A stretch of DNA of 64,000 nt, taken from assembly GCA_038063915.1 (NCBI GenBank), contig JBBTUE010000004.1:38719-102718 (forward strand), in the 5' to 3' direction. The notes beneath the pieces are model-generated. The model did not search any database. It had not been told where the DNA came from and saw only the letters and a list, made by a program, of their open reading frames with translations. This DNA comes from Patescibacteria group bacterium. GTDB lineage: Bacteria; Patescibacteriota; Minisyncoccia; Phycocordibacterales; UBA9973. A program made the position numbers and the translations under genes. Shown piece after piece: positions 1 to 64,000 of the stretch (positions are counted from its first letter, which is position 1; every line of letters begins with the position of its first letter).

Positions 1-315
1 CTGAAGCTTTGCGAGCCTTTAGAGCAAGATCATTGTCCCCAGTGCCTATCTTTATCTGGATGGCCTTTGTCTCTGTGGGTTTTGAACCGGCTTTAGCCTT
101 CTTCTGCTTCTTATTCTGTTCATATTGGTACTTACCGAAATCGGCTATCTTTACTATCGGTGGAATAGCATTTGGGGAAATTTCAATCAAATCCAGACCT
201 TCTGCTTGAGCCAAGGCAAAGGCTTCTTTAAAACTTAAAACGCCTAGGTTTTCGCCTTTGCTTGAGATTACACGAATCTCGTTAGCGCGTATTTGATTGT
301 TGATTCTTTCCCTCA
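1..315 (-). CDS. infC: translation initiation factor IF-3, N-terminal portion; the C-terminus runs off the window start. TTG start at 313-315
   Basis: The minus-strand frame reads LRERINNQIRANEIRVISSKGENLGVLSFKEAFALAQAEGLDLIEISPNAIPPIVKIADFGKYQYEQ..., a typical IF-3 N-domain. It is absent from the ORF track because of the non-ATG start; infC commonly uses rare starts. Confidence 0.6.
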
Positions 316-420
316 ATTGCGATTATATTATTCTTTCCGATAGAAATAAATAGATTCCATGCCTGTGATAGGCAGGAGTACCTAAAAGCAATACTAGCAT
401 ATATATGATAGTATGGCAAT

Positions 421-1230
421 ATGTCGGAAGATGTCATAATAACCTATAAAAAAATAGGGGAGACACCCCTAGAGTCCCTAGAAAAAGCTCGCAAAGAGCG
501 GGGAATTGCCACAGATATTCCTATGACCTATGCTGGCCGACTCGATCCCATGGCAGAGGGATTGATGATAATACTTGCAGGTGATGAGTGTAAAAACAAA
601 GAAAAATATTTAGGTCTCGATAAGACGTATGAATTTGAAATACTTGTCGGGTTTACAACTGATACTTATGATTTGCTGGGTTTAATTACATCAGAATATA
701 CAAATTCTTCGCATCTTAACCCTCTCTCTGGGGGCTCCGACGCCGACTCAGAATTTGCATATTCTGATGTAATAAAAGATACAGTTCCTAAATTTATAGG
801 TAATATTACTCAAAAATACCCACCATTTTCTTCAAAGACCGTAAATGGTAAACAATTATTCCAACTCTCAAAAGAGGGTGGATTACCAGAAATTCTCCCA
901 ACCCACGAAGTAACAATCTATAACCTACGCTGTACTAGTACAATGATACAGAAGAAGAAAGATTTGTATAGCGAAGTACAAAGAAGGATAAATCTTGTAC
1001 AAGGCGACTTTCGGCAAAAAGAAATACTAGAGAGTTGGGCTAGAGCATTCAAAGATAGCAATCAACAAGAGTACACCGTTTTATCTTGCATCTGTGAGTG
1101 TAGCAGTGGGACTTACATACGACAACTTGTACATGATATAAGTGAGCAGATAGGTATGCCACTTGTTACGTATTCAATAAAAAGGATAAAAGTAGGAGAG
1201 CATATATTAAATGACAATGTAGGCAAATAG
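421..1230 (+). CDS. truB: tRNA pseudouridine(55) synthase TruB
   Basis: Motifs TYAGRLDPMAEGLMI, KTYEFEILVGFTTDTYD and SGTYIRQL match the TruB family. Confidence 0.75.
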   Translation: MSEDVIITYKKIGETPLESLEKARKERGIATDIPMTYAGRLDPMAEGLMIILAGDECKNKEKYLGLDKTYEFEILVGFTTDTYDLLGLITSEYTNSSHLNPLSGGSDADSEFAYSDVIKDTVPKFIGNITQKYPPFSSKTVNGKQLFQLSKEGGLPEILPTHEVTIYNLRCTSTMIQKKKDLYSEVQRRINLVQGDFRQKEILESWARAFKDSNQQEYTVLSCICECSSGTYIRQLVHDISEQIGMPLVTYSIKRIKVGEHILNDNVGK

Positions 1231-1273
1231 GAGTATAATATAAAAAAATCATCATCCTTAAAAAGTTGGCATC

Positions 1274-1414
1274 ATGAAAAAGATTAATCGTGTCCTTGGG
1301 TTCTTTTACTCGGTCACGATAGGATTAGCTATCGTGATGTTTCCTACCGCAGTAGGATTTTGGGTAATATTACAGTCATATGTAATAAATTTGGTAAAGT
1401 TTTTCTATAAATAA
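1274..1414 (+). CDS. small hydrophobic protein (46 aa), hypothetical
   Basis: ATG at 1274, TAA at 1412-1414. Translation is MKKINRVLGFFYSVTIGLAIVMFPTAVGFWVILQSYVINLVKFFYK, one TM helix. Below the ORF-track size cutoff. Confidence 0.25.
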   Translation: MKKINRVLGFFYSVTIGLAIVMFPTAVGFWVILQSYVINLVKFFYK

Positions 1415-1445
1415 TTGTTGTGCAGTTGAGTTACGTCCTATGTAA

Positions 1446-1488
1446 AAAAAGTAAAAGCCCTGTGCGTTTCTGACCACAGGGTTTTTAT
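1446..1488. terminator. bidirectional rho-independent terminator hairpin
   Basis: ccctgtg-N10-cacaggg stem at 1458-1481, followed by a T-run on plus and an A-run upstream. It lies between convergent genes. Confidence 0.5.
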
Positions 1489-2243
1489 CTTTTCAAGGAC
1501 AAAATTCTCTGCATAAGTACATCCGCTGGAAGGAATTTACCCTCTAGTGGAATATAAAATTTTCCTTTGACTCTACTTTTATCTGCTGACACTGGTAAAC
1601 CACTCTCTGCTAACAGCTCAGCGTCGTTATAATTATCTCCGATAGCCATGACGTTTTTCTTTTCCAACTTAAAAATTTTCCTTGCATGCCTTAGGCCGAG
1701 AGCTTTTGTCTGACTTCCTTTTATTAAAATGTCATAAGCTTCGCCGTTCCAAACAGTCACGAGTCCACCTTCTTTTTTTACTACTTGTTCGATTGCTTTT
1801 ATCTGCCTTGCGCAATGTATTGTTATGATGAATTCTTTTGGCTCATAACCTTTTACACTTTTATTTCTGTTTGTAACTTTTTTTAGTTTTGGAAGTATGT
1901 TCCTCAGTCGTTCGAAACTGTTGATATGCTGGAATATTTTACCCTTATACCAAGTAGCACTTCCATTTTCATAAGTGAGACTAACAAAAGGTAAAACCTC
2001 GCGAAACATCTCTTGGAGCATATACAGCCCTCTACCAGAACTGATATTTATCAGAAGTCCCATTTTATAAAGTTTCCTTATTTGCTCTATTTGTCTTTTT
2101 GCGATAACTTTTGTCTCTAAAGTGGTAATATTGCCAACCTGTTTTATTTTTGTCCCCCTCGGTACGAGTACCCCGTCGACATCAAAAACAACCATCTTTA
2201 TCTTCTTTAATTCATCTTTTGAAATTTGATCAATAGGTTTCAT
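1485..2243 (-). CDS. HAD-superfamily hydrolase (Cof/IIB-like)
   Basis: VFDVDGVL (HAD motif I), GDNYNDAELL (motif IV). Confidence 0.6.
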   Translation of the reverse strand: MKPIDQISKDELKKIKMVVFDVDGVLVPRGTKIKQVGNITTLETKVIAKRQIEQIRKLYKMGLLINISSGRGLYMLQEMFREVLPFVSLTYENGSATWYKGKIFQHINSFERLRNILPKLKKVTNRNKSVKGYEPKEFIITIHCARQIKAIEQVVKKEGGLVTVWNGEAYDILIKGSQTKALGLRHARKIFKLEKKNVMAIGDNYNDAELLAESGLPVSADKSRVKGKFYIPLEGKFLPADVLMQRILSLKR

Positions 2244-2291
2244 TTATGGCTTTATTATACTCTAAAATAGATATGGACCAAACTAGTTCTA

Positions 2292-3272
2292 ATGATAATA
2301 AATGGTATAATCTTCTCTATGAAAAATGTAGTGACCATAGGAGGGGGCACTGGTAGCTATACTGTCCTAGTAGGATTGAAAGATTTGAAAGATGTATCAA
2401 TATCTGCCCTTGTTTCTATGGCGGATGACGGGGGCTCGACTGGCATCCTTCGCGACGAGCTCGGCGTCCTACCCCCGGGAGATATAAGGCAGTGCCTCGT
2501 TGCCCTCAGTGAACATAGCGATATAGTCCGCAAGCTCATAAGCTATAGATTCAGCAGGGGGTCTCTCTCGGGTCATAGTTTTGGGAATATCCTCTTAGCT
2601 GCCCTCGAGAAAGTGACCGGTGACTTTGTGCAAGGAGTTGAAGTTGCTTCAGAAATCCTTAAAGTAAAGGGCACAGTGATACCAATAACAAAAGACAAAG
2701 CCGAGTTGCGAGCCCTACTTTCAGATGGAACTTTAATAAAAAATCAACGAAGTATAGGTAAAACAAATCTTCGAAAGTTAGGCATTAAGAAAATTTTCTA
2801 TAAGAATAGAGTTAGGTTAAATGAAAAAGCAAGAAATTCGATAATAAAAGCAAATTATATAATAATAGGACCTGGCGACTATTATGAATCAGTGGTACCA
2901 AATCTGATCGTCGGTGGATTTAAAGAAGCAATCCAAAAAACTAAAGCAAAAATAATTTTACCAATAAATCTCACAAATAAGAAGATTCACACAAAATATT
3001 GGAAAGTGAGTGACTATGTCAAAAATACAGAAAAGTATTTAGGTAGATCTGTTGATATAGTGCTAGTTAATAGTGAATCACCCTCAACTGCTCAAATGAA
3101 GCGCTATAAACTAAAAGAAGGGGATGGAGTTTTAGTAGAAGACGATTTTAATGATCTACGAGTTATGAGGAGGGACCTATTATCTCCGGCACTTTTTAAT
3201 CACAAAAGAAGCTTTATAAGGCACGATTCTTTAAAACTAGCCAAATGTATAAGTAGTATAATAAAAAAATAA
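2292..3272 (+). CDS. YvcK/CofD-like (UPF0052) gluconeogenesis-factor family protein
   Basis: VTIGGGTGSYTVLVGLK...ALVSMADDGGSTGILRDELGVLPPGDIRQCLVAL matches the YvcK/CofD signature. Confidence 0.7.
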   Translation: MIINGIIFSMKNVVTIGGGTGSYTVLVGLKDLKDVSISALVSMADDGGSTGILRDELGVLPPGDIRQCLVALSEHSDIVRKLISYRFSRGSLSGHSFGNILLAALEKVTGDFVQGVEVASEILKVKGTVIPITKDKAELRALLSDGTLIKNQRSIGKTNLRKLGIKKIFYKNRVRLNEKARNSIIKANYIIIGPGDYYESVVPNLIVGGFKEAIQKTKAKIILPINLTNKKIHTKYWKVSDYVKNTEKYLGRSVDIVLVNSESPSTAQMKRYKLKEGDGVLVEDDFNDLRVMRRDLLSPALFNHKRSFIRHDSLKLAKCISSIIKK

Positions 3273-3273
3273 T

Positions 3274-3843
3274 ATGAAACTCATTCTAGATTTTGATGAT
3301 ACCCTGTCTAATAATAAGCTACTAAAAGAGCATATATATAAATGTCTAGAAGAAGTAGGAGTGCTATCTGCTACATCCGAAAAATATTATAAAGAAGTGC
3401 GCGCTACTAATACCCCGTTCTCTTTGAAAGATTTTCTATCCTCGGTCCTCACTCGTGAAAATACTAAAGGAGATATTGAGATACTTTACGAGAAAATAAT
3501 GGAGATATGCCCAACTCTTTTGGATACGAAGTTATTAGAGATTGTTCGTAAACTTGGCAAAGATAATTGCTATCTTGTGACAAACGGTAACTACGAATAC
3601 CAAATGGATAAAATTGAAAAAAGCAAAATAGTTCAACTTTTCCAAAAAATTATAGTTGTTCCTGGAAGTAAAAAGGAACCTATAGAAAAAATTTGCACTG
3701 ATAATAAAGACGATAAAGTGGTTTTTGTTGATAATAAAGAAGTTTTTTTTAAAGATCTAGATATGAACGTCTGTAATAACCTTACTACTATTCTCTACGA
3801 CGAGTATGGGCTGGAGAGTCTAAAAGGGGTTGTAGTAAAATAG
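3274..3843 (+). CDS. HAD-like hydrolase
   Basis: LDFDDTL (DxDxT), LVTNG, VVFVDNK motifs. Confidence 0.45.
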   Translation: MKLILDFDDTLSNNKLLKEHIYKCLEEVGVLSATSEKYYKEVRATNTPFSLKDFLSSVLTRENTKGDIEILYEKIMEICPTLLDTKLLEIVRKLGKDNCYLVTNGNYEYQMDKIEKSKIVQLFQKIIVVPGSKKEPIEKICTDNKDDKVVFVDNKEVFFKDLDMNVCNNLTTILYDEYGLESLKGVVVK

Positions 3844-3939
3844 GCTTGTTTTACTTGACTTTTTGGTTATTGTTTGCTATAATACTACCCAAAACTGATC
3901 TAATCCTATTTTAAATAAAAATCTAAACTCTGTTTATTT

Positions 3940-4332
3940 ATGGAAAAACAATTGAGTCCAAAAGCAATCAAGCTAAGATTGACTATCTTAGCCCTGGCTA
4001 GTCTTGGCGTAGTCATCTACGGATTACTTTCTTCCATTGACGACAGGTATGCATTCATAGTCATTGTATTTGCTGTCCTATTTGTAGTTTTCTGCGCAGG
4101 GATAATTGGAGAGTCATACCTCTTTCAGGACATTAAATGTAAAGTGATAGATAAAGACGGACGATTCCGTTACACTTATGTATATCGAAATAAAAAAAAG
4201 AATATATACAAGGTGCACGGAAAAGATGGCGGGTGGATTATTCTAAACGAGAATCAAATAAAGATGATTGAAGAAAATCGTCAGAAACGTACCATCCATG
4301 GGGGACATGTAATCCCTGAATTTAGATTATAA
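3940..4332 (+). CDS. membrane protein, hypothetical
   Basis: Two predicted TM helices; no recognisable domain. Confidence 0.4.
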   Translation: MEKQLSPKAIKLRLTILALASLGVVIYGLLSSIDDRYAFIVIVFAVLFVVFCAGIIGESYLFQDIKCKVIDKDGRFRYTYVYRNKKKNIYKVHGKDGGWIILNENQIKMIEENRQKRTIHGGHVIPEFRL

Positions 4333-4465
4333 AAATATTATCAGGACGAGGACGAGGACGAAGACCGCAACCTATTTAAGTTAGGGGCGGTTTTTTTATT
4401 TTGTATGACTATCATTCTTGGGGATTTAATGCTATAAAGATAAAAAACCTCAAAATTAAATAACC

Positions 4466-5077
4466 ATGAAAAAGATAATCATCCCCATCGTTATTCTATT
4501 TGTCTGTTCACAGCTAAAAGGCCAGGAATCCTATATAAGAAATGAAGGAAGTTTTGTAATTTATAAGGTCCCCACGGATCATGACTTCTTTCTAAGTAGC
4601 AGTTATATAAGGCTCAACAAGAAGCACCCCGAGCTTGGATACTTCGTTGAAATTTCCAGCGACGCTAATGTCGGGTTATATGCTACGGGTTTAGCTTATA
4701 ATATGAAGACCAATCGCCAACTCTCTGTTGAAGGAAGTTTCGGTCCAGAGTTTATAAAAGAAATTAGGACAAAGAAATCTGGTCTCGGCGCTACGGGGCA
4801 TGTCTATCTTTCCAATAAAAAATATCTGGATAGAAAGCAGTGGAAGGTACAAACTTTCTTTCAGTTTCATTATTCAGACATGTCTGGCTGGTGGCATCAG
4901 TTTTACGCAACAATATCTCCATTTAAATGGATTAGTCTGGGTGTACTAAATCAGACCCACAGCGTAAAATTTGGAGGACTGATTCATCTAAATTCCCCTG
5001 GTGGTCTCCGACTCTTCTTTGCTGCTGACGGTAAGAGACAGTGTATCGGCCTTAACATTTCTGGTCAGTTAAAATAA
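4466..5077 (+). CDS. secreted protein, hypothetical
   Basis: N-terminal signal peptide MKKIIIPIVILFVCSQLKGQ. Confidence 0.4.
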   Translation: MKKIIIPIVILFVCSQLKGQESYIRNEGSFVIYKVPTDHDFFLSSSYIRLNKKHPELGYFVEISSDANVGLYATGLAYNMKTNRQLSVEGSFGPEFIKEIRTKKSGLGATGHVYLSNKKYLDRKQWKVQTFFQFHYSDMSGWWHQFYATISPFKWISLGVLNQTHSVKFGGLIHLNSPGGLRLFFAADGKRQCIGLNISGQLK

Positions 5078-5102
5078 AATAGATTTCATATAATAAATAA
5101 AA

Positions 5103-5130
5103 CCCTCGATTTCGGTCGAGGGATTTTATT
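5103..5130 (+). terminator. rho-independent terminator
   Basis: ccctcga-tttcgg-tcgaggg hairpin followed by attttatt. Confidence 0.6.
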
Positions 5131-5148
5131 ATATGTTAATATAAGTAT

Positions 5149-5592
5149 ATGAGCATGTTGATAGACAACAGAAAGGCCCACTTTAATTACGAAGTTATTG
5201 AGAAATACGAAGCTGGTATTGAATTGTTCGGCTACGAGGTTAAATCCATAAAAGGTGGCAGGGCAATACTTGCTGGCTCGTTTGCTATTGTCCGTGGCGG
5301 GGAAGTGTATTTGATGAATATGCAGATTCCTCCATATCAAGTAGGCAATACCCCAGAGAGCTATGACCCGACTCGAACTCGCAGGCTACTACTCTCCAAG
5401 AAGCAGATACGCGAGATAGCTCCAAGCGACAACATGAAAGGTTTGACACTGGTACCACTATCACTGTATAGTAAGGGACGCCTTATCAAAGTAGAGCTCG
5501 CAGTCGTAAAAGGTAAGAAGAATTATGATAAGCGCGAGACTATAAAGAAACGCGATATTGATCGGGAGATTGATAGAGAGTATAAAAGGTAA
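5149..5592 (+). CDS. smpB: SsrA-binding protein SmpB
   Basis: NRKAHFNYEVIEKYEAGIELFGYEVKSIKGG...YDPTRTRRLLLSKKQIREI...KGLTLVPLSLY...KVELAVVKGKKNYDKRE; full-length match to the SmpB family. Confidence 0.9.
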   Translation: MSMLIDNRKAHFNYEVIEKYEAGIELFGYEVKSIKGGRAILAGSFAIVRGGEVYLMNMQIPPYQVGNTPESYDPTRTRRLLLSKKQIREIAPSDNMKGLTLVPLSLYSKGRLIKVELAVVKGKKNYDKRETIKKRDIDREIDREYKR

Positions 5593-5613
5593 TTCTTTGA
5601 AAATTTTATATAT

Positions 5614-6005
5614 GGGACTGACGGGCTTCGACAAAGGACCGTCCCATAGATGTGCGTGTCGAGTACTCAGAAATCTCGTTAAACTTTTTGAAAAAGACTA
5701 AGTGCAAACAAAGTCGCTTCAGCAAAATTATCTCCATACTTCGGTATGAATAATTTTGCTTTCGCATTAGCCTAACTTTAGGTCATGCGTTTGTCTACCT
5801 ATTAGACATCCGATATAGTGGGTAGGCATCATTCATCGGGTTACGAATTACAAACCGCTTGATTGTAGTTCCGACAATTAAGAGCTCGGTGTTCACTTTT
5901 TTTGTTTGTTCTCTAGAGTGAATATTTAAACCAATCGAACATTCTACACATGTAGACTCATCTATGAACATCTTTTGCATGGCGGTTCAACTCCGCCCAG
6001 TTCCA
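5614..6005 (+). ncRNA. ssrA: tmRNA (ssrA), immediately downstream of smpB
   Basis: The 5' gggactg pairs with the 3' cagttcc, including the tRNA-Ala-like G3:U70 wobble. The T-arm is ggcgg-ttcaact-ccgcc, discriminator A at 6005, and CCA is not encoded. An internal tag reading frame ends ...NNFAFALA-TAA at 5773-5775. The region is GC-rich relative to its flanks. Confidence 0.85.
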
Positions 6006-6069
6006 CAACTATTTCGATAAATTAAATATTGCTGTACAATAGAGATATTAATAATATACAAGTATTTTT

Positions 6070-6468
6070 ATGAAAGAATTTAAACAATTTTTACTCAGAG
6101 GTAATGTCGTCGACTTGGCAGTTGGTGTCGTAGTCGGTGCGGCTTTTGGAACCATTGTTTCTGCTTTGGTCTCTGATTTACTTACTCCACTTATCGCAGC
6201 TATCGCCAAAGTACCAGACTTTGGAGGGCTATCATTTACAATAAATGGCAGTCAGTTTATGTACGGCCACTTTATTAATGCTCTCATCTCATTCATATTA
6301 GTTGCAGGGGCAGTGTTCTTCTTCGTCGTCAAACCGATGAATATACTCATTGCACGTTCCCGCAAAGCACCATCGACTGACCCAACGACAAAAAAGTGTA
6401 AGGAGTGCCTAAGCGAGATCCCGATTGATGCAAAGCGCTGTTCACACTGTACCCAAGTATTAGCCTAA
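6070..6468 (+). CDS. mscL: large-conductance mechanosensitive channel MscL with a C-terminal Cys4 extension
   Basis: N-terminus MKEFKQFLLRGNVVDLAVGVVVGAAFGTIVSALVSD is canonical MscL TM1. The C-terminal tail CKEC-x13-CSHC looks like a zinc ribbon. Confidence 0.85.
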   Translation: MKEFKQFLLRGNVVDLAVGVVVGAAFGTIVSALVSDLLTPLIAAIAKVPDFGGLSFTINGSQFMYGHFINALISFILVAGAVFFFVVKPMNILIARSRKAPSTDPTTKKCKECLSEIPIDAKRCSHCTQVLA

Positions 6469-6483
6469 AACTCAAATAAATAA

Positions 6484-6514
6484 AAACGCCCTCCTTTTGA
6501 AGGCGTTTTTATTT
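6484..6514 (+). terminator. rho-independent terminator
   Basis: aaacgcc...ggcgttt stem followed by tttatttt. Confidence 0.55.
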
Positions 6515-6525
6515 TACTCACGTTC

Positions 6526-8436
6526 GTGTATAATACCCATACTATGGATCCTAAAAAGAAAGCCCCACAACAGAAAAAGGTGCCTAATATAACCAATCAG
6601 ATCATAATTGCTATCTTCATATTCGCTAGTATTACCATTATTTACTCTATGGTCGCAAGTACGCCTTCCGAGGTGAAAAGCATGTCTATATCTGATGTGG
6701 CTAAAGGTATTAGTACTAGTACCATCGAGCGCATCGATGTATCTGGTCAAGATGTAAATGTGACTTTCAAAGATAAGACAAAAGGTATTGCAAAGAAAGA
6801 AGTCGAAAGCTCGCTCTCCACAACGCTATCAAACTATGGAGTCACAAAAGAAGAGCTCGCGTCCACTCCTATCGAAGTTAAAAGTGAGAGTGGTTTCTTC
6901 TACTGGCTCGCCAATGTCTTGCCGTTCTTGCTTCCAGTTATACTCATAGTATTTTTCATCTGGATGCTGACTCGCCAAGTCAAAGGCGCGGGTATGCAAG
7001 CTTTTACTTTTGGTCAATCAAAGGCTCGCATTACTGACCCAAATGATAAAAATAATCGCGTGACATTCAAAGATGTCGCTGGCGCAAAAGAAGCTAAAGA
7101 AGAATTGAAAGAAATTGTGGACTTCCTAAAGAATCCAAAAAAGTTTCTAGATATAGGTGCTCGTATTCCGAAGGGGGTGATTCTGACTGGTGCACCTGGT
7201 ACAGGTAAGACTTTGCTTGCAAGAGCCGTAGCAGGGGAGGCAAGCGTGCCATTCTTTCATCTGTCTGGTTCTGAATTCGTCGAGATGTTCGTCGGAGTCG
7301 GTGCTTCACGTGTGCGCGATTTATTTAAGATGGCCAAAAAATCTGCCCCAGCGATTATATTCATTGATGAGATCGATGCCGTCGGTCGTGTACGTGGCTC
7401 TGGAGTGGGTGGAGGCAACGACGAACGCGAGCAAACTCTAAACCAAATACTTGTCGAAATGGATGGATTTGAACCAAATGAAAAAGTGATAGTAATGGCA
7501 GCGACGAACCGCTCTGACGTACTTGATCCAGCGCTCCTTCGCCCAGGTCGCTTTGATCGCCGAGTAGTACTTGATCTGCCGGACCGGGCTGATCGTGAGG
7601 AAATACTTTTGATACATTCAATTAAAAAACCTTTCGCAGAAGATGTAAATCTAAAAGTTATTGCCGAGCGTACACCAGGGTTCTCTGGTGCCGACTTGTA
7701 TTCACTTATGAACGAAGGTGCGATACTCGCTGCCCGGGAAGATAGGAAAAAAGTCGCGCAGTTTGACCTAATCCGCTCAATTGAGAAAGTCATGATGGGT
7801 CCAGAGCGTAAGAGTCATTTACTTTCAGTTAAGGAAAAAGAAATCACGGCATACCATGAAGCAGGTCACGCACTTGTGGCATCGGTACTTCCTTATGCAG
7901 ACCCAGTGCACAAAGTATCAATAGTTTCTCGAGGAAGTGCAGGCGGATATACTCTAAAACTTCCACTAGAGGAACGCCGTTTACAAAGTAAGCGTGAATT
8001 CCTAGATGATATCGCTATGGCAATGGGGGGTTATGCTGCTGAGCAGATGATATTTGGTGACATTACGACTGGCCCATCAAATGATTTGCAAGTAGCGACA
8101 GGTCTTGCCCGAGCTATGGTTACACGTTGGGGAATGTCAGATGAGATTGGTCCGATAGCACTTGAGAGTGATGGGGGAAGAACAATGTTTGGCCGTGGGA
8201 TAAACGATCAAGAATACTCTGAGCGTGTCAGTGCGCTTATTGATGGGGAAGTTTCAAAAATTATGAATAATGCGCTAGCGCAAGCTGCAAAAGTACTTAT
8301 AGATAAGCGTAAAGTTCTTGATGCTATAGCTAAAAAACTTGTGGAAGTAGAGACACTCGAGCAAGATGAATACAATCAACTCATAATAGCCCATGGGATT
8401 ACTCCAAAGACTAAAGAAACAATAGTAAAAGCATAA
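6526..8436 (+). CDS. ftsH: ATP-dependent zinc metalloprotease FtsH
   Basis: N-terminal TM, Walker [22 protein letters not shown] region, HEAGHAL zinc site. Confidence 0.95.
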
Positions 8437-8437
8437 A

Positions 8438-8914
8438 ATGCTCAAAAAATTTTGGCAATGGTATGAAAGCAAGTACAAACTAGTCCTCTATACGACGACG
8501 CTTCTTTTCCTCATTCAACTTTTCCACTTATATTGGATGACGACAGACATTGTGATGTTCCGATTGTTCGGGCATATGTTTTTCCCAATTAGTCACTTTT
8601 GGCAGTTGATGATAGCTCTCGCTGACTATACTGAAATCCCAGCTATTATTACTGCATCAATTTTATACATTCACAATCTTCGCTCTGGCTTCAACTGGCG
8701 CAGTGTTCTGTTCCTCTTCCTTATAAATTCTCAATGGCTTCACCTTTTCTGGATTACTGATGAGATTATATATGCACAATTCACTGGTACAGCCCTCGTA
8801 GTACTACCAGTCTGGCTCTCGTGGATTGCCATCTCTATTGATTACCTAGAACTTCCCGTTATGTACGATACGATAGTAAAATCGATAAAGTCGTTGCGAA
8901 AGGTGAGTTCATAA
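8438..8914 (+). CDS. integral membrane protein, hypothetical
   Basis: Four predicted TM helices; no recognisable domain. Confidence 0.4.
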   Translation: MLKKFWQWYESKYKLVLYTTTLLFLIQLFHLYWMTTDIVMFRLFGHMFFPISHFWQLMIALADYTEIPAIITASILYIHNLRSGFNWRSVLFLFLINSQWLHLFWITDEIIYAQFTGTALVVLPVWLSWIAISIDYLELPVMYDTIVKSIKSLRKVSS

Positions 8915-8935
8915 GCTATAGTACATAAAGTATAA

Positions 8936-9009
8936 CCACCCTTAGCTCAGTTGGTTAGAGCACAGAGCTTATACCTCTGGGGTCCTTGGTTCGAATCCAA
9001 GAGGGTGGA
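8936..9009 (+). tRNA. tRNA-Ile (anticodon UAU)
   Basis: Hand-folded cloverleaf: acceptor ccaccct/agggtgg, D-arm gctc/gagc, anticodon stem cagag/ctctg with loop c-t-TAT-a-c, T-arm cttgg-ttcgaat-ccaag, discriminator A. Confidence 0.8.
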
Positions 9010-9019
9010 CATTCATAGA

Positions 9020-9073
9020 CTTCTCCGAAAAAATCGGTCGCGCGCAAGCGCGCGTCCCATTTTTTCGGAGAAG
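9020..9073. repeat. 54-nt near-perfect palindrome (15-bp outer stem plus inner CGCGCG stem)
   Basis: cttctccgaaaaaat-cggtcgcgcgcaagcgcgcgtccc-attttttcggagaag; the outer arms are exact reverse complements. It sits between tRNA-Ile and the left inverted repeat. Confidence 0.7.
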
Positions 9074-9079
9074 TTCAAA

Positions 9080-9245
9080 CTTGTCCTCTCATTCTAGCAT
9101 TTGCGCGAACCTTTTTCGAGCAGAAAGACCAAGAGAACCAATGAACTCCGCCACGCGCGAGTACGCGCGTCTGCCCTCGCCCACCACACTCTCCATGCAT
9201 ATTTAATTTCGCGGGGGACTCTTTTTGATTTGGTATGGGTGGGGG
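9080..9245 (+). repeat. left copy of a 166-bp inverted repeat (partner at 17007-17172)
   Basis: Hand alignment to the reverse complement of 17007-17172 gives 161/166 identities. The ORF-track entries 9075-9269(-), 9101-9343(+), 16932-17150(-) and 17051-17245(+) encode near-identical peptides because they lie in these copies. Confidence 0.9.
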
Positions 9246-9326
9246 CGAGATGTAAGTATATATTAACATTTAGAATTCAATTTAATACATTTGCAAAATG
9301 TGATAAATTGTCGCATAATATGAAAT

Positions 9327-11792
9327 ATGGAAGGAATATCTAATAAAGGCATAGAAAAAAAGGACGAAATCCCGAATTTTCACCAAATTTTTGAGGATAG
9401 GTTAAAAATAAAAAAAATAGTAAAGGATGAACTTGGACTTGATTTGGATAATATAAAGGAGAATTCAAATTCCCCTCTATATACTATTTTTGAGAAACAT
9501 TATAAACAGGAGTACGATGAATTAAATGAAAAGGCCAAGCAATTTAAAAAAGAAGATTTTAAAGACAGTGAAGGCAAGGCAAAAACAGAGTTACAAAAAC
9601 AAAAAATAGAATATGAAAAAAGTGGAGCGGAGAATATTCCCCAAATAAATTACGAAAAAATACTTGCGGACAATCCAGGATTAAAAGAAGTTTTAGATAC
9701 AAAAAGTGCTATCTGGGCTTTGAAAGATTTTAGAATGAAGCGAACATTTGAAATTTTAAATCCAAAAATAGGACTAAAGGTTAAAGAGAAAAACGAAAAA
9801 ATGCTTGGAACAATTCAAGCAGGAATAGAAGACAGTTATGATAAATTAGAAAACGAAGATCAAACCCTTGTTCGACAAGCAGAGTTACTGGAAAATAAAC
9901 AAAATTTGAGCGAGAGCGGGCATATCTGTATTGTTCCTTCTGTTGCAAAAGATTTGGAAGCTATTGGAGACAGGATGCTTACAGGCAAGCCCGTATTTCT
10001 TCACGGACCGACTGGTACTGGTAAAACTTCACTTGCTCGCTATGCGGCTGTTCATTTTACGGGCAAAGATTCTGAAATGGTTTTTTGTAACCCGCAAACA
10101 AAAGAATCAAATGTTTGGGGCAAGACAGGCATAAAACCAGCACCAGGGGGAGCGATTGAGACAGTAGAGATTTACGGTCCTCTTGCGAAAGCAATGGTAG
10201 AAGGCAAGACTGTAATTTTCGATGAATTTACAGCTCTACCAAAAGAGCAAATGGTGTTTATAAAAGGTATTTTCAACGCCAAAGTAGGGGATAAGGTAAA
10301 TATTGTTGGTAATGGTATGGTAGAAATACAGCCTGGCTTTCAGATGATTTTTACGGCAAACTTAAAATCTGAAAAAAATCCAGAGAGACAGGATTTACCA
10401 CCAGAAGTCGCTCGTGAATTTGAACAAAATAATATAAAAATCAATTATATAAACAAGGAAGAGTCATACGACGTTATGCTTTCTCGTATGCTGGGTAAAG
10501 ACGGTTCTTTGGATATGTCTTTTTATGATCTTAATACAACATTGCCAAATCTAGCTCGCGTGATGTCAGAAATACAGGAGTCTTATACTAACGCCACAGA
10601 CAAAGAAGTCGCCAGAAAAGCAGGGGCACTCGATGCTTCTGGTAAAGTTCACTCTTTGAAGAAATTTGTAATGACACAAGGTTCTATTGAAGCTATACTT
10701 TCTTCTTGGAATATAGAGAAAAAAATGAAAAGAACAGAAAAATCTTTTGCTGAATTTTTAGATGAAAGATTTAAGACTGCTTTGACTTTTGAAGAGTATT
10801 CAAAAGAAGACAGAATACTAGCGGCTAAGATTTTGGCTTCCCGTGGTTTTTTACTGACATTAACACCGAAAGAGCTTGGCTTGCCCGACGATGTTTTTAC
10901 CTTTAATACCATAAAAGCAATGCGTGGCGCTGATGCAATAGAGGAGCTAAAATTAGAATCTGGTAAAGTAAAACATTTAAATTTAAAAGAAGTTGCCGAA
11001 CTTGACCCCTTTGATAAGAGAGCATTGCTCATGAAGAAACAAGCTGAAGGACTTTTAGAGGGTGAAACTTTTAATAAAGACGAATTTTTGACTGCTTCAA
11101 GCAAAAGATTTAATAAAATTTTTGGTAAACAACCGTCAGCAGAAGTTATAACGACTACTTATAAACAAGAATCCATAAATTTAGATATAGAGAAAAAGCT
11201 CGAAGAATTTATCTCATTCTATCAACAAAGTAAGATAGACTTACCACCAAACTTTGAGAACGACATAAGGGAGATTTGGGATCGGAATGCAAATGATATT
11301 AAAGAAAGCATAGAACAGAATGGTTTTAATGATATTCTTTTGATGCCTGAAAATATGCCTTTGCCCGATCTTCACTCTAAAATGACCGAAGGATATACAG
11401 CTACATATCAAGGCGATAATTTTAAACAAGGGGGCTCGTTTGCAGGTGCCAAAAGTGAGAAAGTGGATAAACCTAGAATAGTTTTGGTTCATAAAACTCA
11501 AAACTTAAAAGACAATCCTGAACTTGCAAAAACCTTTAACATTAAAGGCGAGGATGCAATTAAATCTGAAATTCTAACTCTCGAGGATTACCTAGTTTTC
11601 CAACGAAAGTATTTTAAAGAAACAGGTAAACACTTAGACGAAGACGGTTGGACTTGGCTTGCCACAAAATCGGGCTCTCGTCTCGTCCACGCGGCTTGGT
11701 ATCCGGATGTTGGTCAGGTCGATGTGGATGCCCGTGGTCTCGGCGATCGGCATGGCGATCTCGGCGCTCGCCCTTCCCGCAGTTTCTACTAA
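9327..11792 (+). CDS. DGR target protein 1: N-terminal coiled-coil region, central MoxR/AAA_5-like AAA+ ATPase, C-terminal C-type-lectin-like variable domain (VR1)
   Basis: Walker A FLHGPTGTGKTSLARYAA, Walker B VIFDEFTAL, sensor IFTANL. The C-terminus GWTWLATKSGSRLV...LGARPSRSFY carries VR1. No signal peptide or TM. Confidence 0.85.
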   Translation: MEGISNKGIEKKDEIPNFHQIFEDRLKIKKIVKDELGLDLDNIKENSNSPLYTIFEKHYKQEYDELNEKAKQFKKEDFKDSEGKAKTELQKQKIEYEKSGAENIPQINYEKILADNPGLKEVLDTKSAIWALKDFRMKRTFEILNPKIGLKVKEKNEKMLGTIQAGIEDSYDKLENEDQTLVRQAELLENKQNLSESGHICIVPSVAKDLEAIGDRMLTGKPVFLHGPTGTGKTSLARYAAVHFTGKDSEMVFCNPQTKESNVWGKTGIKPAPGGAIETVEIYGPLAKAMVEGKTVIFDEFTALPKEQMVFIKGIFNAKVGDKVNIVGNGMVEIQPGFQMIFTANLKSEKNPERQDLPPEVAREFEQNNIKINYINKEESYDVMLSRMLGKDGSLDMSFYDLNTTLPNLARVMSEIQESYTNATDKEVARKAGALDASGKVHSLKKFVMTQGSIEAILSSWNIEKKMKRTEKSFAEFLDERFKTALTFEEYSKEDRILAAKILASRGFLLTLTPKELGLPDDVFTFNTIKAMRGADAIEELKLESGKVKHLNLKEVAELDPFDKRALLMKKQAEGLLEGETFNKDEFLTASSKRFNKIFGKQPSAEVITTTYKQESINLDIEKKLEEFISFYQQSKIDLPPNFENDIREIWDRNANDIKESIEQNGFNDILLMPENMPLPDLHSKMTEGYTATYQGDNFKQGGSFAGAKSEKVDKPRIVLVHKTQNLKDNPELAKTFNIKGEDAIKSEILTLEDYLVFQRKYFKETGKHLDEDGWTWLATKSGSRLVHAAWYPDVGQVDVDARGLGDRHGDLGARPSRSFY
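11671..11780 (+). repeat. DGR variable repeat VR1 (last 110 bp of target 1 before the stop)
   Basis: Aligns to TR 12053-12162 with no gaps. There are 16 mismatches, 15 of them at TR adenines (hand-counted). The GC-rich 3' end tctcggcgctcgcccttcccgc is conserved and resembles an IMH (initiation of mutagenic homing) element. Confidence 0.85.
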
Positions 11793-12052
11793 TTAGGTAG
11801 TTTGTAGTTTGGTATTTGTATTTTTTTTATTACTTTTGTTTTGTATTCGATTTTTTTTCTTCGGTTAGTATAACCACAAGCAATTGATTGGTTTACCGAA
11901 GTGCTTGGGATAAGTGAAAGATGGCCTTGTGTCAGATAATTTATTTTATGTAGAAATAAAAAAGAACTGCAGTTTTGTATTGGGGATGTAGCCCTGATTA
12001 ATAGAGTATGGTTTCCAATCTTGATACGGATAATACAAAGCTAAAAGTGGGG

Positions 12053-12162
12053 CGGGCTCTCGTCTCGTCAACGCGAATTGGAATCCGGATGATGGTCAGG
12101 TCAATGTGAATGCCAATGATCTCGACTATCAGAATGACAATCTCGGCGCTCGCCCTTCCCGC
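12053..12162 (+). repeat. DGR template repeat (TR)
   Basis: In the target frame it encodes GSRLVNANWNPDDGQVNVNANDLDYQNDNLGARPSR: AAY (Asn) codons at the positions that vary in the VRs. 24 adenines in 110 bp. Confidence 0.85.
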
Positions 12163-12166
12163 CGTT

Positions 12167-12544
12167 CTAAGTCGAATTTCTCGAATACTTTATCCAACCT
12201 TGGGTCATTTTTCCTATTTCTTGTAGTTTGCTTTCAATATCCAGATAAACTCTTGCTTCTAGTATTTCACAGTTTAAAGAAATTCTAAAAAGTATTTTCA
12301 GAAGCTCTATTTTTGAATTTGCTTGAGCCAAGACTTTTTCTTTTTCATATTTTGATACTTGATTGGCAAACACAAAAAGCTCAATTCCATCTAATATTGT
12401 TCTTTCTATTTTTTCTCCCAATGTGTATCTTTCGTGTTTTGGAAATTTAAAGATGAGTTTATGTGTAACCTCGTAGAGTACAAAGAGTTTTATTACAACC
12501 GGTATTTCTAATTTTGAGAAGTCCTTATGAGTATTGTTATCCAT
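12167..12544 (-). CDS. avd: Avd-like accessory variability determinant (four-helix-bundle / 23S rRNA IVS protein family)
   Basis: EIPVVIKLFVLYEVTHKLIFKFPKHERYTLGEKIERTILDGIELFVFANQVSK matches the DLxVWKKAxxL...FPKxEKYxLxxQIRRAAxSIxxNIAEG pattern of PF05635/bAvd. It is divergent from the RT, its 5' end overlaps the RT start by 18 bp, and its stop abuts the TR end. Confidence 0.7.
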   Translation of the reverse strand: MDNNTHKDFSKLEIPVVIKLFVLYEVTHKLIFKFPKHERYTLGEKIERTILDGIELFVFANQVSKYEKEKVLAQANSKIELLKILFRISLNCEILEARVYLDIESKLQEIGKMTQGWIKYSRNST

Positions 12545-13516
12545 AAAAGTTATGATGAATTATTTAGTCTTAATAATATGATTCTCGCGTGGAGAATTTT
12601 CAGGCGGGGAAAGACAAGAAAAAAAGATGTAATGGATTTTGAAATGCATTTGGAGGATAATATCTTTTCTTTATATAAAGAAGTAAAAAATGATAAATAC
12701 AAGCATTCATCATATACATATTTTCAGATTTTTGATAATAAGAAACGAGATATTTATAAGGCAGAGGTCAGAGATAGGATAATACATCAGATTATTTATG
12801 ATTATCTACTATCTTGCTTTGAACCTACTTTTATAGCGGACTCCTATGCTTCGAGGAAAAATAAAGGACAATATAAAGCTCTTGACACTTTTTGCTATTT
12901 TATAAAACTTGCTAGTAGTGCTGGCAAAGAATGTTTTGTCTTAAAATGTGATGTCAAAAAGTATTTTGACAGTGTAGATCACGATATTTTACTTGTTTTG
13001 ATAAAAGAAAAAGTTTCCTGTGAAAAAACCTTGAAAATAATAAAAGAAGTCATATCAAGTTATCGTTCATCTACTCCACCTCAAAAAGGTATACCCCTAG
13101 GCAGTATTACAAGCCAGATATTTGCCAATATTTATCTTAATGTATTAGACCAATATGTCAAAAAAGAATTGAAATGCAGATTTTATATCAGATACAATGA
13201 TGACCTCGTGGTTGTTTTTGAAAATAAAAAACACATAGTGGGCATCAGAGATAAAATGATTCTTTTTGTGAAAGAAAAGTTATTTTTAGATATACCTATC
13301 CCAAAAACAAGTATAAGAAAAATCAGATGGGGGGTTGATTTTCTCGGATTTGTAATTTTACCTCAAGCTATCTTACTTAGAGACAAAACGAAGAACAAAA
13401 TCTATTCAAATATAAAGAGGAAAAATATACACTCATATCTTTCCCTTTTAAATCATTGTAATTCTCACAATCTAAAAGCAAAGATTCTGTCGATGGAAAA
13501 AACATATAAAATTTGA
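12527..13516 (+). CDS. DGR reverse transcriptase
   Basis: RT motif A KKYFDSVDHDILL, DGR-specific motif B IPLGSITSQIFANIYLNVLDQYVKK, motif C YNDDLVV. It is ~330 aa with no maturase or endonuclease domain. Confidence 0.9.
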   Translation: MSIVIHKSYDELFSLNNMILAWRIFRRGKTRKKDVMDFEMHLEDNIFSLYKEVKNDKYKHSSYTYFQIFDNKKRDIYKAEVRDRIIHQIIYDYLLSCFEPTFIADSYASRKNKGQYKALDTFCYFIKLASSAGKECFVLKCDVKKYFDSVDHDILLVLIKEKVSCEKTLKIIKEVISSYRSSTPPQKGIPLGSITSQIFANIYLNVLDQYVKKELKCRFYIRYNDDLVVVFENKKHIVGIRDKMILFVKEKLFLDIPIPKTSIRKIRWGVDFLGFVILPQAILLRDKTKNKIYSNIKRKNIHSYLSLLNHCNSHNLKAKILSMEKTYKI

Positions 13517-13528
13517 TAGTATGGTGGC

Positions 13529-15496
13529 ATGGAAGGCATATCTATCATTGAAGCAAAAAAGGCCAAAAAAGAAGGCGAAACCACAGAAACAGGCAACCAT
13601 ACTGAAGCCTTTGCCTTTGTTGAGGAAAATCGAGACTTTTTTGAACACCATGCAAAAGGCAAGATAAAAATAGAACAAGCTCCCGAGGGCTTGGACACTT
13701 TTGCTTTTAATTTGGAAAATAACACTATCTATATCAATTCGATGTTTTATGAAAAGCTCGGCTTTTCTAAAGAAAGGACTATCTTCGCCACCTTGCACGA
13801 AATAGAGCATTTTTTAGAAAAAATTCAGATGCTTTCCGAAGACGGAGGAGAGAAAAATTTTGAAAAATACCTCAAGAAGATAGAAACTTCAAAAGCATTT
13901 GGTTTGATGGATAATTGTGTAGCGGATATTCGTGAGAACAGAACCGTAGTTTCCAAAACTAATAAAGGAATGAAGGATTTGGAAGAAAATATTTATAAAG
14001 AAGTTTTATTTCCAGAAACGGATTTTACTGAGTCTCCTCGCCATATACAATTTTGCCAAGCTATATTGCGTGAAGCAAGAGTAGAGGGCGAACAATGCGA
14101 TGTTTCGCCCGAGGTGCGACAGAAACTTGATGAACTTAAAAAAGTAAAAGGACTTATGAATATAATGACGAATCCTGAGACGCCGATGTCGACACGTTTG
14201 AAATTACAAGATAAATATATTTGGCCGAAAGTGGAGGAACTTTTAGAAAAGGATATTGAAGATAAAAAGAATAAGGAAAATAAAGACGAAAACAAGCCAT
14301 CTGATTCCCAAGATAAAAAAACAGGTGAGGGCAAGGACAATAAACCTGGTGAAAAAAATGATGACACTAAAGGTCAAAAAGGTGAGAAAGATGATAAAAA
14401 AGGTCAACAAAAAGGAAAACCTGAAAAAGGCGAGGTAAAGGAAGGTAACCCCAATAAAATTTTTGCTGATGAATATGAGAAAGCAGAAAAAAAAGTTCCC
14501 AACGCTATACCGATCGAAGATATAAAGAAAGCTTTTAAAGAATGGAAGGAAGAAAAACAGAAAAATAGTCCCGACAAAGCAGATGAGGAATATGCTGAAA
14601 AAATAGGTGTTGAAAAGAAAGATTTGCAAGAATACAGGAGGATTGCAGAAGCATTGCAGAAAATCGTGAATCCAGAAACAAATGTGAGTGTAATGGAAGA
14701 GTTAAAAAACCTTTTTTCAAGAATTATTTCCAAAAGACTCAAAGAGAAACTTGCTCCGAAATATCCAGTTGAAGAAGGCGATGAGTTGGCTGACCCTGCT
14801 CAGCTTGTGTCTGATGTAAAATCCGGCAATTTAAGTCCGAAAGTATGGGAAGATACTGAAATTAAGGAGAGAAAAGGCGACAAATTTGGCGAAGTTGAAA
14901 TAACTCTTATATGTGATAGATCGAGTTCTATGACTGATGGTAATGGTCAAAAAGCGGTTGAGCAAAGAAATTCAGCAGTTTTGATGATGGAAGTTTTGAA
15001 AGATTTTGCAGAAATGTGTGATGAGGAGAAAATGAAGGTGGATAAACCACTTCTAGTAAAATCTGAGATATACAGTTTTGCAAGTAGTTCAGAAGATAAG
15101 ACGCCTCTTAAAAAAATGGGGAAAGAACTCGGTGAAGCTGAGAGAATAAATGTTTTAAAAAAGCTTTTTGATTTGCCGGGTTCTACTACTGATTTTAATT
15201 GTTTGGAAGCTATTAACGAAGGACTGGACAATGAAACCAAACAAAAAATTGCAATAGGAGAATTAAAAAAGATAGTTTTTGTGTTTACTGACGGCGGGAG
15301 TGACAGCGTTGCGCGAGTACAAAAGGCCTTGAAAGGTTTGCGAGATGATGGTATAGTAGTGGTCGGTATTGGACTAACAGAAGCGGGAGAACCCGCAAAG
15401 ACAACGTATGCACCAAACGCGCAAGTAGTAAATAATGTTATTGATTTGCCTATTGTTTTAGGTGAATTGTTAAAGGAGCATTTAAAGGATATTTAG
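13529..15496 (+). CDS. vWA-domain protein with an N-terminal HExxH-containing region and a Lys/Glu/Asp-rich linker
   Basis: N-terminal TLHEIEHF. A K/E/D-rich low-complexity stretch lies at about residues 240-330. The C-terminal vWA domain has LICDRSSSMTDG (MIDAS DxSxS) and FVFTDGGSD. Confidence 0.75.
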   Translation: MEGISIIEAKKAKKEGETTETGNHTEAFAFVEENRDFFEHHAKGKIKIEQAPEGLDTFAFNLENNTIYINSMFYEKLGFSKERTIFATLHEIEHFLEKIQMLSEDGGEKNFEKYLKKIETSKAFGLMDNCVADIRENRTVVSKTNKGMKDLEENIYKEVLFPETDFTESPRHIQFCQAILREARVEGEQCDVSPEVRQKLDELKKVKGLMNIMTNPETPMSTRLKLQDKYIWPKVEELLEKDIEDKKNKENKDENKPSDSQDKKTGEGKDNKPGEKNDDTKGQKGEKDDKKGQQKGKPEKGEVKEGNPNKIFADEYEKAEKKVPNAIPIEDIKKAFKEWKEEKQKNSPDKADEEYAEKIGVEKKDLQEYRRIAEALQKIVNPETNVSVMEELKNLFSRIISKRLKEKLAPKYPVEEGDELADPAQLVSDVKSGNLSPKVWEDTEIKERKGDKFGEVEITLICDRSSSMTDGNGQKAVEQRNSAVLMMEVLKDFAEMCDEEKMKVDKPLLVKSEIYSFASSSEDKTPLKKMGKELGEAERINVLKKLFDLPGSTTDFNCLEAINEGLDNETKQKIAIGELKKIVFVFTDGGSDSVARVQKALKGLRDDGIVVVGIGLTEAGEPAKTTYAPNAQVVNNVIDLPIVLGELLKEHLKDI

Positions 15497-15512
15497 TTAT
15501 ACAATACAAAAC

Positions 15513-16481
15513 ATGGAAAACATATCAAAAATGGCAAAAGCCCCAGAAAAGGCAAAGAAACCTGAAAAGTCTCAAGCAGAACTTCGCCAAGCCATAGAAG
15601 AGCGCCTTTTCGGAATGAAAGGAACTATTAAAGGTGTTATGGAGGAATACAAGCAAGCTTTAGAAGAAGAAACATTTCTAGATAAACAAGGCGAAGAAGA
15701 AGGAAACGGAGAAAAAAGAAGGGAAACAATGCAAGCTAAAATAAATGCGTTCCTTGATAAAGCGGAACAAATGAAAACGAAGTTAGATAGCAAAGAAAAA
15801 TTACCTAACTACACAGAATCAATATCTACTAATTACACTCATCCAGATAATAAAGTAGAAAATATCACTTTCTCTCTGGAAGAAAAATTAGAGGAAAATA
15901 TCGCTATCTACAAAAAAACCAAATTAGACTTGCCTCCAGATTTTGAAGATCAAATCAAAGAAATTTGGGAAAATAATATTGATGAAATACAAAAAGCAAT
16001 GCAAGAGAAAGGCTTTGATGAAATGCTTCTCGTACCTGGCAATATCCCCTTAACAGAATTAAATACTAAAATGACGGATGTATATACTGAAACGTGGGAA
16101 GACAGCGACTTCAAATCTGGCGGTTCTTTTACTGGTGCTAAAAGTGAAAATGTAAATAAACCACGTATAGTACTTGCTCACAAAACTCAAAATCTTGAAG
16201 ACAGACCAGAACTCAAGAAAACTTTAAATATAAAAGGTAAGGATGTAAAAAAGGATCAAACATTAACTTTAGAAGACTATCTAATATTTCAAAGAAAATT
16301 CTTTGAAGAAACCGGCAAACATTTGGATGAATCAGGCTGGACTTGGCTTGCCACAAAATCGGGCTCTCGTCTCGTCTACGCGGATTGGTATCCGGGTGGT
16401 GGTCTGGTCGGTGTGGTTGCCGGTGGTCTCGACTTTCAGATTGACAGTCTCGGCGCTCGCCCTTCCCGCAGTTTCTACTAA
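15513..16481 (+). CDS. DGR target protein 2: coiled-coil N-terminus, paralogous C-type-lectin-like variable domain (VR2)
   Basis: The C-terminal ~180 aa (DLPPDFEDQIKEIWENN...GWTWLATKSGSRLV...GARPSRSFY) is paralogous to the target 1 C-terminus. The 30 bp upstream of the VR and ~75 bp of 3' flank are near-identical to the target 1 locus. Confidence 0.8.
   Translation: MENISKMAKAPEKAKKPEKSQAELRQAIEERLFGMKGTIKGVMEEYKQALEEETFLDKQGEEEGNGEKRRETMQAKINAFLDKAEQMKTKLDSKEKLPNYTESISTNYTHPDNKVENITFSLEEKLEENIAIYKKTKLDLPPDFEDQIKEIWENNIDEIQKAMQEKGFDEMLLVPGNIPLTELNTKMTDVYTETWEDSDFKSGGSFTGAKSENVNKPRIVLAHKTQNLEDRPELKKTLNIKGKDVKKDQTLTLEDYLIFQRKFFEETGKHLDESGWTWLATKSGSRLVYADWYPGGGLVGVVAGGLDFQIDSLGARPSRSFY
16360..16469 (+). 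repeat. DGR variable repeat VR2
   Basis: 16 mismatches to the TR, all at TR adenines (hand-counted). It differs from VR1 at many of the same positions. Confidence 0.85.
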
Positions 16482-16539
16482 TTAGGTAACTTGTAATTTG
16501 GTATTTGTATTTTCTTTTCTTTTTTATTTTGTATTCGCA

Positions 16540-17006
16540 TTTTTTTACCAGGGAGTGATTCTATCGTGCACGCACGGGTGGGTAAGTCCGCGCGTAATCG
16601 CGCGGACTGGGGCAAGCACGAGAGATGTGAGCCTTCGGGCATTACCGCTAGTGGCGTCCATGACTAAAGGATGAGCGCCGAAGAAAAACGAAGTCAGAGA
16701 AATCTAAAAGCGAAAGCGACACACTAAATATAATAATGAAAAGCGTAGAGTGGGGGTGGCGAGGGCGGACTGCTGTAATCAGCAGAGCCCGACCCGGGGA
16801 GAGGAAACTTCCTCTCCCTAAGAGGAAGCGGGCAAATTGCCCGCACAGAGGCACCTAGGCGCGAGTAGCCCTAGCGGTAATGCCCGAGGCGGATGCCGAG
16901 GGTGACACCCCTTTAGTTCGGACATCCTATTTTATAATGAACGAAGGCACCGATGTATTTGGGTTTGAATTCCGCCGCTTCTTCTTAAAAGAAGCCTGAC
17001 CGAGCC
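16540..17006. ncRNA. GC-rich structured non-coding island; candidate structured RNA, family unassigned
   Basis: ~58% GC inside a ~35% GC genome, with no credible ORF. Many hairpins, e.g. gtccgcgcg-taat-cgcgcggac (16590) and a long-range pair ggcattaccgctag(16641)/ctagcggtaatgcc(16876). A G-rich-plus-tetraloop-hairpin motif at 16758 recurs inside the inverted repeat at 17062. Confidence 0.3.
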
Positions 17007-17172
17007 CCCCACCCATATCAAATCAAAAAGAATCCCCCGCGAAATCAAATATGCATGGAGAGTGTGGTGGGCGAGGGCAGACGCGCGTAGTCGCGCGCGG
17101 CGGAGTTCATTGGTTCTCTTGGTCTTTCTGCTCGAAAAAGGTTCGCGCAAATGCTAGAATGAGAGGACAAGC
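17007..17172 (-). repeat. right copy of the 166-bp inverted repeat (partner at 9080-9245)
   Basis: 97% identical to the left copy in inverted orientation. Two of the five differences lie in one hairpin and preserve it: an A-U to G-U change and one loop change. Confidence 0.9.
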
Positions 17173-17271
17173 GAAGCTTGTCCAAGGCGGAGGCAGACGT
17201 GCCAAGCCGGGGTCGCGAGATTTTTCAGCAGAAAAATACTTGTGACGACAAGTAATGTTATAATTTAACTT

Positions 17272-17784
17272 ATGAATTCGGTAGATATGATAAAGATTAG
17301 TCGTGATAAAGGTTTCACACTTATAGAGCTTTTAGTTGTTGTCTCAATAATTAGTTTCCTATCCAGTGTCATATTTTCAACCTTAAACAATGCAAGAGTA
17401 AAAGCTCGAGATTCAGCAAGAATTCAAGATATGCATCAAATGCAACTTGCTTTAGAGCTTTATCGTTCGGCCAATGGAACTTATCCAGTAGGCGGATGGT
17501 TGTATAGTTATGATGCTAGTTGGAATACATTACAAACTGCCCTGACCCCCTATATGAAAACTTTACCAAAAGATCCAAAAAATAGTGCGATTGATCCATG
17601 GTGGACTGGTAATTACACCTATGCATATTATTTTGGTGGTGCATCAAGTTACGATTTAGTGACCCAACTAGAAGATCAAAATAATAAATATAGATGTGAA
17701 CTTAAGCAGTGGATGTTTTATAATGCTGGATCTTCTTGGTGTAGTATAGGTTATAGTAATTATATTTATACAGGCCACCAGTAG
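17272..17784 (+). CDS. type IV pilin-like protein (prepilin-type N-terminal cleavage/methylation domain)
   Basis: KGFTLIELLVVVSIISFLSSVIF class-III signal peptide. Confidence 0.8.
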   Translation: MNSVDMIKISRDKGFTLIELLVVVSIISFLSSVIFSTLNNARVKARDSARIQDMHQMQLALELYRSANGTYPVGGWLYSYDASWNTLQTALTPYMKTLPKDPKNSAIDPWWTGNYTYAYYFGGASSYDLVTQLEDQNNKYRCELKQWMFYNAGSSWCSIGYSNYIYTGHQ

Positions 17785-17795
17785 TATTAATTAAT

Positions 17796-20024
17796 TTACT
17801 CAAAATGTAAATCTAAATTTTTATCGGCAAGGGTTTTTTCAAGTAGGGGAAGGGAGGCGAGAGTGGAATCTTTTTCTATAAGTTTAATTGCTTCAGTTCG
17901 CGCAGCCTCTACCATTTTAATATTTTTTATCGCTTCCATGCCAAGATCGGTGATGCCCCATTGCTTATCTCCAGAGAGTAGCCCTGCACCACGTAAAGAA
18001 AGATCTAGTTCTGCGAGCTCAAATCCACTACTGGCTTTCACCAATGCTTTCAACCTATCTACAGTTTTATCAGTCTTCGCATCAGCAAATAAGTAACAGT
18101 ATGATTGATGAGTACTTCGGATAACACGTCCTCGGAGCTGGTGAAGCTGTGCCAACCCAAAGCGCTCGGCGCCTTCTATAATGATAGATGTAGCATTCGG
18201 AACATTTACTCCTACTTCGATAACAGATGTTGAAACAAGGATGTCTATCTCATGGTCTTTGAATTCTTGCATGATATCTTCCTTTTTTTGTTTAGTCATC
18301 TTTGAGTGCATGACACCAATGCGATATTTAGGAAAAACTTCTTTCGCAAGACGCTTTGCTTCAGCAAGAACTGATTTTGCTATCACAGCTAGCTCCTTAT
18401 CTGGATCGGGTTCATTTATGCGCGGACAAATCACATATACTTGCCTGCCATTTTCTAATTCAAGCCGGACTTTTTCATAGGCCTCTTCTCTTTTGTTTGG
18501 TGACACAATTTCTGTAACAACTTGTTTACGACCAGCGGGCATCTCGTCAATAATACTTAGATCTAGATCACCATAAATGGTTAGTGCAAGTGTCCTAGGG
18601 ATAGGAGTCGCAGTCATAGAAAGGTAATGCGGGGCGTGGCCTTCTTTCTTGGCAAGTTTCATACGCTGATTAGTACCAAAGCGATGCTGTTCGTCTATTA
18701 TTACTAGTCCTAAGTCTTCAAATTCTACAGTCTTGGATATTAGGGCGTGAGTACCTATGACTATTGGTATCTCGCCGTTCTTTACCCATTTGAGGAGTTG
18801 GTTCCTTGAAATCGGAGTCCAAGTTCGGACTTGCTTTCCATTTTCGAAGTGGGCGCTCTTACTTGGGAATTTTCGACAGCCACTGCCTGTAATAAGGCCG
18901 ATGGATATGCCAGTGTGATCAAAGTATTCTATAAAACTCTCATAAAGTTGGGTGGCGAGAACTTCAGTCGGAGCCATGTAAGCAACTTGTAAATTACCGA
19001 AATTCTGCCCTGTCGGTCTATTTTTTATTACTGCATAAGCAACTGTTGCGGCGACAAATGTCTTGCCACTACCGACGTCGCCCTCGATAAGTCGGGACAT
19101 CGGTTTATCTTTTTTAAAATCATCCAAAATAGTGCGAATAACATCACTCTGCGCTTTTGTTGGAGTGAAGGGAAAGCGAGAGATGAAATCTTTAATATCT
19201 GTCTCTGGGATTTTAAGCTTATAGGAAAATAGTTCCTCGTACGCTTTACGTTCCTGCTGGCGTGCAAGCTGGATGAAAAATACTTCCTCGAAAGCGAAAC
19301 GCTTGCGAGCAATCTCGGAATGCTCGGCCTTTTGTGGCATATGTATCCACACAAGGGCCGTATGGAGGGCTGGTAATTTATATCTAGAGATAATATCAGT
19401 GGGTAAGTAATCAACAATATCTTTGGTACAACTTTGTTTGAGTATCTTCTCTACAGCGTGATATATCCATTTCGAAGTTATTCCTCTCGATTCTCCATAA
19501 ATTGGATATCCAAACTGGTGCCCCCGCTCACCTTTTTTAAAAAGTGAATCGTGAATATCAATTGGCAGTATATCCTCGGGATTTATCTCTGGATTCGTTA
19601 GGGTTAGTCCATAAGTTTTATGGTTGGATATTTTCCCAGTGACTCTGACTGTAGAGCCTTCCTTTAGCATTTTTGCTAAATATGGCTGATGAAACCAAAT
19701 GATATTGATTGAACCAGTTAAATCAGAGAGCAGTGCCTGGCCCATAGGTATTTTACTCTTCCAACCTTTCTTGGCTTTAAGTTTAGAAATTGTACCTAAA
19801 ATTGTGGATGTCTCACCCTCTATAAGGTCACTAATATTTTTTACCTCCGATATATCTGTATATCTAGAGGGGAAGTAATAAAGTAAATCACGAATAGTAT
19901 GAAGTCCTAGTCGCGCCAGAGCTCTCTTTTGGTTGGTGTCAATTCTAAACTGTGTTTCAAGTTTATCGTGGAGCTGCATAGTTTGAAGATGGAGGTTTAC
20001 TACCTCCATACATGACAATACCAC
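17796..20024 (-). CDS. recG: ATP-dependent DNA helicase RecG
   Basis: N-terminal wedge/OB region, helicase motifs GDVGSGKTFVAA and DEQHRFG, C-terminal helicase domain; ~740 aa. Confidence 0.85.
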   Translation of the reverse strand: MVLSCMEVVNLHLQTMQLHDKLETQFRIDTNQKRALARLGLHTIRDLLYYFPSRYTDISEVKNISDLIEGETSTILGTISKLKAKKGWKSKIPMGQALLSDLTGSINIIWFHQPYLAKMLKEGSTVRVTGKISNHKTYGLTLTNPEINPEDILPIDIHDSLFKKGERGHQFGYPIYGESRGITSKWIYHAVEKILKQSCTKDIVDYLPTDIISRYKLPALHTALVWIHMPQKAEHSEIARKRFAFEEVFFIQLARQQERKAYEELFSYKLKIPETDIKDFISRFPFTPTKAQSDVIRTILDDFKKDKPMSRLIEGDVGSGKTFVAATVAYAVIKNRPTGQNFGNLQVAYMAPTEVLATQLYESFIEYFDHTGISIGLITGSGCRKFPSKSAHFENGKQVRTWTPISRNQLLKWVKNGEIPIVIGTHALISKTVEFEDLGLVIIDEQHRFGTNQRMKLAKKEGHAPHYLSMTATPIPRTLALTIYGDLDLSIIDEMPAGRKQVVTEIVSPNKREEAYEKVRLELENGRQVYVICPRINEPDPDKELAVIAKSVLAEAKRLAKEVFPKYRIGVMHSKMTKQKKEDIMQEFKDHEIDILVSTSVIEVGVNVPNATSIIIEGAERFGLAQLHQLRGRVIRSTHQSYCYLFADAKTDKTVDRLKALVKASSGFELAELDLSLRGAGLLSGDKQWGITDLGMEAIKNIKMVEAARTEAIKLIEKDSTLASLPLLEKTLADKNLDLHFE

Positions 20025-20097
20025 CTATAGCTATGAGTACGATTAGGAGTATTATCGCTCTTGTGTTCTCGGTCATCTTCATATACTGGAGTAAATA

Positions 20098-20463
20098 CTA
20101 ATTTAGTATTTTATTTATTCGCTCTATGAGCTCATCTAGAGTGAAGTTAGACTTGACCATAAAATCTGTTGCTCCCAGTTCTTGTGCCTTTTTTATATCT
20201 TTTTCTTCAGATAAATTAGAAAATACTATGACTGGGATTTTTTTAAGATGCTCAGTCTCCCTAACTTTTTTTAGTATTTCAAAGCCGTCAAATTTTGGGA
20301 GAATAATATCAAGCAGGATTAAATCAATACCCACTTCTAGTATCATATCCATGCCTTCTTCTCCAGTAGAAGCTGCGATAACTTCGTACTTGTCTTTTTT
20401 GAGTTTACTAACTTCCAAACCTTGGAGGAAACTATCATCTTCTATTACGAGTACTTTCTTCAT
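20098..20463 (-). CDS. single-domain response regulator (CheY-like receiver)
   Basis: VLVIEDD...LILLDIILPKFDGFEIL...K; receiver domain only. Confidence 0.85.
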   Translation of the reverse strand: MKKVLVIEDDSFLQGLEVSKLKKDKYEVIAASTGEEGMDMILEVGIDLILLDIILPKFDGFEILKKVRETEHLKKIPVIVFSNLSEEKDIKKAQELGATDFMVKSNFTLDELIERINKILN

Positions 20464-20485
20464 GGGTATAATTATAACATAAGCA

Positions 20486-21253
20486 TTAATTTATAGGTAA
20501 TGTAACAAAGAATGTCGTACCAGGACTTTCTCCACCAGAGGCGGATCCGCCTTCGGAGGAAAACCATATCTTACCCTTATGGTGTTCGACTATATTCTTT
20601 GCAGTGAATAGCCCAAGGCCCGAGCCGATACTCTCCTTTTTTATTGCATTCGTGGCTCGGAAAAATTTATTGAATATATTGCCTTGATTCTCTTTACTTA
20701 TACCTATTCCATTGTCATGAATAGAAATCTCAATTTCGTTGCTCTCCTTCTTGTGCCTAAGCGACATCACGATCTTGCCGTGTGGCTGGCTATACTTGAT
20801 AGCATTTTCTACTAAGTTTTGGATTACAACCCTCATCATTTCCGTATCGCAGTTTATTTCAGGCAGCCCATCTTCTGGTTTTAGTAACGTCAGCTCAATA
20901 CCTTTATTAAATGTTTCGCCTGAGAATTCAAATAGTATCTGCTCTATAATTTTGAGTAAGTTTATCTTCTCTAGCTTAGGTTCCATATTCATCTCACCAG
21001 TATGATTTAGAGTAAGTAAATTATTCACAAGGGTGATCATGTGTTCATTGCTGTCGAATGCCTTTTTTATAAATCCTTCTTGCTCGACGGTGAGCTTGCC
21101 TAAATCTTTATCTATTAACATTTTGAGAATCCACTTTAACGCTGAGAGTGACGTGCGAAGCTGATGCGCTGAAATAGAAACAAGATTTGCCTTATCAGCG
21201 TTTATCTTTTTTAATTTTTCATTTTCTACTTTTAATTTACTTATCTCGTCCAT
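20486..21253 (-). CDS. sensor histidine kinase, cytoplasmic (HisKA + HATPase_c)
   Basis: H-box SAHQLRTSLSAL, G-boxes DNGIGI and GSGLGL; no TM segments. Confidence 0.85.
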   Translation of the reverse strand: MDEISKLKVENEKLKKINADKANLVSISAHQLRTSLSALKWILKMLIDKDLGKLTVEQEGFIKKAFDSNEHMITLVNNLLTLNHTGEMNMEPKLEKINLLKIIEQILFEFSGETFNKGIELTLLKPEDGLPEINCDTEMMRVVIQNLVENAIKYSQPHGKIVMSLRHKKESNEIEISIHDNGIGISKENQGNIFNKFFRATNAIKKESIGSGLGLFTAKNIVEHHKGKIWFSSEGGSASGGESPGTTFFVTLPIN

Positions 21254-21281
21254 ACTATATAAGTATAGCAGAGTTTTACTG

Positions 21282-21367
21282 CGGAAGCGGTGAGATTCGA
21301 ACTCACGGTCCTTTTTGGGGACGACGGTTTAGTAAACCGTTGATTTAAACCACTCATCCACGCTTCC
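21282..21367 (-). tRNA. type-II (long variable arm) tRNA, Ser-like (G73), apparent anticodon ACU
   Basis: Minus-strand fold: ggaagcg-tg-gatg-agtggtttaa-atc-a-acggt-TTACTAA-accgt-cgtccccaaaaaggacc-gtgag-ttcgaat-ctcac-cgcttcc-g. The anticodon loop places ACT at positions 34-36. Confidence 0.65.
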
Positions 21368-21448
21368 AGTTATCACATACTAGCACAATATTATTTAAAT
21401 AAAAAAAGACTTTTTGGGTAAAAGAAGTAAATATGATAAGGTATCTAC

Positions 21449-21538
21449 GGAGACGTGTCGGAGTGGTCTAACGTACCTCCTTGCTAAGGAGGCAGGCTTT
21501 AATCGGCCTCGTGGGTTCAAATCCCACCGTCTCCGCCA
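21449..21538 (+). tRNA. tRNA-Ser (anticodon GCU), CCA encoded
   Basis: ggagacg...cctcc-ttGCTaa-ggagg-long variable arm-tggg-ttcaaat-ccca-cgtctcc-g-cca; close to E. coli tRNA-Ser. Confidence 0.85.
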
Positions 21539-21557
21539 AAATCTAAACAACAGAGCT

Positions 21558-22151
21558 CTATTTTTTTAGAGTTTTACTATTCTTGAGATCGTTAATTTCT
21601 CTTTCTAATTCTCCTATATGGATTTCTAGTTTCTGTGCTTTCGAAGACAATCTGTCTTCGATGCTCTTCGATTGTTTTCTTAAAGATTCTGCTACTACCA
21701 TCATATCGGTGACATCTTCTATGGCAAGAACTATTATAGATGGATGAGGTTCCTTGCCGTCTTCATCTGTGACATAAATCTGACGACCATTTAGAATCAT
21801 TACTCTACGTCCAATGTCAGGGAACTCATGGGCAACTTGGAAGCCTTTGAAAAATGTTTGTTTGGGTAAAATGTTTTCAAGGAGTGTCCTTAACTCTGGT
21901 ATATTCCACTGACCATTACCAAGTCCATATACTACTTTTCCTTCAGTGTCTTCAAGTTCAGCAGAGAAAGTGTTATAGAAAGCATCATTTGCTGCTAACA
22001 CATGAAACTCTTCATCTAAGATTAATACCGGTTCCCGTACTACATCTACTACGGTTTTTATGTATGTCCAGCTTTTCTCCCAAAATCGCCCAAAGAAATC
22101 AGCCTCGCTTGTTTTAGGACTTTTACCCACATACTCTTTAATTTTAATCAT
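21558..22151 (-). CDS. PAS-domain protein with C-terminal coiled coil
   Basis: PAS-like core VLILDEEFHVLAANDAFYNTF...GRQIYV; next to the HK/RR pair. Confidence 0.5.
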   Translation of the reverse strand: MIKIKEYVGKSPKTSEADFFGRFWEKSWTYIKTVVDVVREPVLILDEEFHVLAANDAFYNTFSAELEDTEGKVVYGLGNGQWNIPELRTLLENILPKQTFFKGFQVAHEFPDIGRRVMILNGRQIYVTDEDGKEPHPSIIVLAIEDVTDMMVVAESLRKQSKSIEDRLSSKAQKLEIHIGELEREINDLKNSKTLKK

Positions 22152-22256
22152 TAGATAAGCTTAGCACAATGCAAGTTATAATGTGCAACATGTAACCCAA
22201 TACTGTGTTCCAATATAAATCAAATAATCATTATTATGGTATGTTATTATTAAATT

Positions 22257-22826
22257 ATGTCAAAAATCTTAGTCGCAATTGCAGTCATATTTGCAATCAT
22301 TGGCAACGTACCTTATTTACGTGATGTTATAAAAGGGAAAGTAAAGCCACATCCGTACACATGGTTTGTATGGTCTATTGTCTCAGCAGTTACATTCTTC
22401 GGACAAGTTGTAAAAGGCGCTGGTATTGGGGCAATACCTACAGGGGTATCTGAGATATTTACAGTTATTATTTTCTTTTTCTCACTCCGATATGGGTTTA
22501 AAAATATTGTGAGACGAGACACTTATTTTCTAATATTTGCTTTGCTCGGATTAATTCCTTGGATATTAACTAAGGATCCGACCATATCTGTAATTATAGT
22601 TGTTAGTATTGACCTTATCGCTTTTATTCCCACACTTCGTAAAACTTATTATTATCCAAGTACCGAGAAACCATTACTCTATAGTATGAATGTCTCACGT
22701 CATATTTTGACCCTATTTTCCTTACAGGCATATAATATAGTAACCACTCTGCACTCTATAGTAATGATAATTATAAACTCATTTATGACTTTCTTCTTAC
22801 TTAAACATAGAGAAAATAGAGGATAA
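22257..22826 (+). CDS. integral membrane protein, hypothetical
   Basis: Five to six predicted TM helices. Confidence 0.4.
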   Translation: MSKILVAIAVIFAIIGNVPYLRDVIKGKVKPHPYTWFVWSIVSAVTFFGQVVKGAGIGAIPTGVSEIFTVIIFFFSLRYGFKNIVRRDTYFLIFALLGLIPWILTKDPTISVIIVVSIDLIAFIPTLRKTYYYPSTEKPLLYSMNVSRHILTLFSLQAYNIVTTLHSIVMIIINSFMTFFLLKHRENRG

Positions 22827-22887
22827 GATTACCTATTAACTTCTAAAAGGTGTATAATATATCTATTATAAATATAATTTATTATAT

Positions 22888-23277
22888 ATGACTAATGACA
22901 AAAAGTTCGAATGGTTACTACGTATAGGGGTAGCAGGAGAATTTATTGGACACGGTATGCTTGCCATACTAGGTAAAGCTGATTGGATAGGTTGGATAAG
23001 TAAAATGCTCGGAGTAGATACACCGACTGCGACTACACTCCTTCTTTTAATAGGAATCTCTGATGTTATCGTCGCATTAATTGTATTATTTAGACCAGTC
23101 AAACCCATACTACTTTGGGCTACACTTTGGGGATTCTGGACAGCATTAGTCAGGCCTCTAGTGGCAAGCCCTGCTTTTGGTGGCACGTCTACGCTCGATT
23201 TTATAGAAAGATTTGCAAACTGGGCTGCACCACTTGCGCTCTATTACTATTATTTATATCAAAGCAGGAAGAATTAA
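22888..23277 (+). CDS. membrane protein, hypothetical (DoxX-like topology)
   Basis: Three to four predicted TM helices. Confidence 0.4.
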   Translation: MTNDKKFEWLLRIGVAGEFIGHGMLAILGKADWIGWISKMLGVDTPTATTLLLLIGISDVIVALIVLFRPVKPILLWATLWGFWTALVRPLVASPAFGGTSTLDFIERFANWAAPLALYYYYLYQSRKN

Positions 23278-23287
23278 TTAAAATTTT

Positions 23288-23458
23288 ATGACATTCATAC
23301 AAACATTACTACAAACTATTTGGGCTTCGATTCTTGTGCTAGGCTGGGTTAAGGTTGTGATAGCGGTAGTCATCATAGCATTACTTTCTCGTGCTCAACC
23401 CCTACTCGGCCTTTTAGGTACTGCAATTTTCATCGCATACTTGGCGCACTGGATTTAA
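23288..23458 (+). CDS. small membrane protein (56 aa), hypothetical
   Basis: MTFIQTLLQTIWASILVLGWVKVVIAVVIIALLSRAQPLLGLLGTAIFIAYLAHWI; below the ORF-track cutoff. Confidence 0.3.
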   Translation: MTFIQTLLQTIWASILVLGWVKVVIAVVIIALLSRAQPLLGLLGTAIFIAYLAHWI

Positions 23459-23475
23459 AATTAGATATATAAAAA

Positions 23476-23506
23476 ATGAGTTGCCTGTGACAGCAACTCA
23501 TTTTTA
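23476..23506. terminator. bidirectional rho-independent terminator
   Basis: atgagttgc-ctgtgaca-gcaactcat (9-bp stem), flanked by an A-run and a T-run between convergent genes. Confidence 0.7.
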
Positions 23507-23524
23507 TTATTTAGGTTAAGGAAT

Positions 23525-24043
23525 TTAATCCCAGATTTTTTTCTTCAAATCGTTTGGGCCAAACCCGCGGGGAAGGAGCTCACTTATTTTCCATATCTCT
23601 ACTTTGGTCATTTTCGTGTCTGCGATAATGACCTCTGTGTCAACTCCAGATAAATGAAATACTTCAAAAATCTCCTGTCTGCATCCACCACACGGGGCAG
23701 TAGGTTCAATGGTGTTACCTTTTCCGTCTTCTGTGTAGGCAATAACCGCAATTGCTACGATATCCTTTATTCGTCCTTCAGAGTTCGCTTTTACTATTGC
23801 GGACCTTTCAGCGCATGTGCCTAAAGGATAGGCTGCGTTCTCAACATTTGATGCAGATATAATGTCGCCATTTTTCATTCGAATAGCGGCACCAACAAAA
23901 AAATGAGAATAGGGCGCATGGGCTTTCATTGCTGCATCCAGTGCTTCAAATAAGAGAGTTCTCTCTTCTGTTGTCAGAGTATGATATTCTTTCGTTATCA
24001 TAATAGGTGTTTTTGATGATTGAATGTCGAAGTTTTTCTTCAA
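23525..24043 (-). CDS. cdd: cytidine deaminase
   Basis: Zinc motifs CAERSAI and PCGGCRQ. Confidence 0.85.
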   Translation of the reverse strand: MKKNFDIQSSKTPIMITKEYHTLTTEERTLLFEALDAAMKAHAPYSHFFVGAAIRMKNGDIISASNVENAAYPLGTCAERSAIVKANSEGRIKDIVAIAVIAYTEDGKGNTIEPTAPCGGCRQEIFEVFHLSGVDTEVIIADTKMTKVEIWKISELLPRGFGPNDLKKKIWD

Positions 24044-24159
24044 TCTATGCTTTTTGTAGATTTTGTCAATGTCTTACTTATCCAAATACTAACCTTGACT
24101 TCACCCCAGATTATGGTTAAGGTAAAGAAAAATCTGTTTAAAAAATAAAAAGAACAACC

Positions 24160-24939
24160 ATGAAAAAGCCTTCTAAAGCCAAAGCATCTCTTCAGCCCAA
24201 AGCGCCGACTCCGCACATAGGTGCGAAGAAAGGGGAGATAGCACCCCTTGTACTACTATCCGGCGACCCAGTTCGTACCGAATGGATCGCAAAGACATTT
24301 TTAAAAAATGTTAGATGTGTCACAAAAGTCCGGGGTCTGCTTGGATTCACCGGCACATATAATGGAGTATTGGTAACAATTATGACGAGCGGTATGGGTC
24401 AGCCGACACTTGGCATTATTGTAACAGAATTGATTACTGTCTATGATGTGAAGAAAATAATCCGGGTTGGCTCTGCTGGTTCACTGCAAGCGCATATAAA
24501 AAAGATGGACATAGTAATTGCAACAGGGGCCAGTACCGATTCCGGTATGAATAACGCCAGATTCCCTTTTTGCCATTTTGCACCAATTGCAGATCCATCT
24601 TAAACGAGGAAGTCTGAGGATGTAGCCAGCAGACTCGGTATAAAAGTTTACGTAGGTGGGATATTGGCCGGTGATAAATTTTATCCTGATATGGATCCCA
24701 CGACTCTGAAATGGAATTGGGGTTCGTGGAAAATTTTTGCCGAGTATGGAGTTCTGGCCGTAGAAATGGAAAGTTCAGAGCTTTTCACCCTGGCTGCCTT
24801 GCATGGGATACAGGCACTGACCCTTCTGACAATAAGCGATACGCTGGCGAGGAAAAGTAAACCTCTCACAAGTGAGCAAAGGGCAAGTTCTTTTGGAAAA
24901 ATGATAAAAATTGCCCTCAGAACTATTACTGGACGATAG
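24160..24939 (+). pseudogene. deoD: purine nucleoside phosphorylase DeoD-type, interrupted by one in-frame TAA (24601-24603); ORFs 24160-24603 and 24664-24939 are in the same frame
   Basis: The N-terminal part HIGAKKGEIAPLVLLSGDPVRTEWIAKTF...IIRVGSAGSL and the C-terminal part GVLAVEMESSELFTLAALHGIQALTLLTISD together make a full DeoD. The sense codons 24604-24663 (TRKSEDVASRLGIKVYVGGI) align gap-free to the E. coli DeoD region [25 protein letters not shown]. The stop replaces exactly one residue. Confidence 0.6.
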
Positions 24940-25240
24940 AGTTTCATATAATAGTAAAAATAAAAAGGCAGAGCTCTTGAATGAGACTGCCTTTTTTGAT
25001 GCTTGGTTTACGGTGATATTTGTTATAATATCTAAATATGGAAGGAATTGAATTTGAGAAAGAGGTCTCTAGACCATCTATGTTTATCAAACAAGAGCCA
25101 CCCAAACAGTCATGGGTAATAAGATTAGTTATGAAAATCTCAGGTGGACACATTAAAACCGAGGAACAAGCCTCAAAGGTTTTAATAATAGCTACCATTA
25201 TATTTTTCTTATTATCAATTTATAATTTCTTTTTCTAATA

Positions 25241-25777
25241 ATGAAAAGACCTAATAAAACTAGAAGTGGTTTTACGCTCATAGAACTTATGGTGGTGATA
25301 TCTGTCATCACTTTTATGTCTAGTGTTGTATTCTCGGCACTCGGCAATGCACGAGCCAAAGCCAAAGATTCTGTTATAAGACAAGAAGTTTTACAACTCG
25401 CCAATCTATTAGAGCTAGAGTATCTTAATACAAGAAGTTATGCAGGAGGGTGGACATGGTTAGATTGGGTTAATACTACTGGTGGGACTAGTGGTACAGC
25501 CAACGATTGTAATTATAGTGCGTGGTTTACTTCAGTAACTTACGGGTCAAAAATGAGAGAAATATGTGACAAAATAGTTAAAAATGAAACTGGTTCTAAT
25601 CTTTTATTAATTTGGCCCACCAACGCCGACAATTCTCAGGTTGGTACCTATAGAATCATGGTCAAACTTCCAAGTAATGGCGCTTATTATGTCTGCAAAG
25701 GAAATAATGGAAAAAGCTCAGTAGGTGATCCATCTGGATGGACTGCACCGGGGTGTTATTTAGATCTTTCTCAATAA
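25241..25777 (+). CDS. type IV pilin-like protein
   Basis: SGFTLIELMVVISVITFMSSVVF prepilin N-terminal domain. Confidence 0.8.
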   Translation: MKRPNKTRSGFTLIELMVVISVITFMSSVVFSALGNARAKAKDSVIRQEVLQLANLLELEYLNTRSYAGGWTWLDWVNTTGGTSGTANDCNYSAWFTSVTYGSKMREICDKIVKNETGSNLLLIWPTNADNSQVGTYRIMVKLPSNGAYYVCKGNNGKSSVGDPSGWTAPGCYLDLSQ

Positions 25778-25835
25778 CTTTCCTTAAATATCTCAGCATC
25801 CTACTGTAATATTAAAATAATGTTATAATCAAATT

Positions 25836-26279
25836 ATGAATTTCAGAAAAACTGATACTGAACTCATTCATTTTTTTCGTCGCATATCCGTGCCGATAGC
25901 TCGGTTTGGATTATTTGTAGTTTTTTTCTGGTTCGGATTATTGAAAGTCATTGGGCTTTCACCTGCAAGTGGTTTAGTGCAAGCCTTATTTGAAAATACT
26001 GTCCACTTTATGTCGTTCCCGACCTTCTTAGTACTTTTTGGATTATTTGAAATGCTTATCGGTATACTCTTTTTGATTCATGGTGCTGAACGCGTAGTCA
26101 TCCCACTTCTTTTTATACATATGATCACGACATTTATGCCACTTTTTCTCCTTCCCCAAGTCACCTGGTCTGGTTTTATGACCCCAACTCTTGAAGGTCA
26201 ATATATTATAAAGAATTTAGCATTAATCGCAGCAGCGGTCGGTATTGCTTCTCATCTACATCCACTACACAAAAGATAA
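25836..26279 (+). CDS. membrane protein, hypothetical
   Basis: Four predicted TM helices. Confidence 0.4.
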   Translation: MNFRKTDTELIHFFRRISVPIARFGLFVVFFWFGLLKVIGLSPASGLVQALFENTVHFMSFPTFLVLFGLFEMLIGILFLIHGAERVVIPLLFIHMITTFMPLFLLPQVTWSGFMTPTLEGQYIIKNLALIAAAVGIASHLHPLHKR

Positions 26280-26595
26280 TATGCAAACAAAGTTAAATAA
26301 ATATTGGATTATAATAGCCTTAATAATAATAGTGAATGTTTCTATTTTTTTGTTTTTCTCTAGCCATCTAGAGAGCTTTGTGGCAGATTATACCGCTTCT
26401 GTAGATACTAGAAGTGGGCTCTAATTATATAGTTTGCTATTTAAAAAGATGGTATAATGGCTACATGGGTCGTTTATTAAACTCATATTTATAAATGTTA
26501 TGATAAGAGGAACTGACCATTAAAAGGTGGTTTTCACCCACGAAAGAGACAGAATGGAGAAATCTATTGCTGTCTCTTTGTGTATAATGTAACTA

Positions 26596-27786
26596 ATGAA
26601 ACAAAAGTCCACATCGGTATCACATAAAAAGAAATGCTCATATTGCGCAGATGCGCCAGTGAACCACAAGCTCTATTATTTAGAGAGTATTGTTTCGTCA
26701 GCTTTTGAGTCTCATATGGCAGGGGTGACAAGGCACGCTCCAAATTTCCTGAAAGATTTTGCCAGTTTCATACCAATAGCACTTTTTAAGGTTCTCATAA
26801 AACTTAAACTAGCACACTTTTCTTCTGATATTGAAAAAGTTTGTTCGTTTCGGTCTCGTGTTATTTGGGAGGAAGCGAAAAGGCGGGGGATTCCCATGGA
26901 ACAAATCATACTTGGTAAAAAGCCACTCGATTGGTATCGAGCAGTTCTAGACGGCAAAGCCATTTATTTTGAAAGTATTCCAATCCAACCACAATTTCTG
27001 GATTTCAAAAAAGATTGGGATAATAAGATAATACTTAAAAAAGAATTATCAAAACATAATATACCTGTACCTTCATATAAAAAACTTTCAATATTTAGAT
27101 TAAGAAATTTAAATAAAATATTTTCAAAATTCAAAACGCCGGTGATTGTAAAACCGCAATTAGGGTCAAGAGCTCGCCACACAGTCACTAATATTAATTC
27201 CCTGAAACATTTTAAAGAGGGAGTAACTATAGCAGGACAAATTTCCCCTTATCTTGTTGTCGAGGAGCATTTGTATGGCCACGTATGTCGGGCAACTCTA
27301 GTCGGTGGAGTGCTCGCGGGATTTTATAAGGGGGAGTTGCCATTCATAATTGGTGATGGAGAAAAAACAATTCAAGAATTGATAAAAGAGAAAGACAGAG
27401 GGCGAATCGAGCGCTATCATATTCGTGTAGTAGATGAATTGCACGATCACATACTACGATCAGGTTTTACTATCGATGATATTTTGCCGAAAGAAATGTA
27501 TTTACCACTTTCTCATCGCACAGGCCAACTGTTTGGAGGGATGACCTCAGAGATGATAGATGAACTTCACCCGAGTTTTATTCCTATTTTAGAGAAAGCA
27601 GCAGGCGTTATCGGTCTGTCCGTCATAGGACTTGATTGTATTATTCCTGATCCAACTAAAGATGCGAGCGGGCAAAGATGGGGAATTATCGAATGCAATA
27701 CTCTGCCATTTATAAATATGCACTACTACGCACTCGTTGGTAAACCTCGCAACATCGCCGGCATGATTTGGGATTTGTGGAAATAA
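26596..27786 (+). CDS. ATP-grasp domain protein (cyanophycin-synthetase/RimK-like fold)
   Basis: PVIVKPQLGSRARHTV...VVEEHLYGHVCRATLVGG...GLDCIIPDP...GIIECNTLPF matches an ATP-grasp core; the N-terminal domain is uncharacterised. Confidence 0.5.
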   Translation: MKQKSTSVSHKKKCSYCADAPVNHKLYYLESIVSSAFESHMAGVTRHAPNFLKDFASFIPIALFKVLIKLKLAHFSSDIEKVCSFRSRVIWEEAKRRGIPMEQIILGKKPLDWYRAVLDGKAIYFESIPIQPQFLDFKKDWDNKIILKKELSKHNIPVPSYKKLSIFRLRNLNKIFSKFKTPVIVKPQLGSRARHTVTNINSLKHFKEGVTIAGQISPYLVVEEHLYGHVCRATLVGGVLAGFYKGELPFIIGDGEKTIQELIKEKDRGRIERYHIRVVDELHDHILRSGFTIDDILPKEMYLPLSHRTGQLFGGMTSEMIDELHPSFIPILEKAAGVIGLSVIGLDCIIPDPTKDASGQRWGIIECNTLPFINMHYYALVGKPRNIAGMIWDLWK

Positions 27787-28461
27787 TTAATGCGCTACTG
27801 TAAAACCGACGACTTTTTTGGCTCCAAATTTTTTAAATAGTTTCATTATCTCCCGCAAAGTTGCGCCTGTTGTCGTCACGTCGTCTACTATTATTATAGT
27901 TCTTCCTTTTATATCATTAAAATTTTTAACTTCAAATGCCCCGTGGATATTTTGGATTCTCTTTGCGCGATTGGCGATTCGTGCTTGGGGTATAGTATCA
28001 ATATTTTTGACTATAAAATCGTCTCTCAGTTCAAGAGCTCCACTACCTTCACTGAGACAAAATTGCTTCCCTATGATTTCGGCTTGGTTGTATCCACGTG
28101 ATTTTCCGCGCGATCTTGAGACTGGTACAGGTACTACATATATGGTTCTACCTTGCGAATACTCTCTAATATCAGATATATCTTCAATCCTCCCTTCGTA
28201 CAATAACTGCCCTAGTCTTTCCCCAAGATGTCGATGCTTGTGGTACTTTAGATCCCAAATAGCTTTTTTAACTACAGGGTCACGGTAGTCGTATAGCGCA
28301 TATATATTGCTGTCCGTCTCACGTTCAGCTATACGTATCTTGGAAATACAGTTATCACATATAATTTCTCCTCGAATATGACAAGAGATACATGATCTCG
28401 GAAATAATATATCAAGTAGCCAATTTACCACCGACTTCATAGGTTTTATTCTTTGTTCCAC
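27787..28461 (-). CDS. comF: ComF-family competence protein (phosphoribosyltransferase domain)
   Basis: N-terminal zinc-finger CISCHIRGEIICDNC, C-terminal PRTase motif IIIVDDVTTTGATL. Confidence 0.8.
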   Translation of the reverse strand: MEQRIKPMKSVVNWLLDILFPRSCISCHIRGEIICDNCISKIRIAERETDSNIYALYDYRDPVVKKAIWDLKYHKHRHLGERLGQLLYEGRIEDISDIREYSQGRTIYVVPVPVSRSRGKSRGYNQAEIIGKQFCLSEGSGALELRDDFIVKNIDTIPQARIANRAKRIQNIHGAFEVKNFNDIKGRTIIIVDDVTTTGATLREIMKLFKKFGAKKVVGFTVAH

Positions 28462-28505
28462 AGCCTTATTTTACTATAGCTATGCTATACTAGATAGTAC
28501 GCAAT

Positions 28506-29654
28506 ATGGATAATTCACTAAAGAAAATCATATCTTCTGGCTTGGAGAGCTTATCTAAAATCTTTACTTCCAACAAATCATCAAGTAATGCCCTCGGTAT
28601 CGATATTGGTTCTTCGTCGATCAAAGTTGTTCAGCTTAAGAAAAAAGGAGGCAAGGCAATACTTGAGACGTACGGAGCACTTTCCCTTGGCCCATATGGT
28701 AAATCTGAAGTTGGGGCGATAGCCAGTCTTCAAACAGAAGACATCGCTCGCGCACTTGTAGATCTAATGAAAGAGTCAAACGTTACGACCAAGTCTGGAG
28801 TTGTTGCTATCCCATCATCTTCAAGTTTGATTTTTACTATTTCCCTGCCAAGCAGGGTTACAGAGGATCAATTGCCTAGTATTGTACCCATTGAAGCTCG
28901 TAAGTATATACCAGTTCCTATTTCTGAAGTAAGCCTCGATTGGTTCATGGTTCCTCCTGAGATTTCAGTATTTGATAATAGTACTATTCCACAACCAAGC
29001 AATACAGCAGATGTTGATCCAAATATAGAAGTTTTAGTGGTAGCAATACACAACGATATACTGTCTCGCTACCAAGATATTCTTTCAAAGACAGATATCC
29101 GCGCGGAGTCCTTTGAAATGGAGATATTTAGTAATATAAGGTCTTCTTTTGGACATGATTTAACACCGATACTCTTTATAGATTTTGGAGCTTCCAAGAC
29201 CAAGTTATCTATTGTCGAAGGTGGAGTTGTGCGTGTTTTCCATATAGTTAATAGAGGCTCACAAGACATAACCCGTAATATTTCTTCGTCCCTAGGTATC
29301 TCATTTGAAGAGGCTGAAAAGTTAAAGCGGTCAGTTGGACTAAATGAAGCAAGCAATTCCCAGGTGGCAGATATAGTGCGTTTGTCGGTGGATTACATCT
29401 TTTCAGATACAAATAGTGTTGTACTTGCCTACGAGAAGAAGTATAATAAGAGTATAAGTAAAGTTATATTAGTCGGTGGAGGCTCACTCATAAGAGGTCT
29501 TCTTGAGAAAGCTATAGAAAGTCTCCATACAGAAGTAGTGCACGGGGATCCGTTTTCTAAAACAGAGGCTCCAGCGTTCCTTAAACCAGTTCTAGAACTT
29601 AGTGGTCCAGAGTTCTCAGTTGCAGTTGGGCTCGCGCTCCGACAATTATCGTAA
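28506..29654 (+). CDS. pilM: type IV pilus assembly protein PilM
   Basis: LGIDIGSSSIKVVQLKKKGGKAILETYG actin-like ATPase fold; first gene of the pil locus. Confidence 0.8.
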   Translation: MDNSLKKIISSGLESLSKIFTSNKSSSNALGIDIGSSSIKVVQLKKKGGKAILETYGALSLGPYGKSEVGAIASLQTEDIARALVDLMKESNVTTKSGVVAIPSSSSLIFTISLPSRVTEDQLPSIVPIEARKYIPVPISEVSLDWFMVPPEISVFDNSTIPQPSNTADVDPNIEVLVVAIHNDILSRYQDILSKTDIRAESFEMEIFSNIRSSFGHDLTPILFIDFGASKTKLSIVEGGVVRVFHIVNRGSQDITRNISSSLGISFEEAEKLKRSVGLNEASNSQVADIVRLSVDYIFSDTNSVVLAYEKKYNKSISKVILVGGGSLIRGLLEKAIESLHTEVVHGDPFSKTEAPAFLKPVLELSGPEFSVAVGLALRQLS

Positions 29655-29660
29655 TATATT

Positions 29661-30350
29661 ATGGAGAATTCATTTCAAACATCATTCATACCAAAGAAAC
29701 CTATATCTACTACAAGTAGTAGCGGTAAGTCTACTCGTCCTCCGACTAGCATTTTTACTGCCCTGTCTTTCTTCGTGCTTATTATTGTAGGAGCTCTATG
29801 TGTCGGTCTCTTTTTATATAAGAATTATCTAATAAAAGAAAAGCAAACACTATCAACATCTCTCGAGAGGGTCCGGGATACGTTTGAAAAAGATACTATA
29901 GATGAACTCGAACTCTATGATAAGAGGTCATCTGCAGCAAAAAGAGTTCTAAGTCAGCATATAGTACTTACTCCACTATTTACTTTACTTGGTGCTATTA
30001 CCATACCGCAAGTTCAATATACTAATTTTAGACATGAAACAGGAAGTCAAGGATTTCAAGTTCTACTCACAGGTGTTGCTAATGACTATAAGTCGGTTGC
30101 TCTTCAGGCTGATGCATTCAATAGTGCAAAAGGGCGTTCATTTAAGAATGTTGTTTTTTCAGATATCAATAAAGACAAAAATAATAATGTTAATTTTCAT
30201 GTAGAGTTTACCGTAGACCCGAATCTGCTTGCATATGATAAAAATATACTACTTGAGCAATCTCAACCAAAGCTACAACCAACTGCCTTGCCAGTTGTTA
30301 ATCCAACTGAAGCTGAGACTGCAGTGCCAGTAGATAATAAACCACAATAA
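29661..30350 (+). CDS. pilN: PilN-like pilus assembly protein
   Basis: Single N-terminal TM plus periplasmic domain; follows pilM. Confidence 0.5.
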   Translation: MENSFQTSFIPKKPISTTSSSGKSTRPPTSIFTALSFFVLIIVGALCVGLFLYKNYLIKEKQTLSTSLERVRDTFEKDTIDELELYDKRSSAAKRVLSQHIVLTPLFTLLGAITIPQVQYTNFRHETGSQGFQVLLTGVANDYKSVALQADAFNSAKGRSFKNVVFSDINKDKNNNVNFHVEFTVDPNLLAYDKNILLEQSQPKLQPTALPVVNPTEAETAVPVDNKPQ

Positions 30351-30352
30351 TT

Positions 30353-30952
30353 ATGAAATTTATTTTTTCAATTTTACTTCTAATAATATCAGGCATACTA
30401 TTCTTTACGATAGTAGATCCTCTCTATGGCGATGTATCAAAATTACGCACTGAAGTAGCAACTTATAACATCGCACTTGATAATTCGACAGATTTACAAA
30501 AAACAAGAGATCAGTTAGTAGATAATTACAAGAACATAAATAAAGATGACAAAGAGAGACTTGATCACTTCCTTCCAAATACAGTTAATAATATTAAATT
30601 TATACTAGAAATCGAACGCATTGCGAACTCTCATAGTATGCCAGTGAAAAATATTAGATTCGAACCACAAAAGACTTCGGATGTTAAAACTACGGCAAAT
30701 GGAAATACCACAGTTATCACTTCTAGCGACCCCTCCGCTTCTCTTCCATACGGCTCTTTCCCGATTGAATTTACGACGGAAGGTGACTACAATACATTTG
30801 TATTATTTCTTAAAGATATTGAGCGCAATCTACGCCTAGTAGATGTAAAATCCATTAACTTCACGGTCCCTCAGTTAGACAAAACTACACTTGGAATTGA
30901 TCCAAATAATTATACTTATAATTTAAAAGTTGAAACTTATTGGCTAAAATAG
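30353..30952 (+). CDS. pilO: PilO-like pilus assembly protein
   Basis: N-terminal TM, coiled-coil, then periplasmic domain; called by position. Confidence 0.5.
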   Translation: MKFIFSILLLIISGILFFTIVDPLYGDVSKLRTEVATYNIALDNSTDLQKTRDQLVDNYKNINKDDKERLDHFLPNTVNNIKFILEIERIANSHSMPVKNIRFEPQKTSDVKTTANGNTTVITSSDPSASLPYGSFPIEFTTEGDYNTFVLFLKDIERNLRLVDVKSINFTVPQLDKTTLGIDPNNYTYNLKVETYWLK

Positions 30953-30953
30953 T

Positions 30954-31610
30954 ATGAACACAACTTACAATAAATTTTTAATATTGATTGCACTAGTCGC
31001 TATCACCTCTGGAGTATTTACATATGTTTCTAATAATTTAGATGTATTACCATCTACTCAGACATCGTCCGCTCTATCCACGTCTTCTTCTCAAGGAGGT
31101 ATCCCAACTACTGATACAGTTAGTGACGTCAATGATAAAATATCACAAGATACAGCCTTCTTGACCACTTTGGTTTCTCTTACAAAAATCCAAATCAATA
31201 CATCGATATTCTCTGATGCAGGGTTCAAAGCTCTCAAAGACAATACTGTAGTGATAGAACAGGTTACCCCAGGTAGGCCAAATCCTTTTGCTCCTGTGAA
31301 TAATAATGTATTTACAAGCAACACCCCAGCATCCCCAGTAGTAACAAATGAGCCAACCCAAGTTACAGATAAGTCTGCGTTACTCTCTGGTGGAGTTGAA
31401 GATGTTAACGACAATACGATTACTTATTTTGATTACGGTCCGACAGAAAGCCTCGGTAAATCTACTCCGCCAGTAAAGCAGTCGCTCATAGGTAACTTTG
31501 TTACTAGTGTCACTAACTTGAAACCAAAGACTGCATATTTCTTTCGAGCAGTTGCAAAGATAAATGGGACGGTGCACAATGGAGAAATAATTTCATTTAC
31601 TACAAACTAG
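30954..31610 (+). CDS. membrane-anchored protein, hypothetical (PilP/PilQ-substitute position)
   Basis: N-terminal TM, Ser/Thr-rich region, β-rich C-terminus; position between pilO and pilB. Confidence 0.3.
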   Translation: MNTTYNKFLILIALVAITSGVFTYVSNNLDVLPSTQTSSALSTSSSQGGIPTTDTVSDVNDKISQDTAFLTTLVSLTKIQINTSIFSDAGFKALKDNTVVIEQVTPGRPNPFAPVNNNVFTSNTPASPVVTNEPTQVTDKSALLSGGVEDVNDNTITYFDYGPTESLGKSTPPVKQSLIGNFVTSVTNLKPKTAYFFRAVAKINGTVHNGEIISFTTN

Positions 31611-31611
31611 T

Positions 31612-33348
31612 ATGATACTTCTTGAATCTCTAGTAAAAAATAATGTACTCCGCGAAGATCAAATACCAGAAGTTATAAGAATTGCCGATGAGAAATATAG
31701 TGGCAACATAGACGAAGCTTTGCTTGATTTAAATATAGACGAAGACAAAATTCTTGAGGTTAAGGGTTCTATTTTTAATATTCCAGTTAGGATTATTGAT
31801 CCACAAAGTGTTGAACCCTCGATACTCAAACTTATTCCAGTCGACGCTGCAAAAATATATCACTTCTTACCAATCGGAGAGAGTGACAGTGTTCTTGAGA
31901 TAGGAATAATTGACCCAGAAAATGTTCAGGCAATGGATGCCCTAACTTTTATTACAGCAAAATTAAATAAACCCTTCAAACTATTTTTAATAAAAACTTC
32001 TACATATAACAAACTACTCGGAACTTATGAAGGTATTGACAGTCAAGTTGATCAAGCACTATCCGAGCTTGATGCCGAGATTGCTGATACTAAAGATGAT
32101 GGAGTAACAATAGAATCAAATACAAAAACATCTGATAGCTTAAAGCCAGGAGAAGAGGAACGAATCGTAGAAGATGCACCGATAATAAAAATTGTGGCAG
32201 TAATACTTCGCCACGCAACAGAGGGGAGAGCGTCTGATATCCACATCGAAAATGTTGGCGATAAAATCAGAGTGCGTTTCCGTGTTGATGGTACACTCCA
32301 TACTTCGATTGTTCTACCTATCAGTGTTTATAATGGTGTTGTTGCTCGTATTAAAATCCTTGCGAAGTTGCGCCTGGATGAAAAACGTAAACCGCAAGAC
32401 GGTGGATTTTCAGCTAAAATTGACGGTCGCAAGATTGATTTTCGTGTTTCAACTATGCCATCTTACTATGGTGAGAAGGTTGAAATGAGAATACTTGATC
32501 CAGAGCGAGGAATACAGAAGCTAGATCAACTGGATATGTCACCAGAGAATTTAATGATGGTGAAAGAAGCGCTAGATAAACCTTACGGATTGATATTAAT
32601 CACTGGTCCGACAGGATCAGGTAAGAGCACTACTCTCTACTCTATGATAAACGAACTCGATCACGAAGCGCAGAATATTATTTCACTAGAAGATCCAGTT
32701 GAGTACCATATTGATGGGGTGAATCAATCCCAAGTCATGCCTGAGATTGGCTATACTTTTGCTTCGGGCTTGCGTTCAATACTTCGTCAGGACCCAGATA
32801 TTATAATGGTAGGAGAGATCCGCGACAAAGAGACTGCCGAACTCGCCATCCAAGCTGCTCTTACTGGTCACTTGGTTTTCTCAACTCTCCATACTAATAC
32901 TGCAGTCGGAGCCATCCCTCGTCTTATCGATATGGGAATCGACCCATATCTAATTGCACCTACTTTAGTGCTTTGTATTGCTCAGCGTCTTGCTCACCGT
33001 ATTCATCCTACTTCTCGCCACGCAACTCCGATAGATGAAGCTACCAAACTCATGTTTGATAAGCAATTCCATGACCTACCAGTAGAGTTTAAATCTAAGT
33101 TAAATATAGGTGATACAGTTTATGAAGCCAAGCCGTCTGCCGAGTGTCCATCAGGGCTTCGCGGGCGCATATCACTGTTTGAAATGTTTAAGGTAGACAA
33201 AGAAATGCAGAGTATAATACTGAAGAAACCTGAAGAACAGGAAATATATAAACTAGCAAGGTCAAGAGGTATGCTTACACTGCGAGAAGATGCTATCATG
33301 AAATCTGCTAATGGTCTCATACCATTTAAAGAAATCTATAATTACTAG
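31612..33348 (+). CDS. pilB: type IV pilus assembly ATPase PilB (GspE family)
   Basis: N-terminal GspE_N domain, Walker A LITGPTGSGKSTTL, Asp/His boxes, tetracysteine CPxC motif. Confidence 0.9.
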   Translation: MILLESLVKNNVLREDQIPEVIRIADEKYSGNIDEALLDLNIDEDKILEVKGSIFNIPVRIIDPQSVEPSILKLIPVDAAKIYHFLPIGESDSVLEIGIIDPENVQAMDALTFITAKLNKPFKLFLIKTSTYNKLLGTYEGIDSQVDQALSELDAEIADTKDDGVTIESNTKTSDSLKPGEEERIVEDAPIIKIVAVILRHATEGRASDIHIENVGDKIRVRFRVDGTLHTSIVLPISVYNGVVARIKILAKLRLDEKRKPQDGGFSAKIDGRKIDFRVSTMPSYYGEKVEMRILDPERGIQKLDQLDMSPENLMMVKEALDKPYGLILITGPTGSGKSTTLYSMINELDHEAQNIISLEDPVEYHIDGVNQSQVMPEIGYTFASGLRSILRQDPDIIMVGEIRDKETAELAIQAALTGHLVFSTLHTNTAVGAIPRLIDMGIDPYLIAPTLVLCIAQRLAHRIHPTSRHATPIDEATKLMFDKQFHDLPVEFKSKLNIGDTVYEAKPSAECPSGLRGRISLFEMFKVDKEMQSIILKKPEEQEIYKLARSRGMLTLREDAIMKSANGLIPFKEIYNY

Positions 33349-33392
33349 TGTGTATAGTAAAATATATATAACTGTACTATAATACCTTATAT

Positions 33393-33782
33393 ATGGAACC
33401 TAGAAAGAAAATTTTTATTATCGACGATGACAGCTTCTTACTCGATATGTATGCACTAAAGTTTAATCAGTCAAACTTTAGTGTAACTACTGCACTTGGG
33501 CCTGAGCCCGCACTCGAGAAGTTCCACCAAGGCTATATACCCGATGTTATTCTTCTTGATATTGTTATGCCAGTCATGGATGGATTTGAACTTATGGAAA
33601 AATTAAAAGAAGAAAATTTAGCACAATCTGCTATCTTTATTATACTTTCAAATCGTGGTCAACCTTCAGATATTGCAAGAGGTGAGTCTTTAGGTGCCGC
33701 AGGATATATAGTAAAAGCTTCAAGTACGCCATCAGAAGTGATAGACAAAGTTAATAGTATTATAAATAGCACTAAGAAATAA
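33393..33782 (+). CDS. response regulator receiver protein (PilH/PilG-like)
   Basis: IFIIDDD...VILLDIVMPVMDGFEL...K; standalone receiver inside the pil operon. Confidence 0.8.
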   Translation: MEPRKKIFIIDDDSFLLDMYALKFNQSNFSVTTALGPEPALEKFHQGYIPDVILLDIVMPVMDGFELMEKLKEENLAQSAIFIILSNRGQPSDIARGESLGAAGYIVKASSTPSEVIDKVNSIINSTKK

Positions 33783-33789
33783 TATTAAA

Positions 33790-34848
33790 ATGAATCATCA
33801 AAAATTATTAGATGAATTGTTGACTAGTTTAATGCATGAAGATGGATCAGATCTACATTTGGGTGCGGATCGTAAACCTGCCATGCGTGTAAATGGTCAA
33901 CTTCTTTTTCTTACAAACCAAGATGTTCTTAGCCGTGACGACATGGTTGGGATACTGACTATACTTGTTGGCTCTAAGAGAACTGATAAATTTCTGATAG
34001 ATAAAGAAATTGACTTCTCGTACTCGTTTAAGAATACTACCCACCTTCGAGGCAACGCATTTTTCCAAAGAGGATCCATATGTATAGCGCTTCGTCTGAT
34101 TCCTAAGGCTAAAACTTTAGAAGACTTGAATTTACCACCAATACTCGCAAGTTTTACAACTAAAAACCAAGGATTTTTCCTAGTAGTCGGACCTGTTGGC
34201 CAGGGTAAATCTACTACACTCTCGACTATGATAAATATGATAAATAAAGACAGGGCTGCTCATATTGTAACTATCGAGGATCCCATTGAATTTATATATG
34301 AGCCAGATAAATCGATTATTGATCAGCGAGAGATAGGGGATGATACAAAAGATTTCTCTGTTGCCCTCAAATCAGTTTTCCGTGAAGACGTAAATGTTAT
34401 ATTTATTGGTGAAATGCGCTCTCCTGAGACTATCGCGGCTGCTGTAACTGCTGCGGAAACTGGGCACCTTGTCTTCTCGACGCTACATACTAATAATGCT
34501 GCTCAGACTATTGATCGTATTATAGATTCATTTCCATCGGCTCAACAAGATCAGATTAGACTTCAATTATCTTCTAGTTTACTTGGAGTCTTCTCACAGC
34601 GTCTAATCCCTCGTATATCGGGAGGGCGCGTTCCGGCTTATGAACTTCTCATAAACAATAATGCGGTATCAAATCTAATCAGAGAGAAACGAACTCATGA
34701 GATCAGTAATGTCATCGAGACTTCTTCTGAGCAAGGAATGGTAGATATGAATCGATCTCTTGTCGAATTAGTCCAAAAAGGGGAAATTACCATGGAGTCA
34801 GCTTATCAGTACTCCGTTAACCCTAAAGCTCTTGAACGCATGCTCTAA
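33790..34848 (+). CDS. pilT: twitching motility / pilus retraction ATPase PilT
   Basis: Walker A VVGPVGQGKSTTL; PilT family. Confidence 0.9.
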   Translation: MNHQKLLDELLTSLMHEDGSDLHLGADRKPAMRVNGQLLFLTNQDVLSRDDMVGILTILVGSKRTDKFLIDKEIDFSYSFKNTTHLRGNAFFQRGSICIALRLIPKAKTLEDLNLPPILASFTTKNQGFFLVVGPVGQGKSTTLSTMINMINKDRAAHIVTIEDPIEFIYEPDKSIIDQREIGDDTKDFSVALKSVFREDVNVIFIGEMRSPETIAAAVTAAETGHLVFSTLHTNNAAQTIDRIIDSFPSAQQDQIRLQLSSSLLGVFSQRLIPRISGGRVPAYELLINNNAVSNLIREKRTHEISNVIETSSEQGMVDMNRSLVELVQKGEITMESAYQYSVNPKALERML

Positions 34849-34851
34849 TTT

Positions 34852-36060
34852 ATGTTATTCAACTATGAAGCCATATCAAATACCGGTGAGAAGAAGAAAG
34901 GATCTGTAGATGCTGGGTCTAAAGATTTAGCAATCTCAGCAATTCAAAGGAGAGGTCTGATAGTTGTGTCTATTAATGAAGGAGAAAGAAAGAAAGGTTT
35001 GATGCAAATGACATTTTTCGAGAAGGGTATTGCTATGAAAGACGTGGTTATAATGTCACGACAAATATCGACCTTATTTGAAGCCCAAGTTTCTGCTCTT
35101 AAAGCTTTCAATCTCCTTGCTACTAATACTGAAAATAAAGCCCTAGTAAAAGTTTTAACCAATGTTTCTGATGATATATCATCTGGTATTTCTATTTCAG
35201 AAGCTTTAGCCAAGCACCCAGAGGCTTTCTCTGTTTTCTATGTAAATATGGTTAAAGCTGGGGAAGAATCTGGTAAACTCACCCAGACATTTTCATATTT
35301 AGCTGAATATCTAGATAGACAATACCAACTTACTTCTAAGACTAAAAATGCCCTAATTTATCCAGGATTTGTAGTCGCTGTCTTTTTACTTGTTATGACT
35401 ATGATGTTCGTATTTATCGTGCCTAGGCTTGCTACTATTATTCAAGAATCTGGACAGGCTGTGCCGTTCTCTACTAAAATCGTCATGGGCATTAGTAGTT
35501 TACTTGTAAAATATGGTATTTTTATCTTAGTTGCACTTATAGCTTTTATGGCTTACGTTATACGATTTAGTCGGACAGATAGAGGTAAGCGCTACTTAGA
35601 TAGGATAAAGATAACAGCTCCAGTATTTAAAAATATATATTCAAAGCTATATTTATCGCGTATTTCAGATAATATGGACACAATGCTTTCATCTGGCATT
35701 CCTATTATCCGTGCGATTGAACTTACCGGGAATGTGGTTGGTAATAGTATTTACGAAGACATATTAAAAGATGTAACTGAGAAAGTTAAAGGAGGAGGCT
35801 CGTTCTCAGAGGCCTTATCTGCTCATCCAGAGATACCATCAATCATGGCTGGCATGGTTCGTGTCGGGGAAGAGACTGGGTCGATGGGTAACATTCTAAA
35901 AACACTTGGGCATTTCTATAGTCGTGAAGTTAACGATGCTGTCGATACTCTGGTCGGGCTCATCGAGCCACTTATGATTGTGGCGCTTGGTCTTGGAGTC
36001 GGACTCCTACTCGCATCAGTTCTCATGCCTATATACAACGTTGCTTCTGGGGTTCATTAA
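34852..36060 (+). CDS. pilC: type IV pilus platform protein PilC (GspF family)
   Basis: Two T2SSF domains and three TM segments. Confidence 0.9.
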   Translation: MLFNYEAISNTGEKKKGSVDAGSKDLAISAIQRRGLIVVSINEGERKKGLMQMTFFEKGIAMKDVVIMSRQISTLFEAQVSALKAFNLLATNTENKALVKVLTNVSDDISSGISISEALAKHPEAFSVFYVNMVKAGEESGKLTQTFSYLAEYLDRQYQLTSKTKNALIYPGFVVAVFLLVMTMMFVFIVPRLATIIQESGQAVPFSTKIVMGISSLLVKYGIFILVALIAFMAYVIRFSRTDRGKRYLDRIKITAPVFKNIYSKLYLSRISDNMDTMLSSGIPIIRAIELTGNVVGNSIYEDILKDVTEKVKGGGSFSEALSAHPEIPSIMAGMVRVGEETGSMGNILKTLGHFYSREVNDAVDTLVGLIEPLMIVALGLGVGLLLASVLMPIYNVASGVH

Positions 36061-36180
36061 AAGATATCCACAGTTGCCCCTAGTTGCATACATTTAAAGG
36101 AGATTCATGATATAATAATAGTATTAAAAATAAGGTCGCGTCTTTTTATAAAGGACACATTAATAGAATTAAATTTAAGT

Positions 36181-36714
36181 ATGAAATATAATAAAGGTTT
36201 TACGCTCATCGAACTCTTGGTGGTCATCGCCATCATTGGTATCCTTGCGTCAGTTGTGCTCGCTGCTCTTACGAATGCAAGAGTTAAGGGTCAACAGGCT
36301 GCTGTTCAGTCTCAAGTTTCAAATATGCGTGCCCAAGCAGAGCTCTTCTATGCTACAAATGGTCACTACGGTATGAATAGTGGTGTCGCTGGTGCTGGTT
36401 TTGGTGCTGCCGCAGGTTCTACTATTATGCCTACAGCTTCTTGTGCTACAGAAGTTGCCGCTGGTACTGGTAGTATGTTCCTCCAAGCAACATCTGGTAG
36501 TTTAGGTGCTTTGATAAAGGGTGTTTGTTCATCTGGTGCGACAGCTATAACTGCAAAACTTGATCCTCTTGCTAGTACAACAGTCGGTGCTGTTGCTTGG
36601 GGAATCCTAGCTCAAGCTCCAGGAACTAATATCTTCTACTGTGCAGATAGTACTGGTGCTTCAAAGGCTTATACTACTGCTACAGTATTTGCAACAACAG
36701 TATTTTGCCCATAG
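36181..36714 (+). CDS. pilA: type IV pilin (candidate major pilin)
   Basis: KGFTLIELLVVIAIIGILASVVLAAL prepilin leader plus hydrophobic helix; Gly/Ala-rich body. Confidence 0.85.
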   Translation: MKYNKGFTLIELLVVIAIIGILASVVLAALTNARVKGQQAAVQSQVSNMRAQAELFYATNGHYGMNSGVAGAGFGAAAGSTIMPTASCATEVAAGTGSMFLQATSGSLGALIKGVCSSGATAITAKLDPLASTTVGAVAWGILAQAPGTNIFYCADSTGASKAYTTATVFATTVFCP

Positions 36715-36740
36715 AGACTTGCTATCTTATATAGCTTTAA

Positions 36741-36772
36741 AACACTATCCACAAGGGATAGTGTTTTATTTT
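36741..36772 (+). terminator. rho-independent terminator after the pilin gene
   Basis: aacactatcc-acaag-ggatagtgtt followed by ttatttt. Confidence 0.75.
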
Positions 36773-36827
36773 GCAAATGGTATAATGGTTTTTATAAGAT
36801 ATATTAGTCATAATAAATTCATTCTCT

Positions 36828-37349
36828 ATGAAATATAATACAAAACACACCCTTAGACAGTCAGGCTTTACACTAATAGAATTAATGGTTGCTATATCTA
36901 TAATAGTAATTTTATCTCTCATAGTCATGGCATCACTTAACTCTGGGAAAGATAAAGGTAATGATTCTAAAGTTCAATCTCATCTTAAGTCTATGATAAA
37001 TCAGGCTCAACTGTATGTTGGACCGGCAAATGCGCAAGCCGCCTCAACAACAGCAATAACTACTGGCGATGGAGGGGGTACTGGCAATTTATTTAATAGT
37101 AATATTACTACAAATAATGGTCTATATCGTTTAATAGTCGGCTTGCCTACTGGAACAATTATCTATTATGCATCTGAAGCAACAGCTCCAGTAGCAGGAG
37201 GTAAATGGGCTATCGCAGCCTCAACATCAAAGGGATCTTATTGCGTTGACTATACTACTGCACTTAAATCAAACACAGCTGGGACTTCTATGACAGCAGC
37301 TAATGCATCGACTCAGTGGACTAGTTTAGCTGGATCATACGTTTGTTAA
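36828..37349 (+). CDS. type IV pilin (second pilin paralog)
   Basis: SGFTLIELMVAISIIVILSLIVMASL prepilin N-terminus. Confidence 0.8.
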   Translation: MKYNTKHTLRQSGFTLIELMVAISIIVILSLIVMASLNSGKDKGNDSKVQSHLKSMINQAQLYVGPANAQAASTTAITTGDGGGTGNLFNSNITTNNGLYRLIVGLPTGTIIYYASEATAPVAGGKWAIAASTSKGSYCVDYTTALKSNTAGTSMTAANASTQWTSLAGSYVC

Positions 37350-37365
37350 ATAAATCATTTCCTGA

Positions 37366-37400
37366 AAACTCTCTCTAGCTCAGACTAGGGAGAGTTTTTA
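37366..37400 (+). terminator. rho-independent terminator
   Basis: aactctctctag...ctagggagagtt hairpin followed by tttta. Confidence 0.6.
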
Positions 37401-37430
37401 GTTTCCGCGTCAAAATGATATAATATCTAT

Positions 37431-38249
37431 ATGTTTGTCCTAATTTTTATATTGATTTTCTTACTCGGTACTATAATTGGTAGCTTCCTCAATGTTGTCA
37501 TCTATCGCTTCAATACTGGTAAATCTATAGCAAAAGGTAGATCTATATGCCTGTCTTGTAGTCACACACTTTCTTGGTATGAGCTCATACCAATCTTTTC
37601 TTTTCTTATCCAATCTGGACGTTGTCGCAGTTGTGCAAGCTCCATATCTCACCAATATCCAGTAGTTGAATTTATTACAGGTTTGGTATTTACACTTATA
37701 GCGTATCACTTCCTACCTATACTAGGGTTCTCACAGATTTCATACGTCATACTCACTAGTTTACTTGTATTCATGTTCTCTATATTGATAGTCATATCTG
37801 TCTACGATATTCGGCATAAGATTATCCCAGATAAGTTGGTATATATCTTTTCATTTATTTCATTTGTTTCAATCTTTATAAATCAAACTGGAATCGGTTC
37901 TTTTTTTGTAAAAGCATCATATCTGGATATAGTTTCTGGGCCTCTGCTAGCACTACCCTTTGCTCTTCTTTGGTTACTATCTCGAGGTAAATGGATGGGA
38001 TTAGGGGATGCAAAGCTTGTGCTTGGTATAGGATGGATGCTCGGACTTACAAAAGGACTTGCCGCCATTATACTATCATTTTGGATAGGGGCTGTGGTAG
38101 GTATATTAATTATGTTGCTTTCACACAAAAAAGTAGGAGCTAAAACTGAGATACCCTTTGCTCCGTTTTTAATAATAAGTACTCTAGTAGTAATCCTGTA
38201 TAATATAGATATCTTTCGTTTGGCCAGTTTATTTAATTTCAACATTTAA
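37431..38249 (+). CDS. pilD: prepilin peptidase PilD (A24 family)
   Basis: N-terminal zinc-binding CLSCSH...CRSC motif, multi-TM, conserved Asp residues. Confidence 0.9.
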   Translation: MFVLIFILIFLLGTIIGSFLNVVIYRFNTGKSIAKGRSICLSCSHTLSWYELIPIFSFLIQSGRCRSCASSISHQYPVVEFITGLVFTLIAYHFLPILGFSQISYVILTSLLVFMFSILIVISVYDIRHKIIPDKLVYIFSFISFVSIFINQTGIGSFFVKASYLDIVSGPLLALPFALLWLLSRGKWMGLGDAKLVLGIGWMLGLTKGLAAIILSFWIGAVVGILIMLLSHKKVGAKTEIPFAPFLIISTLVVILYNIDIFRLASLFNFNI

Positions 38250-38936
38250 ATGAAAAAAATATTTTATAGAAAAATCAAACGAGATAAAGACCTACCTAGT
38301 CGGCAGGTTCTATCTGCAAGCAAGCAGGCAGGCATGACTCTGGTGGAGCTCATGGTGGTTCTTGGAATTTTTATGATTGTTGCAGGGCTTACAATATTTG
38401 ATTATGGAAAATTTCGCTCAACTGTATCTCTTCAGAATTTAGCAGATGATATAGCCCTTTCTGTACGCCGTGCTCAGAATTATGCCATAGGTGTCCGTAG
38501 TTCGCAGTCATCAGTGTTTACTAATGGTTATGGTATACACTTTACTACAGCGACTTCATCATCCGACGTTCTCTCTGGTACAAGTAAATCGTTCATTGTA
38601 TTTTCTGATATATCTCTAAACAGAGCTTACAATTATCCAGCAGGCAATGCGTCATGTGGTAGCCCGACTGCCGGTAACGAATGTGTAGATGTACTTACAA
38701 TTACGAGTGCGGATTATATTTCATCTATATGCCCGAATAGTGTGCCTGCTAACTGCGCCTCTGGTTCGAGCTATACTGATATTTCTTTCTTGCGTCCCGA
38801 TCCAGATGCTTATATCTATGCTTGCACACCTACATGTAATACTTATTCAAGTATAGATATTATAATAAAAAATAGTCAAAGTGGTAGTACTAAAACTATA
38901 ACAATTTCAAACACTGGCCAGATTAGTATTAAATAA
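38250..38936 (+). CDS. pseudopilin / minor pilin
   Basis: AGMTLVELMVVLGIFMIVAGLTIF prepilin-type N-terminus; the true start may be an internal Met. Confidence 0.65.
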   Translation: MKKIFYRKIKRDKDLPSRQVLSASKQAGMTLVELMVVLGIFMIVAGLTIFDYGKFRSTVSLQNLADDIALSVRRAQNYAIGVRSSQSSVFTNGYGIHFTTATSSSDVLSGTSKSFIVFSDISLNRAYNYPAGNASCGSPTAGNECVDVLTITSADYISSICPNSVPANCASGSSYTDISFLRPDPDAYIYACTPTCNTYSSIDIIIKNSQSGSTKTITISNTGQISIK

Positions 38937-38937
38937 T

Positions 38938-39513
38938 ATGAGAACTAATTTATCAAAACAAAATGGGTTCACATTGGTTGAGATTATGGTTGCCACCTCT
39001 ATCTTCATGGTCATTATGATTGTTGCTCTTGGAGCGCTTATTACCTCATCAGACACTGCCAAGAAGGCTCAGGCCCTTCGTACTGCCATGGACAATGTAA
39101 GTTTTGCTATGGAGAGTATGACTCGTTCTTTACGTATGGGGACAAATTATACTTGTGGGAATACTGTTTCATTAGATGGATCCTCACCGACCGATTGCCC
39201 AAGTGGGGCTGGGGCGGTAGCATTTGTTCCTTATAGTGGATTAGGAGTACTTCCTCGAACAGTTGCCTATAAATTAAACCAGAGAGCAGATAATACATTT
39301 GCATTGCAACGTTGTAACCCAACTTGTCTTGATATGGTATCGTCTGATGTTAACGTAGATTATTTAAAGTTTTTCTTGAATGGTTCTTCGAGTACTCTAG
39401 ATACAATACAGCCGAGTATTAGTATCTTGATAAGAGGTACAGTTACTATAAAAGGTCAAGGTACGGTATTTGCTATTCAGACCAGTGTATCACAGCGTTC
39501 AGCTGAGTATTAA
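38938..39513 (+). CDS. pseudopilin / minor pilin
   Basis: NGFTLVEIMVATSIFMVIMIVALGALI. Confidence 0.65.
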   Translation: MRTNLSKQNGFTLVEIMVATSIFMVIMIVALGALITSSDTAKKAQALRTAMDNVSFAMESMTRSLRMGTNYTCGNTVSLDGSSPTDCPSGAGAVAFVPYSGLGVLPRTVAYKLNQRADNTFALQRCNPTCLDMVSSDVNVDYLKFFLNGSSSTLDTIQPSISILIRGTVTIKGQGTVFAIQTSVSQRSAEY

Positions 39514-39514
39514 T

Positions 39515-40153
39515 ATGAGACTATACAACTTACAAAAAAATAAGGAATCTGTCCGAATTGCCAAGCAAGGCGGATTTACCCTCATAGAGACTATGATTGC
39601 CGTTTTTATATTAGCAGCAGCCATTACTACATTGATTGGTCTCATATCTACTAGTCTATTTTCTTCGCGATATGCAAAGAATGATATCATTGCAAACTAC
39701 CTCATTCAAGAAGCTATTGACTATGCAAGAAATGACCGCGATACTACTGCATATCAGCATAACCTAAGTGGGACCTGGGCTAGCTTTCTAGGACACTATG
39801 GGTACCCAAGCTCAATGTGTTTTGCTGGTAACGGTTGTAAATTCGAACCATCAGCACAAGGTAGTTCGACGATTGACGCAATTAGTGTTTGTTCGGGGAC
39901 TCTAACGTGGGGAAGCGTCGGTTGTGAAATTTTGAATTACGATCAAAATGCTGCGAATAAGGATTTCTATACTTATGCTACTCCGTCTGGCTATACTGTC
40001 AGTAACTTTAAAAGAAAAGTTGTTATGACTGTTACACCTATAAATGGTCAGGCAACAGACCAGTTAAATATATCAGTTACAGTAGAATGGTTAAATGGTA
40101 ATTTACCAAAGTCGAGGGTATTTCGTACTAGTCTTCTAAATTGGAAACAATAA
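39515..40153 (+). CDS. pseudopilin / minor pilin (PilV-like); start moved to the internal ATG at 39515
   Basis: GGFTLIETMIAVFILAAAITTLIGLIS. The ORF-track start at 39470 would overlap the previous gene by 44 bp. Confidence 0.6.
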   Translation: MRLYNLQKNKESVRIAKQGGFTLIETMIAVFILAAAITTLIGLISTSLFSSRYAKNDIIANYLIQEAIDYARNDRDTTAYQHNLSGTWASFLGHYGYPSSMCFAGNGCKFEPSAQGSSTIDAISVCSGTLTWGSVGCEILNYDQNAANKDFYTYATPSGYTVSNFKRKVVMTVTPINGQATDQLNISVTVEWLNGNLPKSRVFRTSLLNWKQ

Positions 40154-40154
40154 T

Positions 40155-40625
40155 ATGGCGAAAAAAAATAAACAGATAAATAATAGAGGATATGCAATTT
40201 TATTTGCGGTTGTTATTGTTAGTGTTATATCGCTTATATCTGTCGGTCTATCAAATACAACTTACAAGCAGTTAGTGCTATCTTCGCTTGCCAACGACTC
40301 CCAATCATCTTATTTTCAATCAGATATGGCTACAGAGTGTGCGCTTTACGCCGAGAATATTGTAGGAATGGTAGCGCTACCCTCACCGTGGAACTGTGGG
40401 ATTAATTCTAGTGGGAGTAGCTATTCCCTGACTAAAACATTTGATAGTATTAAATATACCCTAGCTAGTTCAAGTGGCCCTACGATTCCGTGTTTTGAAT
40501 TTGATGTTCAAGATGTAACTGGTCCCCCAGTCAGTGCAATAATAAAAGCGAGAGGATATAATATTTGTAATAAAACAAGCTCTAAAGCAGTCGAACGCGA
40601 AATCCGTATAGATGTTAGATATTAG
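40155..40625 (+). CDS. minor pilin-like protein (PilX-like)
   Basis: RGYAILFAVVIVSVISLISVGLS N-terminal hydrophobic helix; last gene of the pilin block. Confidence 0.45.
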   Translation: MAKKNKQINNRGYAILFAVVIVSVISLISVGLSNTTYKQLVLSSLANDSQSSYFQSDMATECALYAENIVGMVALPSPWNCGINSSGSSYSLTKTFDSIKYTLASSSGPTIPCFEFDVQDVTGPPVSAIIKARGYNICNKTSSKAVEREIRIDVRY

Positions 40626-42653
<2,028 letters not shown>

Positions 42654-42671
42654 ATATGTTATTCTCATTGT

Positions 42672-42950
42672 ATGAAACTAGATGATATTAAAAAGTTGGC
42701 CGAGATGGCGCGGATTGATATGAGTGATGAGGAACTAGTTGAAATCGCAAAGGATTTTGACTCTATTTTGGCGTACGTGGGACAAATCCAGGAAATTTCG
42801 GAATTATCTGATACCAAGAAAGATTATGCACTCGAGAATGTTATGCGGGAAGATGTGATTACTAATAAGTCTGGGGAATATACCGATAGTATTCTTGCTC
42901 AAATGCCAGATACTCAAGATGGATTCCTGAAAGTTAAACAAATACTATGA
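42672..42950 (+). CDS. gatC: Asp/Glu-tRNA amidotransferase subunit C
   Basis: ~92 aa; IDMSDEELVEIAKDFDSILAYV matches GatC. Confidence 0.8.
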   Translation: MKLDDIKKLAEMARIDMSDEELVEIAKDFDSILAYVGQIQEISELSDTKKDYALENVMREDVITNKSGEYTDSILAQMPDTQDGFLKVKQIL

Positions 42951-44362
42951 TTGACTTGAAAACTCTTACAATAGAAAAGGCTCACGACGCACTCAAGAAG
43001 GGAGACTTTTCTGTGGCTGATTTAGTAAATGCTTACATAGATGTGATTAAAGAAAAAAATCCTGATATAAATGCATACCTTGAAATTTATAACGATGTTA
43101 TAGCTCAAGCCGAGAGAGCGCAAGAAATGTTTAAGACTGGAACAGCTACACTCATGACTGGCATACCGATTTCTCTTAAAGACAATATGCTCGTGGAAGG
43201 GCATATAGCCTCAGCCGGGTCTAAAATTTTAGAAAATTATAAAGCAACTTACGACGCAGGTGTGGTAGAGCAATTAAAATCAAAAGGTGCAGTTATTATC
43301 GGACGAGCAAATATGGACGAATTTGCCATGGGTTCGTCGACAGAGACAAGTGCCTATGGTAATACCAAGAATCCAGTGGATACTACTCGAGTACCCGGAG
43401 GCACTTCAGGTGGATCAGTAGCATCTGTTGCTATGAATGGGGCTCTAGTATCGCTGGGCAGTGATACAGGGGGATCTGTGAGGCAACCAGCATCATTTTG
43501 TGGGGTGGTCGGCATGAAGCCAACTTATGGCGGTATATCTCGTTTTGGTATCATATCTATGGCTAGTTCTCTTGACCAGGTTGGCCCTATAGGGAAAACT
43601 GTTCGAGACGTTGAGATTCTCTACGAAGCGATAAGTGGGTACGATAAAAATGATAGTACTTCAATCCCGACTGAAAAAAGAAAAAATCCGTCGTCACTCA
43701 AAAACAAAATTGGTATTCCGCGCTCATTTCTCTCTGGTGACGGTATAGACAAAGAAGTGCTCATAAATTTTGAAAAAAGTTGCGAGAGATTAAAGACTGC
43801 AGGATACGAGTTAGTAGATGTGTCACTTCCTCTTATTAAATACTCACTCGCTGTTTACTACATTATCATGCCGGCAGAAGTATCAAGTAATCTTGCTCGC
43901 TACGATGGAATGCGCTATGGACTATCTGTGTCTGCTGATAAACTCTATGATGTGTATACAAAGACAAGAGGTTCTGGATTTGGTAGAGAAGTTCGGAGAA
44001 GAATACTACTCGGTACTTATATTCTTTCCCATGGTTATTACGATGCTTACTACAACAAAGCAGTGAAGGTTCGCGATGCAATTTGCGCTGAGCTTGCAAA
44101 TATTTTCCAAGAAGTTGATGCTATCATTACTCCGACTGTACCATTCCCACCATTTAAATTTGGCGAAAAATCGAAAGACCCCATATCTATGTATATGTCT
44201 GACTTATTTACAGTACCAGCCAATATTGCAGGTTTACCGGCAATATCTATCCCATCAGGTAATACAGAAAGTGGATTACCTCTCGGGCTACATATAATGG
44301 CACCAAAACTTCGCGAAGATATACTCTGGAGCATTGGTACGTCCTTTGAGAATAAAGCGTAA
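42947..44362 (+). CDS. gatA: Asp/Glu-tRNA amidotransferase subunit A
   Basis: Amidase signature GGSSGGSVASVA...GSDTGGSVRQPA; overlaps the gatC stop by 4 bp. Confidence 0.9.
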   Translation: MIDLKTLTIEKAHDALKKGDFSVADLVNAYIDVIKEKNPDINAYLEIYNDVIAQAERAQEMFKTGTATLMTGIPISLKDNMLVEGHIASAGSKILENYKATYDAGVVEQLKSKGAVIIGRANMDEFAMGSSTETSAYGNTKNPVDTTRVPGGTSGGSVASVAMNGALVSLGSDTGGSVRQPASFCGVVGMKPTYGGISRFGIISMASSLDQVGPIGKTVRDVEILYEAISGYDKNDSTSIPTEKRKNPSSLKNKIGIPRSFLSGDGIDKEVLINFEKSCERLKTAGYELVDVSLPLIKYSLAVYYIIMPAEVSSNLARYDGMRYGLSVSADKLYDVYTKTRGSGFGREVRRRILLGTYILSHGYYDAYYNKAVKVRDAICAELANIFQEVDAIITPTVPFPPFKFGEKSKDPISMYMSDLFTVPANIAGLPAISIPSGNTESGLPLGLHIMAPKLREDILWSIGTSFENKA

Positions 44363-44380
44363 AGCTAGTATAATAAGTCA

Positions 44381-45055
44381 ATGGCTGATGTAAAATCTAA
44401 ATCGAGTGACGGTGGGATTATGGGAGGGGACGTCGGTCTCTGGATCGTTGTTGGGATTGTCGTGGTCGCTATTACAATTTTTGGTATAACAGAGCCACTT
44501 TTTTCTCCAGATTCTGCTTTTAATAATATCGCAGATTTTCTTAAACCAATCCTAGTCTTTCTCACCAGCTCCCGTACTTGGATTGTTATTGGTATTATAT
44601 CCTCGTCATTTTCTATACTTTGTATTGCCGTGATTATATTTTCTCTAGTTAGAATGAGAGAAATTCAAATCCACGAAAAAAAGGAACTTGACCATGAGAT
44701 ACAAGAAGCACTTCTTCGAGACAAAGAAACATCACGCAATGAAAATCCTAGATGGCATTATATCCTTACTCTTATGGAGAGCTCAAATGAATCTGATTGG
44801 CGTGTCGCTATAATTGAAGCAGATACGATGCTCGATGAGGCACTCGCAAGAGAAGGTATAGTAGGGGAGACTCTCAGTGAGAAACTCGAACAGGCTCGCA
44901 CTAATGGTTATGCTTATATTCAAAATGCTTGGGATGCGCATCTAGTCAGGAATCAGATTGCACATGCTGGCTCGGAATTCTCATTATCACAAGTTGAAGG
45001 TCGTAGGGTGGTACGACTTTTCCAAACCTTTTTTGAAGAAATAGGGGTTATATAG
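44381..45055 (+). CDS. membrane-anchored protein, hypothetical
   Basis: Two TM helices then a cytoplasmic helical domain. Confidence 0.4.
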   Translation: MADVKSKSSDGGIMGGDVGLWIVVGIVVVAITIFGITEPLFSPDSAFNNIADFLKPILVFLTSSRTWIVIGIISSSFSILCIAVIIFSLVRMREIQIHEKKELDHEIQEALLRDKETSRNENPRWHYILTLMESSNESDWRVAIIEADTMLDEALAREGIVGETLSEKLEQARTNGYAYIQNAWDAHLVRNQIAHAGSEFSLSQVEGRRVVRLFQTFFEEIGVI

Positions 45056-45083
45056 AAAAAGAGTCCATATGGACTCTTTTTCT
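45056..45083. terminator. bidirectional terminator hairpin
   Basis: aaaaagagtcc-atat-ggactcttttt. Confidence 0.7.
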
Positions 45084-45087
45084 ATTG

Positions 45088-45161
45088 CGCAGTCGACGGG
45101 ACTCGAACCCGCAACCTCCCACGTGACAGGCGGGTGCTCTAACCAGTTGAGCTACGACTGC
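45088..45161 (-). tRNA. tRNA-Asp (GUC)
   Basis: gcagtcg...cccgc-ctGTCac-gtggg...gcggg-ttcgagt-cccgt-cgactgc-g. Confidence 0.85.
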
Positions 45162-45188
45162 AAATATTTTTTCAGGTTTCCCTGAATG

Positions 45189-45261
45189 TGTCGACGACAG
45201 GGATCGAACCTGTGACCTGAGGCTTATGAGTCCTCCGCTCTACCAACTGAGCTACGCCGAC
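45189..45261 (-). tRNA. tRNA-Met (CAU), elongator-type (G1-C72 paired)
   Basis: gtcggcg-ta-gctc-agttggta-gagc-g-gagga-ctCATaa-gcctc-aggtc-acagg-ttcgatc-cctgt-cgtcgac-a. Confidence 0.75.
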
Positions 45262-45302
45262 ATTATCGGCAAGACATTGATGGCATGTCACCTGCCGACT
45301 TG

Positions 45303-45373
45303 TTGCGGGGGATCGAATCGAACGACCGTCTTAAGGTTATGAGCCTTACGAGATACCATTTCTCTACCCCGCT
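45303..45373 (-). tRNA. initiator tRNA-fMet (CAU)
   Basis: agcgggg...taagg-ctCATaa-cctta...ggtcg-ttcgatt-cgatc-ccccgca-a. The 1:72 pair is unpaired (A1xA72) and the 3' end CCCCGCAAC matches the E. coli initiator. Confidence 0.75.
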
Positions 45374-45488
45374 ATATAAAAATGCTCTAGAAGAGCCGTA
45401 TTGCATATTGTACTTAAAATTAAGAATTTTGCAATCATTACTTTTCGTTTGAAAAAGAGTTGTAATTATAGTAACATCAACCCATGTC

Positions 45489-45561
45489 GCCGTTATAGCT
45501 CAGGCAGTAGAGCACGTTCTTGGTAAGAACGAGGTCATCAGTGCAAGTCTGATTAACGGCT
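45489..45561 (+). tRNA. tRNA-Thr (GGU)
   Basis: gccgtta...cgttc-ttGGTaa-gaacg...taacggc-t; the T-loop tgcaagt is non-canonical. Confidence 0.7.
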
Positions 45562-45568
45562 CAAGTTT

Positions 45569-45639
45569 GCCGATATAGTTCAGTGGTAGAACACTACTTT
45601 CGTAAAGTAGGAACGTGGGTCCGATTCCCACTTTCGGCT
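45569..45639 (+). tRNA. tRNA-Thr (CGU)
   Basis: gccgata...ctact-ttCGTaa-agtag...gtggg-tccgatt-cccac-tttcggc-t; one U-U mismatch in the acceptor stem. Confidence 0.65.
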
Positions 45640-45664
45640 CTGAAAATTTTGGTATAATAAACAA

Positions 45665-46552
45665 ATGTCTAAAGATACTGAAACGATAAAAAAAGAAATT
45701 GAAGCGTTAGAAGGCGACATGGCAAGTGCCGATTTCTGGGACGATAAAGATAAGGCAAAAAGTACTATCAAGAAAATCGGAGAATTAAAAGATGAGCTTT
45801 TAGGTAGTGAGAAGTATGATAAGGGCAACGCGATACTCTCTGTTCTCTCTGGGGCAGGAGGGGATGACGCAGAAGATTTCTCCGCTATTCTTCTTCGTAT
45901 GTATATGAAGTATGTAGAGAAGCGTGGCTGGCAAATAAGCCTAATACACGAGAACAAGAATGATGTCGGTGGCTATAGAAATGTATCCATAGAAGTTATA
46001 GGGAAAGGTGCTTATGGTGCTCTTAAAAATGAATCCGGAGTGCATCGTTTGGTACGTATATCACCTTTTAATGCTAAATCTTTGCGTCACACATCATTTT
46101 CTCTTGTCGAAGTAATTCCAAAAATAGAGAAGAATAATAATGCGATAGAAATACCACCCGATGAATTGAAAATTGAGTTTTCGAAATCTGGTGGTCCAGG
46201 TGGTCAGAATGTAAACAAGCGTGAGACTGCAGTGCGAATAGTTCACATACCTACAAACATTGCAGTTCATGTCACGACCGAGCGTTCTCAAGAGCAAAAT
46301 CGTGAAAGGGCACTGGAAATACTCAAAGGAAAACTATTTAAGAAGCGCGCCGAAGATGAAGCACGGATTGCGCAAGGGTTAGCTGTATCAAAAACTACAG
46401 ATATAGAATGGGGGAATCAAATTCGTAACTATGTCCTACACCCTTACAAATTGGTGAAAGATTTACGCACAGGTGTCGAGACTTCGAATGTTGACTCAGT
46501 ATTAGAGAGTGGTGAACTCGAGGCATTCATTGAAGCCGAGGCTCATATATGA
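45665..46552 (+). CDS. prfB: peptide chain release factor 2, short form without the N-terminal frameshift leader
   Basis: SPF tripeptide (RISPFNAKS) and GGQ motif (SGGPGGQNVNKRETAVRIVHIPT). It starts at a position equivalent to ~residue 70 of E. coli RF2, with a tRNA immediately upstream. Confidence 0.85.
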   Translation: MSKDTETIKKEIEALEGDMASADFWDDKDKAKSTIKKIGELKDELLGSEKYDKGNAILSVLSGAGGDDAEDFSAILLRMYMKYVEKRGWQISLIHENKNDVGGYRNVSIEVIGKGAYGALKNESGVHRLVRISPFNAKSLRHTSFSLVEVIPKIEKNNNAIEIPPDELKIEFSKSGGPGGQNVNKRETAVRIVHIPTNIAVHVTTERSQEQNRERALEILKGKLFKKRAEDEARIAQGLAVSKTTDIEWGNQIRNYVLHPYKLVKDLRTGVETSNVDSVLESGELEAFIEAEAHI

Positions 46553-46568
46553 TATCCTTAATTGGTAA

Positions 46569-47246
46569 ATGATTTACTTTAATAATGTTACAAAAAAATA
46601 CACAGATAACATGTCGCTTGATAATGTTACAATATCGATATCATCTGGCGAGTTTGTCTCTGTTGTTGGTCACTCTGGTGCTGGTAAGACTACACTAACC
46701 AAGCTTATTCTGGCCGAAGAATCACCGACTGAAGGAACGATTTTTTTTGAATCAACTGATATTCATAAACTATCTAATAAAGATTTAACTAACTTTCGAC
46801 GCAAGGTTGGGGTAGTTTTCCAGGATTTTCGACTGCTTCCTAATAAGACGGCCTACGAAAATATAGCCTTTGCAATGGAAGCAACTGGTAAAGATGACGA
46901 AGAAATAGCTCAAGATGTGCCTCATGTGCTTGAATTGGTGGATTTGGCAAATAGGGCGACTCATTTCCCTCACCAGCTCTCAGGGGGGGAAAAGCAACGC
47001 TTAGCAATAGCTCGGGCTATTATCACTCAACCAGAGCTCATTATTGCCGACGAACCAACAGGTAACCTAGATCCCGTAAATACTAATGAAGTCATAAACA
47101 TCCTAAAGAAAATCAATGATTTAGGTACCACTGTCATACTTACTACTCACAACAGAAATGTCATAGATCAGGTTAAAAAAAGAGTTATAACGCTCGAAAA
47201 TGGACGTGTCATAAGAGATGATAAAGACGGTAAGTATATGATATAA
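46569..47246 (+). CDS. ftsE: cell-division ABC ATPase FtsE
   Basis: Walker A GHSGAGKTT, signature LSGGEKQRLAIARA, Walker B IIADEPTGNLD; followed by ftsX. Confidence 0.85.
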   Translation: MIYFNNVTKKYTDNMSLDNVTISISSGEFVSVVGHSGAGKTTLTKLILAEESPTEGTIFFESTDIHKLSNKDLTNFRRKVGVVFQDFRLLPNKTAYENIAFAMEATGKDDEEIAQDVPHVLELVDLANRATHFPHQLSGGEKQRLAIARAIITQPELIIADEPTGNLDPVNTNEVINILKKINDLGTTVILTTHNRNVIDQVKKRVITLENGRVIRDDKDGKYMI

Positions 47247-47253
47247 TGCCCAT

Positions 47254-48177
47254 ATGTTTTTGACTCATGCTAAAAGGATTGTGCGTTCCGGATATCGCAA
47301 TTTTATGCGTAGCGGATTCACATCGCTTGCCTCAATACTGATGATGGTTATAACGCTTTTCGTTATAACTAGTCTTATTTATATACAAACTGCTCTGCAA
47401 ACGTCTCTAAATGATATAAAAGAAAAAGTAGATGTTACTATATATTTTGTTCCTGGAGCAGATGAGCCGTCAATTTTAAATTTAAAGACATCACTGTCTA
47501 AACTTCCCGAAGTTAAAGACGTCGTCTATATATCTGACGAGGAAGCATTGATAGGATTTAAAGAAAAACACGCCAATGATTATCTCACTCTCCAAGCCTT
47601 AGATGAGCTAAGTAGTAATCCTCTAGGGGCTACACTCAATGTCCGGGCCCACGACCCGTCGCAATATGAGAGTATTACGAAATATTTTGAGAATGATAAC
47701 GCACTATCAAAAGGTACACTAAATATTATAGATAAAATTGATTACCACCAGAACAAGGTCGTCATAGATAGATTGACGTCTATTATCGCTGGAGCACAAA
47801 GATTAGGTTTTGCGATATCTCTTATTCTTATTCTTATATCCATCATCATTACTTTTTCTACTATCAGGCTCATTATATACATGTCTCGTGAAGAGATAGG
47901 TGTCATGAAGCTAGTTGGTGCTGGGTCAAGGTATATACGTGGGCCATTTATAGTCTCTGGTATGTTTGTGGGGCTCACAGCGAGCTTGGTCACTATTTTA
48001 CTATTCATACCGATATCCATATGGCTGGGTAATCAAGCCACTGATTTTCTGGGCATAAATTTATTTACATACTTTAAATCAAACTTCTTGCAGCTATTTA
48101 TTATCATGCTAGGAACAGGGGTACTTCTCGGAAGTATTTCAAGTTTCTTTGCTATTGCTCGCTATCTAAGAAAATAA
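47254..48177 (+). CDS. ftsX: cell-division permease FtsX
   Basis: Four TM helices and a large periplasmic loop, FtsX topology; downstream of ftsE. Confidence 0.8.
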   Translation: MFLTHAKRIVRSGYRNFMRSGFTSLASILMMVITLFVITSLIYIQTALQTSLNDIKEKVDVTIYFVPGADEPSILNLKTSLSKLPEVKDVVYISDEEALIGFKEKHANDYLTLQALDELSSNPLGATLNVRAHDPSQYESITKYFENDNALSKGTLNIIDKIDYHQNKVVIDRLTSIIAGAQRLGFAISLILILISIIITFSTIRLIIYMSREEIGVMKLVGAGSRYIRGPFIVSGMFVGLTASLVTILLFIPISIWLGNQATDFLGINLFTYFKSNFLQLFIIMLGTGVLLGSISSFFAIARYLRK

Positions 48178-48180
48178 TAT

Positions 48181-49872
48181 ATGAAGAAGAAGCGGAATTC
48201 ACCTAAAAGAAAGATCTCCAAGAAAAAATTAGAAACATGTAAATATATTTTCGTCGTCGGTGGGGTTATGTCTGGAGTAGGCAAGGGAATTGCTACAGCT
48301 TCTATCGGCAAAGTACTTTCGGCTAGAGGTCTGAAAGTTAATCTGATGAAGATAGACCCATATCTCAATGTTGACGCTGGTACTATGAATCCGACAGAGC
48401 ACGGAGAAGTCTTTGTACTTGATTCTGGCCTTGAAACTGATCAAGATATGGGTAATTATGAGCGATTTTTAGGGCGGGATCTTGGTGTGGGTGACTATAT
48501 GACTAGTGGTATGGTATATCGTTCTGTCATTGAACGTGAACGTAATTTGGGCTATGGTGGTAAATTTGTTGAAGCTATACCACATGTCAGGGATGAGATT
48601 ATCGATAGGATAATGAAAGCAGCAGACGCATCAAATTCTGATGTTTCAGTTGTAGAGATTGGTGGTACAATAGGTGACTTCCAGAATGCACTCTATATAG
48701 AAGCAGCACGCGTACTCAAAATGAGAAATCCAGGAAGTGTGCTATTTGTCATGGTCTCGTATTTACCGGTCCCTTCTACTATCGGGGAAATGAAGACAAG
48801 ACCAACTCAACATGCGATACGTGAACTCAATTCGTACGGTGTTCAAGCTGATATAGTCATTGCTCGTTCGACTCACCCCCTCGATAAAAAACGTAAAGAA
48901 AAGTTAGCCATATGGTGTAATGTCATCGCGGATCATATAATATCGGCGCCTGATGTTAAATCTATTTACGATGTACCACTTAATTTTGAACGCGATAAAC
49001 TTTCTGAAATAATTATTAAAGATCTTAGTATCAAAACCAAACAAAAACCTGATCTTAGAGAATGGAAAGAGTTTGCAAAACATGCTCACAATGGCAAGGG
49101 AACTATCAAGATAGGTATTGTAGGGAAATACTTTGATACTGGTGATTTTATCCTATCTGATGCCTATCTATCTGTTATCGAGGCAATTAAATTCTCTGCA
49201 TATCATTTGGGTTTCAAGCCAGAGATTTCTTGGCTCAATGCCAAAGATTATGAAGAGACTCCAAGAAAAATATCTGAACTTGCAAAGTATGATGGGATTA
49301 TTGTTCCAGGTGGATTTGGTGAATCTGGTATCGAAGGTAAAATAATGACAGCAAACTTTGCTCGCAAGAATAAGATTCCATATTTTGGACTCTGCTATGG
49401 CATGCAGATTATGGTGATAGAGTATGCTAGAGATGTGCTAGGGCTAAAAGATGCCAACACGACTGAGATAAATTCTAAAACATTAAATCCTATTATTGAT
49501 ATTTTGCCAGATCAAAAAGAAAAACTTGCTCGGAGAGATTATGGCGGGTCAATGAGGCTTGGCGCGTATGACTGCAAGCTTAAAAAAGGTACTATTGCGG
49601 AGAAGGCATATAATAAAAATCTAATTTCTGAACGGCATCGCCATCGCTATGAAGTCAATAATGACTATAGAGAAAAACTTGAAAAAGCAGGTCTCGTTTT
49701 TTCGGGTGTTTCTCCAGATGGAAAACTTGCTGAAATTGCTGAATTATCTCCATCCAAGCACCCCTTTTATCTTGGAACGCAGTTTCATCCTGAATTAAAA
49801 GCCCGACCACTCTCTCCGCATCCACTTTTCTCAGCTTTTATGAAAGCTTGTATAAAAAGAAAGAAAAAATAA
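48181..49872 (+). CDS. pyrG: CTP synthase
   Basis: N-terminal synthetase domain KYIFVVGGVMSGVGKGIATASIG, C-terminal glutamine amidotransferase GLCYGMQ. Confidence 0.95.
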   Translation: MKKKRNSPKRKISKKKLETCKYIFVVGGVMSGVGKGIATASIGKVLSARGLKVNLMKIDPYLNVDAGTMNPTEHGEVFVLDSGLETDQDMGNYERFLGRDLGVGDYMTSGMVYRSVIERERNLGYGGKFVEAIPHVRDEIIDRIMKAADASNSDVSVVEIGGTIGDFQNALYIEAARVLKMRNPGSVLFVMVSYLPVPSTIGEMKTRPTQHAIRELNSYGVQADIVIARSTHPLDKKRKEKLAIWCNVIADHIISAPDVKSIYDVPLNFERDKLSEIIIKDLSIKTKQKPDLREWKEFAKHAHNGKGTIKIGIVGKYFDTGDFILSDAYLSVIEAIKFSAYHLGFKPEISWLNAKDYEETPRKISELAKYDGIIVPGGFGESGIEGKIMTANFARKNKIPYFGLCYGMQIMVIEYARDVLGLKDANTTEINSKTLNPIIDILPDQKEKLARRDYGGSMRLGAYDCKLKKGTIAEKAYNKNLISERHRHRYEVNNDYREKLEKAGLVFSGVSPDGKLAEIAELSPSKHPFYLGTQFHPELKARPLSPHPLFSAFMKACIKRKKK

Positions 49873-49899
49873 TCCCGACTTTAATCGGGATTATTTTTT
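49872..49899. terminator. bidirectional terminator
   Basis: atcccga-ctttaa-tcgggat followed by tattttttc. Confidence 0.7.
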
Positions 49900-49900
49900 C

Positions 49901-50635
49901 TTATTTTAAAGCATCTTCTCCGTCGCGGAGTCTACTTTCTGCTATTATTTTTAATATTTCGTCTTCGTCATCAGTGATAATGTAGAGATTTGTGTCTTCT
50001 AAATTTATCAACCCATATTTTTCTGCTAGGACTTCTTTTATGATCTTATCAAATGGTTCCCAAAACTCAGAACCAAACAATATCACAGGTATTCTACCAA
50101 TTTTCCCAGTTTGCTGGAGGGTCAACATTTCAAAAAGTTCATTCAATGTTCCAAAGCCACCAGCACAAAATACGCATACCTCTGTCATGTATGACATTGA
50201 CACTTGCCTGGCAAAGAAGAAGTAGAATGGTATCTCATTCGTAACGTATTTATTTGTCATTTGTTCACGAGGTAGCCTGATGGTAAGGCCTACTGATTTA
50301 CCACCTGCATCATTTGCTCCACGACTTACTGCCTCCATAATACCTGCACCACCGCCAGAGAGGATGATGTATCCTAGCTCTTTTGATATACGATAGGCTA
50401 GGTCTCTTGCTTTCTGATATGATGGGTGAGTTTCCTCGAGCCTTGCTGAACCGTAAAATGTCACCGAAGGGGTGAATTCACTAATCATGTCGATTCCTTG
50501 GCGGAATTCCTCCTGTATCATACAGAGCTTCGTCTCTTCGTCATTATCCCCGTATAGAGTAATACAACCTTCCTTTATATCATCAACTGTTAATTTCTTT
50601 GGTCTGTAAACTGTTTTCTTTTCATTTTCATTCAT
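49901..50635 (-). CDS. LOG-family protein (cytokinin riboside 5'-monophosphate phosphoribohydrolase-like, TIGR00730)
   Basis: GGGAGIMEAV...PGGFGTLNELFEMLTLQQTGK. Confidence 0.8.
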   Translation of the reverse strand: MNENEKKTVYRPKKLTVDDIKEGCITLYGDNDEETKLCMIQEEFRQGIDMISEFTPSVTFYGSARLEETHPSYQKARDLAYRISKELGYIILSGGGAGIMEAVSRGANDAGGKSVGLTIRLPREQMTNKYVTNEIPFYFFFARQVSMSYMTEVCVFCAGGFGTLNELFEMLTLQQTGKIGRIPVILFGSEFWEPFDKIIKEVLAEKYGLINLEDTNLYIITDDEDEILKIIAESRLRDGEDALK

Positions 50636-50739
50636 AGGCCCTATTTTACCTTAAAATTTTATCCAATACAATTAGCATTGACAAAAAACACTATAATCAT
50701 TATTATGGGAGAAAATACTCTAAAAATAAACCTATCGTT

Positions 50740-51360
50740 ATGAATAATAATTCAATCACTCCTTCGGAGAAGGAAAATGAAGCCAAAAATTTATTGACCT
50801 CGGAAGAATTTGAAAAGCTGAAAAAATACTTCGGTATTAGCAAGGAGAATTTTTCTAAACAAACTAACCAATATTTCATTGATAAGGGGAACAAGATATT
50901 AACTACCTTGCCTGCTGGTACAACACTCCGGGTACGAGAAAAAAGTGGCAAAAAAGAACTCCAATTCAAATTGCCAACCGACGATGGTACTGATGAGTAC
51001 CATTACGATATGAACAATGAAGAGGTTTACAATAAATTAGTTATATCTGGATTTCTACCGGATGGTAAGGTCTCGGAGAAGTTGCTAAGTTTAGGAATAG
51101 AAGGCCCGTATCTTTACAAAGGGCAAGTTCATACCCATAGAGCTGAGACAAAAGCCACGAGTTTAAACACATGGGAAGGTGTCACGATATGTCTGGATGA
51201 GAGCTATTATCCTAATGGGTCCAAGGATTTTGAAATCGAGATCGAATCAGGAAGTATGAAAATGAGTAACACTGTTCTTCGGGACATCTTAAACATGTTC
51301 AACATTCCAAGAAGAGTAGCTAAGAATAAGGTTACCCGCTTCCTCGAATCAATAAGTTAA
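50740..51360 (+). CDS. CYTH-domain (triphosphate tunnel metalloenzyme / CyaB-like) protein
   Basis: TTLRVREKSGKKELQFK and EIEIE acidic β-strand motifs. Confidence 0.5.
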   Translation: MNNNSITPSEKENEAKNLLTSEEFEKLKKYFGISKENFSKQTNQYFIDKGNKILTTLPAGTTLRVREKSGKKELQFKLPTDDGTDEYHYDMNNEEVYNKLVISGFLPDGKVSEKLLSLGIEGPYLYKGQVHTHRAETKATSLNTWEGVTICLDESYYPNGSKDFEIEIESGSMKMSNTVLRDILNMFNIPRRVAKNKVTRFLESIS

Positions 51361-51424
51361 CGAGGGAAAAAAGAGAATAAATAAATTGCCTCATTGATAT
51401 GGGGCTTTTTATATGTTCGGACTA

Positions 51425-51919
51425 TCAGTTTGGGAATTGCATACTAATTTCTAGTTGCCTTATATCTTCCAAATCGACATCTCTCGCAATCTTTGATTTA
51501 TAAGAAATAAGGGACTTTTTCGGAATAACCGGTACGACGATGCCATACACTTCCATATCTTCACTAACTGTAAGATCTCTATGCGCTGGGACCCAAACTT
51601 TTTTAGATTTATCAAAAATTTTCACTTCATCTCTTCCGGCGATGTCAATTTCTTGATTTTCATACTTTAGCGTCATCAATTTTAAATCCCATTCATCGTC
51701 GAGATAATGCTCTGGTCCGTAAATAATATATTGTTTAACCTCTGGGTATAAATCATCAAAACGATCATCAGGAATACCTATATCTATATCAGCGAGATCA
51801 CGCTTTGATCCATATAGTCGCGCAGCGAATCCGCCAGATATTTGAAAAGGGATAGAGTGTTTTTGTAATAATCCAACAATCCATCTAAATGCGCCCTCAG
51901 TGTTTTTTTCTTCTTTCAT
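51425..51919 (-). CDS. nucleotidyltransferase-fold protein (Lnu/ANT-like)
   Basis: ISGGFAARLYGSKRDLADIDIGI (GS...DxD NTase motif). Confidence 0.5.
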   Translation of the reverse strand: MKEEKNTEGAFRWIVGLLQKHSIPFQISGGFAARLYGSKRDLADIDIGIPDDRFDDLYPEVKQYIIYGPEHYLDDEWDLKLMTLKYENQEIDIAGRDEVKIFDKSKKVWVPAHRDLTVSEDMEVYGIVVPVIPKKSLISYKSKIARDVDLEDIRQLEISMQFPN

Positions 51920-51924
51920 TGGTT

Positions 51925-52080
51925 TATTGTAACAAATCGAGTAACTGACCAGGGAATTTCGATCCTTACAGGATCAGTACACCTTTTCCATTCGCGGGTA
52001 CACTCATATGGAAAAGGTCTTCTCGTCCCTGACAGAAGCAAAGACGTTTGCTTCTTATCGGCAGCATCTCGCGGAGCTCG
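51925..52080 (-). other. array of four stable hairpins downstream of tRNA-Gln, upstream of the nucleotidyltransferase gene
   Basis: On minus: ggcagca-N15-tgctgcc; agaagcaaa-cgtc-tttgcttct; ccttttccat-N16-atggaaaagg; gatcct-gta-aggatc. Confidence 0.4.
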
Positions 52081-52083
52081 CTG

Positions 52084-52154
52084 CTGCCGATCAGGGACTC
52101 GAACCCCAATACCATCCTCCAGAGGGATGTGTCCTACCATTAGACGAATCGGCA
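52084..52154 (-). tRNA. tRNA-Gln (CUG)
   Basis: tgccgat...catcc-ctCTGga-ggatg-gtat-tgggg-ttcgagt-ccctg-atcggca-g; U1-A72 and G73 as in bacterial tRNA-Gln. Confidence 0.75.
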
Positions 52155-52242
52155 ATGTCGATATATTACCATAAAAAAGGGGAAATAGGCCAAAATAAAA
52201 TACCTTCCGCACTAAAAGCGCGGAAGGTATATACGTCAATAT

Positions 52243-53469
52243 TTACGAGAACATTTCTTTTGCTACGTTTTCTGTGTATATAGGTGTCATTGCGACTCCC
52301 ATACCGTTGCAGTCAGCGATAGTAAATACATTACCACTTGGAGAAATGTGTAGGGCAGGTTTTTTATTTTCAGTGAAGCCCATTATGCCACTCCACCTCT
52401 TTTCGATAGTGTATTTTCCTCCCTTCAATATGTGGCAGGAAAGAAACTTTTCAAGCACCCTCTGGACTTTTTCAGTTGTTCCAAATTGGGTTGTTTTCTC
52501 AGTCTCAAAATCTTCATCTCTTGCTCCACCCAGCATAACTCTGTTTCCGAGGTTTCTGAAATATATGAACCCCTCATTATAGTGGAAAGTTCCGTCAAGT
52601 TTGAGGTTTTCAATTGGGCCAGTCAAAAGAATTTGACCTCTTGCTGGTGTTATAGTCACACTATCTGTAATATATCTCGTGAAGGCGTTGGTACAGAGAA
52701 TTAGTCTGAATGACTTAAAATCACCACGATTAGTGTGAACAACCACCCAATTGTTATTTTCTTCAAAAGTGACAAGCTCGGTATTATTTATGATGGTTAC
52801 TCCTAAAGATAATACTCTTTGAGTAAGAGCACTAACCAATCTTCCACTATGAAGACTACCTTCAAACTTGTTTTTAATAAGTTTATCAAATCCAGATAAA
52901 CCAAGATTGTCAGACTTGTCTACTATAGTAAATGTCTGGTCGGTGCCAGTGATTTCCCTCATCTTTCGATTTATATCACCAAGCATACAGAGTACGGGGT
53001 TCACTTTCAGACTGTCGTCAAAGCATTCATAGCCACCGCAAGGACTATAACCAATAAGTCCGTCGCCAAGAACTTTGCGCATTTTTTGGATACCTTTATA
53101 TCTCATTTCAATAAGGGACCAAACTTCGTCGCCCATAGTACTCATATCTGAAATTATTTCGCTTGGGCTCCCGAAGCAGGCAAAGCCTGCATTGCGGGTA
53201 GATGCCCCAGTTGGAATGTTTCCTCTCTCGATGATTAATATATTCAGGTGAGGGTATTCGTTTTTTAGGTTCCAAGCAGTCCAAAGACCACTTAAGCCTC
53301 CACCAACTATAATCACATCTCTGTGGCCATAATAGCTTTCTTCCCATACTGATATAGTATGAGGTTCATTTGACAAAGAGTTTCTTATCATGTTTTCGAT
53401 TTTGTTCATACGAATACTATAATACTTATACATATTCGTCAAATACCATGCTTCGAATGCTATTGACAC
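52243..53469 (-). CDS. FAD-dependent oxidoreductase (DAO family)
   Basis: Rossmann motif IIVGGGLSGLWTAWNL; ~400 aa DAO-like. Confidence 0.7.
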   Translation of the reverse strand: MSIAFEAWYLTNMYKYYSIRMNKIENMIRNSLSNEPHTISVWEESYYGHRDVIIVGGGLSGLWTAWNLKNEYPHLNILIIERGNIPTGASTRNAGFACFGSPSEIISDMSTMGDEVWSLIEMRYKGIQKMRKVLGDGLIGYSPCGGYECFDDSLKVNPVLCMLGDINRKMREITGTDQTFTIVDKSDNLGLSGFDKLIKNKFEGSLHSGRLVSALTQRVLSLGVTIINNTELVTFEENNNWVVVHTNRGDFKSFRLILCTNAFTRYITDSVTITPARGQILLTGPIENLKLDGTFHYNEGFIYFRNLGNRVMLGGARDEDFETEKTTQFGTTEKVQRVLEKFLSCHILKGGKYTIEKRWSGIMGFTENKKPALHISPSGNVFTIADCNGMGVAMTPIYTENVAKEMFS

Positions 53470-53669
53470 AATTGACTTTTTTGTATAATATTGAAATTAT
53501 CTAAACAAGATTAGTTGTTTGACAAAAATAGGTCTATATTTAAAACACAGCCTGATACTATATACAGGTTATAGCTCAAGCTATAAATGTGCCCGGACTA
53601 CGGATTATAACCTATAATAATTTAACGACTTTTCTATTCCAATCATTTTAAACCAACAGAGATTTTACA

Positions 53670-54059
53670 ATGAAAAAGCAATTTCTTGTAATGTTCCTGG
53701 CCGCCATGACAGTGTCATTGGCCGCCATCGCTTGGTCACCACCCGCAGTAAACACTGCTAAAATTATGAAGCCGGTGATCGAAAAAGCTGTTTTTGCAAA
53801 TTTGAGCTGCGTCACTGATCAACTGTTCCTGCTGCCCGGAGGTGCTGCCACAGACATTGTGGTAACACAAAATATTTCTTCTGAAGTGGTCCTTTTTGAT
53901 GTGAACTGCATAACCCAGAAGCTGTCCGGAGGTACTGTTTCGCCTGATAACATGGTTGCTGTAAGTAATGATAATAATAAAGAGAAAAATACCCAGGAAA
54001 AAATTACCACTGATGCAACCGGCGCTTATAACACCAGGGAACCTGATCAATTGGAATAA
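53670..54059 (+). CDS. small secreted protein, hypothetical (locally higher GC)
   Basis: Signal peptide MKKQFLVMFLAAMTVSLAAIA. Confidence 0.4.
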   Translation: MKKQFLVMFLAAMTVSLAAIAWSPPAVNTAKIMKPVIEKAVFANLSCVTDQLFLLPGGAATDIVVTQNISSEVVLFDVNCITQKLSGGTVSPDNMVAVSNDNNKEKNTQEKITTDATGAYNTREPDQLE

Positions 54060-54094
54060 AAAGAAAAAATAAAAGATTTAAAAGCAATGAAACA

Positions 54095-54127
54095 AACCGG
54101 AACGAAAGTTCCGGTTCGTTTATTTTT
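54095..54127 (+). terminator. strong rho-independent terminator
   Basis: aaccggaac-gaaa-gttccggtt followed by cgtttatttttt. Confidence 0.85.
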
Positions 54128-54173
54128 TACCCCCTTTCAATTTCTCTAAAAACAATGTAAAGTAGATGTCTAT

Positions 54174-55646
54174 ATGGCCCACGCCGAAGTGGTAATACGT
54201 TTTGAAAACGTTTCATTTGAATACGGGCACAACAAACACATTTTAGATAATGTGGATTTTTCTATACGCCGTGGGATGAAGGTCACTATCATGGGCCAAA
54301 ATGGCGCCGGCAAGAGTACTATATTCTCCCTCATCACTGGCGCAAATACACCCGAAGATGGACAAGTGCATCTTGCACAGCGCACAACTATCGCCCTCTC
54401 TCGCCAAGTCATACCTCGAGATGAGCTCGATCTCTCGGTAAGAGATTTTTTTCAGAAATGCTTTAAAGAAAAAGTATATGATATAGATCCAAAGATAGAT
54501 GAGGCGCTAGAGGTTGTGAATTTAAAGGGCCACGAAAAAGTCCACGATCGTATAGTAAAGTCATTCTCTGGTGGTCAGCAAGCACGATTACTCCTTGCGT
54601 CAGCTTTGATACAGGAGCCAGATATACTTCTCCTAGATGAACCTACAAACAACTTGGACAAAGCCGGTATCGCACATTTGACGGACTTTCTAGTGAAATA
54701 CAAGAAGACGGTGATGGTAATTTCTCACGATGCCCACTTCCTAAACTCTTTCACTGATGCAGTGCTTTATCTTGATGTCTATACCAGGAAGATAGAGCAA
54801 TATGTCGGCAACTATACTGATGTTCGAGATCAGATTACAGTGCGTATGGAGCGTGAGAATCGCAAGAATGCACTTCTCTCAAAAGAAATCCAAGCCAAGA
54901 AGGATCAAGCCAATGCTTTTGCGATGAAGGGTGGCAATCTTCGTGCTGTAGCCAAGCGCATGCGAGAACTCGCGGAAGATTTAGAAGAAGAAAAAGTAGA
55001 CGTTCGTAAAGAAGATAAAACTATTCGCCCGTTCACGATACCAGCTCAGCCAGATATTGTAGGCGATATTGTCGCGCTCACTTCTCTTTCAATTTTCAAG
55101 AATGGTAAATTAAAAAAGGTTAAAGCCAATATTAAGCTCCGCAAAAATAAACATCTCTTACTCTCTGGTCCAAATGGTATAGGCAAGAGCACCCTACTCG
55201 AATCACTTGCAAATGCTACTGCGGAGGGCGCAGTTATTACATCTGGAGTCAGAGTTGGATATTATAGGCAAGATTTCTCGACGCTCAATTTCAATGACAC
55301 AGTTTACGAATCGCTTGCTGACGTATCAAGAAGTGTGACAGGTAGAGTAGACGAAGAGAAGATTCGTGCCATTGTAGCAGGGTTTCTGATAACTGGGGAT
55401 ATGGTCCACACGAGGATAGGTAGCCTCTCCGAAGGCCAAAAAGGCCTAGTAGCCTTTGCTCGGCTCGTAATAGAGCAGCCGGGGCTCTTGATACTCGATG
55501 AGCCTACGAATCATATAAACTTCCGCCACCTACCAATCATAGCCAAAGCACTCGACGGATATATGGGTGCAATGATTATCGTATCTCACGTGCCGGAATT
55601 CATATCTCAAATTCGTATCGACGATACACTTGACTTAGATAAATAA
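54174..55646 (+). CDS. ABC-F family ATPase (tandem ABC domains, no TMD)
   Basis: Two Walker A motifs (GQNGAGKST and GPNGIGKST), two signature motifs (FSGGQQARL and LSEGQKGL), and an inter-domain linker. Confidence 0.85.
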   Translation: MAHAEVVIRFENVSFEYGHNKHILDNVDFSIRRGMKVTIMGQNGAGKSTIFSLITGANTPEDGQVHLAQRTTIALSRQVIPRDELDLSVRDFFQKCFKEKVYDIDPKIDEALEVVNLKGHEKVHDRIVKSFSGGQQARLLLASALIQEPDILLLDEPTNNLDKAGIAHLTDFLVKYKKTVMVISHDAHFLNSFTDAVLYLDVYTRKIEQYVGNYTDVRDQITVRMERENRKNALLSKEIQAKKDQANAFAMKGGNLRAVAKRMRELAEDLEEEKVDVRKEDKTIRPFTIPAQPDIVGDIVALTSLSIFKNGKLKKVKANIKLRKNKHLLLSGPNGIGKSTLLESLANATAEGAVITSGVRVGYYRQDFSTLNFNDTVYESLADVSRSVTGRVDEEKIRAIVAGFLITGDMVHTRIGSLSEGQKGLVAFARLVIEQPGLLILDEPTNHINFRHLPIIAKALDGYMGAMIIVSHVPEFISQIRIDDTLDLDK

Positions 55647-55676
55647 TATTTAATTCCTAGATGTTATAATATAACT

Positions 55677-56021
55677 ATGATTTTCCAAATTTTACATATA
55701 CGGAGTGCTATAAAAGAAGCCAAAGAAGACCCTGGGAATTTTGCAGGGTCGCAAGCTCGCGATGTGATTTTTGGCATTATACTCATACCGTTGATAATAG
55801 TATTACTTGGGCTTACTTTTCTATTCTTCCTTGCATATACAAAGTTCCTCGGGGGGCCGTACTTATTTTTCAAAATAGTTTTCATTATAGGACTTATAGT
55901 TTCATTTACTTTTGGCTCTATTGTGTATAAACTCACATCAGTACTTAGACGTACAACCAAAAAAGTAGTGAATAAAACTATTGAAAATGTTTCAAATGTT
56001 GATGTAACTGATAAAAAATAA
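55677..56021 (+). CDS. membrane protein, hypothetical
   Basis: Two TM helices. Confidence 0.35.
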   Translation: MIFQILHIRSAIKEAKEDPGNFAGSQARDVIFGIILIPLIIVLLGLTFLFFLAYTKFLGGPYLFFKIVFIIGLIVSFTFGSIVYKLTSVLRRTTKKVVNKTIENVSNVDVTDKK

Positions 56022-56052
56022 AGACCCTCGCGCATTGCTTGAGGGTCTCATT
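56012..56052. terminator. bidirectional terminator hairpin
   Basis: agaccctc-N11-gagggtct, with an A-run upstream on plus that is a T-run on minus. Confidence 0.6.
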
Positions 56053-56062
56053 CCTAAATATT

Positions 56063-56632
56063 TTATTTTGGATTTTTTATTATATATTCAGCCTTTGGTT
56101 GATCGGGGTTGGCCAGGTCAATACCCAAAGCCTCGTTTCTCTGTGTTACATGAAGTCCTATCTTCACACCCCTCTCTCTTTCAATAACAAACACCATATT
56201 CGAAAGGAATGCACTGCTACAGATGACTATCACTGTATCAGCTTCAACCTCCATTACCTCAGTAAATCCTGGGGAATCAAATGACACTGTAGCCGCATCT
56301 ACGTCCAGGTTATCTGACCAAATGAGCTTTGAGGCAAGTATTATTCCGCGGAGTCTATCCACTGTCTCAGCCATGTCTCTTCTCGTTGCAGAAATGATAG
56401 TTACTTTACCTACGCAATATTCATCAATTTCAGTAATATCTCCTGGTAATAAGGATTTGTTTATTAAAACGAATCTCTTTGTAGTGTTCTTTTTCATACA
56501 AAAGGTTTTAAGTTTTTTATAACAATACCTCATTTCAATAATTCTGTCAAATGCAACATAAAACTGCGTGTAACCATAGGCAACACGCAGCTTTTTTATT
56601 ATCGAACAATGAAATTTTAATCCGTTTTCCAC
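56063..56632 (-). CDS. hypothetical protein
   Basis: ORF only; no recognisable motif. Confidence 0.4.
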   Translation of the reverse strand: MENGLKFHCSIIKKLRVAYGYTQFYVAFDRIIEMRYCYKKLKTFCMKKNTTKRFVLINKSLLPGDITEIDEYCVGKVTIISATRRDMAETVDRLRGIILASKLIWSDNLDVDAATVSFDSPGFTEVMEVEADTVIVICSSAFLSNMVFVIERERGVKIGLHVTQRNEALGIDLANPDQPKAEYIIKNPK

Positions 56633-57468
56633 CAGTTCATCCTGATTCCAAACATTGTACTGATTGGATCAGCGAAATTATTAAAATCATTTTGAAGCTG
56701 GCTATTTGGTCCCTGCTGGTTAGATTTGATCCTGTAATTTACGTTCACCATTTTTACCCCTGCAAACAATTCAAATGCGCTGTATTTAGATTTTTTCGGC
56801 ATAAATTTGTAGTAAACGCAGGCATTCATCGTACTGACAGAGTTACTTGAAATAGTTGCATGGAATTGGTTGTTTGGTATTTGAACTTCAGTCTCAGAGC
56901 TTTTCATTAGTGAATATTCTGCACTGAGTCCAAAATTACTTAAATCTCCTCTTAAACCTATACCCCCAGAGAAAATATTTTTTTTCCAGGAGTAGTTGCT
57001 GGATCTTGGCAACACTGTAAGTACTGCTTCAACTTTTCCCCGCAAAGCATCTTTATAAGAGACATTTGCTGATAATCCGGCTCCGAAGTAGTTTTCAGTT
57101 TTCTTTGGCTGGCTGTTATACAGTGGTATCATTCTGATTGCACCACCGATTCCACCGGCAATTTTAATATCATCGTTGGTCATCGATTCTTTATTTTGCC
57201 CAACTCCGATGACAATAAGCCTGGATTTTTCGAAAGGTTTTTGCCCAGTAGCGTTTAGGGTTTGTTTAAGGTCAAAAGTGTAGAATATTCCTGTATTGCC
57301 GTCTTTGATGTTATAAACCCCTGTCCAGTTACCGTTCAAAACTTTCTGGGAGGTCCCGGCATTATCCTTGCCAAAGTCAAATCCTAAGGTTATTTCACTG
57401 AAATACTTCTGTGCAGTTGCTGTGGTGTATACCAAAGCCATTAAAGCAATAACTATTAACTTTCTCAT
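56617..57468 (-). CDS. secreted β-rich protein, hypothetical (porin/β-barrel-like composition)
   Basis: Signal peptide MRKLIVIALMALVYTTATAQ, alternating hydrophobic β-strand pattern, aromatic C-terminus. Confidence 0.4.
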   Translation of the reverse strand: MRKLIVIALMALVYTTATAQKYFSEITLGFDFGKDNAGTSQKVLNGNWTGVYNIKDGNTGIFYTFDLKQTLNATGQKPFEKSRLIVIGVGQNKESMTNDDIKIAGGIGGAIRMIPLYNSQPKKTENYFGAGLSANVSYKDALRGKVEAVLTVLPRSSNYSWKKNIFSGGIGLRGDLSNFGLSAEYSLMKSSETEVQIPNNQFHATISSNSVSTMNACVYYKFMPKKSKYSAFELFAGVKMVNVNYRIKSNQQGPNSQLQNDFNNFADPISTMFGIRMNWWKTD

Positions 57469-57552
57469 TGTTGTATGAAATTTTATGGTTCACAATATTT
57501 TGTACTCTTATTAACATTTATAGGGATAAAAGTCAAGGGGGGAGGTTCTCAT

Positions 57553-57588
57553 ACCAAAACAGCCCCGACTTAGGTTGGGGCTGTTTTG
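57553..57588 (-). terminator. 13-bp perfect hairpin just past the stop of the 57595-59205 gene
   Basis: ccaaaacagcccc-N10-ggggctgttttgg. Confidence 0.45.
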
Positions 57589-57594
57589 GTATAA

Positions 57595-59205
57595 CTACTT
57601 ATTTTTTGATATATCTATACCAGAGTTGAATGAGGTTGTATTGGGTGCATTTGTCAGGTCTTTTCCTATTTTTTTTGTAATGGCAAAGTTTTCAACATTT
57701 ATTTTTTCAAAGTTTTTCAATCGGTTTTCAAATATAGCAATATTTTTCTTTATCTCTTTTATTTCTTTTTTATCAGTTGTCCTTTCTAATTCATTCTGGA
57801 AATTAATTATTCCCTGTTTTGTATTTTTTATATCTATATCTCGTCCTCTTGTTTCCCACTCTTGGTCAAAAGCTGCTATTAGATCATTTAGAGATAGAAT
57901 ATTTTTCTTGCCATTTATTTTTACGTAAAATATAAATTCTACGTTTTTCTCTTTTTCTATTTTCGCCATCTCTTCTAATTTGAGCTTGGTGAGGTCTTGA
58001 AATTCTTCATCTGAGGCGTATAGAGCAATAGCCTTCTCAGCATCTTTCTTTTCTTGCATTTCCTTGATAATCACATCAATACCTAGCTCCTTTGTCTTAT
58101 TGACAGTTTTCATTTTTTTAATATTTTCTACTCCTTCTTTGAGGTTTTTTGCATCAAGTACAGTATCTGCTACATCTGTAAAACCGATAACCCGCATCGG
58201 GATTTCTTGCTCAGTAGCAGTAAGTATATAATTTCCTAGTTCCTCCTTATTTTGTTCCATAGATGGACTTTTATCGAAAAACGCATATGCCTTTTTAAAA
58301 CCCTTTGTCTTAAACGTATTCCAATCCGTCTCTATTTTTACTTCAGGTTTTTCAGGTTCTACATTAACTATCTCTACTTCACCACCACCTTCTAGTAAAG
58401 CCTCTAGAGCTATTTTTGTTCTTGCGCCTAGCTTGCCATCAAGCAAAGTTCCAGCAGCTGTCTGGTCGTATTTCTCTAGAATTCTTTTTATAACTTCTGG
58501 TTTATTTTTCTCTAAATAAGCAAACAAATCAGTTTGGAAGTTAAGAACATTATTTATTCGGAATCCGTATTTTTGTGCTATTTTTCCAAGATCTCCCGGT
58601 TTGATATTGGATTCGTTATTAAAGAAGGAGTTATTTAATCCTGTTGGAGTAATAGCACCTTCCTTGGTTTTCGACTTTGTGTAGAGTGGAAGAGGGCTAT
58701 CTTTTGTATCCATAGTATCTTTAAGGTTAGCGCTCTTCGTATTAGTGGTGTCACCGAATACTCCTTCAGCAGTTTTATTGCCGGCCATACTCGCCATAGA
58801 TATACCAGTAGCTATACCAGTAACCATGGCTTTTCTTCTATTTCTTTTTATAAAATTCCAGAATTTTTTAAAAATATTCTCTCTCTCTTTTTTGAATAGT
58901 TGATCTCTAGTGACAACTTTATTTGTACCAGTCTTCTCATTTTTCAACACGCCATCCATATCTTCATCTGGAGGATATTTATTAAGGAGTTGTTGTTTTA
59001 CTACTTCTACGTCGATATTATTATTCACTATTTTTTTACTGCTCTCTAGCGCGCCTTGCACTTCTGGTTTGCTTGGTACCTGACTTTTAAAAAATTCTCC
59101 AGCTTTGTTGATAGTATTCTCTCCGAGTGAGACTGACGAAGCCCCGTCTTTGAGTGACGTTTCTTCTATATTGCTTTCCTTGAGATTTTGTTTCCTTTTA
59201 TCCAT
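57595..59205 (-). CDS. large membrane-anchored protein with a putative peptidoglycan-binding-like segment; start placed at the internal Met (ORF-track start 59304 would overlap the divergent PduO gene)
   Basis: TM segment AMVTGIATGISMASMAG; DGKLGARTKIALEALL resembles the PG_binding_1 motif; K/E-rich. Confidence 0.45.
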   Translation of the reverse strand: MDKRKQNLKESNIEETSLKDGASSVSLGENTINKAGEFFKSQVPSKPEVQGALESSKKIVNNNIDVEVVKQQLLNKYPPDEDMDGVLKNEKTGTNKVVTRDQLFKKERENIFKKFWNFIKRNRRKAMVTGIATGISMASMAGNKTAEGVFGDTTNTKSANLKDTMDTKDSPLPLYTKSKTKEGAITPTGLNNSFFNNESNIKPGDLGKIAQKYGFRINNVLNFQTDLFAYLEKNKPEVIKRILEKYDQTAAGTLLDGKLGARTKIALEALLEGGGEVEIVNVEPEKPEVKIETDWNTFKTKGFKKAYAFFDKSPSMEQNKEELGNYILTATEQEIPMRVIGFTDVADTVLDAKNLKEGVENIKKMKTVNKTKELGIDVIIKEMQEKKDAEKAIALYASDEEFQDLTKLKLEEMAKIEKEKNVEFIFYVKINGKKNILSLNDLIAAFDQEWETRGRDIDIKNTKQGIINFQNELERTTDKKEIKEIKKNIAIFENRLKNFEKINVENFAITKKIGKDLTNAPNTTSFNSGIDISKNK

Positions 59206-59290
59206 ATATACTAATCTGCGGTTAATTATGTGCACATTATACCAGATACTAGTACTATTACTAGGATGCTCTATGATATACTGCCTAGGT

Positions 59291-59905
59291 ATGAAGGACG
59301 ACAAGAAACACTTGAAAAGGGAGAAAAATATACTCTATACAGGCTTTGGCGACAAAGGAACTACAACTCTCTTTGGTTGTAAGCAAGAGAGGATATCTAA
59401 AAGTGCTAATATCGTAGAGGCTCTGGGGTCTATCGACGAGCTCAATGCATATCTGGGACTAGTGAAAGTTTATTCAGAAATGGACAAACTAAAAATAAAA
59501 GGAGGTGGTAAAACAATCTCATACTGCGATGCTCTAGCAGAAATTCAGCAAGTTTTGTTTATCATCCAAGCAGAACTAGCAGGGTCAGACATGACCGTAC
59601 AAGATAGGGAAGTAAAAAATATCGAGGATCTTATTAATAAAATCGCTGATATACTCCCACCTATAACTACATTTACTATCTCCGGTGGCAGTGTTGCTTC
59701 TGCATCGCTTGATGTGGCTCGGACGCTTGCCCGTCGTGCAGAACGCAGGATTGTATCAGTGATGGAAGAAGGACATAGGAAAATAGGTCTTGGAACTATA
59801 TCTTATTTAAATAGGCTTTCAAGCGTACTTTTTGCCCTTTCAAGGTATGCAAACTATGTCCTATCGATACCAGAGGATCACCCTACTTATCTTAAAGATG
59901 AATAA
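59291..59905 (+). CDS. PduO-type ATP:cob(I)alamin adenosyltransferase (MMAB family)
   Basis: ILYTGFGDKGTTTLFGCKQERISKSANIVEALGSIDELNAYLGLV matches the IYTKTGDKGxTSL...RVxAYGxVDELN pattern. Start moved from 59105 to the ATG at 59291. Confidence 0.75.
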   Translation: MKDDKKHLKREKNILYTGFGDKGTTTLFGCKQERISKSANIVEALGSIDELNAYLGLVKVYSEMDKLKIKGGGKTISYCDALAEIQQVLFIIQAELAGSDMTVQDREVKNIEDLINKIADILPPITTFTISGGSVASASLDVARTLARRAERRIVSVMEEGHRKIGLGTISYLNRLSSVLFALSRYANYVLSIPEDHPTYLKDE

Positions 59906-59911
59906 ACAGAT

Positions 59912-60841
59912 ATGAAAATTTTTACAAAAACAGGCCTTGACGGCCCGATATTCATAATAGTCGCTGCGATTCTCTGGGCACTCGACGGTGTGATACGTAG
60001 ATATTTATATAGTTTGCCACCCATCACGATTATATTCTTTGAGCATCTGATTGGTCTTATTATTCTCACTCCGTTTATCTGGAAGAAATTATTCACAGAA
60101 AGAATCAATAAAAAAGACGTCGGGCTTTTGGTGATCATAGCTATTTTAAGTGGTCTACTCGGAACGCTGTGGTTTACGACAGCGTTGCTCAAAGTTCACT
60201 TTATATCTTTCTCTGTAGTGTTTTTACTTCAGAAACTTCAACCAATTTTTGCCATCGGTTCTGCCTCCATATTCTTGAAAGAAAAGTTAGATAAGCGGTA
60301 TATAAAATGGGCACTGCTTGCTATAGTGGCTGCGTATTTTGTAACCTTCAAGAATGGTCATGTTGATTTAGCCACTGGCGAGGGGACTATCGTAGCAGCA
60401 CTCTACGCACTAGGTGCGGCTTTTGCCTGGGGAACATCTACTACGTTTTCTAAAATGGTTTTAACTAAGATTTCTTTTGGAGTTAGTACATTCTATAGAT
60501 TCTTGTTTACAAGTATCATTACCGCGTTTGTAATTTTAATATTAGGTTATGGAAATTCTCTGACTTTACCGACGCTTGGTCAGTTCGGTTTATTTACTTT
60601 AATAGCTGTCTCGACAGGTATGGTTGCGCTCGTAATTTATTACAGAGGTCTGGCAAGAACTCCGGTCCATATATCTACAATCCTAGAGCTCACTTTCCCT
60701 TTCATTGCAATATTTATTGATACTGTGCTATATAATAGTGTATTATCATTATCACAATGGGTCGCTACTTTTATACTTGTTTTTGCAATTTACAAGGTAG
60801 CTCGCTTACAATCATATGCTGTTTCAAGCAAGACAAATTAA
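59912..60841 (+). CDS. EamA/DMT-family transporter
   Basis: Ten TM helices in two EamA-like halves. Confidence 0.6.
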   Translation: MKIFTKTGLDGPIFIIVAAILWALDGVIRRYLYSLPPITIIFFEHLIGLIILTPFIWKKLFTERINKKDVGLLVIIAILSGLLGTLWFTTALLKVHFISFSVVFLLQKLQPIFAIGSASIFLKEKLDKRYIKWALLAIVAAYFVTFKNGHVDLATGEGTIVAALYALGAAFAWGTSTTFSKMVLTKISFGVSTFYRFLFTSIITAFVILILGYGNSLTLPTLGQFGLFTLIAVSTGMVALVIYYRGLARTPVHISTILELTFPFIAIFIDTVLYNSVLSLSQWVATFILVFAIYKVARLQSYAVSSKTN

Positions 60842-61187
60842 AGGAATCGGTAGGGGTCATAAAATTGGTTTCCCAACTATTAATCTACTCATACCAGAAG
60901 GTTTTCATATAGATGAGGGTATATACGCCGTTTGGGTAGTTATAGATAATCTAACTTATAAGGGAGCTTTGCATTATGGCCCAATACCAACCTTTGACTT
61001 AAAAGATAAAACTTTGGAAGTCCATTTAATTGATGTAACAGATGGAGATGCTCCGGAAACTTTCGGGAAAGAAATAGAAATCGATGTTGTTGAGAGAATT
61101 AGAGATATAAGATATTTTGATACTGCACTTGAGCTCGCCACTGCTATAAGTGAAGATGTCCAGAAAGTAAAATTGATATTAAAATAA
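60816..61187 (+). CDS. riboflavin kinase (monofunctional flavokinase domain)
   Basis: GIGRGHKIGFPTINL matches the RFK motif GRGxxLGFPTANL. Confidence 0.75.
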   Translation: MLFQARQIKGIGRGHKIGFPTINLLIPEGFHIDEGIYAVWVVIDNLTYKGALHYGPIPTFDLKDKTLEVHLIDVTDGDAPETFGKEIEIDVVERIRDIRYFDTALELATAISEDVQKVKLILK

Positions 61188-61195
61188 CCAATTAG

Positions 61196-61762
61196 TTAAT
61201 TGGAATTTGTTAATTTGATATAAATATCGTCACTTGTGACCAGATTACATGCCCCTCCGACGCTTGCATTGTCGGTCGGGTAGTTTTGAGTTCCATTTCT
61301 TCCATACGAGGCCACTACAGAGTAGGCGACGTCAATGGAATTTACACATACATGATAGTCTGGATCAAAAACATAAGAGTGATTCCAAAGGTCGGTTGCA
61401 CTTACTGCGTAAGGTCCCTTCCATCTAGCAATATCTGTGGCATTCCAACTGCATGTTCCGGATGAAAAAACACTTGGAGCCGCTAATAATCCAGCATTTG
61501 CATCTATTAGGTCAACTTCGGGGTTTGAGACTTCATCTACTTCACAACCATTGGGCCACTTTGATGTATCATTTTCAAGCATAACTATCGAGCTCCGGAG
61601 ATTTTTTATTTCAAGAGTTGCTTTTACATTCTCAGCTTCTATTTTTGCGTTATTCATTGTTACCATTATGATACTTGCTAATATACCAATAATTGCAATA
61701 ACAATAAGAAGCTCTAAGACAGTAAAACCCCCAGTTTTTTTAGTTTTTTTGGGCACAGTCAT
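61196..61762 (-). CDS. type IV pilin-like protein
   Basis: GGFTVLELLIVIAIIGILASIIMVTM prepilin N-terminus. Confidence 0.75.
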   Translation of the reverse strand: MTVPKKTKKTGGFTVLELLIVIAIIGILASIIMVTMNNAKIEAENVKATLEIKNLRSSIVMLENDTSKWPNGCEVDEVSNPEVDLIDANAGLLAAPSVFSSGTCSWNATDIARWKGPYAVSATDLWNHSYVFDPDYHVCVNSIDVAYSVVASYGRNGTQNYPTDNASVGGACNLVTSDDIYIKLTNSN

Positions 61763-61862
61763 ATTTTAACGCAAATTAGGTAATAATACTATTTAGTTAG
61801 CGTTATTGACAACAGTTTTTATTATCATAAAATATAGTATTATAAAGGTAAGATAAAGATTT

Positions 61863-63170
61863 ATGAATAATTCAACACGAAAATTTAAAGAAATGTTCAA
61901 AGACCCAGTAGTACGTACGGTGGTCGTAAGTTTTCTTACTATTGTTGTTACTCTCGGTCTTATATTTGGGGCTGCTTGGTATTATCGTGGAAAAATTTTC
62001 CAATTACTTGCCACAAATTATGAAATCAATCAAAAAAATTCAAGCTCAAATTTGGTTTTTGATCCTAGGTCAAAAGAAGAAACTTCCTCATCCAACGGTG
62101 CACCACTAGTCCAAGCTAAGGAAGATAATGTTGTAAATGCAGTAAAGAGGGCCAAGCCTGCTGTGGTGTCTATTATTATTAGTAAAGAAGTCCCAAAGTA
62201 TGATGTTTCTTACGATCAAGGAGGTGATCCATTTGGTGGGATGTTCCCAGGCTTTTTCTTTCAAACTCCAACATATAAACAAAATGGTACAGAGAAAAAG
62301 CAACTTGGTAGCGGCTCTGGATTTTTAATTTCTTCCGATGGCATGATAGTCACAAATAAACATGTAGTTGCCGACAGCGATGCTATATACGAGGTGCTTT
62401 TAAATAATGGCAAGAAATACACAGCAAAAGTTCTCGCTCGTGACGGGGTTCTTGATGTCGCAATAGTTAAAATTAGCGCATCAGATCTACCGTATCTTAA
62501 TTTAGCTGATTCAGATACTCTCGATGTTGGAGAAAGTGTCATAGCTATCGGTAATGCACTGGGGGAATTTAAAAATACCGTTTCTGTCGGTGTTGTATCA
62601 GGACTCTCTCGATCTGTTGTAGCTGGAAATGGCATGGGCCAGTCAGAAAGACTCGACAAGGTTATCCAAACTGATGCTGCAATTAACCCAGGTAATTCTG
62701 GTGGCCCACTTCTAAATATCCATGGCGATGTTATCGGTATAAATGTTGCAGTCGTACAAGGTTCTTCGAACGTTGGATTTGCATTGCCTATTAACAGTGT
62801 AAAGAGTGCCATAAATTCTGTTAAAAGTAGTGGTAAAATTGTCCGACCATATGTCGGAATTCGTTATATCAATGTGACTGCAGAGCTGAAGGCCAAGAAT
62901 AATTTGACTGTTGATTATGGAGTACTAGTGCAAAGAGGAGCAACTACCACGGATCTCGCAGTTGTTCCAGGTTCACCGGCTGATAAAGCAGGGATAGTTG
63001 AAAATGATATTATTCTAGAGATAGATGGTACCAAGATTGATGAAAATCAGAACTTCGCGTATCTTATACGAGATAAAAAAGTAGGCGATACTGTGACTAT
63101 GAAAGTATTGTCAAAAGGCATCGTAAAAACTGTCACCCTTCGCCTCGAAGCCGCTCCAGATAATCTATAG
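61863..63170 (+). CDS. htrA: HtrA/DegP-family serine protease (trypsin-like + PDZ)
   Basis: N-terminal TM; catalytic motifs TNKHVV, D and GNSGGPLLN; C-terminal PDZ domain. Confidence 0.9.
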   Translation: MNNSTRKFKEMFKDPVVRTVVVSFLTIVVTLGLIFGAAWYYRGKIFQLLATNYEINQKNSSSNLVFDPRSKEETSSSNGAPLVQAKEDNVVNAVKRAKPAVVSIIISKEVPKYDVSYDQGGDPFGGMFPGFFFQTPTYKQNGTEKKQLGSGSGFLISSDGMIVTNKHVVADSDAIYEVLLNNGKKYTAKVLARDGVLDVAIVKISASDLPYLNLADSDTLDVGESVIAIGNALGEFKNTVSVGVVSGLSRSVVAGNGMGQSERLDKVIQTDAAINPGNSGGPLLNIHGDVIGINVAVVQGSSNVGFALPINSVKSAINSVKSSGKIVRPYVGIRYINVTAELKAKNNLTVDYGVLVQRGATTTDLAVVPGSPADKAGIVENDIILEIDGTKIDENQNFAYLIRDKKVGDTVTMKVLSKGIVKTVTLRLEAAPDNL

Positions 63171-63207
63171 AGTTCGCTTATTTTTATAGAGAGTATATAA
63201 TAGTTTT

Positions 63208-63537
63208 ATGGTTGATCTAAAAGAACTTCAAAAAGAAGTAATGAGAAATAAGATTGAGAAGGGGTTTAATACGACTGATGTCGCGCTTGAGTTTTGTCGT
63301 GCCCACGAAGAGCTTTCTGAAGCTTTTTCAAAATTTAGTAAGAATCAAGACGGAGTTGCAGAAGAGTTTGCTGATGTCGCTGTTTTTTTACTTGGCATGG
63401 CTGAAATACTTGGTTATGATTTAGAAAAAGAACTAGTTAATAAAATTGAAATTAATAAGAAAAGAAAATATAGAAAAGAAAAGTCCCCAGATGGTAAAGA
63501 TATTTTTATAAGAATCAAAACGGTTGAAGATCAATAA
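63208..63537 (+). CDS. MazG-like nucleoside triphosphate pyrophosphohydrolase
   Basis: ALEFCRAHEELSEA...EEFADVAVFLLGMAEILGYDLEKEL EExxE/D motif helices. Confidence 0.65.
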   Translation: MVDLKELQKEVMRNKIEKGFNTTDVALEFCRAHEELSEAFSKFSKNQDGVAEEFADVAVFLLGMAEILGYDLEKELVNKIEINKKRKYRKEKSPDGKDIFIRIKTVEDQ

Positions 63538-63569
63538 AAAATCCGCCTAAACTTAGGCGGATTTTTTAT
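63536..63569. terminator. bidirectional rho-independent terminator
   Basis: atccgcctaa-ac-ttaggcggat, preceded by aaaaaa and followed by tttttt. Confidence 0.85.
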
Positions 63570-64000
63570 ATTCTACGAATGAATAAGGGATAGGATTATC
63601 TAGATAGTCTTCACGCGCTGTTTCTTGCCATACATTTTTATCTATAGCGGGGAATAGAGTGTCGCCTTCAAAATCTTTATGAATTTCTGTGATGTAGAGT
63701 TTATTTGCTTTACCTATCCCTTGCCTATATATCTCTCCTCCACCAATTATAAATACTTCGACTTGGTCTTGGTTCTCTTCAAACCCTCTACCTTGCTCAA
63801 GGGATGCGACACGCAATGCTTCATCAAGTGACCCTACTATGTCTATGTCAGCTTTGAAGTAATTCACATCACGAGTTATGATAATATTTCTCCTATTTTG
63901 TAGGGGTTTGCCTATACTCTCATATGTCTTCCTACCCATGATTACTGTGTGACCGCGAGTTTTATTGCTAAAGTGCTTCATGTCTTCAGGCAAGTCCCAG
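63553..64000 (-). CDS. folA: dihydrofolate reductase; the N-terminus runs off the window end
   Basis: LPEDMKHFSNKTRGHTVIMGRKTYESIGKPLQNRRNIIITR matches the DHFR signature. The reading frame is open to 64000 (WDLPEDM...). Confidence 0.8.
   Translation of the reverse strand, partial: WDLPEDMKHFSNKTRGHTVIMGRKTYESIGKPLQNRRNIIITRDVNYFKADIDIVGSLDEALRVASLEQGRGFEENQDQVEVFIIGGGEIYRQGIGKANKLYITEIHKDFEGDTLFPAIDKNVWQETAREDYLDNPIPYSFVEYKKSA

Follow-up and report, generated by a model that had tools for sequence, protein, structure and literature searches.

Positions 16550 to 16916 on the plus strand of the 64,000-nt stretch of DNA analyzed here (the window) form the core of a large structured noncoding RNA family that is new, widespread, and conserved in Patescibacteria (CPR). 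The conserved noncoding locus runs further in the 3′ direction through a spacer into a second structured module, which is the right inverted repeat (IR-R). In many lineages, inverted copies of this module bracket a hypervariable slot, and serine recombinases recur beside the repeats. On balance, we lean towards the interpretation that this uncatalogued RNA core, its extension, and the inverted copy make up the constant frame of a recombination platform, with the DGR of the window as cargo. The features of the locus and its surroundings are compiled in Table 1.

Table 1. Features of the RNA locus and the neighboring regions in the window
Feature	Positions	Strand	Basis or remark
tRNA	8936-9009
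Terminator hairpin	9019-9074
IR-L, inverted duplicate of the 3′ part of element 2	9080-9245	-	166 nt; outward promoter points left
DGR cargo between the repeats	9246-16549	+	Repeat search, Pfam
DGR target 1 (AAA_5 domain)	9327-11792		VR1 at 11671-11784
DGR TR	12053-12166
Avd	12167-12544	-
RT	12527-13516
VWA protein	13529-15496
DGR target 2	15513-16481		VR2 at 16360-16473
Structured RNA core domain	16550-16916	+	nhmmer, 72-homolog alignment A1, covariation, constrained fold
5′-domain hairpin GUCCGCGCG-UAAU-CGCGCGGAC	16586-16607	+	Stem of variable sequence
18-bp long-range helix, 5′ arm	16633-16650	+	Contains ggcattaccgctag; closes the central multihelix domain
G-rich motif GAGUGGGGGUGGCGAGGGCGGAC and hairpin CUGCUG-UAAU-CAGCAG	16748-16785	+	Motif scan recovered the family in GTDB genomes
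Conserved hairpin GGGGAGAGG-AAAC-UUCCUCUCCC(U)	16796-16819	+	99.7% paired; compensatory changes in 5 of 9 pairs
18-bp long-range helix, 3′ arm	16872-16889	+	Pairs with 16633-16650
Unique spacer, 5′ part of element 2	16917-17005	+	About 90 nt; includes hairpin 16979-16997
IR-R, 3′ part of element 2	17006-17171	+	97% complementary to 9080-9245
Palindrome GGACAAGC-GAA-GCTTGTCC	17164-17182	.	Center coincides with the outer end of IR-R
Pilin-like gene	17272-17784
recG	17796-20024	-

The island containing the core exceeds all other 500-nt bins of the 64 kb in GC content, which amounts to 53.5% over positions 16540 to 17006 and to 56.7% in the 367-nt core, compared to a window average of 38.1%; the first-pass annotation of this DNA had recognized the GC-rich island correctly, with a figure of about 58% that is slightly too high. 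The hairpins, the long-range complement, and the G-rich motif that it had listed were all found, at distances of 2 to 10 nt from where it had placed them. Specifically, the TAAT hairpin put near 16590, GTCCGCGCG-TAAT-CGCGCGGAC, is located at 16586 to 16607, and the hairpin GAGAGGA-AACT-TCCTCTC put near 16803 is located at 16799 to 16816, while the two halves of the 14-nt complement occupy positions 16638 to 16651 and 16871 to 16884 and represent the middle of an 18-bp helix. The composite motif consists of GAGTGGGGGTGGCGAGGGCGGAC at positions 16748 to 16770 and a hairpin at 16770 to 16785; its recurrence inside the inverted repeat was located at 17060 to 17082, followed by a hairpin at 17083 to 17096. 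Three matches to the 23-nt motif are present in the window (at 9169 on the minus strand and at 16748 and 17060 on the plus strand), compared to none in 100 shuffles. Measured against shuffled sequences, the folding energy gave z values of -5.6 for the plus strand and -7.2 for the minus strand. The earlier statement that the island holds no credible open reading frame (ORF) also stands: it is overlapped only by short ORFs of 54 to 72 amino acids, none of which is kept in relatives.

Homologs of the RNA were collected in several rounds. A first seed scan with GAGTGNGGNNGGCGAGGGCNGAC across one genome per GTDB species yielded 23 loci, i.e., 5 GC-rich chance matches and 18 AT-rich CPR genomes; the latter, mostly labeled Nomurabacteria or Paceibacterota, are alignable over the whole island, beyond the motif alone. 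A second invariant block, GCCCGAGGCNGATGCCGAGGG, matched at least 119 metagenome contigs, and an HMM built on the first alignment detected full-length copies in 82 extracted loci, with the window and a duplicate contig counted. The family thus assembled comprises at least 80 full-length homologs from CPR genomes and from groundwater or sediment metagenomes, with lengths of 361 to 540 nt and host contigs of 31 to 59% GC. In the window itself, nhmmer returned a single full-length match (E = 3.7e-98), and there is apparently one RNA copy per locus or window. Since exact-match seeds were used for gathering, the collection is biased to conserved variants, and the conservation of the seed blocks is inflated. 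The 5′ start of the RNA is marked by a near-invariant AGGGAG, and its 3′ end lies just past the invariant GAUGCCGAGGGUG. The MAFFT alignment of 72 homolog sequences, termed A1, displays indels of nontriplet length and 5′ modules that differ between homologs. No description of this RNA or of its architecture was found in the literature.

The structure was evaluated on A1, in which the variable hairpins are misaligned, so that the following values refer to only part of the structure. RNAalifold predicted 49 pairs, with compensatory changes in 20 of them. Across these 49 pairs, 97.5% of the cells were paired, compared to 40 to 48% when the partners were slid by 1 to 3 columns; double changes occurred in 20 pairs, compared to 6 to 8 in the slid controls, and the covariation score was 0.213, compared to at most 0.086 in the controls. 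None of 500 shuffles reached the observed values of pairing and covariation. The 18-bp long-range helix is 99.5% paired in the 72 sequences and shows compensatory changes in 5 of its 18 pairs, with exchanges that include AU to GC and CG to UA; it is continued by a second helix formed by positions 16671 to 16679 and 16858 to 16866. At the position of the 5′ UAAU hairpin (columns approximately 90 to 140 of A1), the stem is kept with arms such as GCUCGCGC/GCGCGAGC, AGUUUUGC/GCAAAACU, GUCCGUCU/AGACGGAC, and others, and the hairpin following the G-rich motif occurs in 24 distinct sequences, all of which form a hairpin. Further covarying stems are GGGGAGAGG/CCUCUCCCC (16796 to 16819) and GCGGGC/GCCCGC (16828 to 16844), the latter of which carries an extra hairpin of approximately 48 nt in many relatives.

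The plus strand is the RNA strand. Wobble pairs are abundant on it (for example, columns 236/620 hold UG in 30 sequences, and columns 657/665 hold GU in 26), and the assignment follows from the fact that G-U and U-G wobbles of the plus strand would be A-C mismatches on the other strand. A UUCG loop (16631 to 16640) and a GAAA loop (16710 to 16717) are likewise present on the plus strand. Overall, the fold is a multihelix domain arranged around the 18-bp long-range helix, with many invariant unpaired nucleotides; when the fold was constrained by the conserved helices, the 5′ AGGGAGU was predicted to pair with the 3′ CACCCCU as well. The locus therefore displays what is generically expected of a structured noncoding RNA, namely, compensatory changes on one strand without a conserved ORF. 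The proposal of an uncharacterized structured RNA, as the first-pass annotation had worded it, is borne out by the strong covariation among the homologs and by the lack of an Rfam match.

The Rfam search that had been recommended there was run with Rfam 15 on positions 16540 to 17250, and it gave no match at the gathering threshold and only chance-level matches at E ≤ 10. Likewise, nothing was found at the RNA position in 31 homolog loci at the gathering threshold or in locus L059 at E ≤ 5; the tmRNA and the tRNAs of the window are detected by Rfam. Several known families were considered individually. For RNase P RNA (RF00010/RF00011, with a P4 helix formed by GGAAAGUCCGG and ACAGAA-CCGGCUUA), no match appeared in the window even at E ≤ 10, and the GUAAGUCCGCGCG stretch forms a local hairpin. 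Moreover, the RNA is not RNase P RNA because locus L005 possesses a separate RNase P RNA (positions 772 to 1087) at a distance of 5 kb from its copy of the RNA described here. The tmRNA of the window (RF00023) is encoded elsewhere, at 5614 to 6008, with a score of 118.6 bits. A group II intron (RF00029 and related families) was rejected, as there was no Rfam match and the RT of the window belongs to a DGR cassette with Avd and TR/VR repeats. The RNA of the DGR itself was rejected on account of the template repeat, which is located 4.4 kb upstream, and of the occurrence of any RT in only 6 of about 100 homolog loci. A retron msr-msd or a DRT noncoding RNA, which would accompany its cognate reverse transcriptase in practically every member, was dismissed in view of the majority of loci without a reverse transcriptase and of Drt2 in the single locus L070. 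The same holds for an IS110 bridge RNA or an IscB/TnpB omega RNA, the neighbors of the RNA being a winged-helix gene and variable cargo; the sole IS110-like gene (in L019), identified by its N-terminal sequence alone, interrupts the RNA. With respect to phages, a conserved 21-mer was absent from IMG/VR, and blastn found nothing in GenBank phages.

Most homologs are located directly downstream of a gene for a winged-helix protein of 200 to 270 amino acids that is unrelated to the DGR. The N-terminal region of this protein is acidic and proline rich, the C-terminal winged helix ends with ...GKTGxAVxYSxI, and searches of Pfam and NCBIfam gave weak generic HTH matches only. The gene was looked for in the window and is not encoded there. 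The gene preceding the RNA, be it the winged-helix gene, a small ORF that terminates with ...EGLDEEEAVELKDDL, or an RT gene, has its stop codon 0 to 15 nt ahead of AGGGAG in many loci. No conserved promoter was found in the loci 5′ of AGGGAG, and no plus-strand terminator with a U tract was found after the core. Since the upstream stop codons abut its first base, the RNA probably constitutes the 3′ end of the transcript of the cargo or winged-helix operon. As this arrangement suggests, it would be cotranscribed with the upstream operon and then processed; the product would probably be a stable RNA, perhaps acting together with the coencoded winged-helix protein.

The region downstream of the core, termed element 2 (window positions 16917 to 17250), directly follows the core in many loci according to nhmmer and the alignments, and the sequences that follow the RNA in other loci are homologs of IR-R. 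Element 2 is structured as well, with compensatory changes in 16 of 29 predicted pairs and again with plus-strand wobbles. From 5′ to 3′, it comprises the covarying hairpin at 16979 to 16997, a long helix closing an A-rich loop, a module of GCGAGGGCRGAC plus a hairpin, and a promoter; the copy of the GCGAGGGCRGAC-hairpin motif in IR-R, at 17060 to 17096, is the second one. The promoter at the outer end of element 2 is sigma-70-like and points away from the RNA. It reads TTGAAA-17-TAnAAT in relatives, and the candidate counterpart in the window is TCGAAA-17-TAGAAT at 17132 to 17160. Both repeat arms thus display the same order of a structured module followed by an outward promoter.

Among the 25 loci that extend at least 6 kb upstream, 18 carry an inverted copy of the 3′ part of element 2, located 2.7 to 8.9 kb upstream of the RNA; overall, at least 30 homolog loci have such a copy. 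In the remaining 7 of the 25, it is absent from the available sequence; the RNA consequently exists without the repeat architecture, too, and may have an independent housekeeping role. The repeat always starts approximately 86 to 118 nt past the core and ends 6 to 15 nt past the -10 box, so that its outer end approximates the expected transcription start. Within a locus, the copies are mostly 95 to 100% identical, whereas between loci they are strongly diverged, which indicates that the repeat copies evolve in concert. The association of the RNA with the inverted repeat, surmised in the first-pass annotation, is accordingly supported: IR-R belongs to the RNA locus as its conserved 3′ extension, and many lineages share the repeat architecture. 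A tRNA consistently located beside the left repeat was not found across the loci. A mobile element with terminal inverted repeats was also considered and rejected: no target site duplication is present at 9080 and 17171, no gene is conserved inside the repeats, and recG remains a close neighbor of the locus in three related genomes (the window, L057, and L019).

The cargo between the repeats is unrelated from locus to locus, its genes mostly pointing toward the RNA, and apart from the winged-helix gene beside the RNA, no conserved gene was found inside the repeats. Judging by sequence appearance, the cargo comprises large helicase-like genes in L059, large restriction-modification-like genes in L086, L089, and L080, an ABC transporter-like gene in L107, and a RecQ helicase-like gene along with other genes in L124. 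Three loci, L059, L086, and L104, have both flanks in common (67 to 91% identity) and carry different cargo, from which it follows that the frame is inherited while the cargo turns over.

Genes for large serine recombinases of 477 to 515 amino acids, with the domains Resolvase, Recombinase, and Zn_ribbon_recom, adjoin the repeat arms in 13 loci. In L059, L086, L104, and L105, the recombinase gene is situated just outside the left arm, the outward promoter of which points into the gene. In L086, L136, L141, L096, L131, L127, L078, and L089, it directly follows the right arm on the outer side and is enclosed by inverted repeats of its own, a second pair that encodes the C terminus of the recombinase. 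Its orientation is plus in L131, L096, and L127 and minus in L086, L136, L141, L078, L089, and L105. The two repeat families abut at the start region of the promoter in L086. Within the 64 kb of the window, no serine recombinase was found. At the left junction, the segment has the same orientation in two independent assemblies (the window and L147), and a search with the left-flank protein for contigs of the same strain in the opposite orientation returned only contigs that agree in orientation or stop at the repeat.

The first-pass annotation had suggested that the RNA might be tied to the DGR, for example, as a processing element; along these lines, an accessory RNA serving reverse transcription or homing of the neighboring retroelement was considered. 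All loci were searched by tblastn with the DGR proteins of the window and with an RT HMM. A reverse transcriptase was detected within approximately 2 kb in 6 of about 100 loci, five being of the DGR type and one Drt2, and in each of the six the RNA is located at the downstream end of the cassette. Specifically, the stop codon of a DGR-type RT abuts the RNA in L134, the RT is followed by one or two small winged-helix genes and then the RNA in L092, L106, and L007, and a VR precedes the RNA in L039 as in the window, the RNA starting some 75 to 125 nt past the variable repeat in both; in L070, the RNA abuts the stop codon of the Drt2 defense RT, not of a DGR RT. Six loci are far above chance, an excess that is explained by the position upstream of the RNA being a general cargo slot. 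No other homolog locus has a reverse transcriptase, although about 64 of them comprise at least 1.5 kb of upstream sequence; the same position is elsewhere taken by likely restriction-modification genes, helicases, and transporters, and in the window the template repeat is separated from the RNA by avd and RT. With one of only six enzymes being Drt2 and the cargo otherwise unrelated between loci, the suggested role in the DGR is very improbable, and the DGR is to be regarded as cargo.

In the interpretation that we favor, cargo would be exchanged or inverted at the platform, and the DGR would be its current, interchangeable cargo. We infer recombination at the locus from the relatives, since the window lacks a recombinase and the orientation of its segment is the same in the two assemblies. 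The main rival is a housekeeping RNA exploited as an anchor: the RNA would act independently in CPR as a ribonucleoprotein scaffold or a ribozyme, and its gene would be a mere landmark or attachment region for recombinase-driven islands, comparable to tRNA, tmRNA, or rlmH genes, with no role in recombination. We consider this a possibility of some weight, albeit not a probable one. It would account for the very high conservation of unpaired nucleotides across genomes of 31 to 59% GC and for the apparent limitation to one copy per locus or window, and it agrees with the proximity to recG in the three genomes named above, with the 7 of 25 long-flank loci that lack the inverted copy, and with the lack of a recombinase in most loci. 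It fits poorly, however, with the fact that the repeat which is duplicated belongs to the RNA locus itself and is nearly identical to the resident copy in most loci, and with the coinheritance of both slot flanks, recombinase included, in L059, L086, and L104. That the RNA and its duplicated 3′ module serve the adjacent large serine recombinase as a functional partner, be it a scaffold, a regulator, or a guide, is rather unlikely.

We attach little credence to a purely cis-acting RNA at the end of the cargo operon, which would function as a 3′ stabilizer, a terminator, or an insulator against readthrough, with the outward promoter restarting transcription. The prevailing direction of the cargo genes towards the RNA, the upstream stop codons abutting AGGGAG with no conserved promoter ahead, and the shared order of module and promoter in both arms would all be in line with such an element; yet a length of 370 to 540 nt with dozens of invariant unpaired nucleotides far exceeds the needs of a terminator, the core is not followed by a U-tract terminator on the plus strand, and the left arm retains its promoter while lacking the core. 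Hardly credible at all is an element acting solely at the DNA level, as recombination sites or transposon ends, and having no RNA function. Long, near-identical inverted repeats with adjacent serine recombinases would be expected of it, but the core is not repeated, the stems covary while loops and junctions are invariant, and the helices tolerate G-U and not the A-C pairs expected if the other strand mattered.

The locus does not possess the defining features of any of its nearest analogs. With the large ornate noncoding RNAs of bacteria, whose functions are at best partly known (OLE, GOLLD, ROOL, HEARO/omega RNA, and raiA), it shares a core of approximately 370 to 540 nt, or approximately 600 to 850 nt with the 3′ extension, as well as a multihelix architecture, highly conserved junctions, a GC-rich island in an AT-rich genome, and an apparent confinement to one bacterial lineage. 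However, the RNA shows no similarity in sequence or structure to any of these families according to Rfam 15; unlike GOLLD and ROOL, it was not found in phage or viral contigs, unlike HEARO, it is not located beside an IscB or TnpB nuclease, and the coupling to an inverted copy of its 3′ extension is unique to it. SCC elements (SCCmec) are served by the Ccr enzymes, large serine recombinases for which the 3′ end of rlmH is the site of action. Both systems combine genes for such recombinases with an anchor gene conserved in the chromosome, highly variable cargo beside it, and repeats at the borders. Here, however, a structured RNA locus takes the place of the protein-coding anchor, the cargo is found on its 5′ side, the repeats are inverted, near-identical, and 64 to 371 bp long in contrast to the short direct or inverted att repeats of SCCmec, and the recombinase of L059, L086, and L104 is a conserved resident outside the slot. 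Integration sites at tRNA and tmRNA genes resemble the locus in having a conserved gene for a structured RNA at one edge of a hypervariable island and a duplicate of part of that RNA locus at the opposite edge; the duplicate described here, however, is inverted instead of direct and covers the 3′ extension and the promoter instead of the end of a mature RNA, and neither a tyrosine integrase nor a consistently adjacent tRNA is present.

Invertible segments and shufflons (Gin/Hin/Cin, hsdS, and invertible promoters) likewise feature inverted repeats that bracket a segment with a serine recombinase nearby, and the recombinase gene of the present loci occurs in both orientations between its own repeats when different loci are compared. 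In contrast to those systems, the recombinase is of the large type (477 to 515 amino acids) and not a small invertase, the repeats far exceed a recombination site, the sequences of both junctions would be the same after an inversion of the cargo slot, and the opposite orientation of the cargo/RNA segment was not found in contigs of this strain. Chromosomal integrons are similar with regard to a resident recombinase transcribed away from mostly co-oriented, unrelated genes and to a conserved frame with cargo turnover, but they differ in having a tyrosine and not a serine recombinase; moreover, no attC-like repeats separate the cargo genes here, and a large RNA is located at the far end.

The ultrasmall CPR/Patescibacteria account for a large share of bacterial diversity, and to our knowledge almost nothing is known of their noncoding RNAs. 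A large RNA whose junctions are invariant across genomes of widely differing GC content is the type of signal through which RNase P, tmRNA, OLE, and the omega and bridge RNAs were recognized in the past. If the RNA should prove to be a functional partner of the recombinase, which we consider rather unlikely, the locus would represent an RNA-associated, integron-like platform for gene capture and inversion that is specific to CPR and a new class of recombination system, in which defense systems and DGRs would be swapped in and out beside an ornate RNA of approximately 0.6 kb. The combination of this RNA with homogenized repeats, outward promoters, recombinases, and a hypervariable slot provides a concrete locus for studying how organisms with such tiny genomes acquire and shuffle accessory and defense genes; the slot has been found to contain DGRs, likely restriction-modification genes, and, in one locus, a Drt2 reverse transcriptase.

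The locus also explains a practical nuisance, namely, that metagenome assemblies of these organisms break there. Many contigs start exactly inside the upstream inverted copy, as is typical when an assembly breaks at a repeat, and other assemblies of the organism from which the window derives break at the same repeats.

The window carries a complete diversity-generating retroelement (DGR) with two targets, in which the reverse transcriptase gene is followed by the gene for a VWA protein and then by that for target 2, while Avd, encoded on the opposite strand, overlaps the reverse transcriptase start. The template repeat shows 85% identity to each variable repeat (VR). The 3′ flanks of the two target genes are T-rich, 78% identical to one another, and both contain TTTTGTATTCG. 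In other loci, a similar GTATTC is located 20 to 26 nt 5′ of AGGGAG, the 5′ end of the conserved structured RNA, and there lies within the winged-helix coding sequence.

The outer end of the right inverted repeat (IR-R) coincides with the centre of a palindrome, GGACAAGC-GAA-GCTTGTCC. At the aligned position in alignment A2, other loci have the hairpin CGCACGC-GGA-GCGTGCG. Five genes of the window share the N-terminal methylation and transmembrane motif of type IV pilins, and one of them immediately follows IR-R and the outward promoter of this repeat.

Coordinates of features in the window and in homologue loci of the RNA
Location	Coordinates	Feature	Details
Window	9327-16481	DGR	
Window		DGR target 1	821 aa; AAA_5 (MoxR-like) ATPase; VR at C-terminal end
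Window		DGR target 2	322 aa
Window	11822-11858	3′ flank, target gene 1	
Window	16510-16546	3′ flank, target gene 2	
Window	17164-17182	Palindrome	
Window	17311, 25268, 36196, 36864, 39572	Pilin-motif genes	
L086	9183-10826	Large serine recombinase	Flanking inverted repeats
L136	4455-6398	Large serine recombinase	Flanking inverted repeats
L141		Large serine recombinase	Flanking inverted repeats
L096		Large serine recombinase	Flanking inverted repeats
L131		Large serine recombinase	Flanking inverted repeats
L019	509-1582	ORF	
L070	11-1003	Reverse transcriptase	Drt2-type, defence; PADLOC E=1.7e-78
L121	7758-8013	Group I intron	Rfam, 69 bits

In three related genomes, namely, those of the window, L019, and L057, the RNA is found near recG. 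The side on which it lies and its orientation relative to recG vary, which indicates rearrangements around the RNA locus; in L019 the two are on the same strand, and in the window and L057 they are convergent. A small ORF directly 5′ of the RNA, following the winged-helix gene, is present in L014, L100, L010, L026, L145, L096, and L080; its conserved acidic C terminus ends in EGLDEEEAVELKDDL, and ORFs with this ending occur in AT-rich and GC-rich lineages alike.

The inverted repeats around the large serine recombinase genes encode the C-terminal 35 to 60 residues of these very genes. With the outward promoter at the RNA locus as reference, the recombinase genes occur in either orientation. 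Such a recombinase gene between its own inverted repeats looks like a self-inverting on/off switch.

Further elements were located within or beside homologous RNAs. The ORF of L019, which judging by its N-terminal sequence looks like an IS110-family transposase, interrupts the 3′ end of the RNA copy inside the otherwise invariant GCCCGAGGCGGAUGCCGAGGG block. The reverse transcriptase gene of L070 ends 4 nt 5′ of the RNA, and the usual upstream Drt2 ncRNA region lies beyond the contig edge. The intron of L121 lies approximately 500 nt 3′ of the RNA copy, close to a tRNA.
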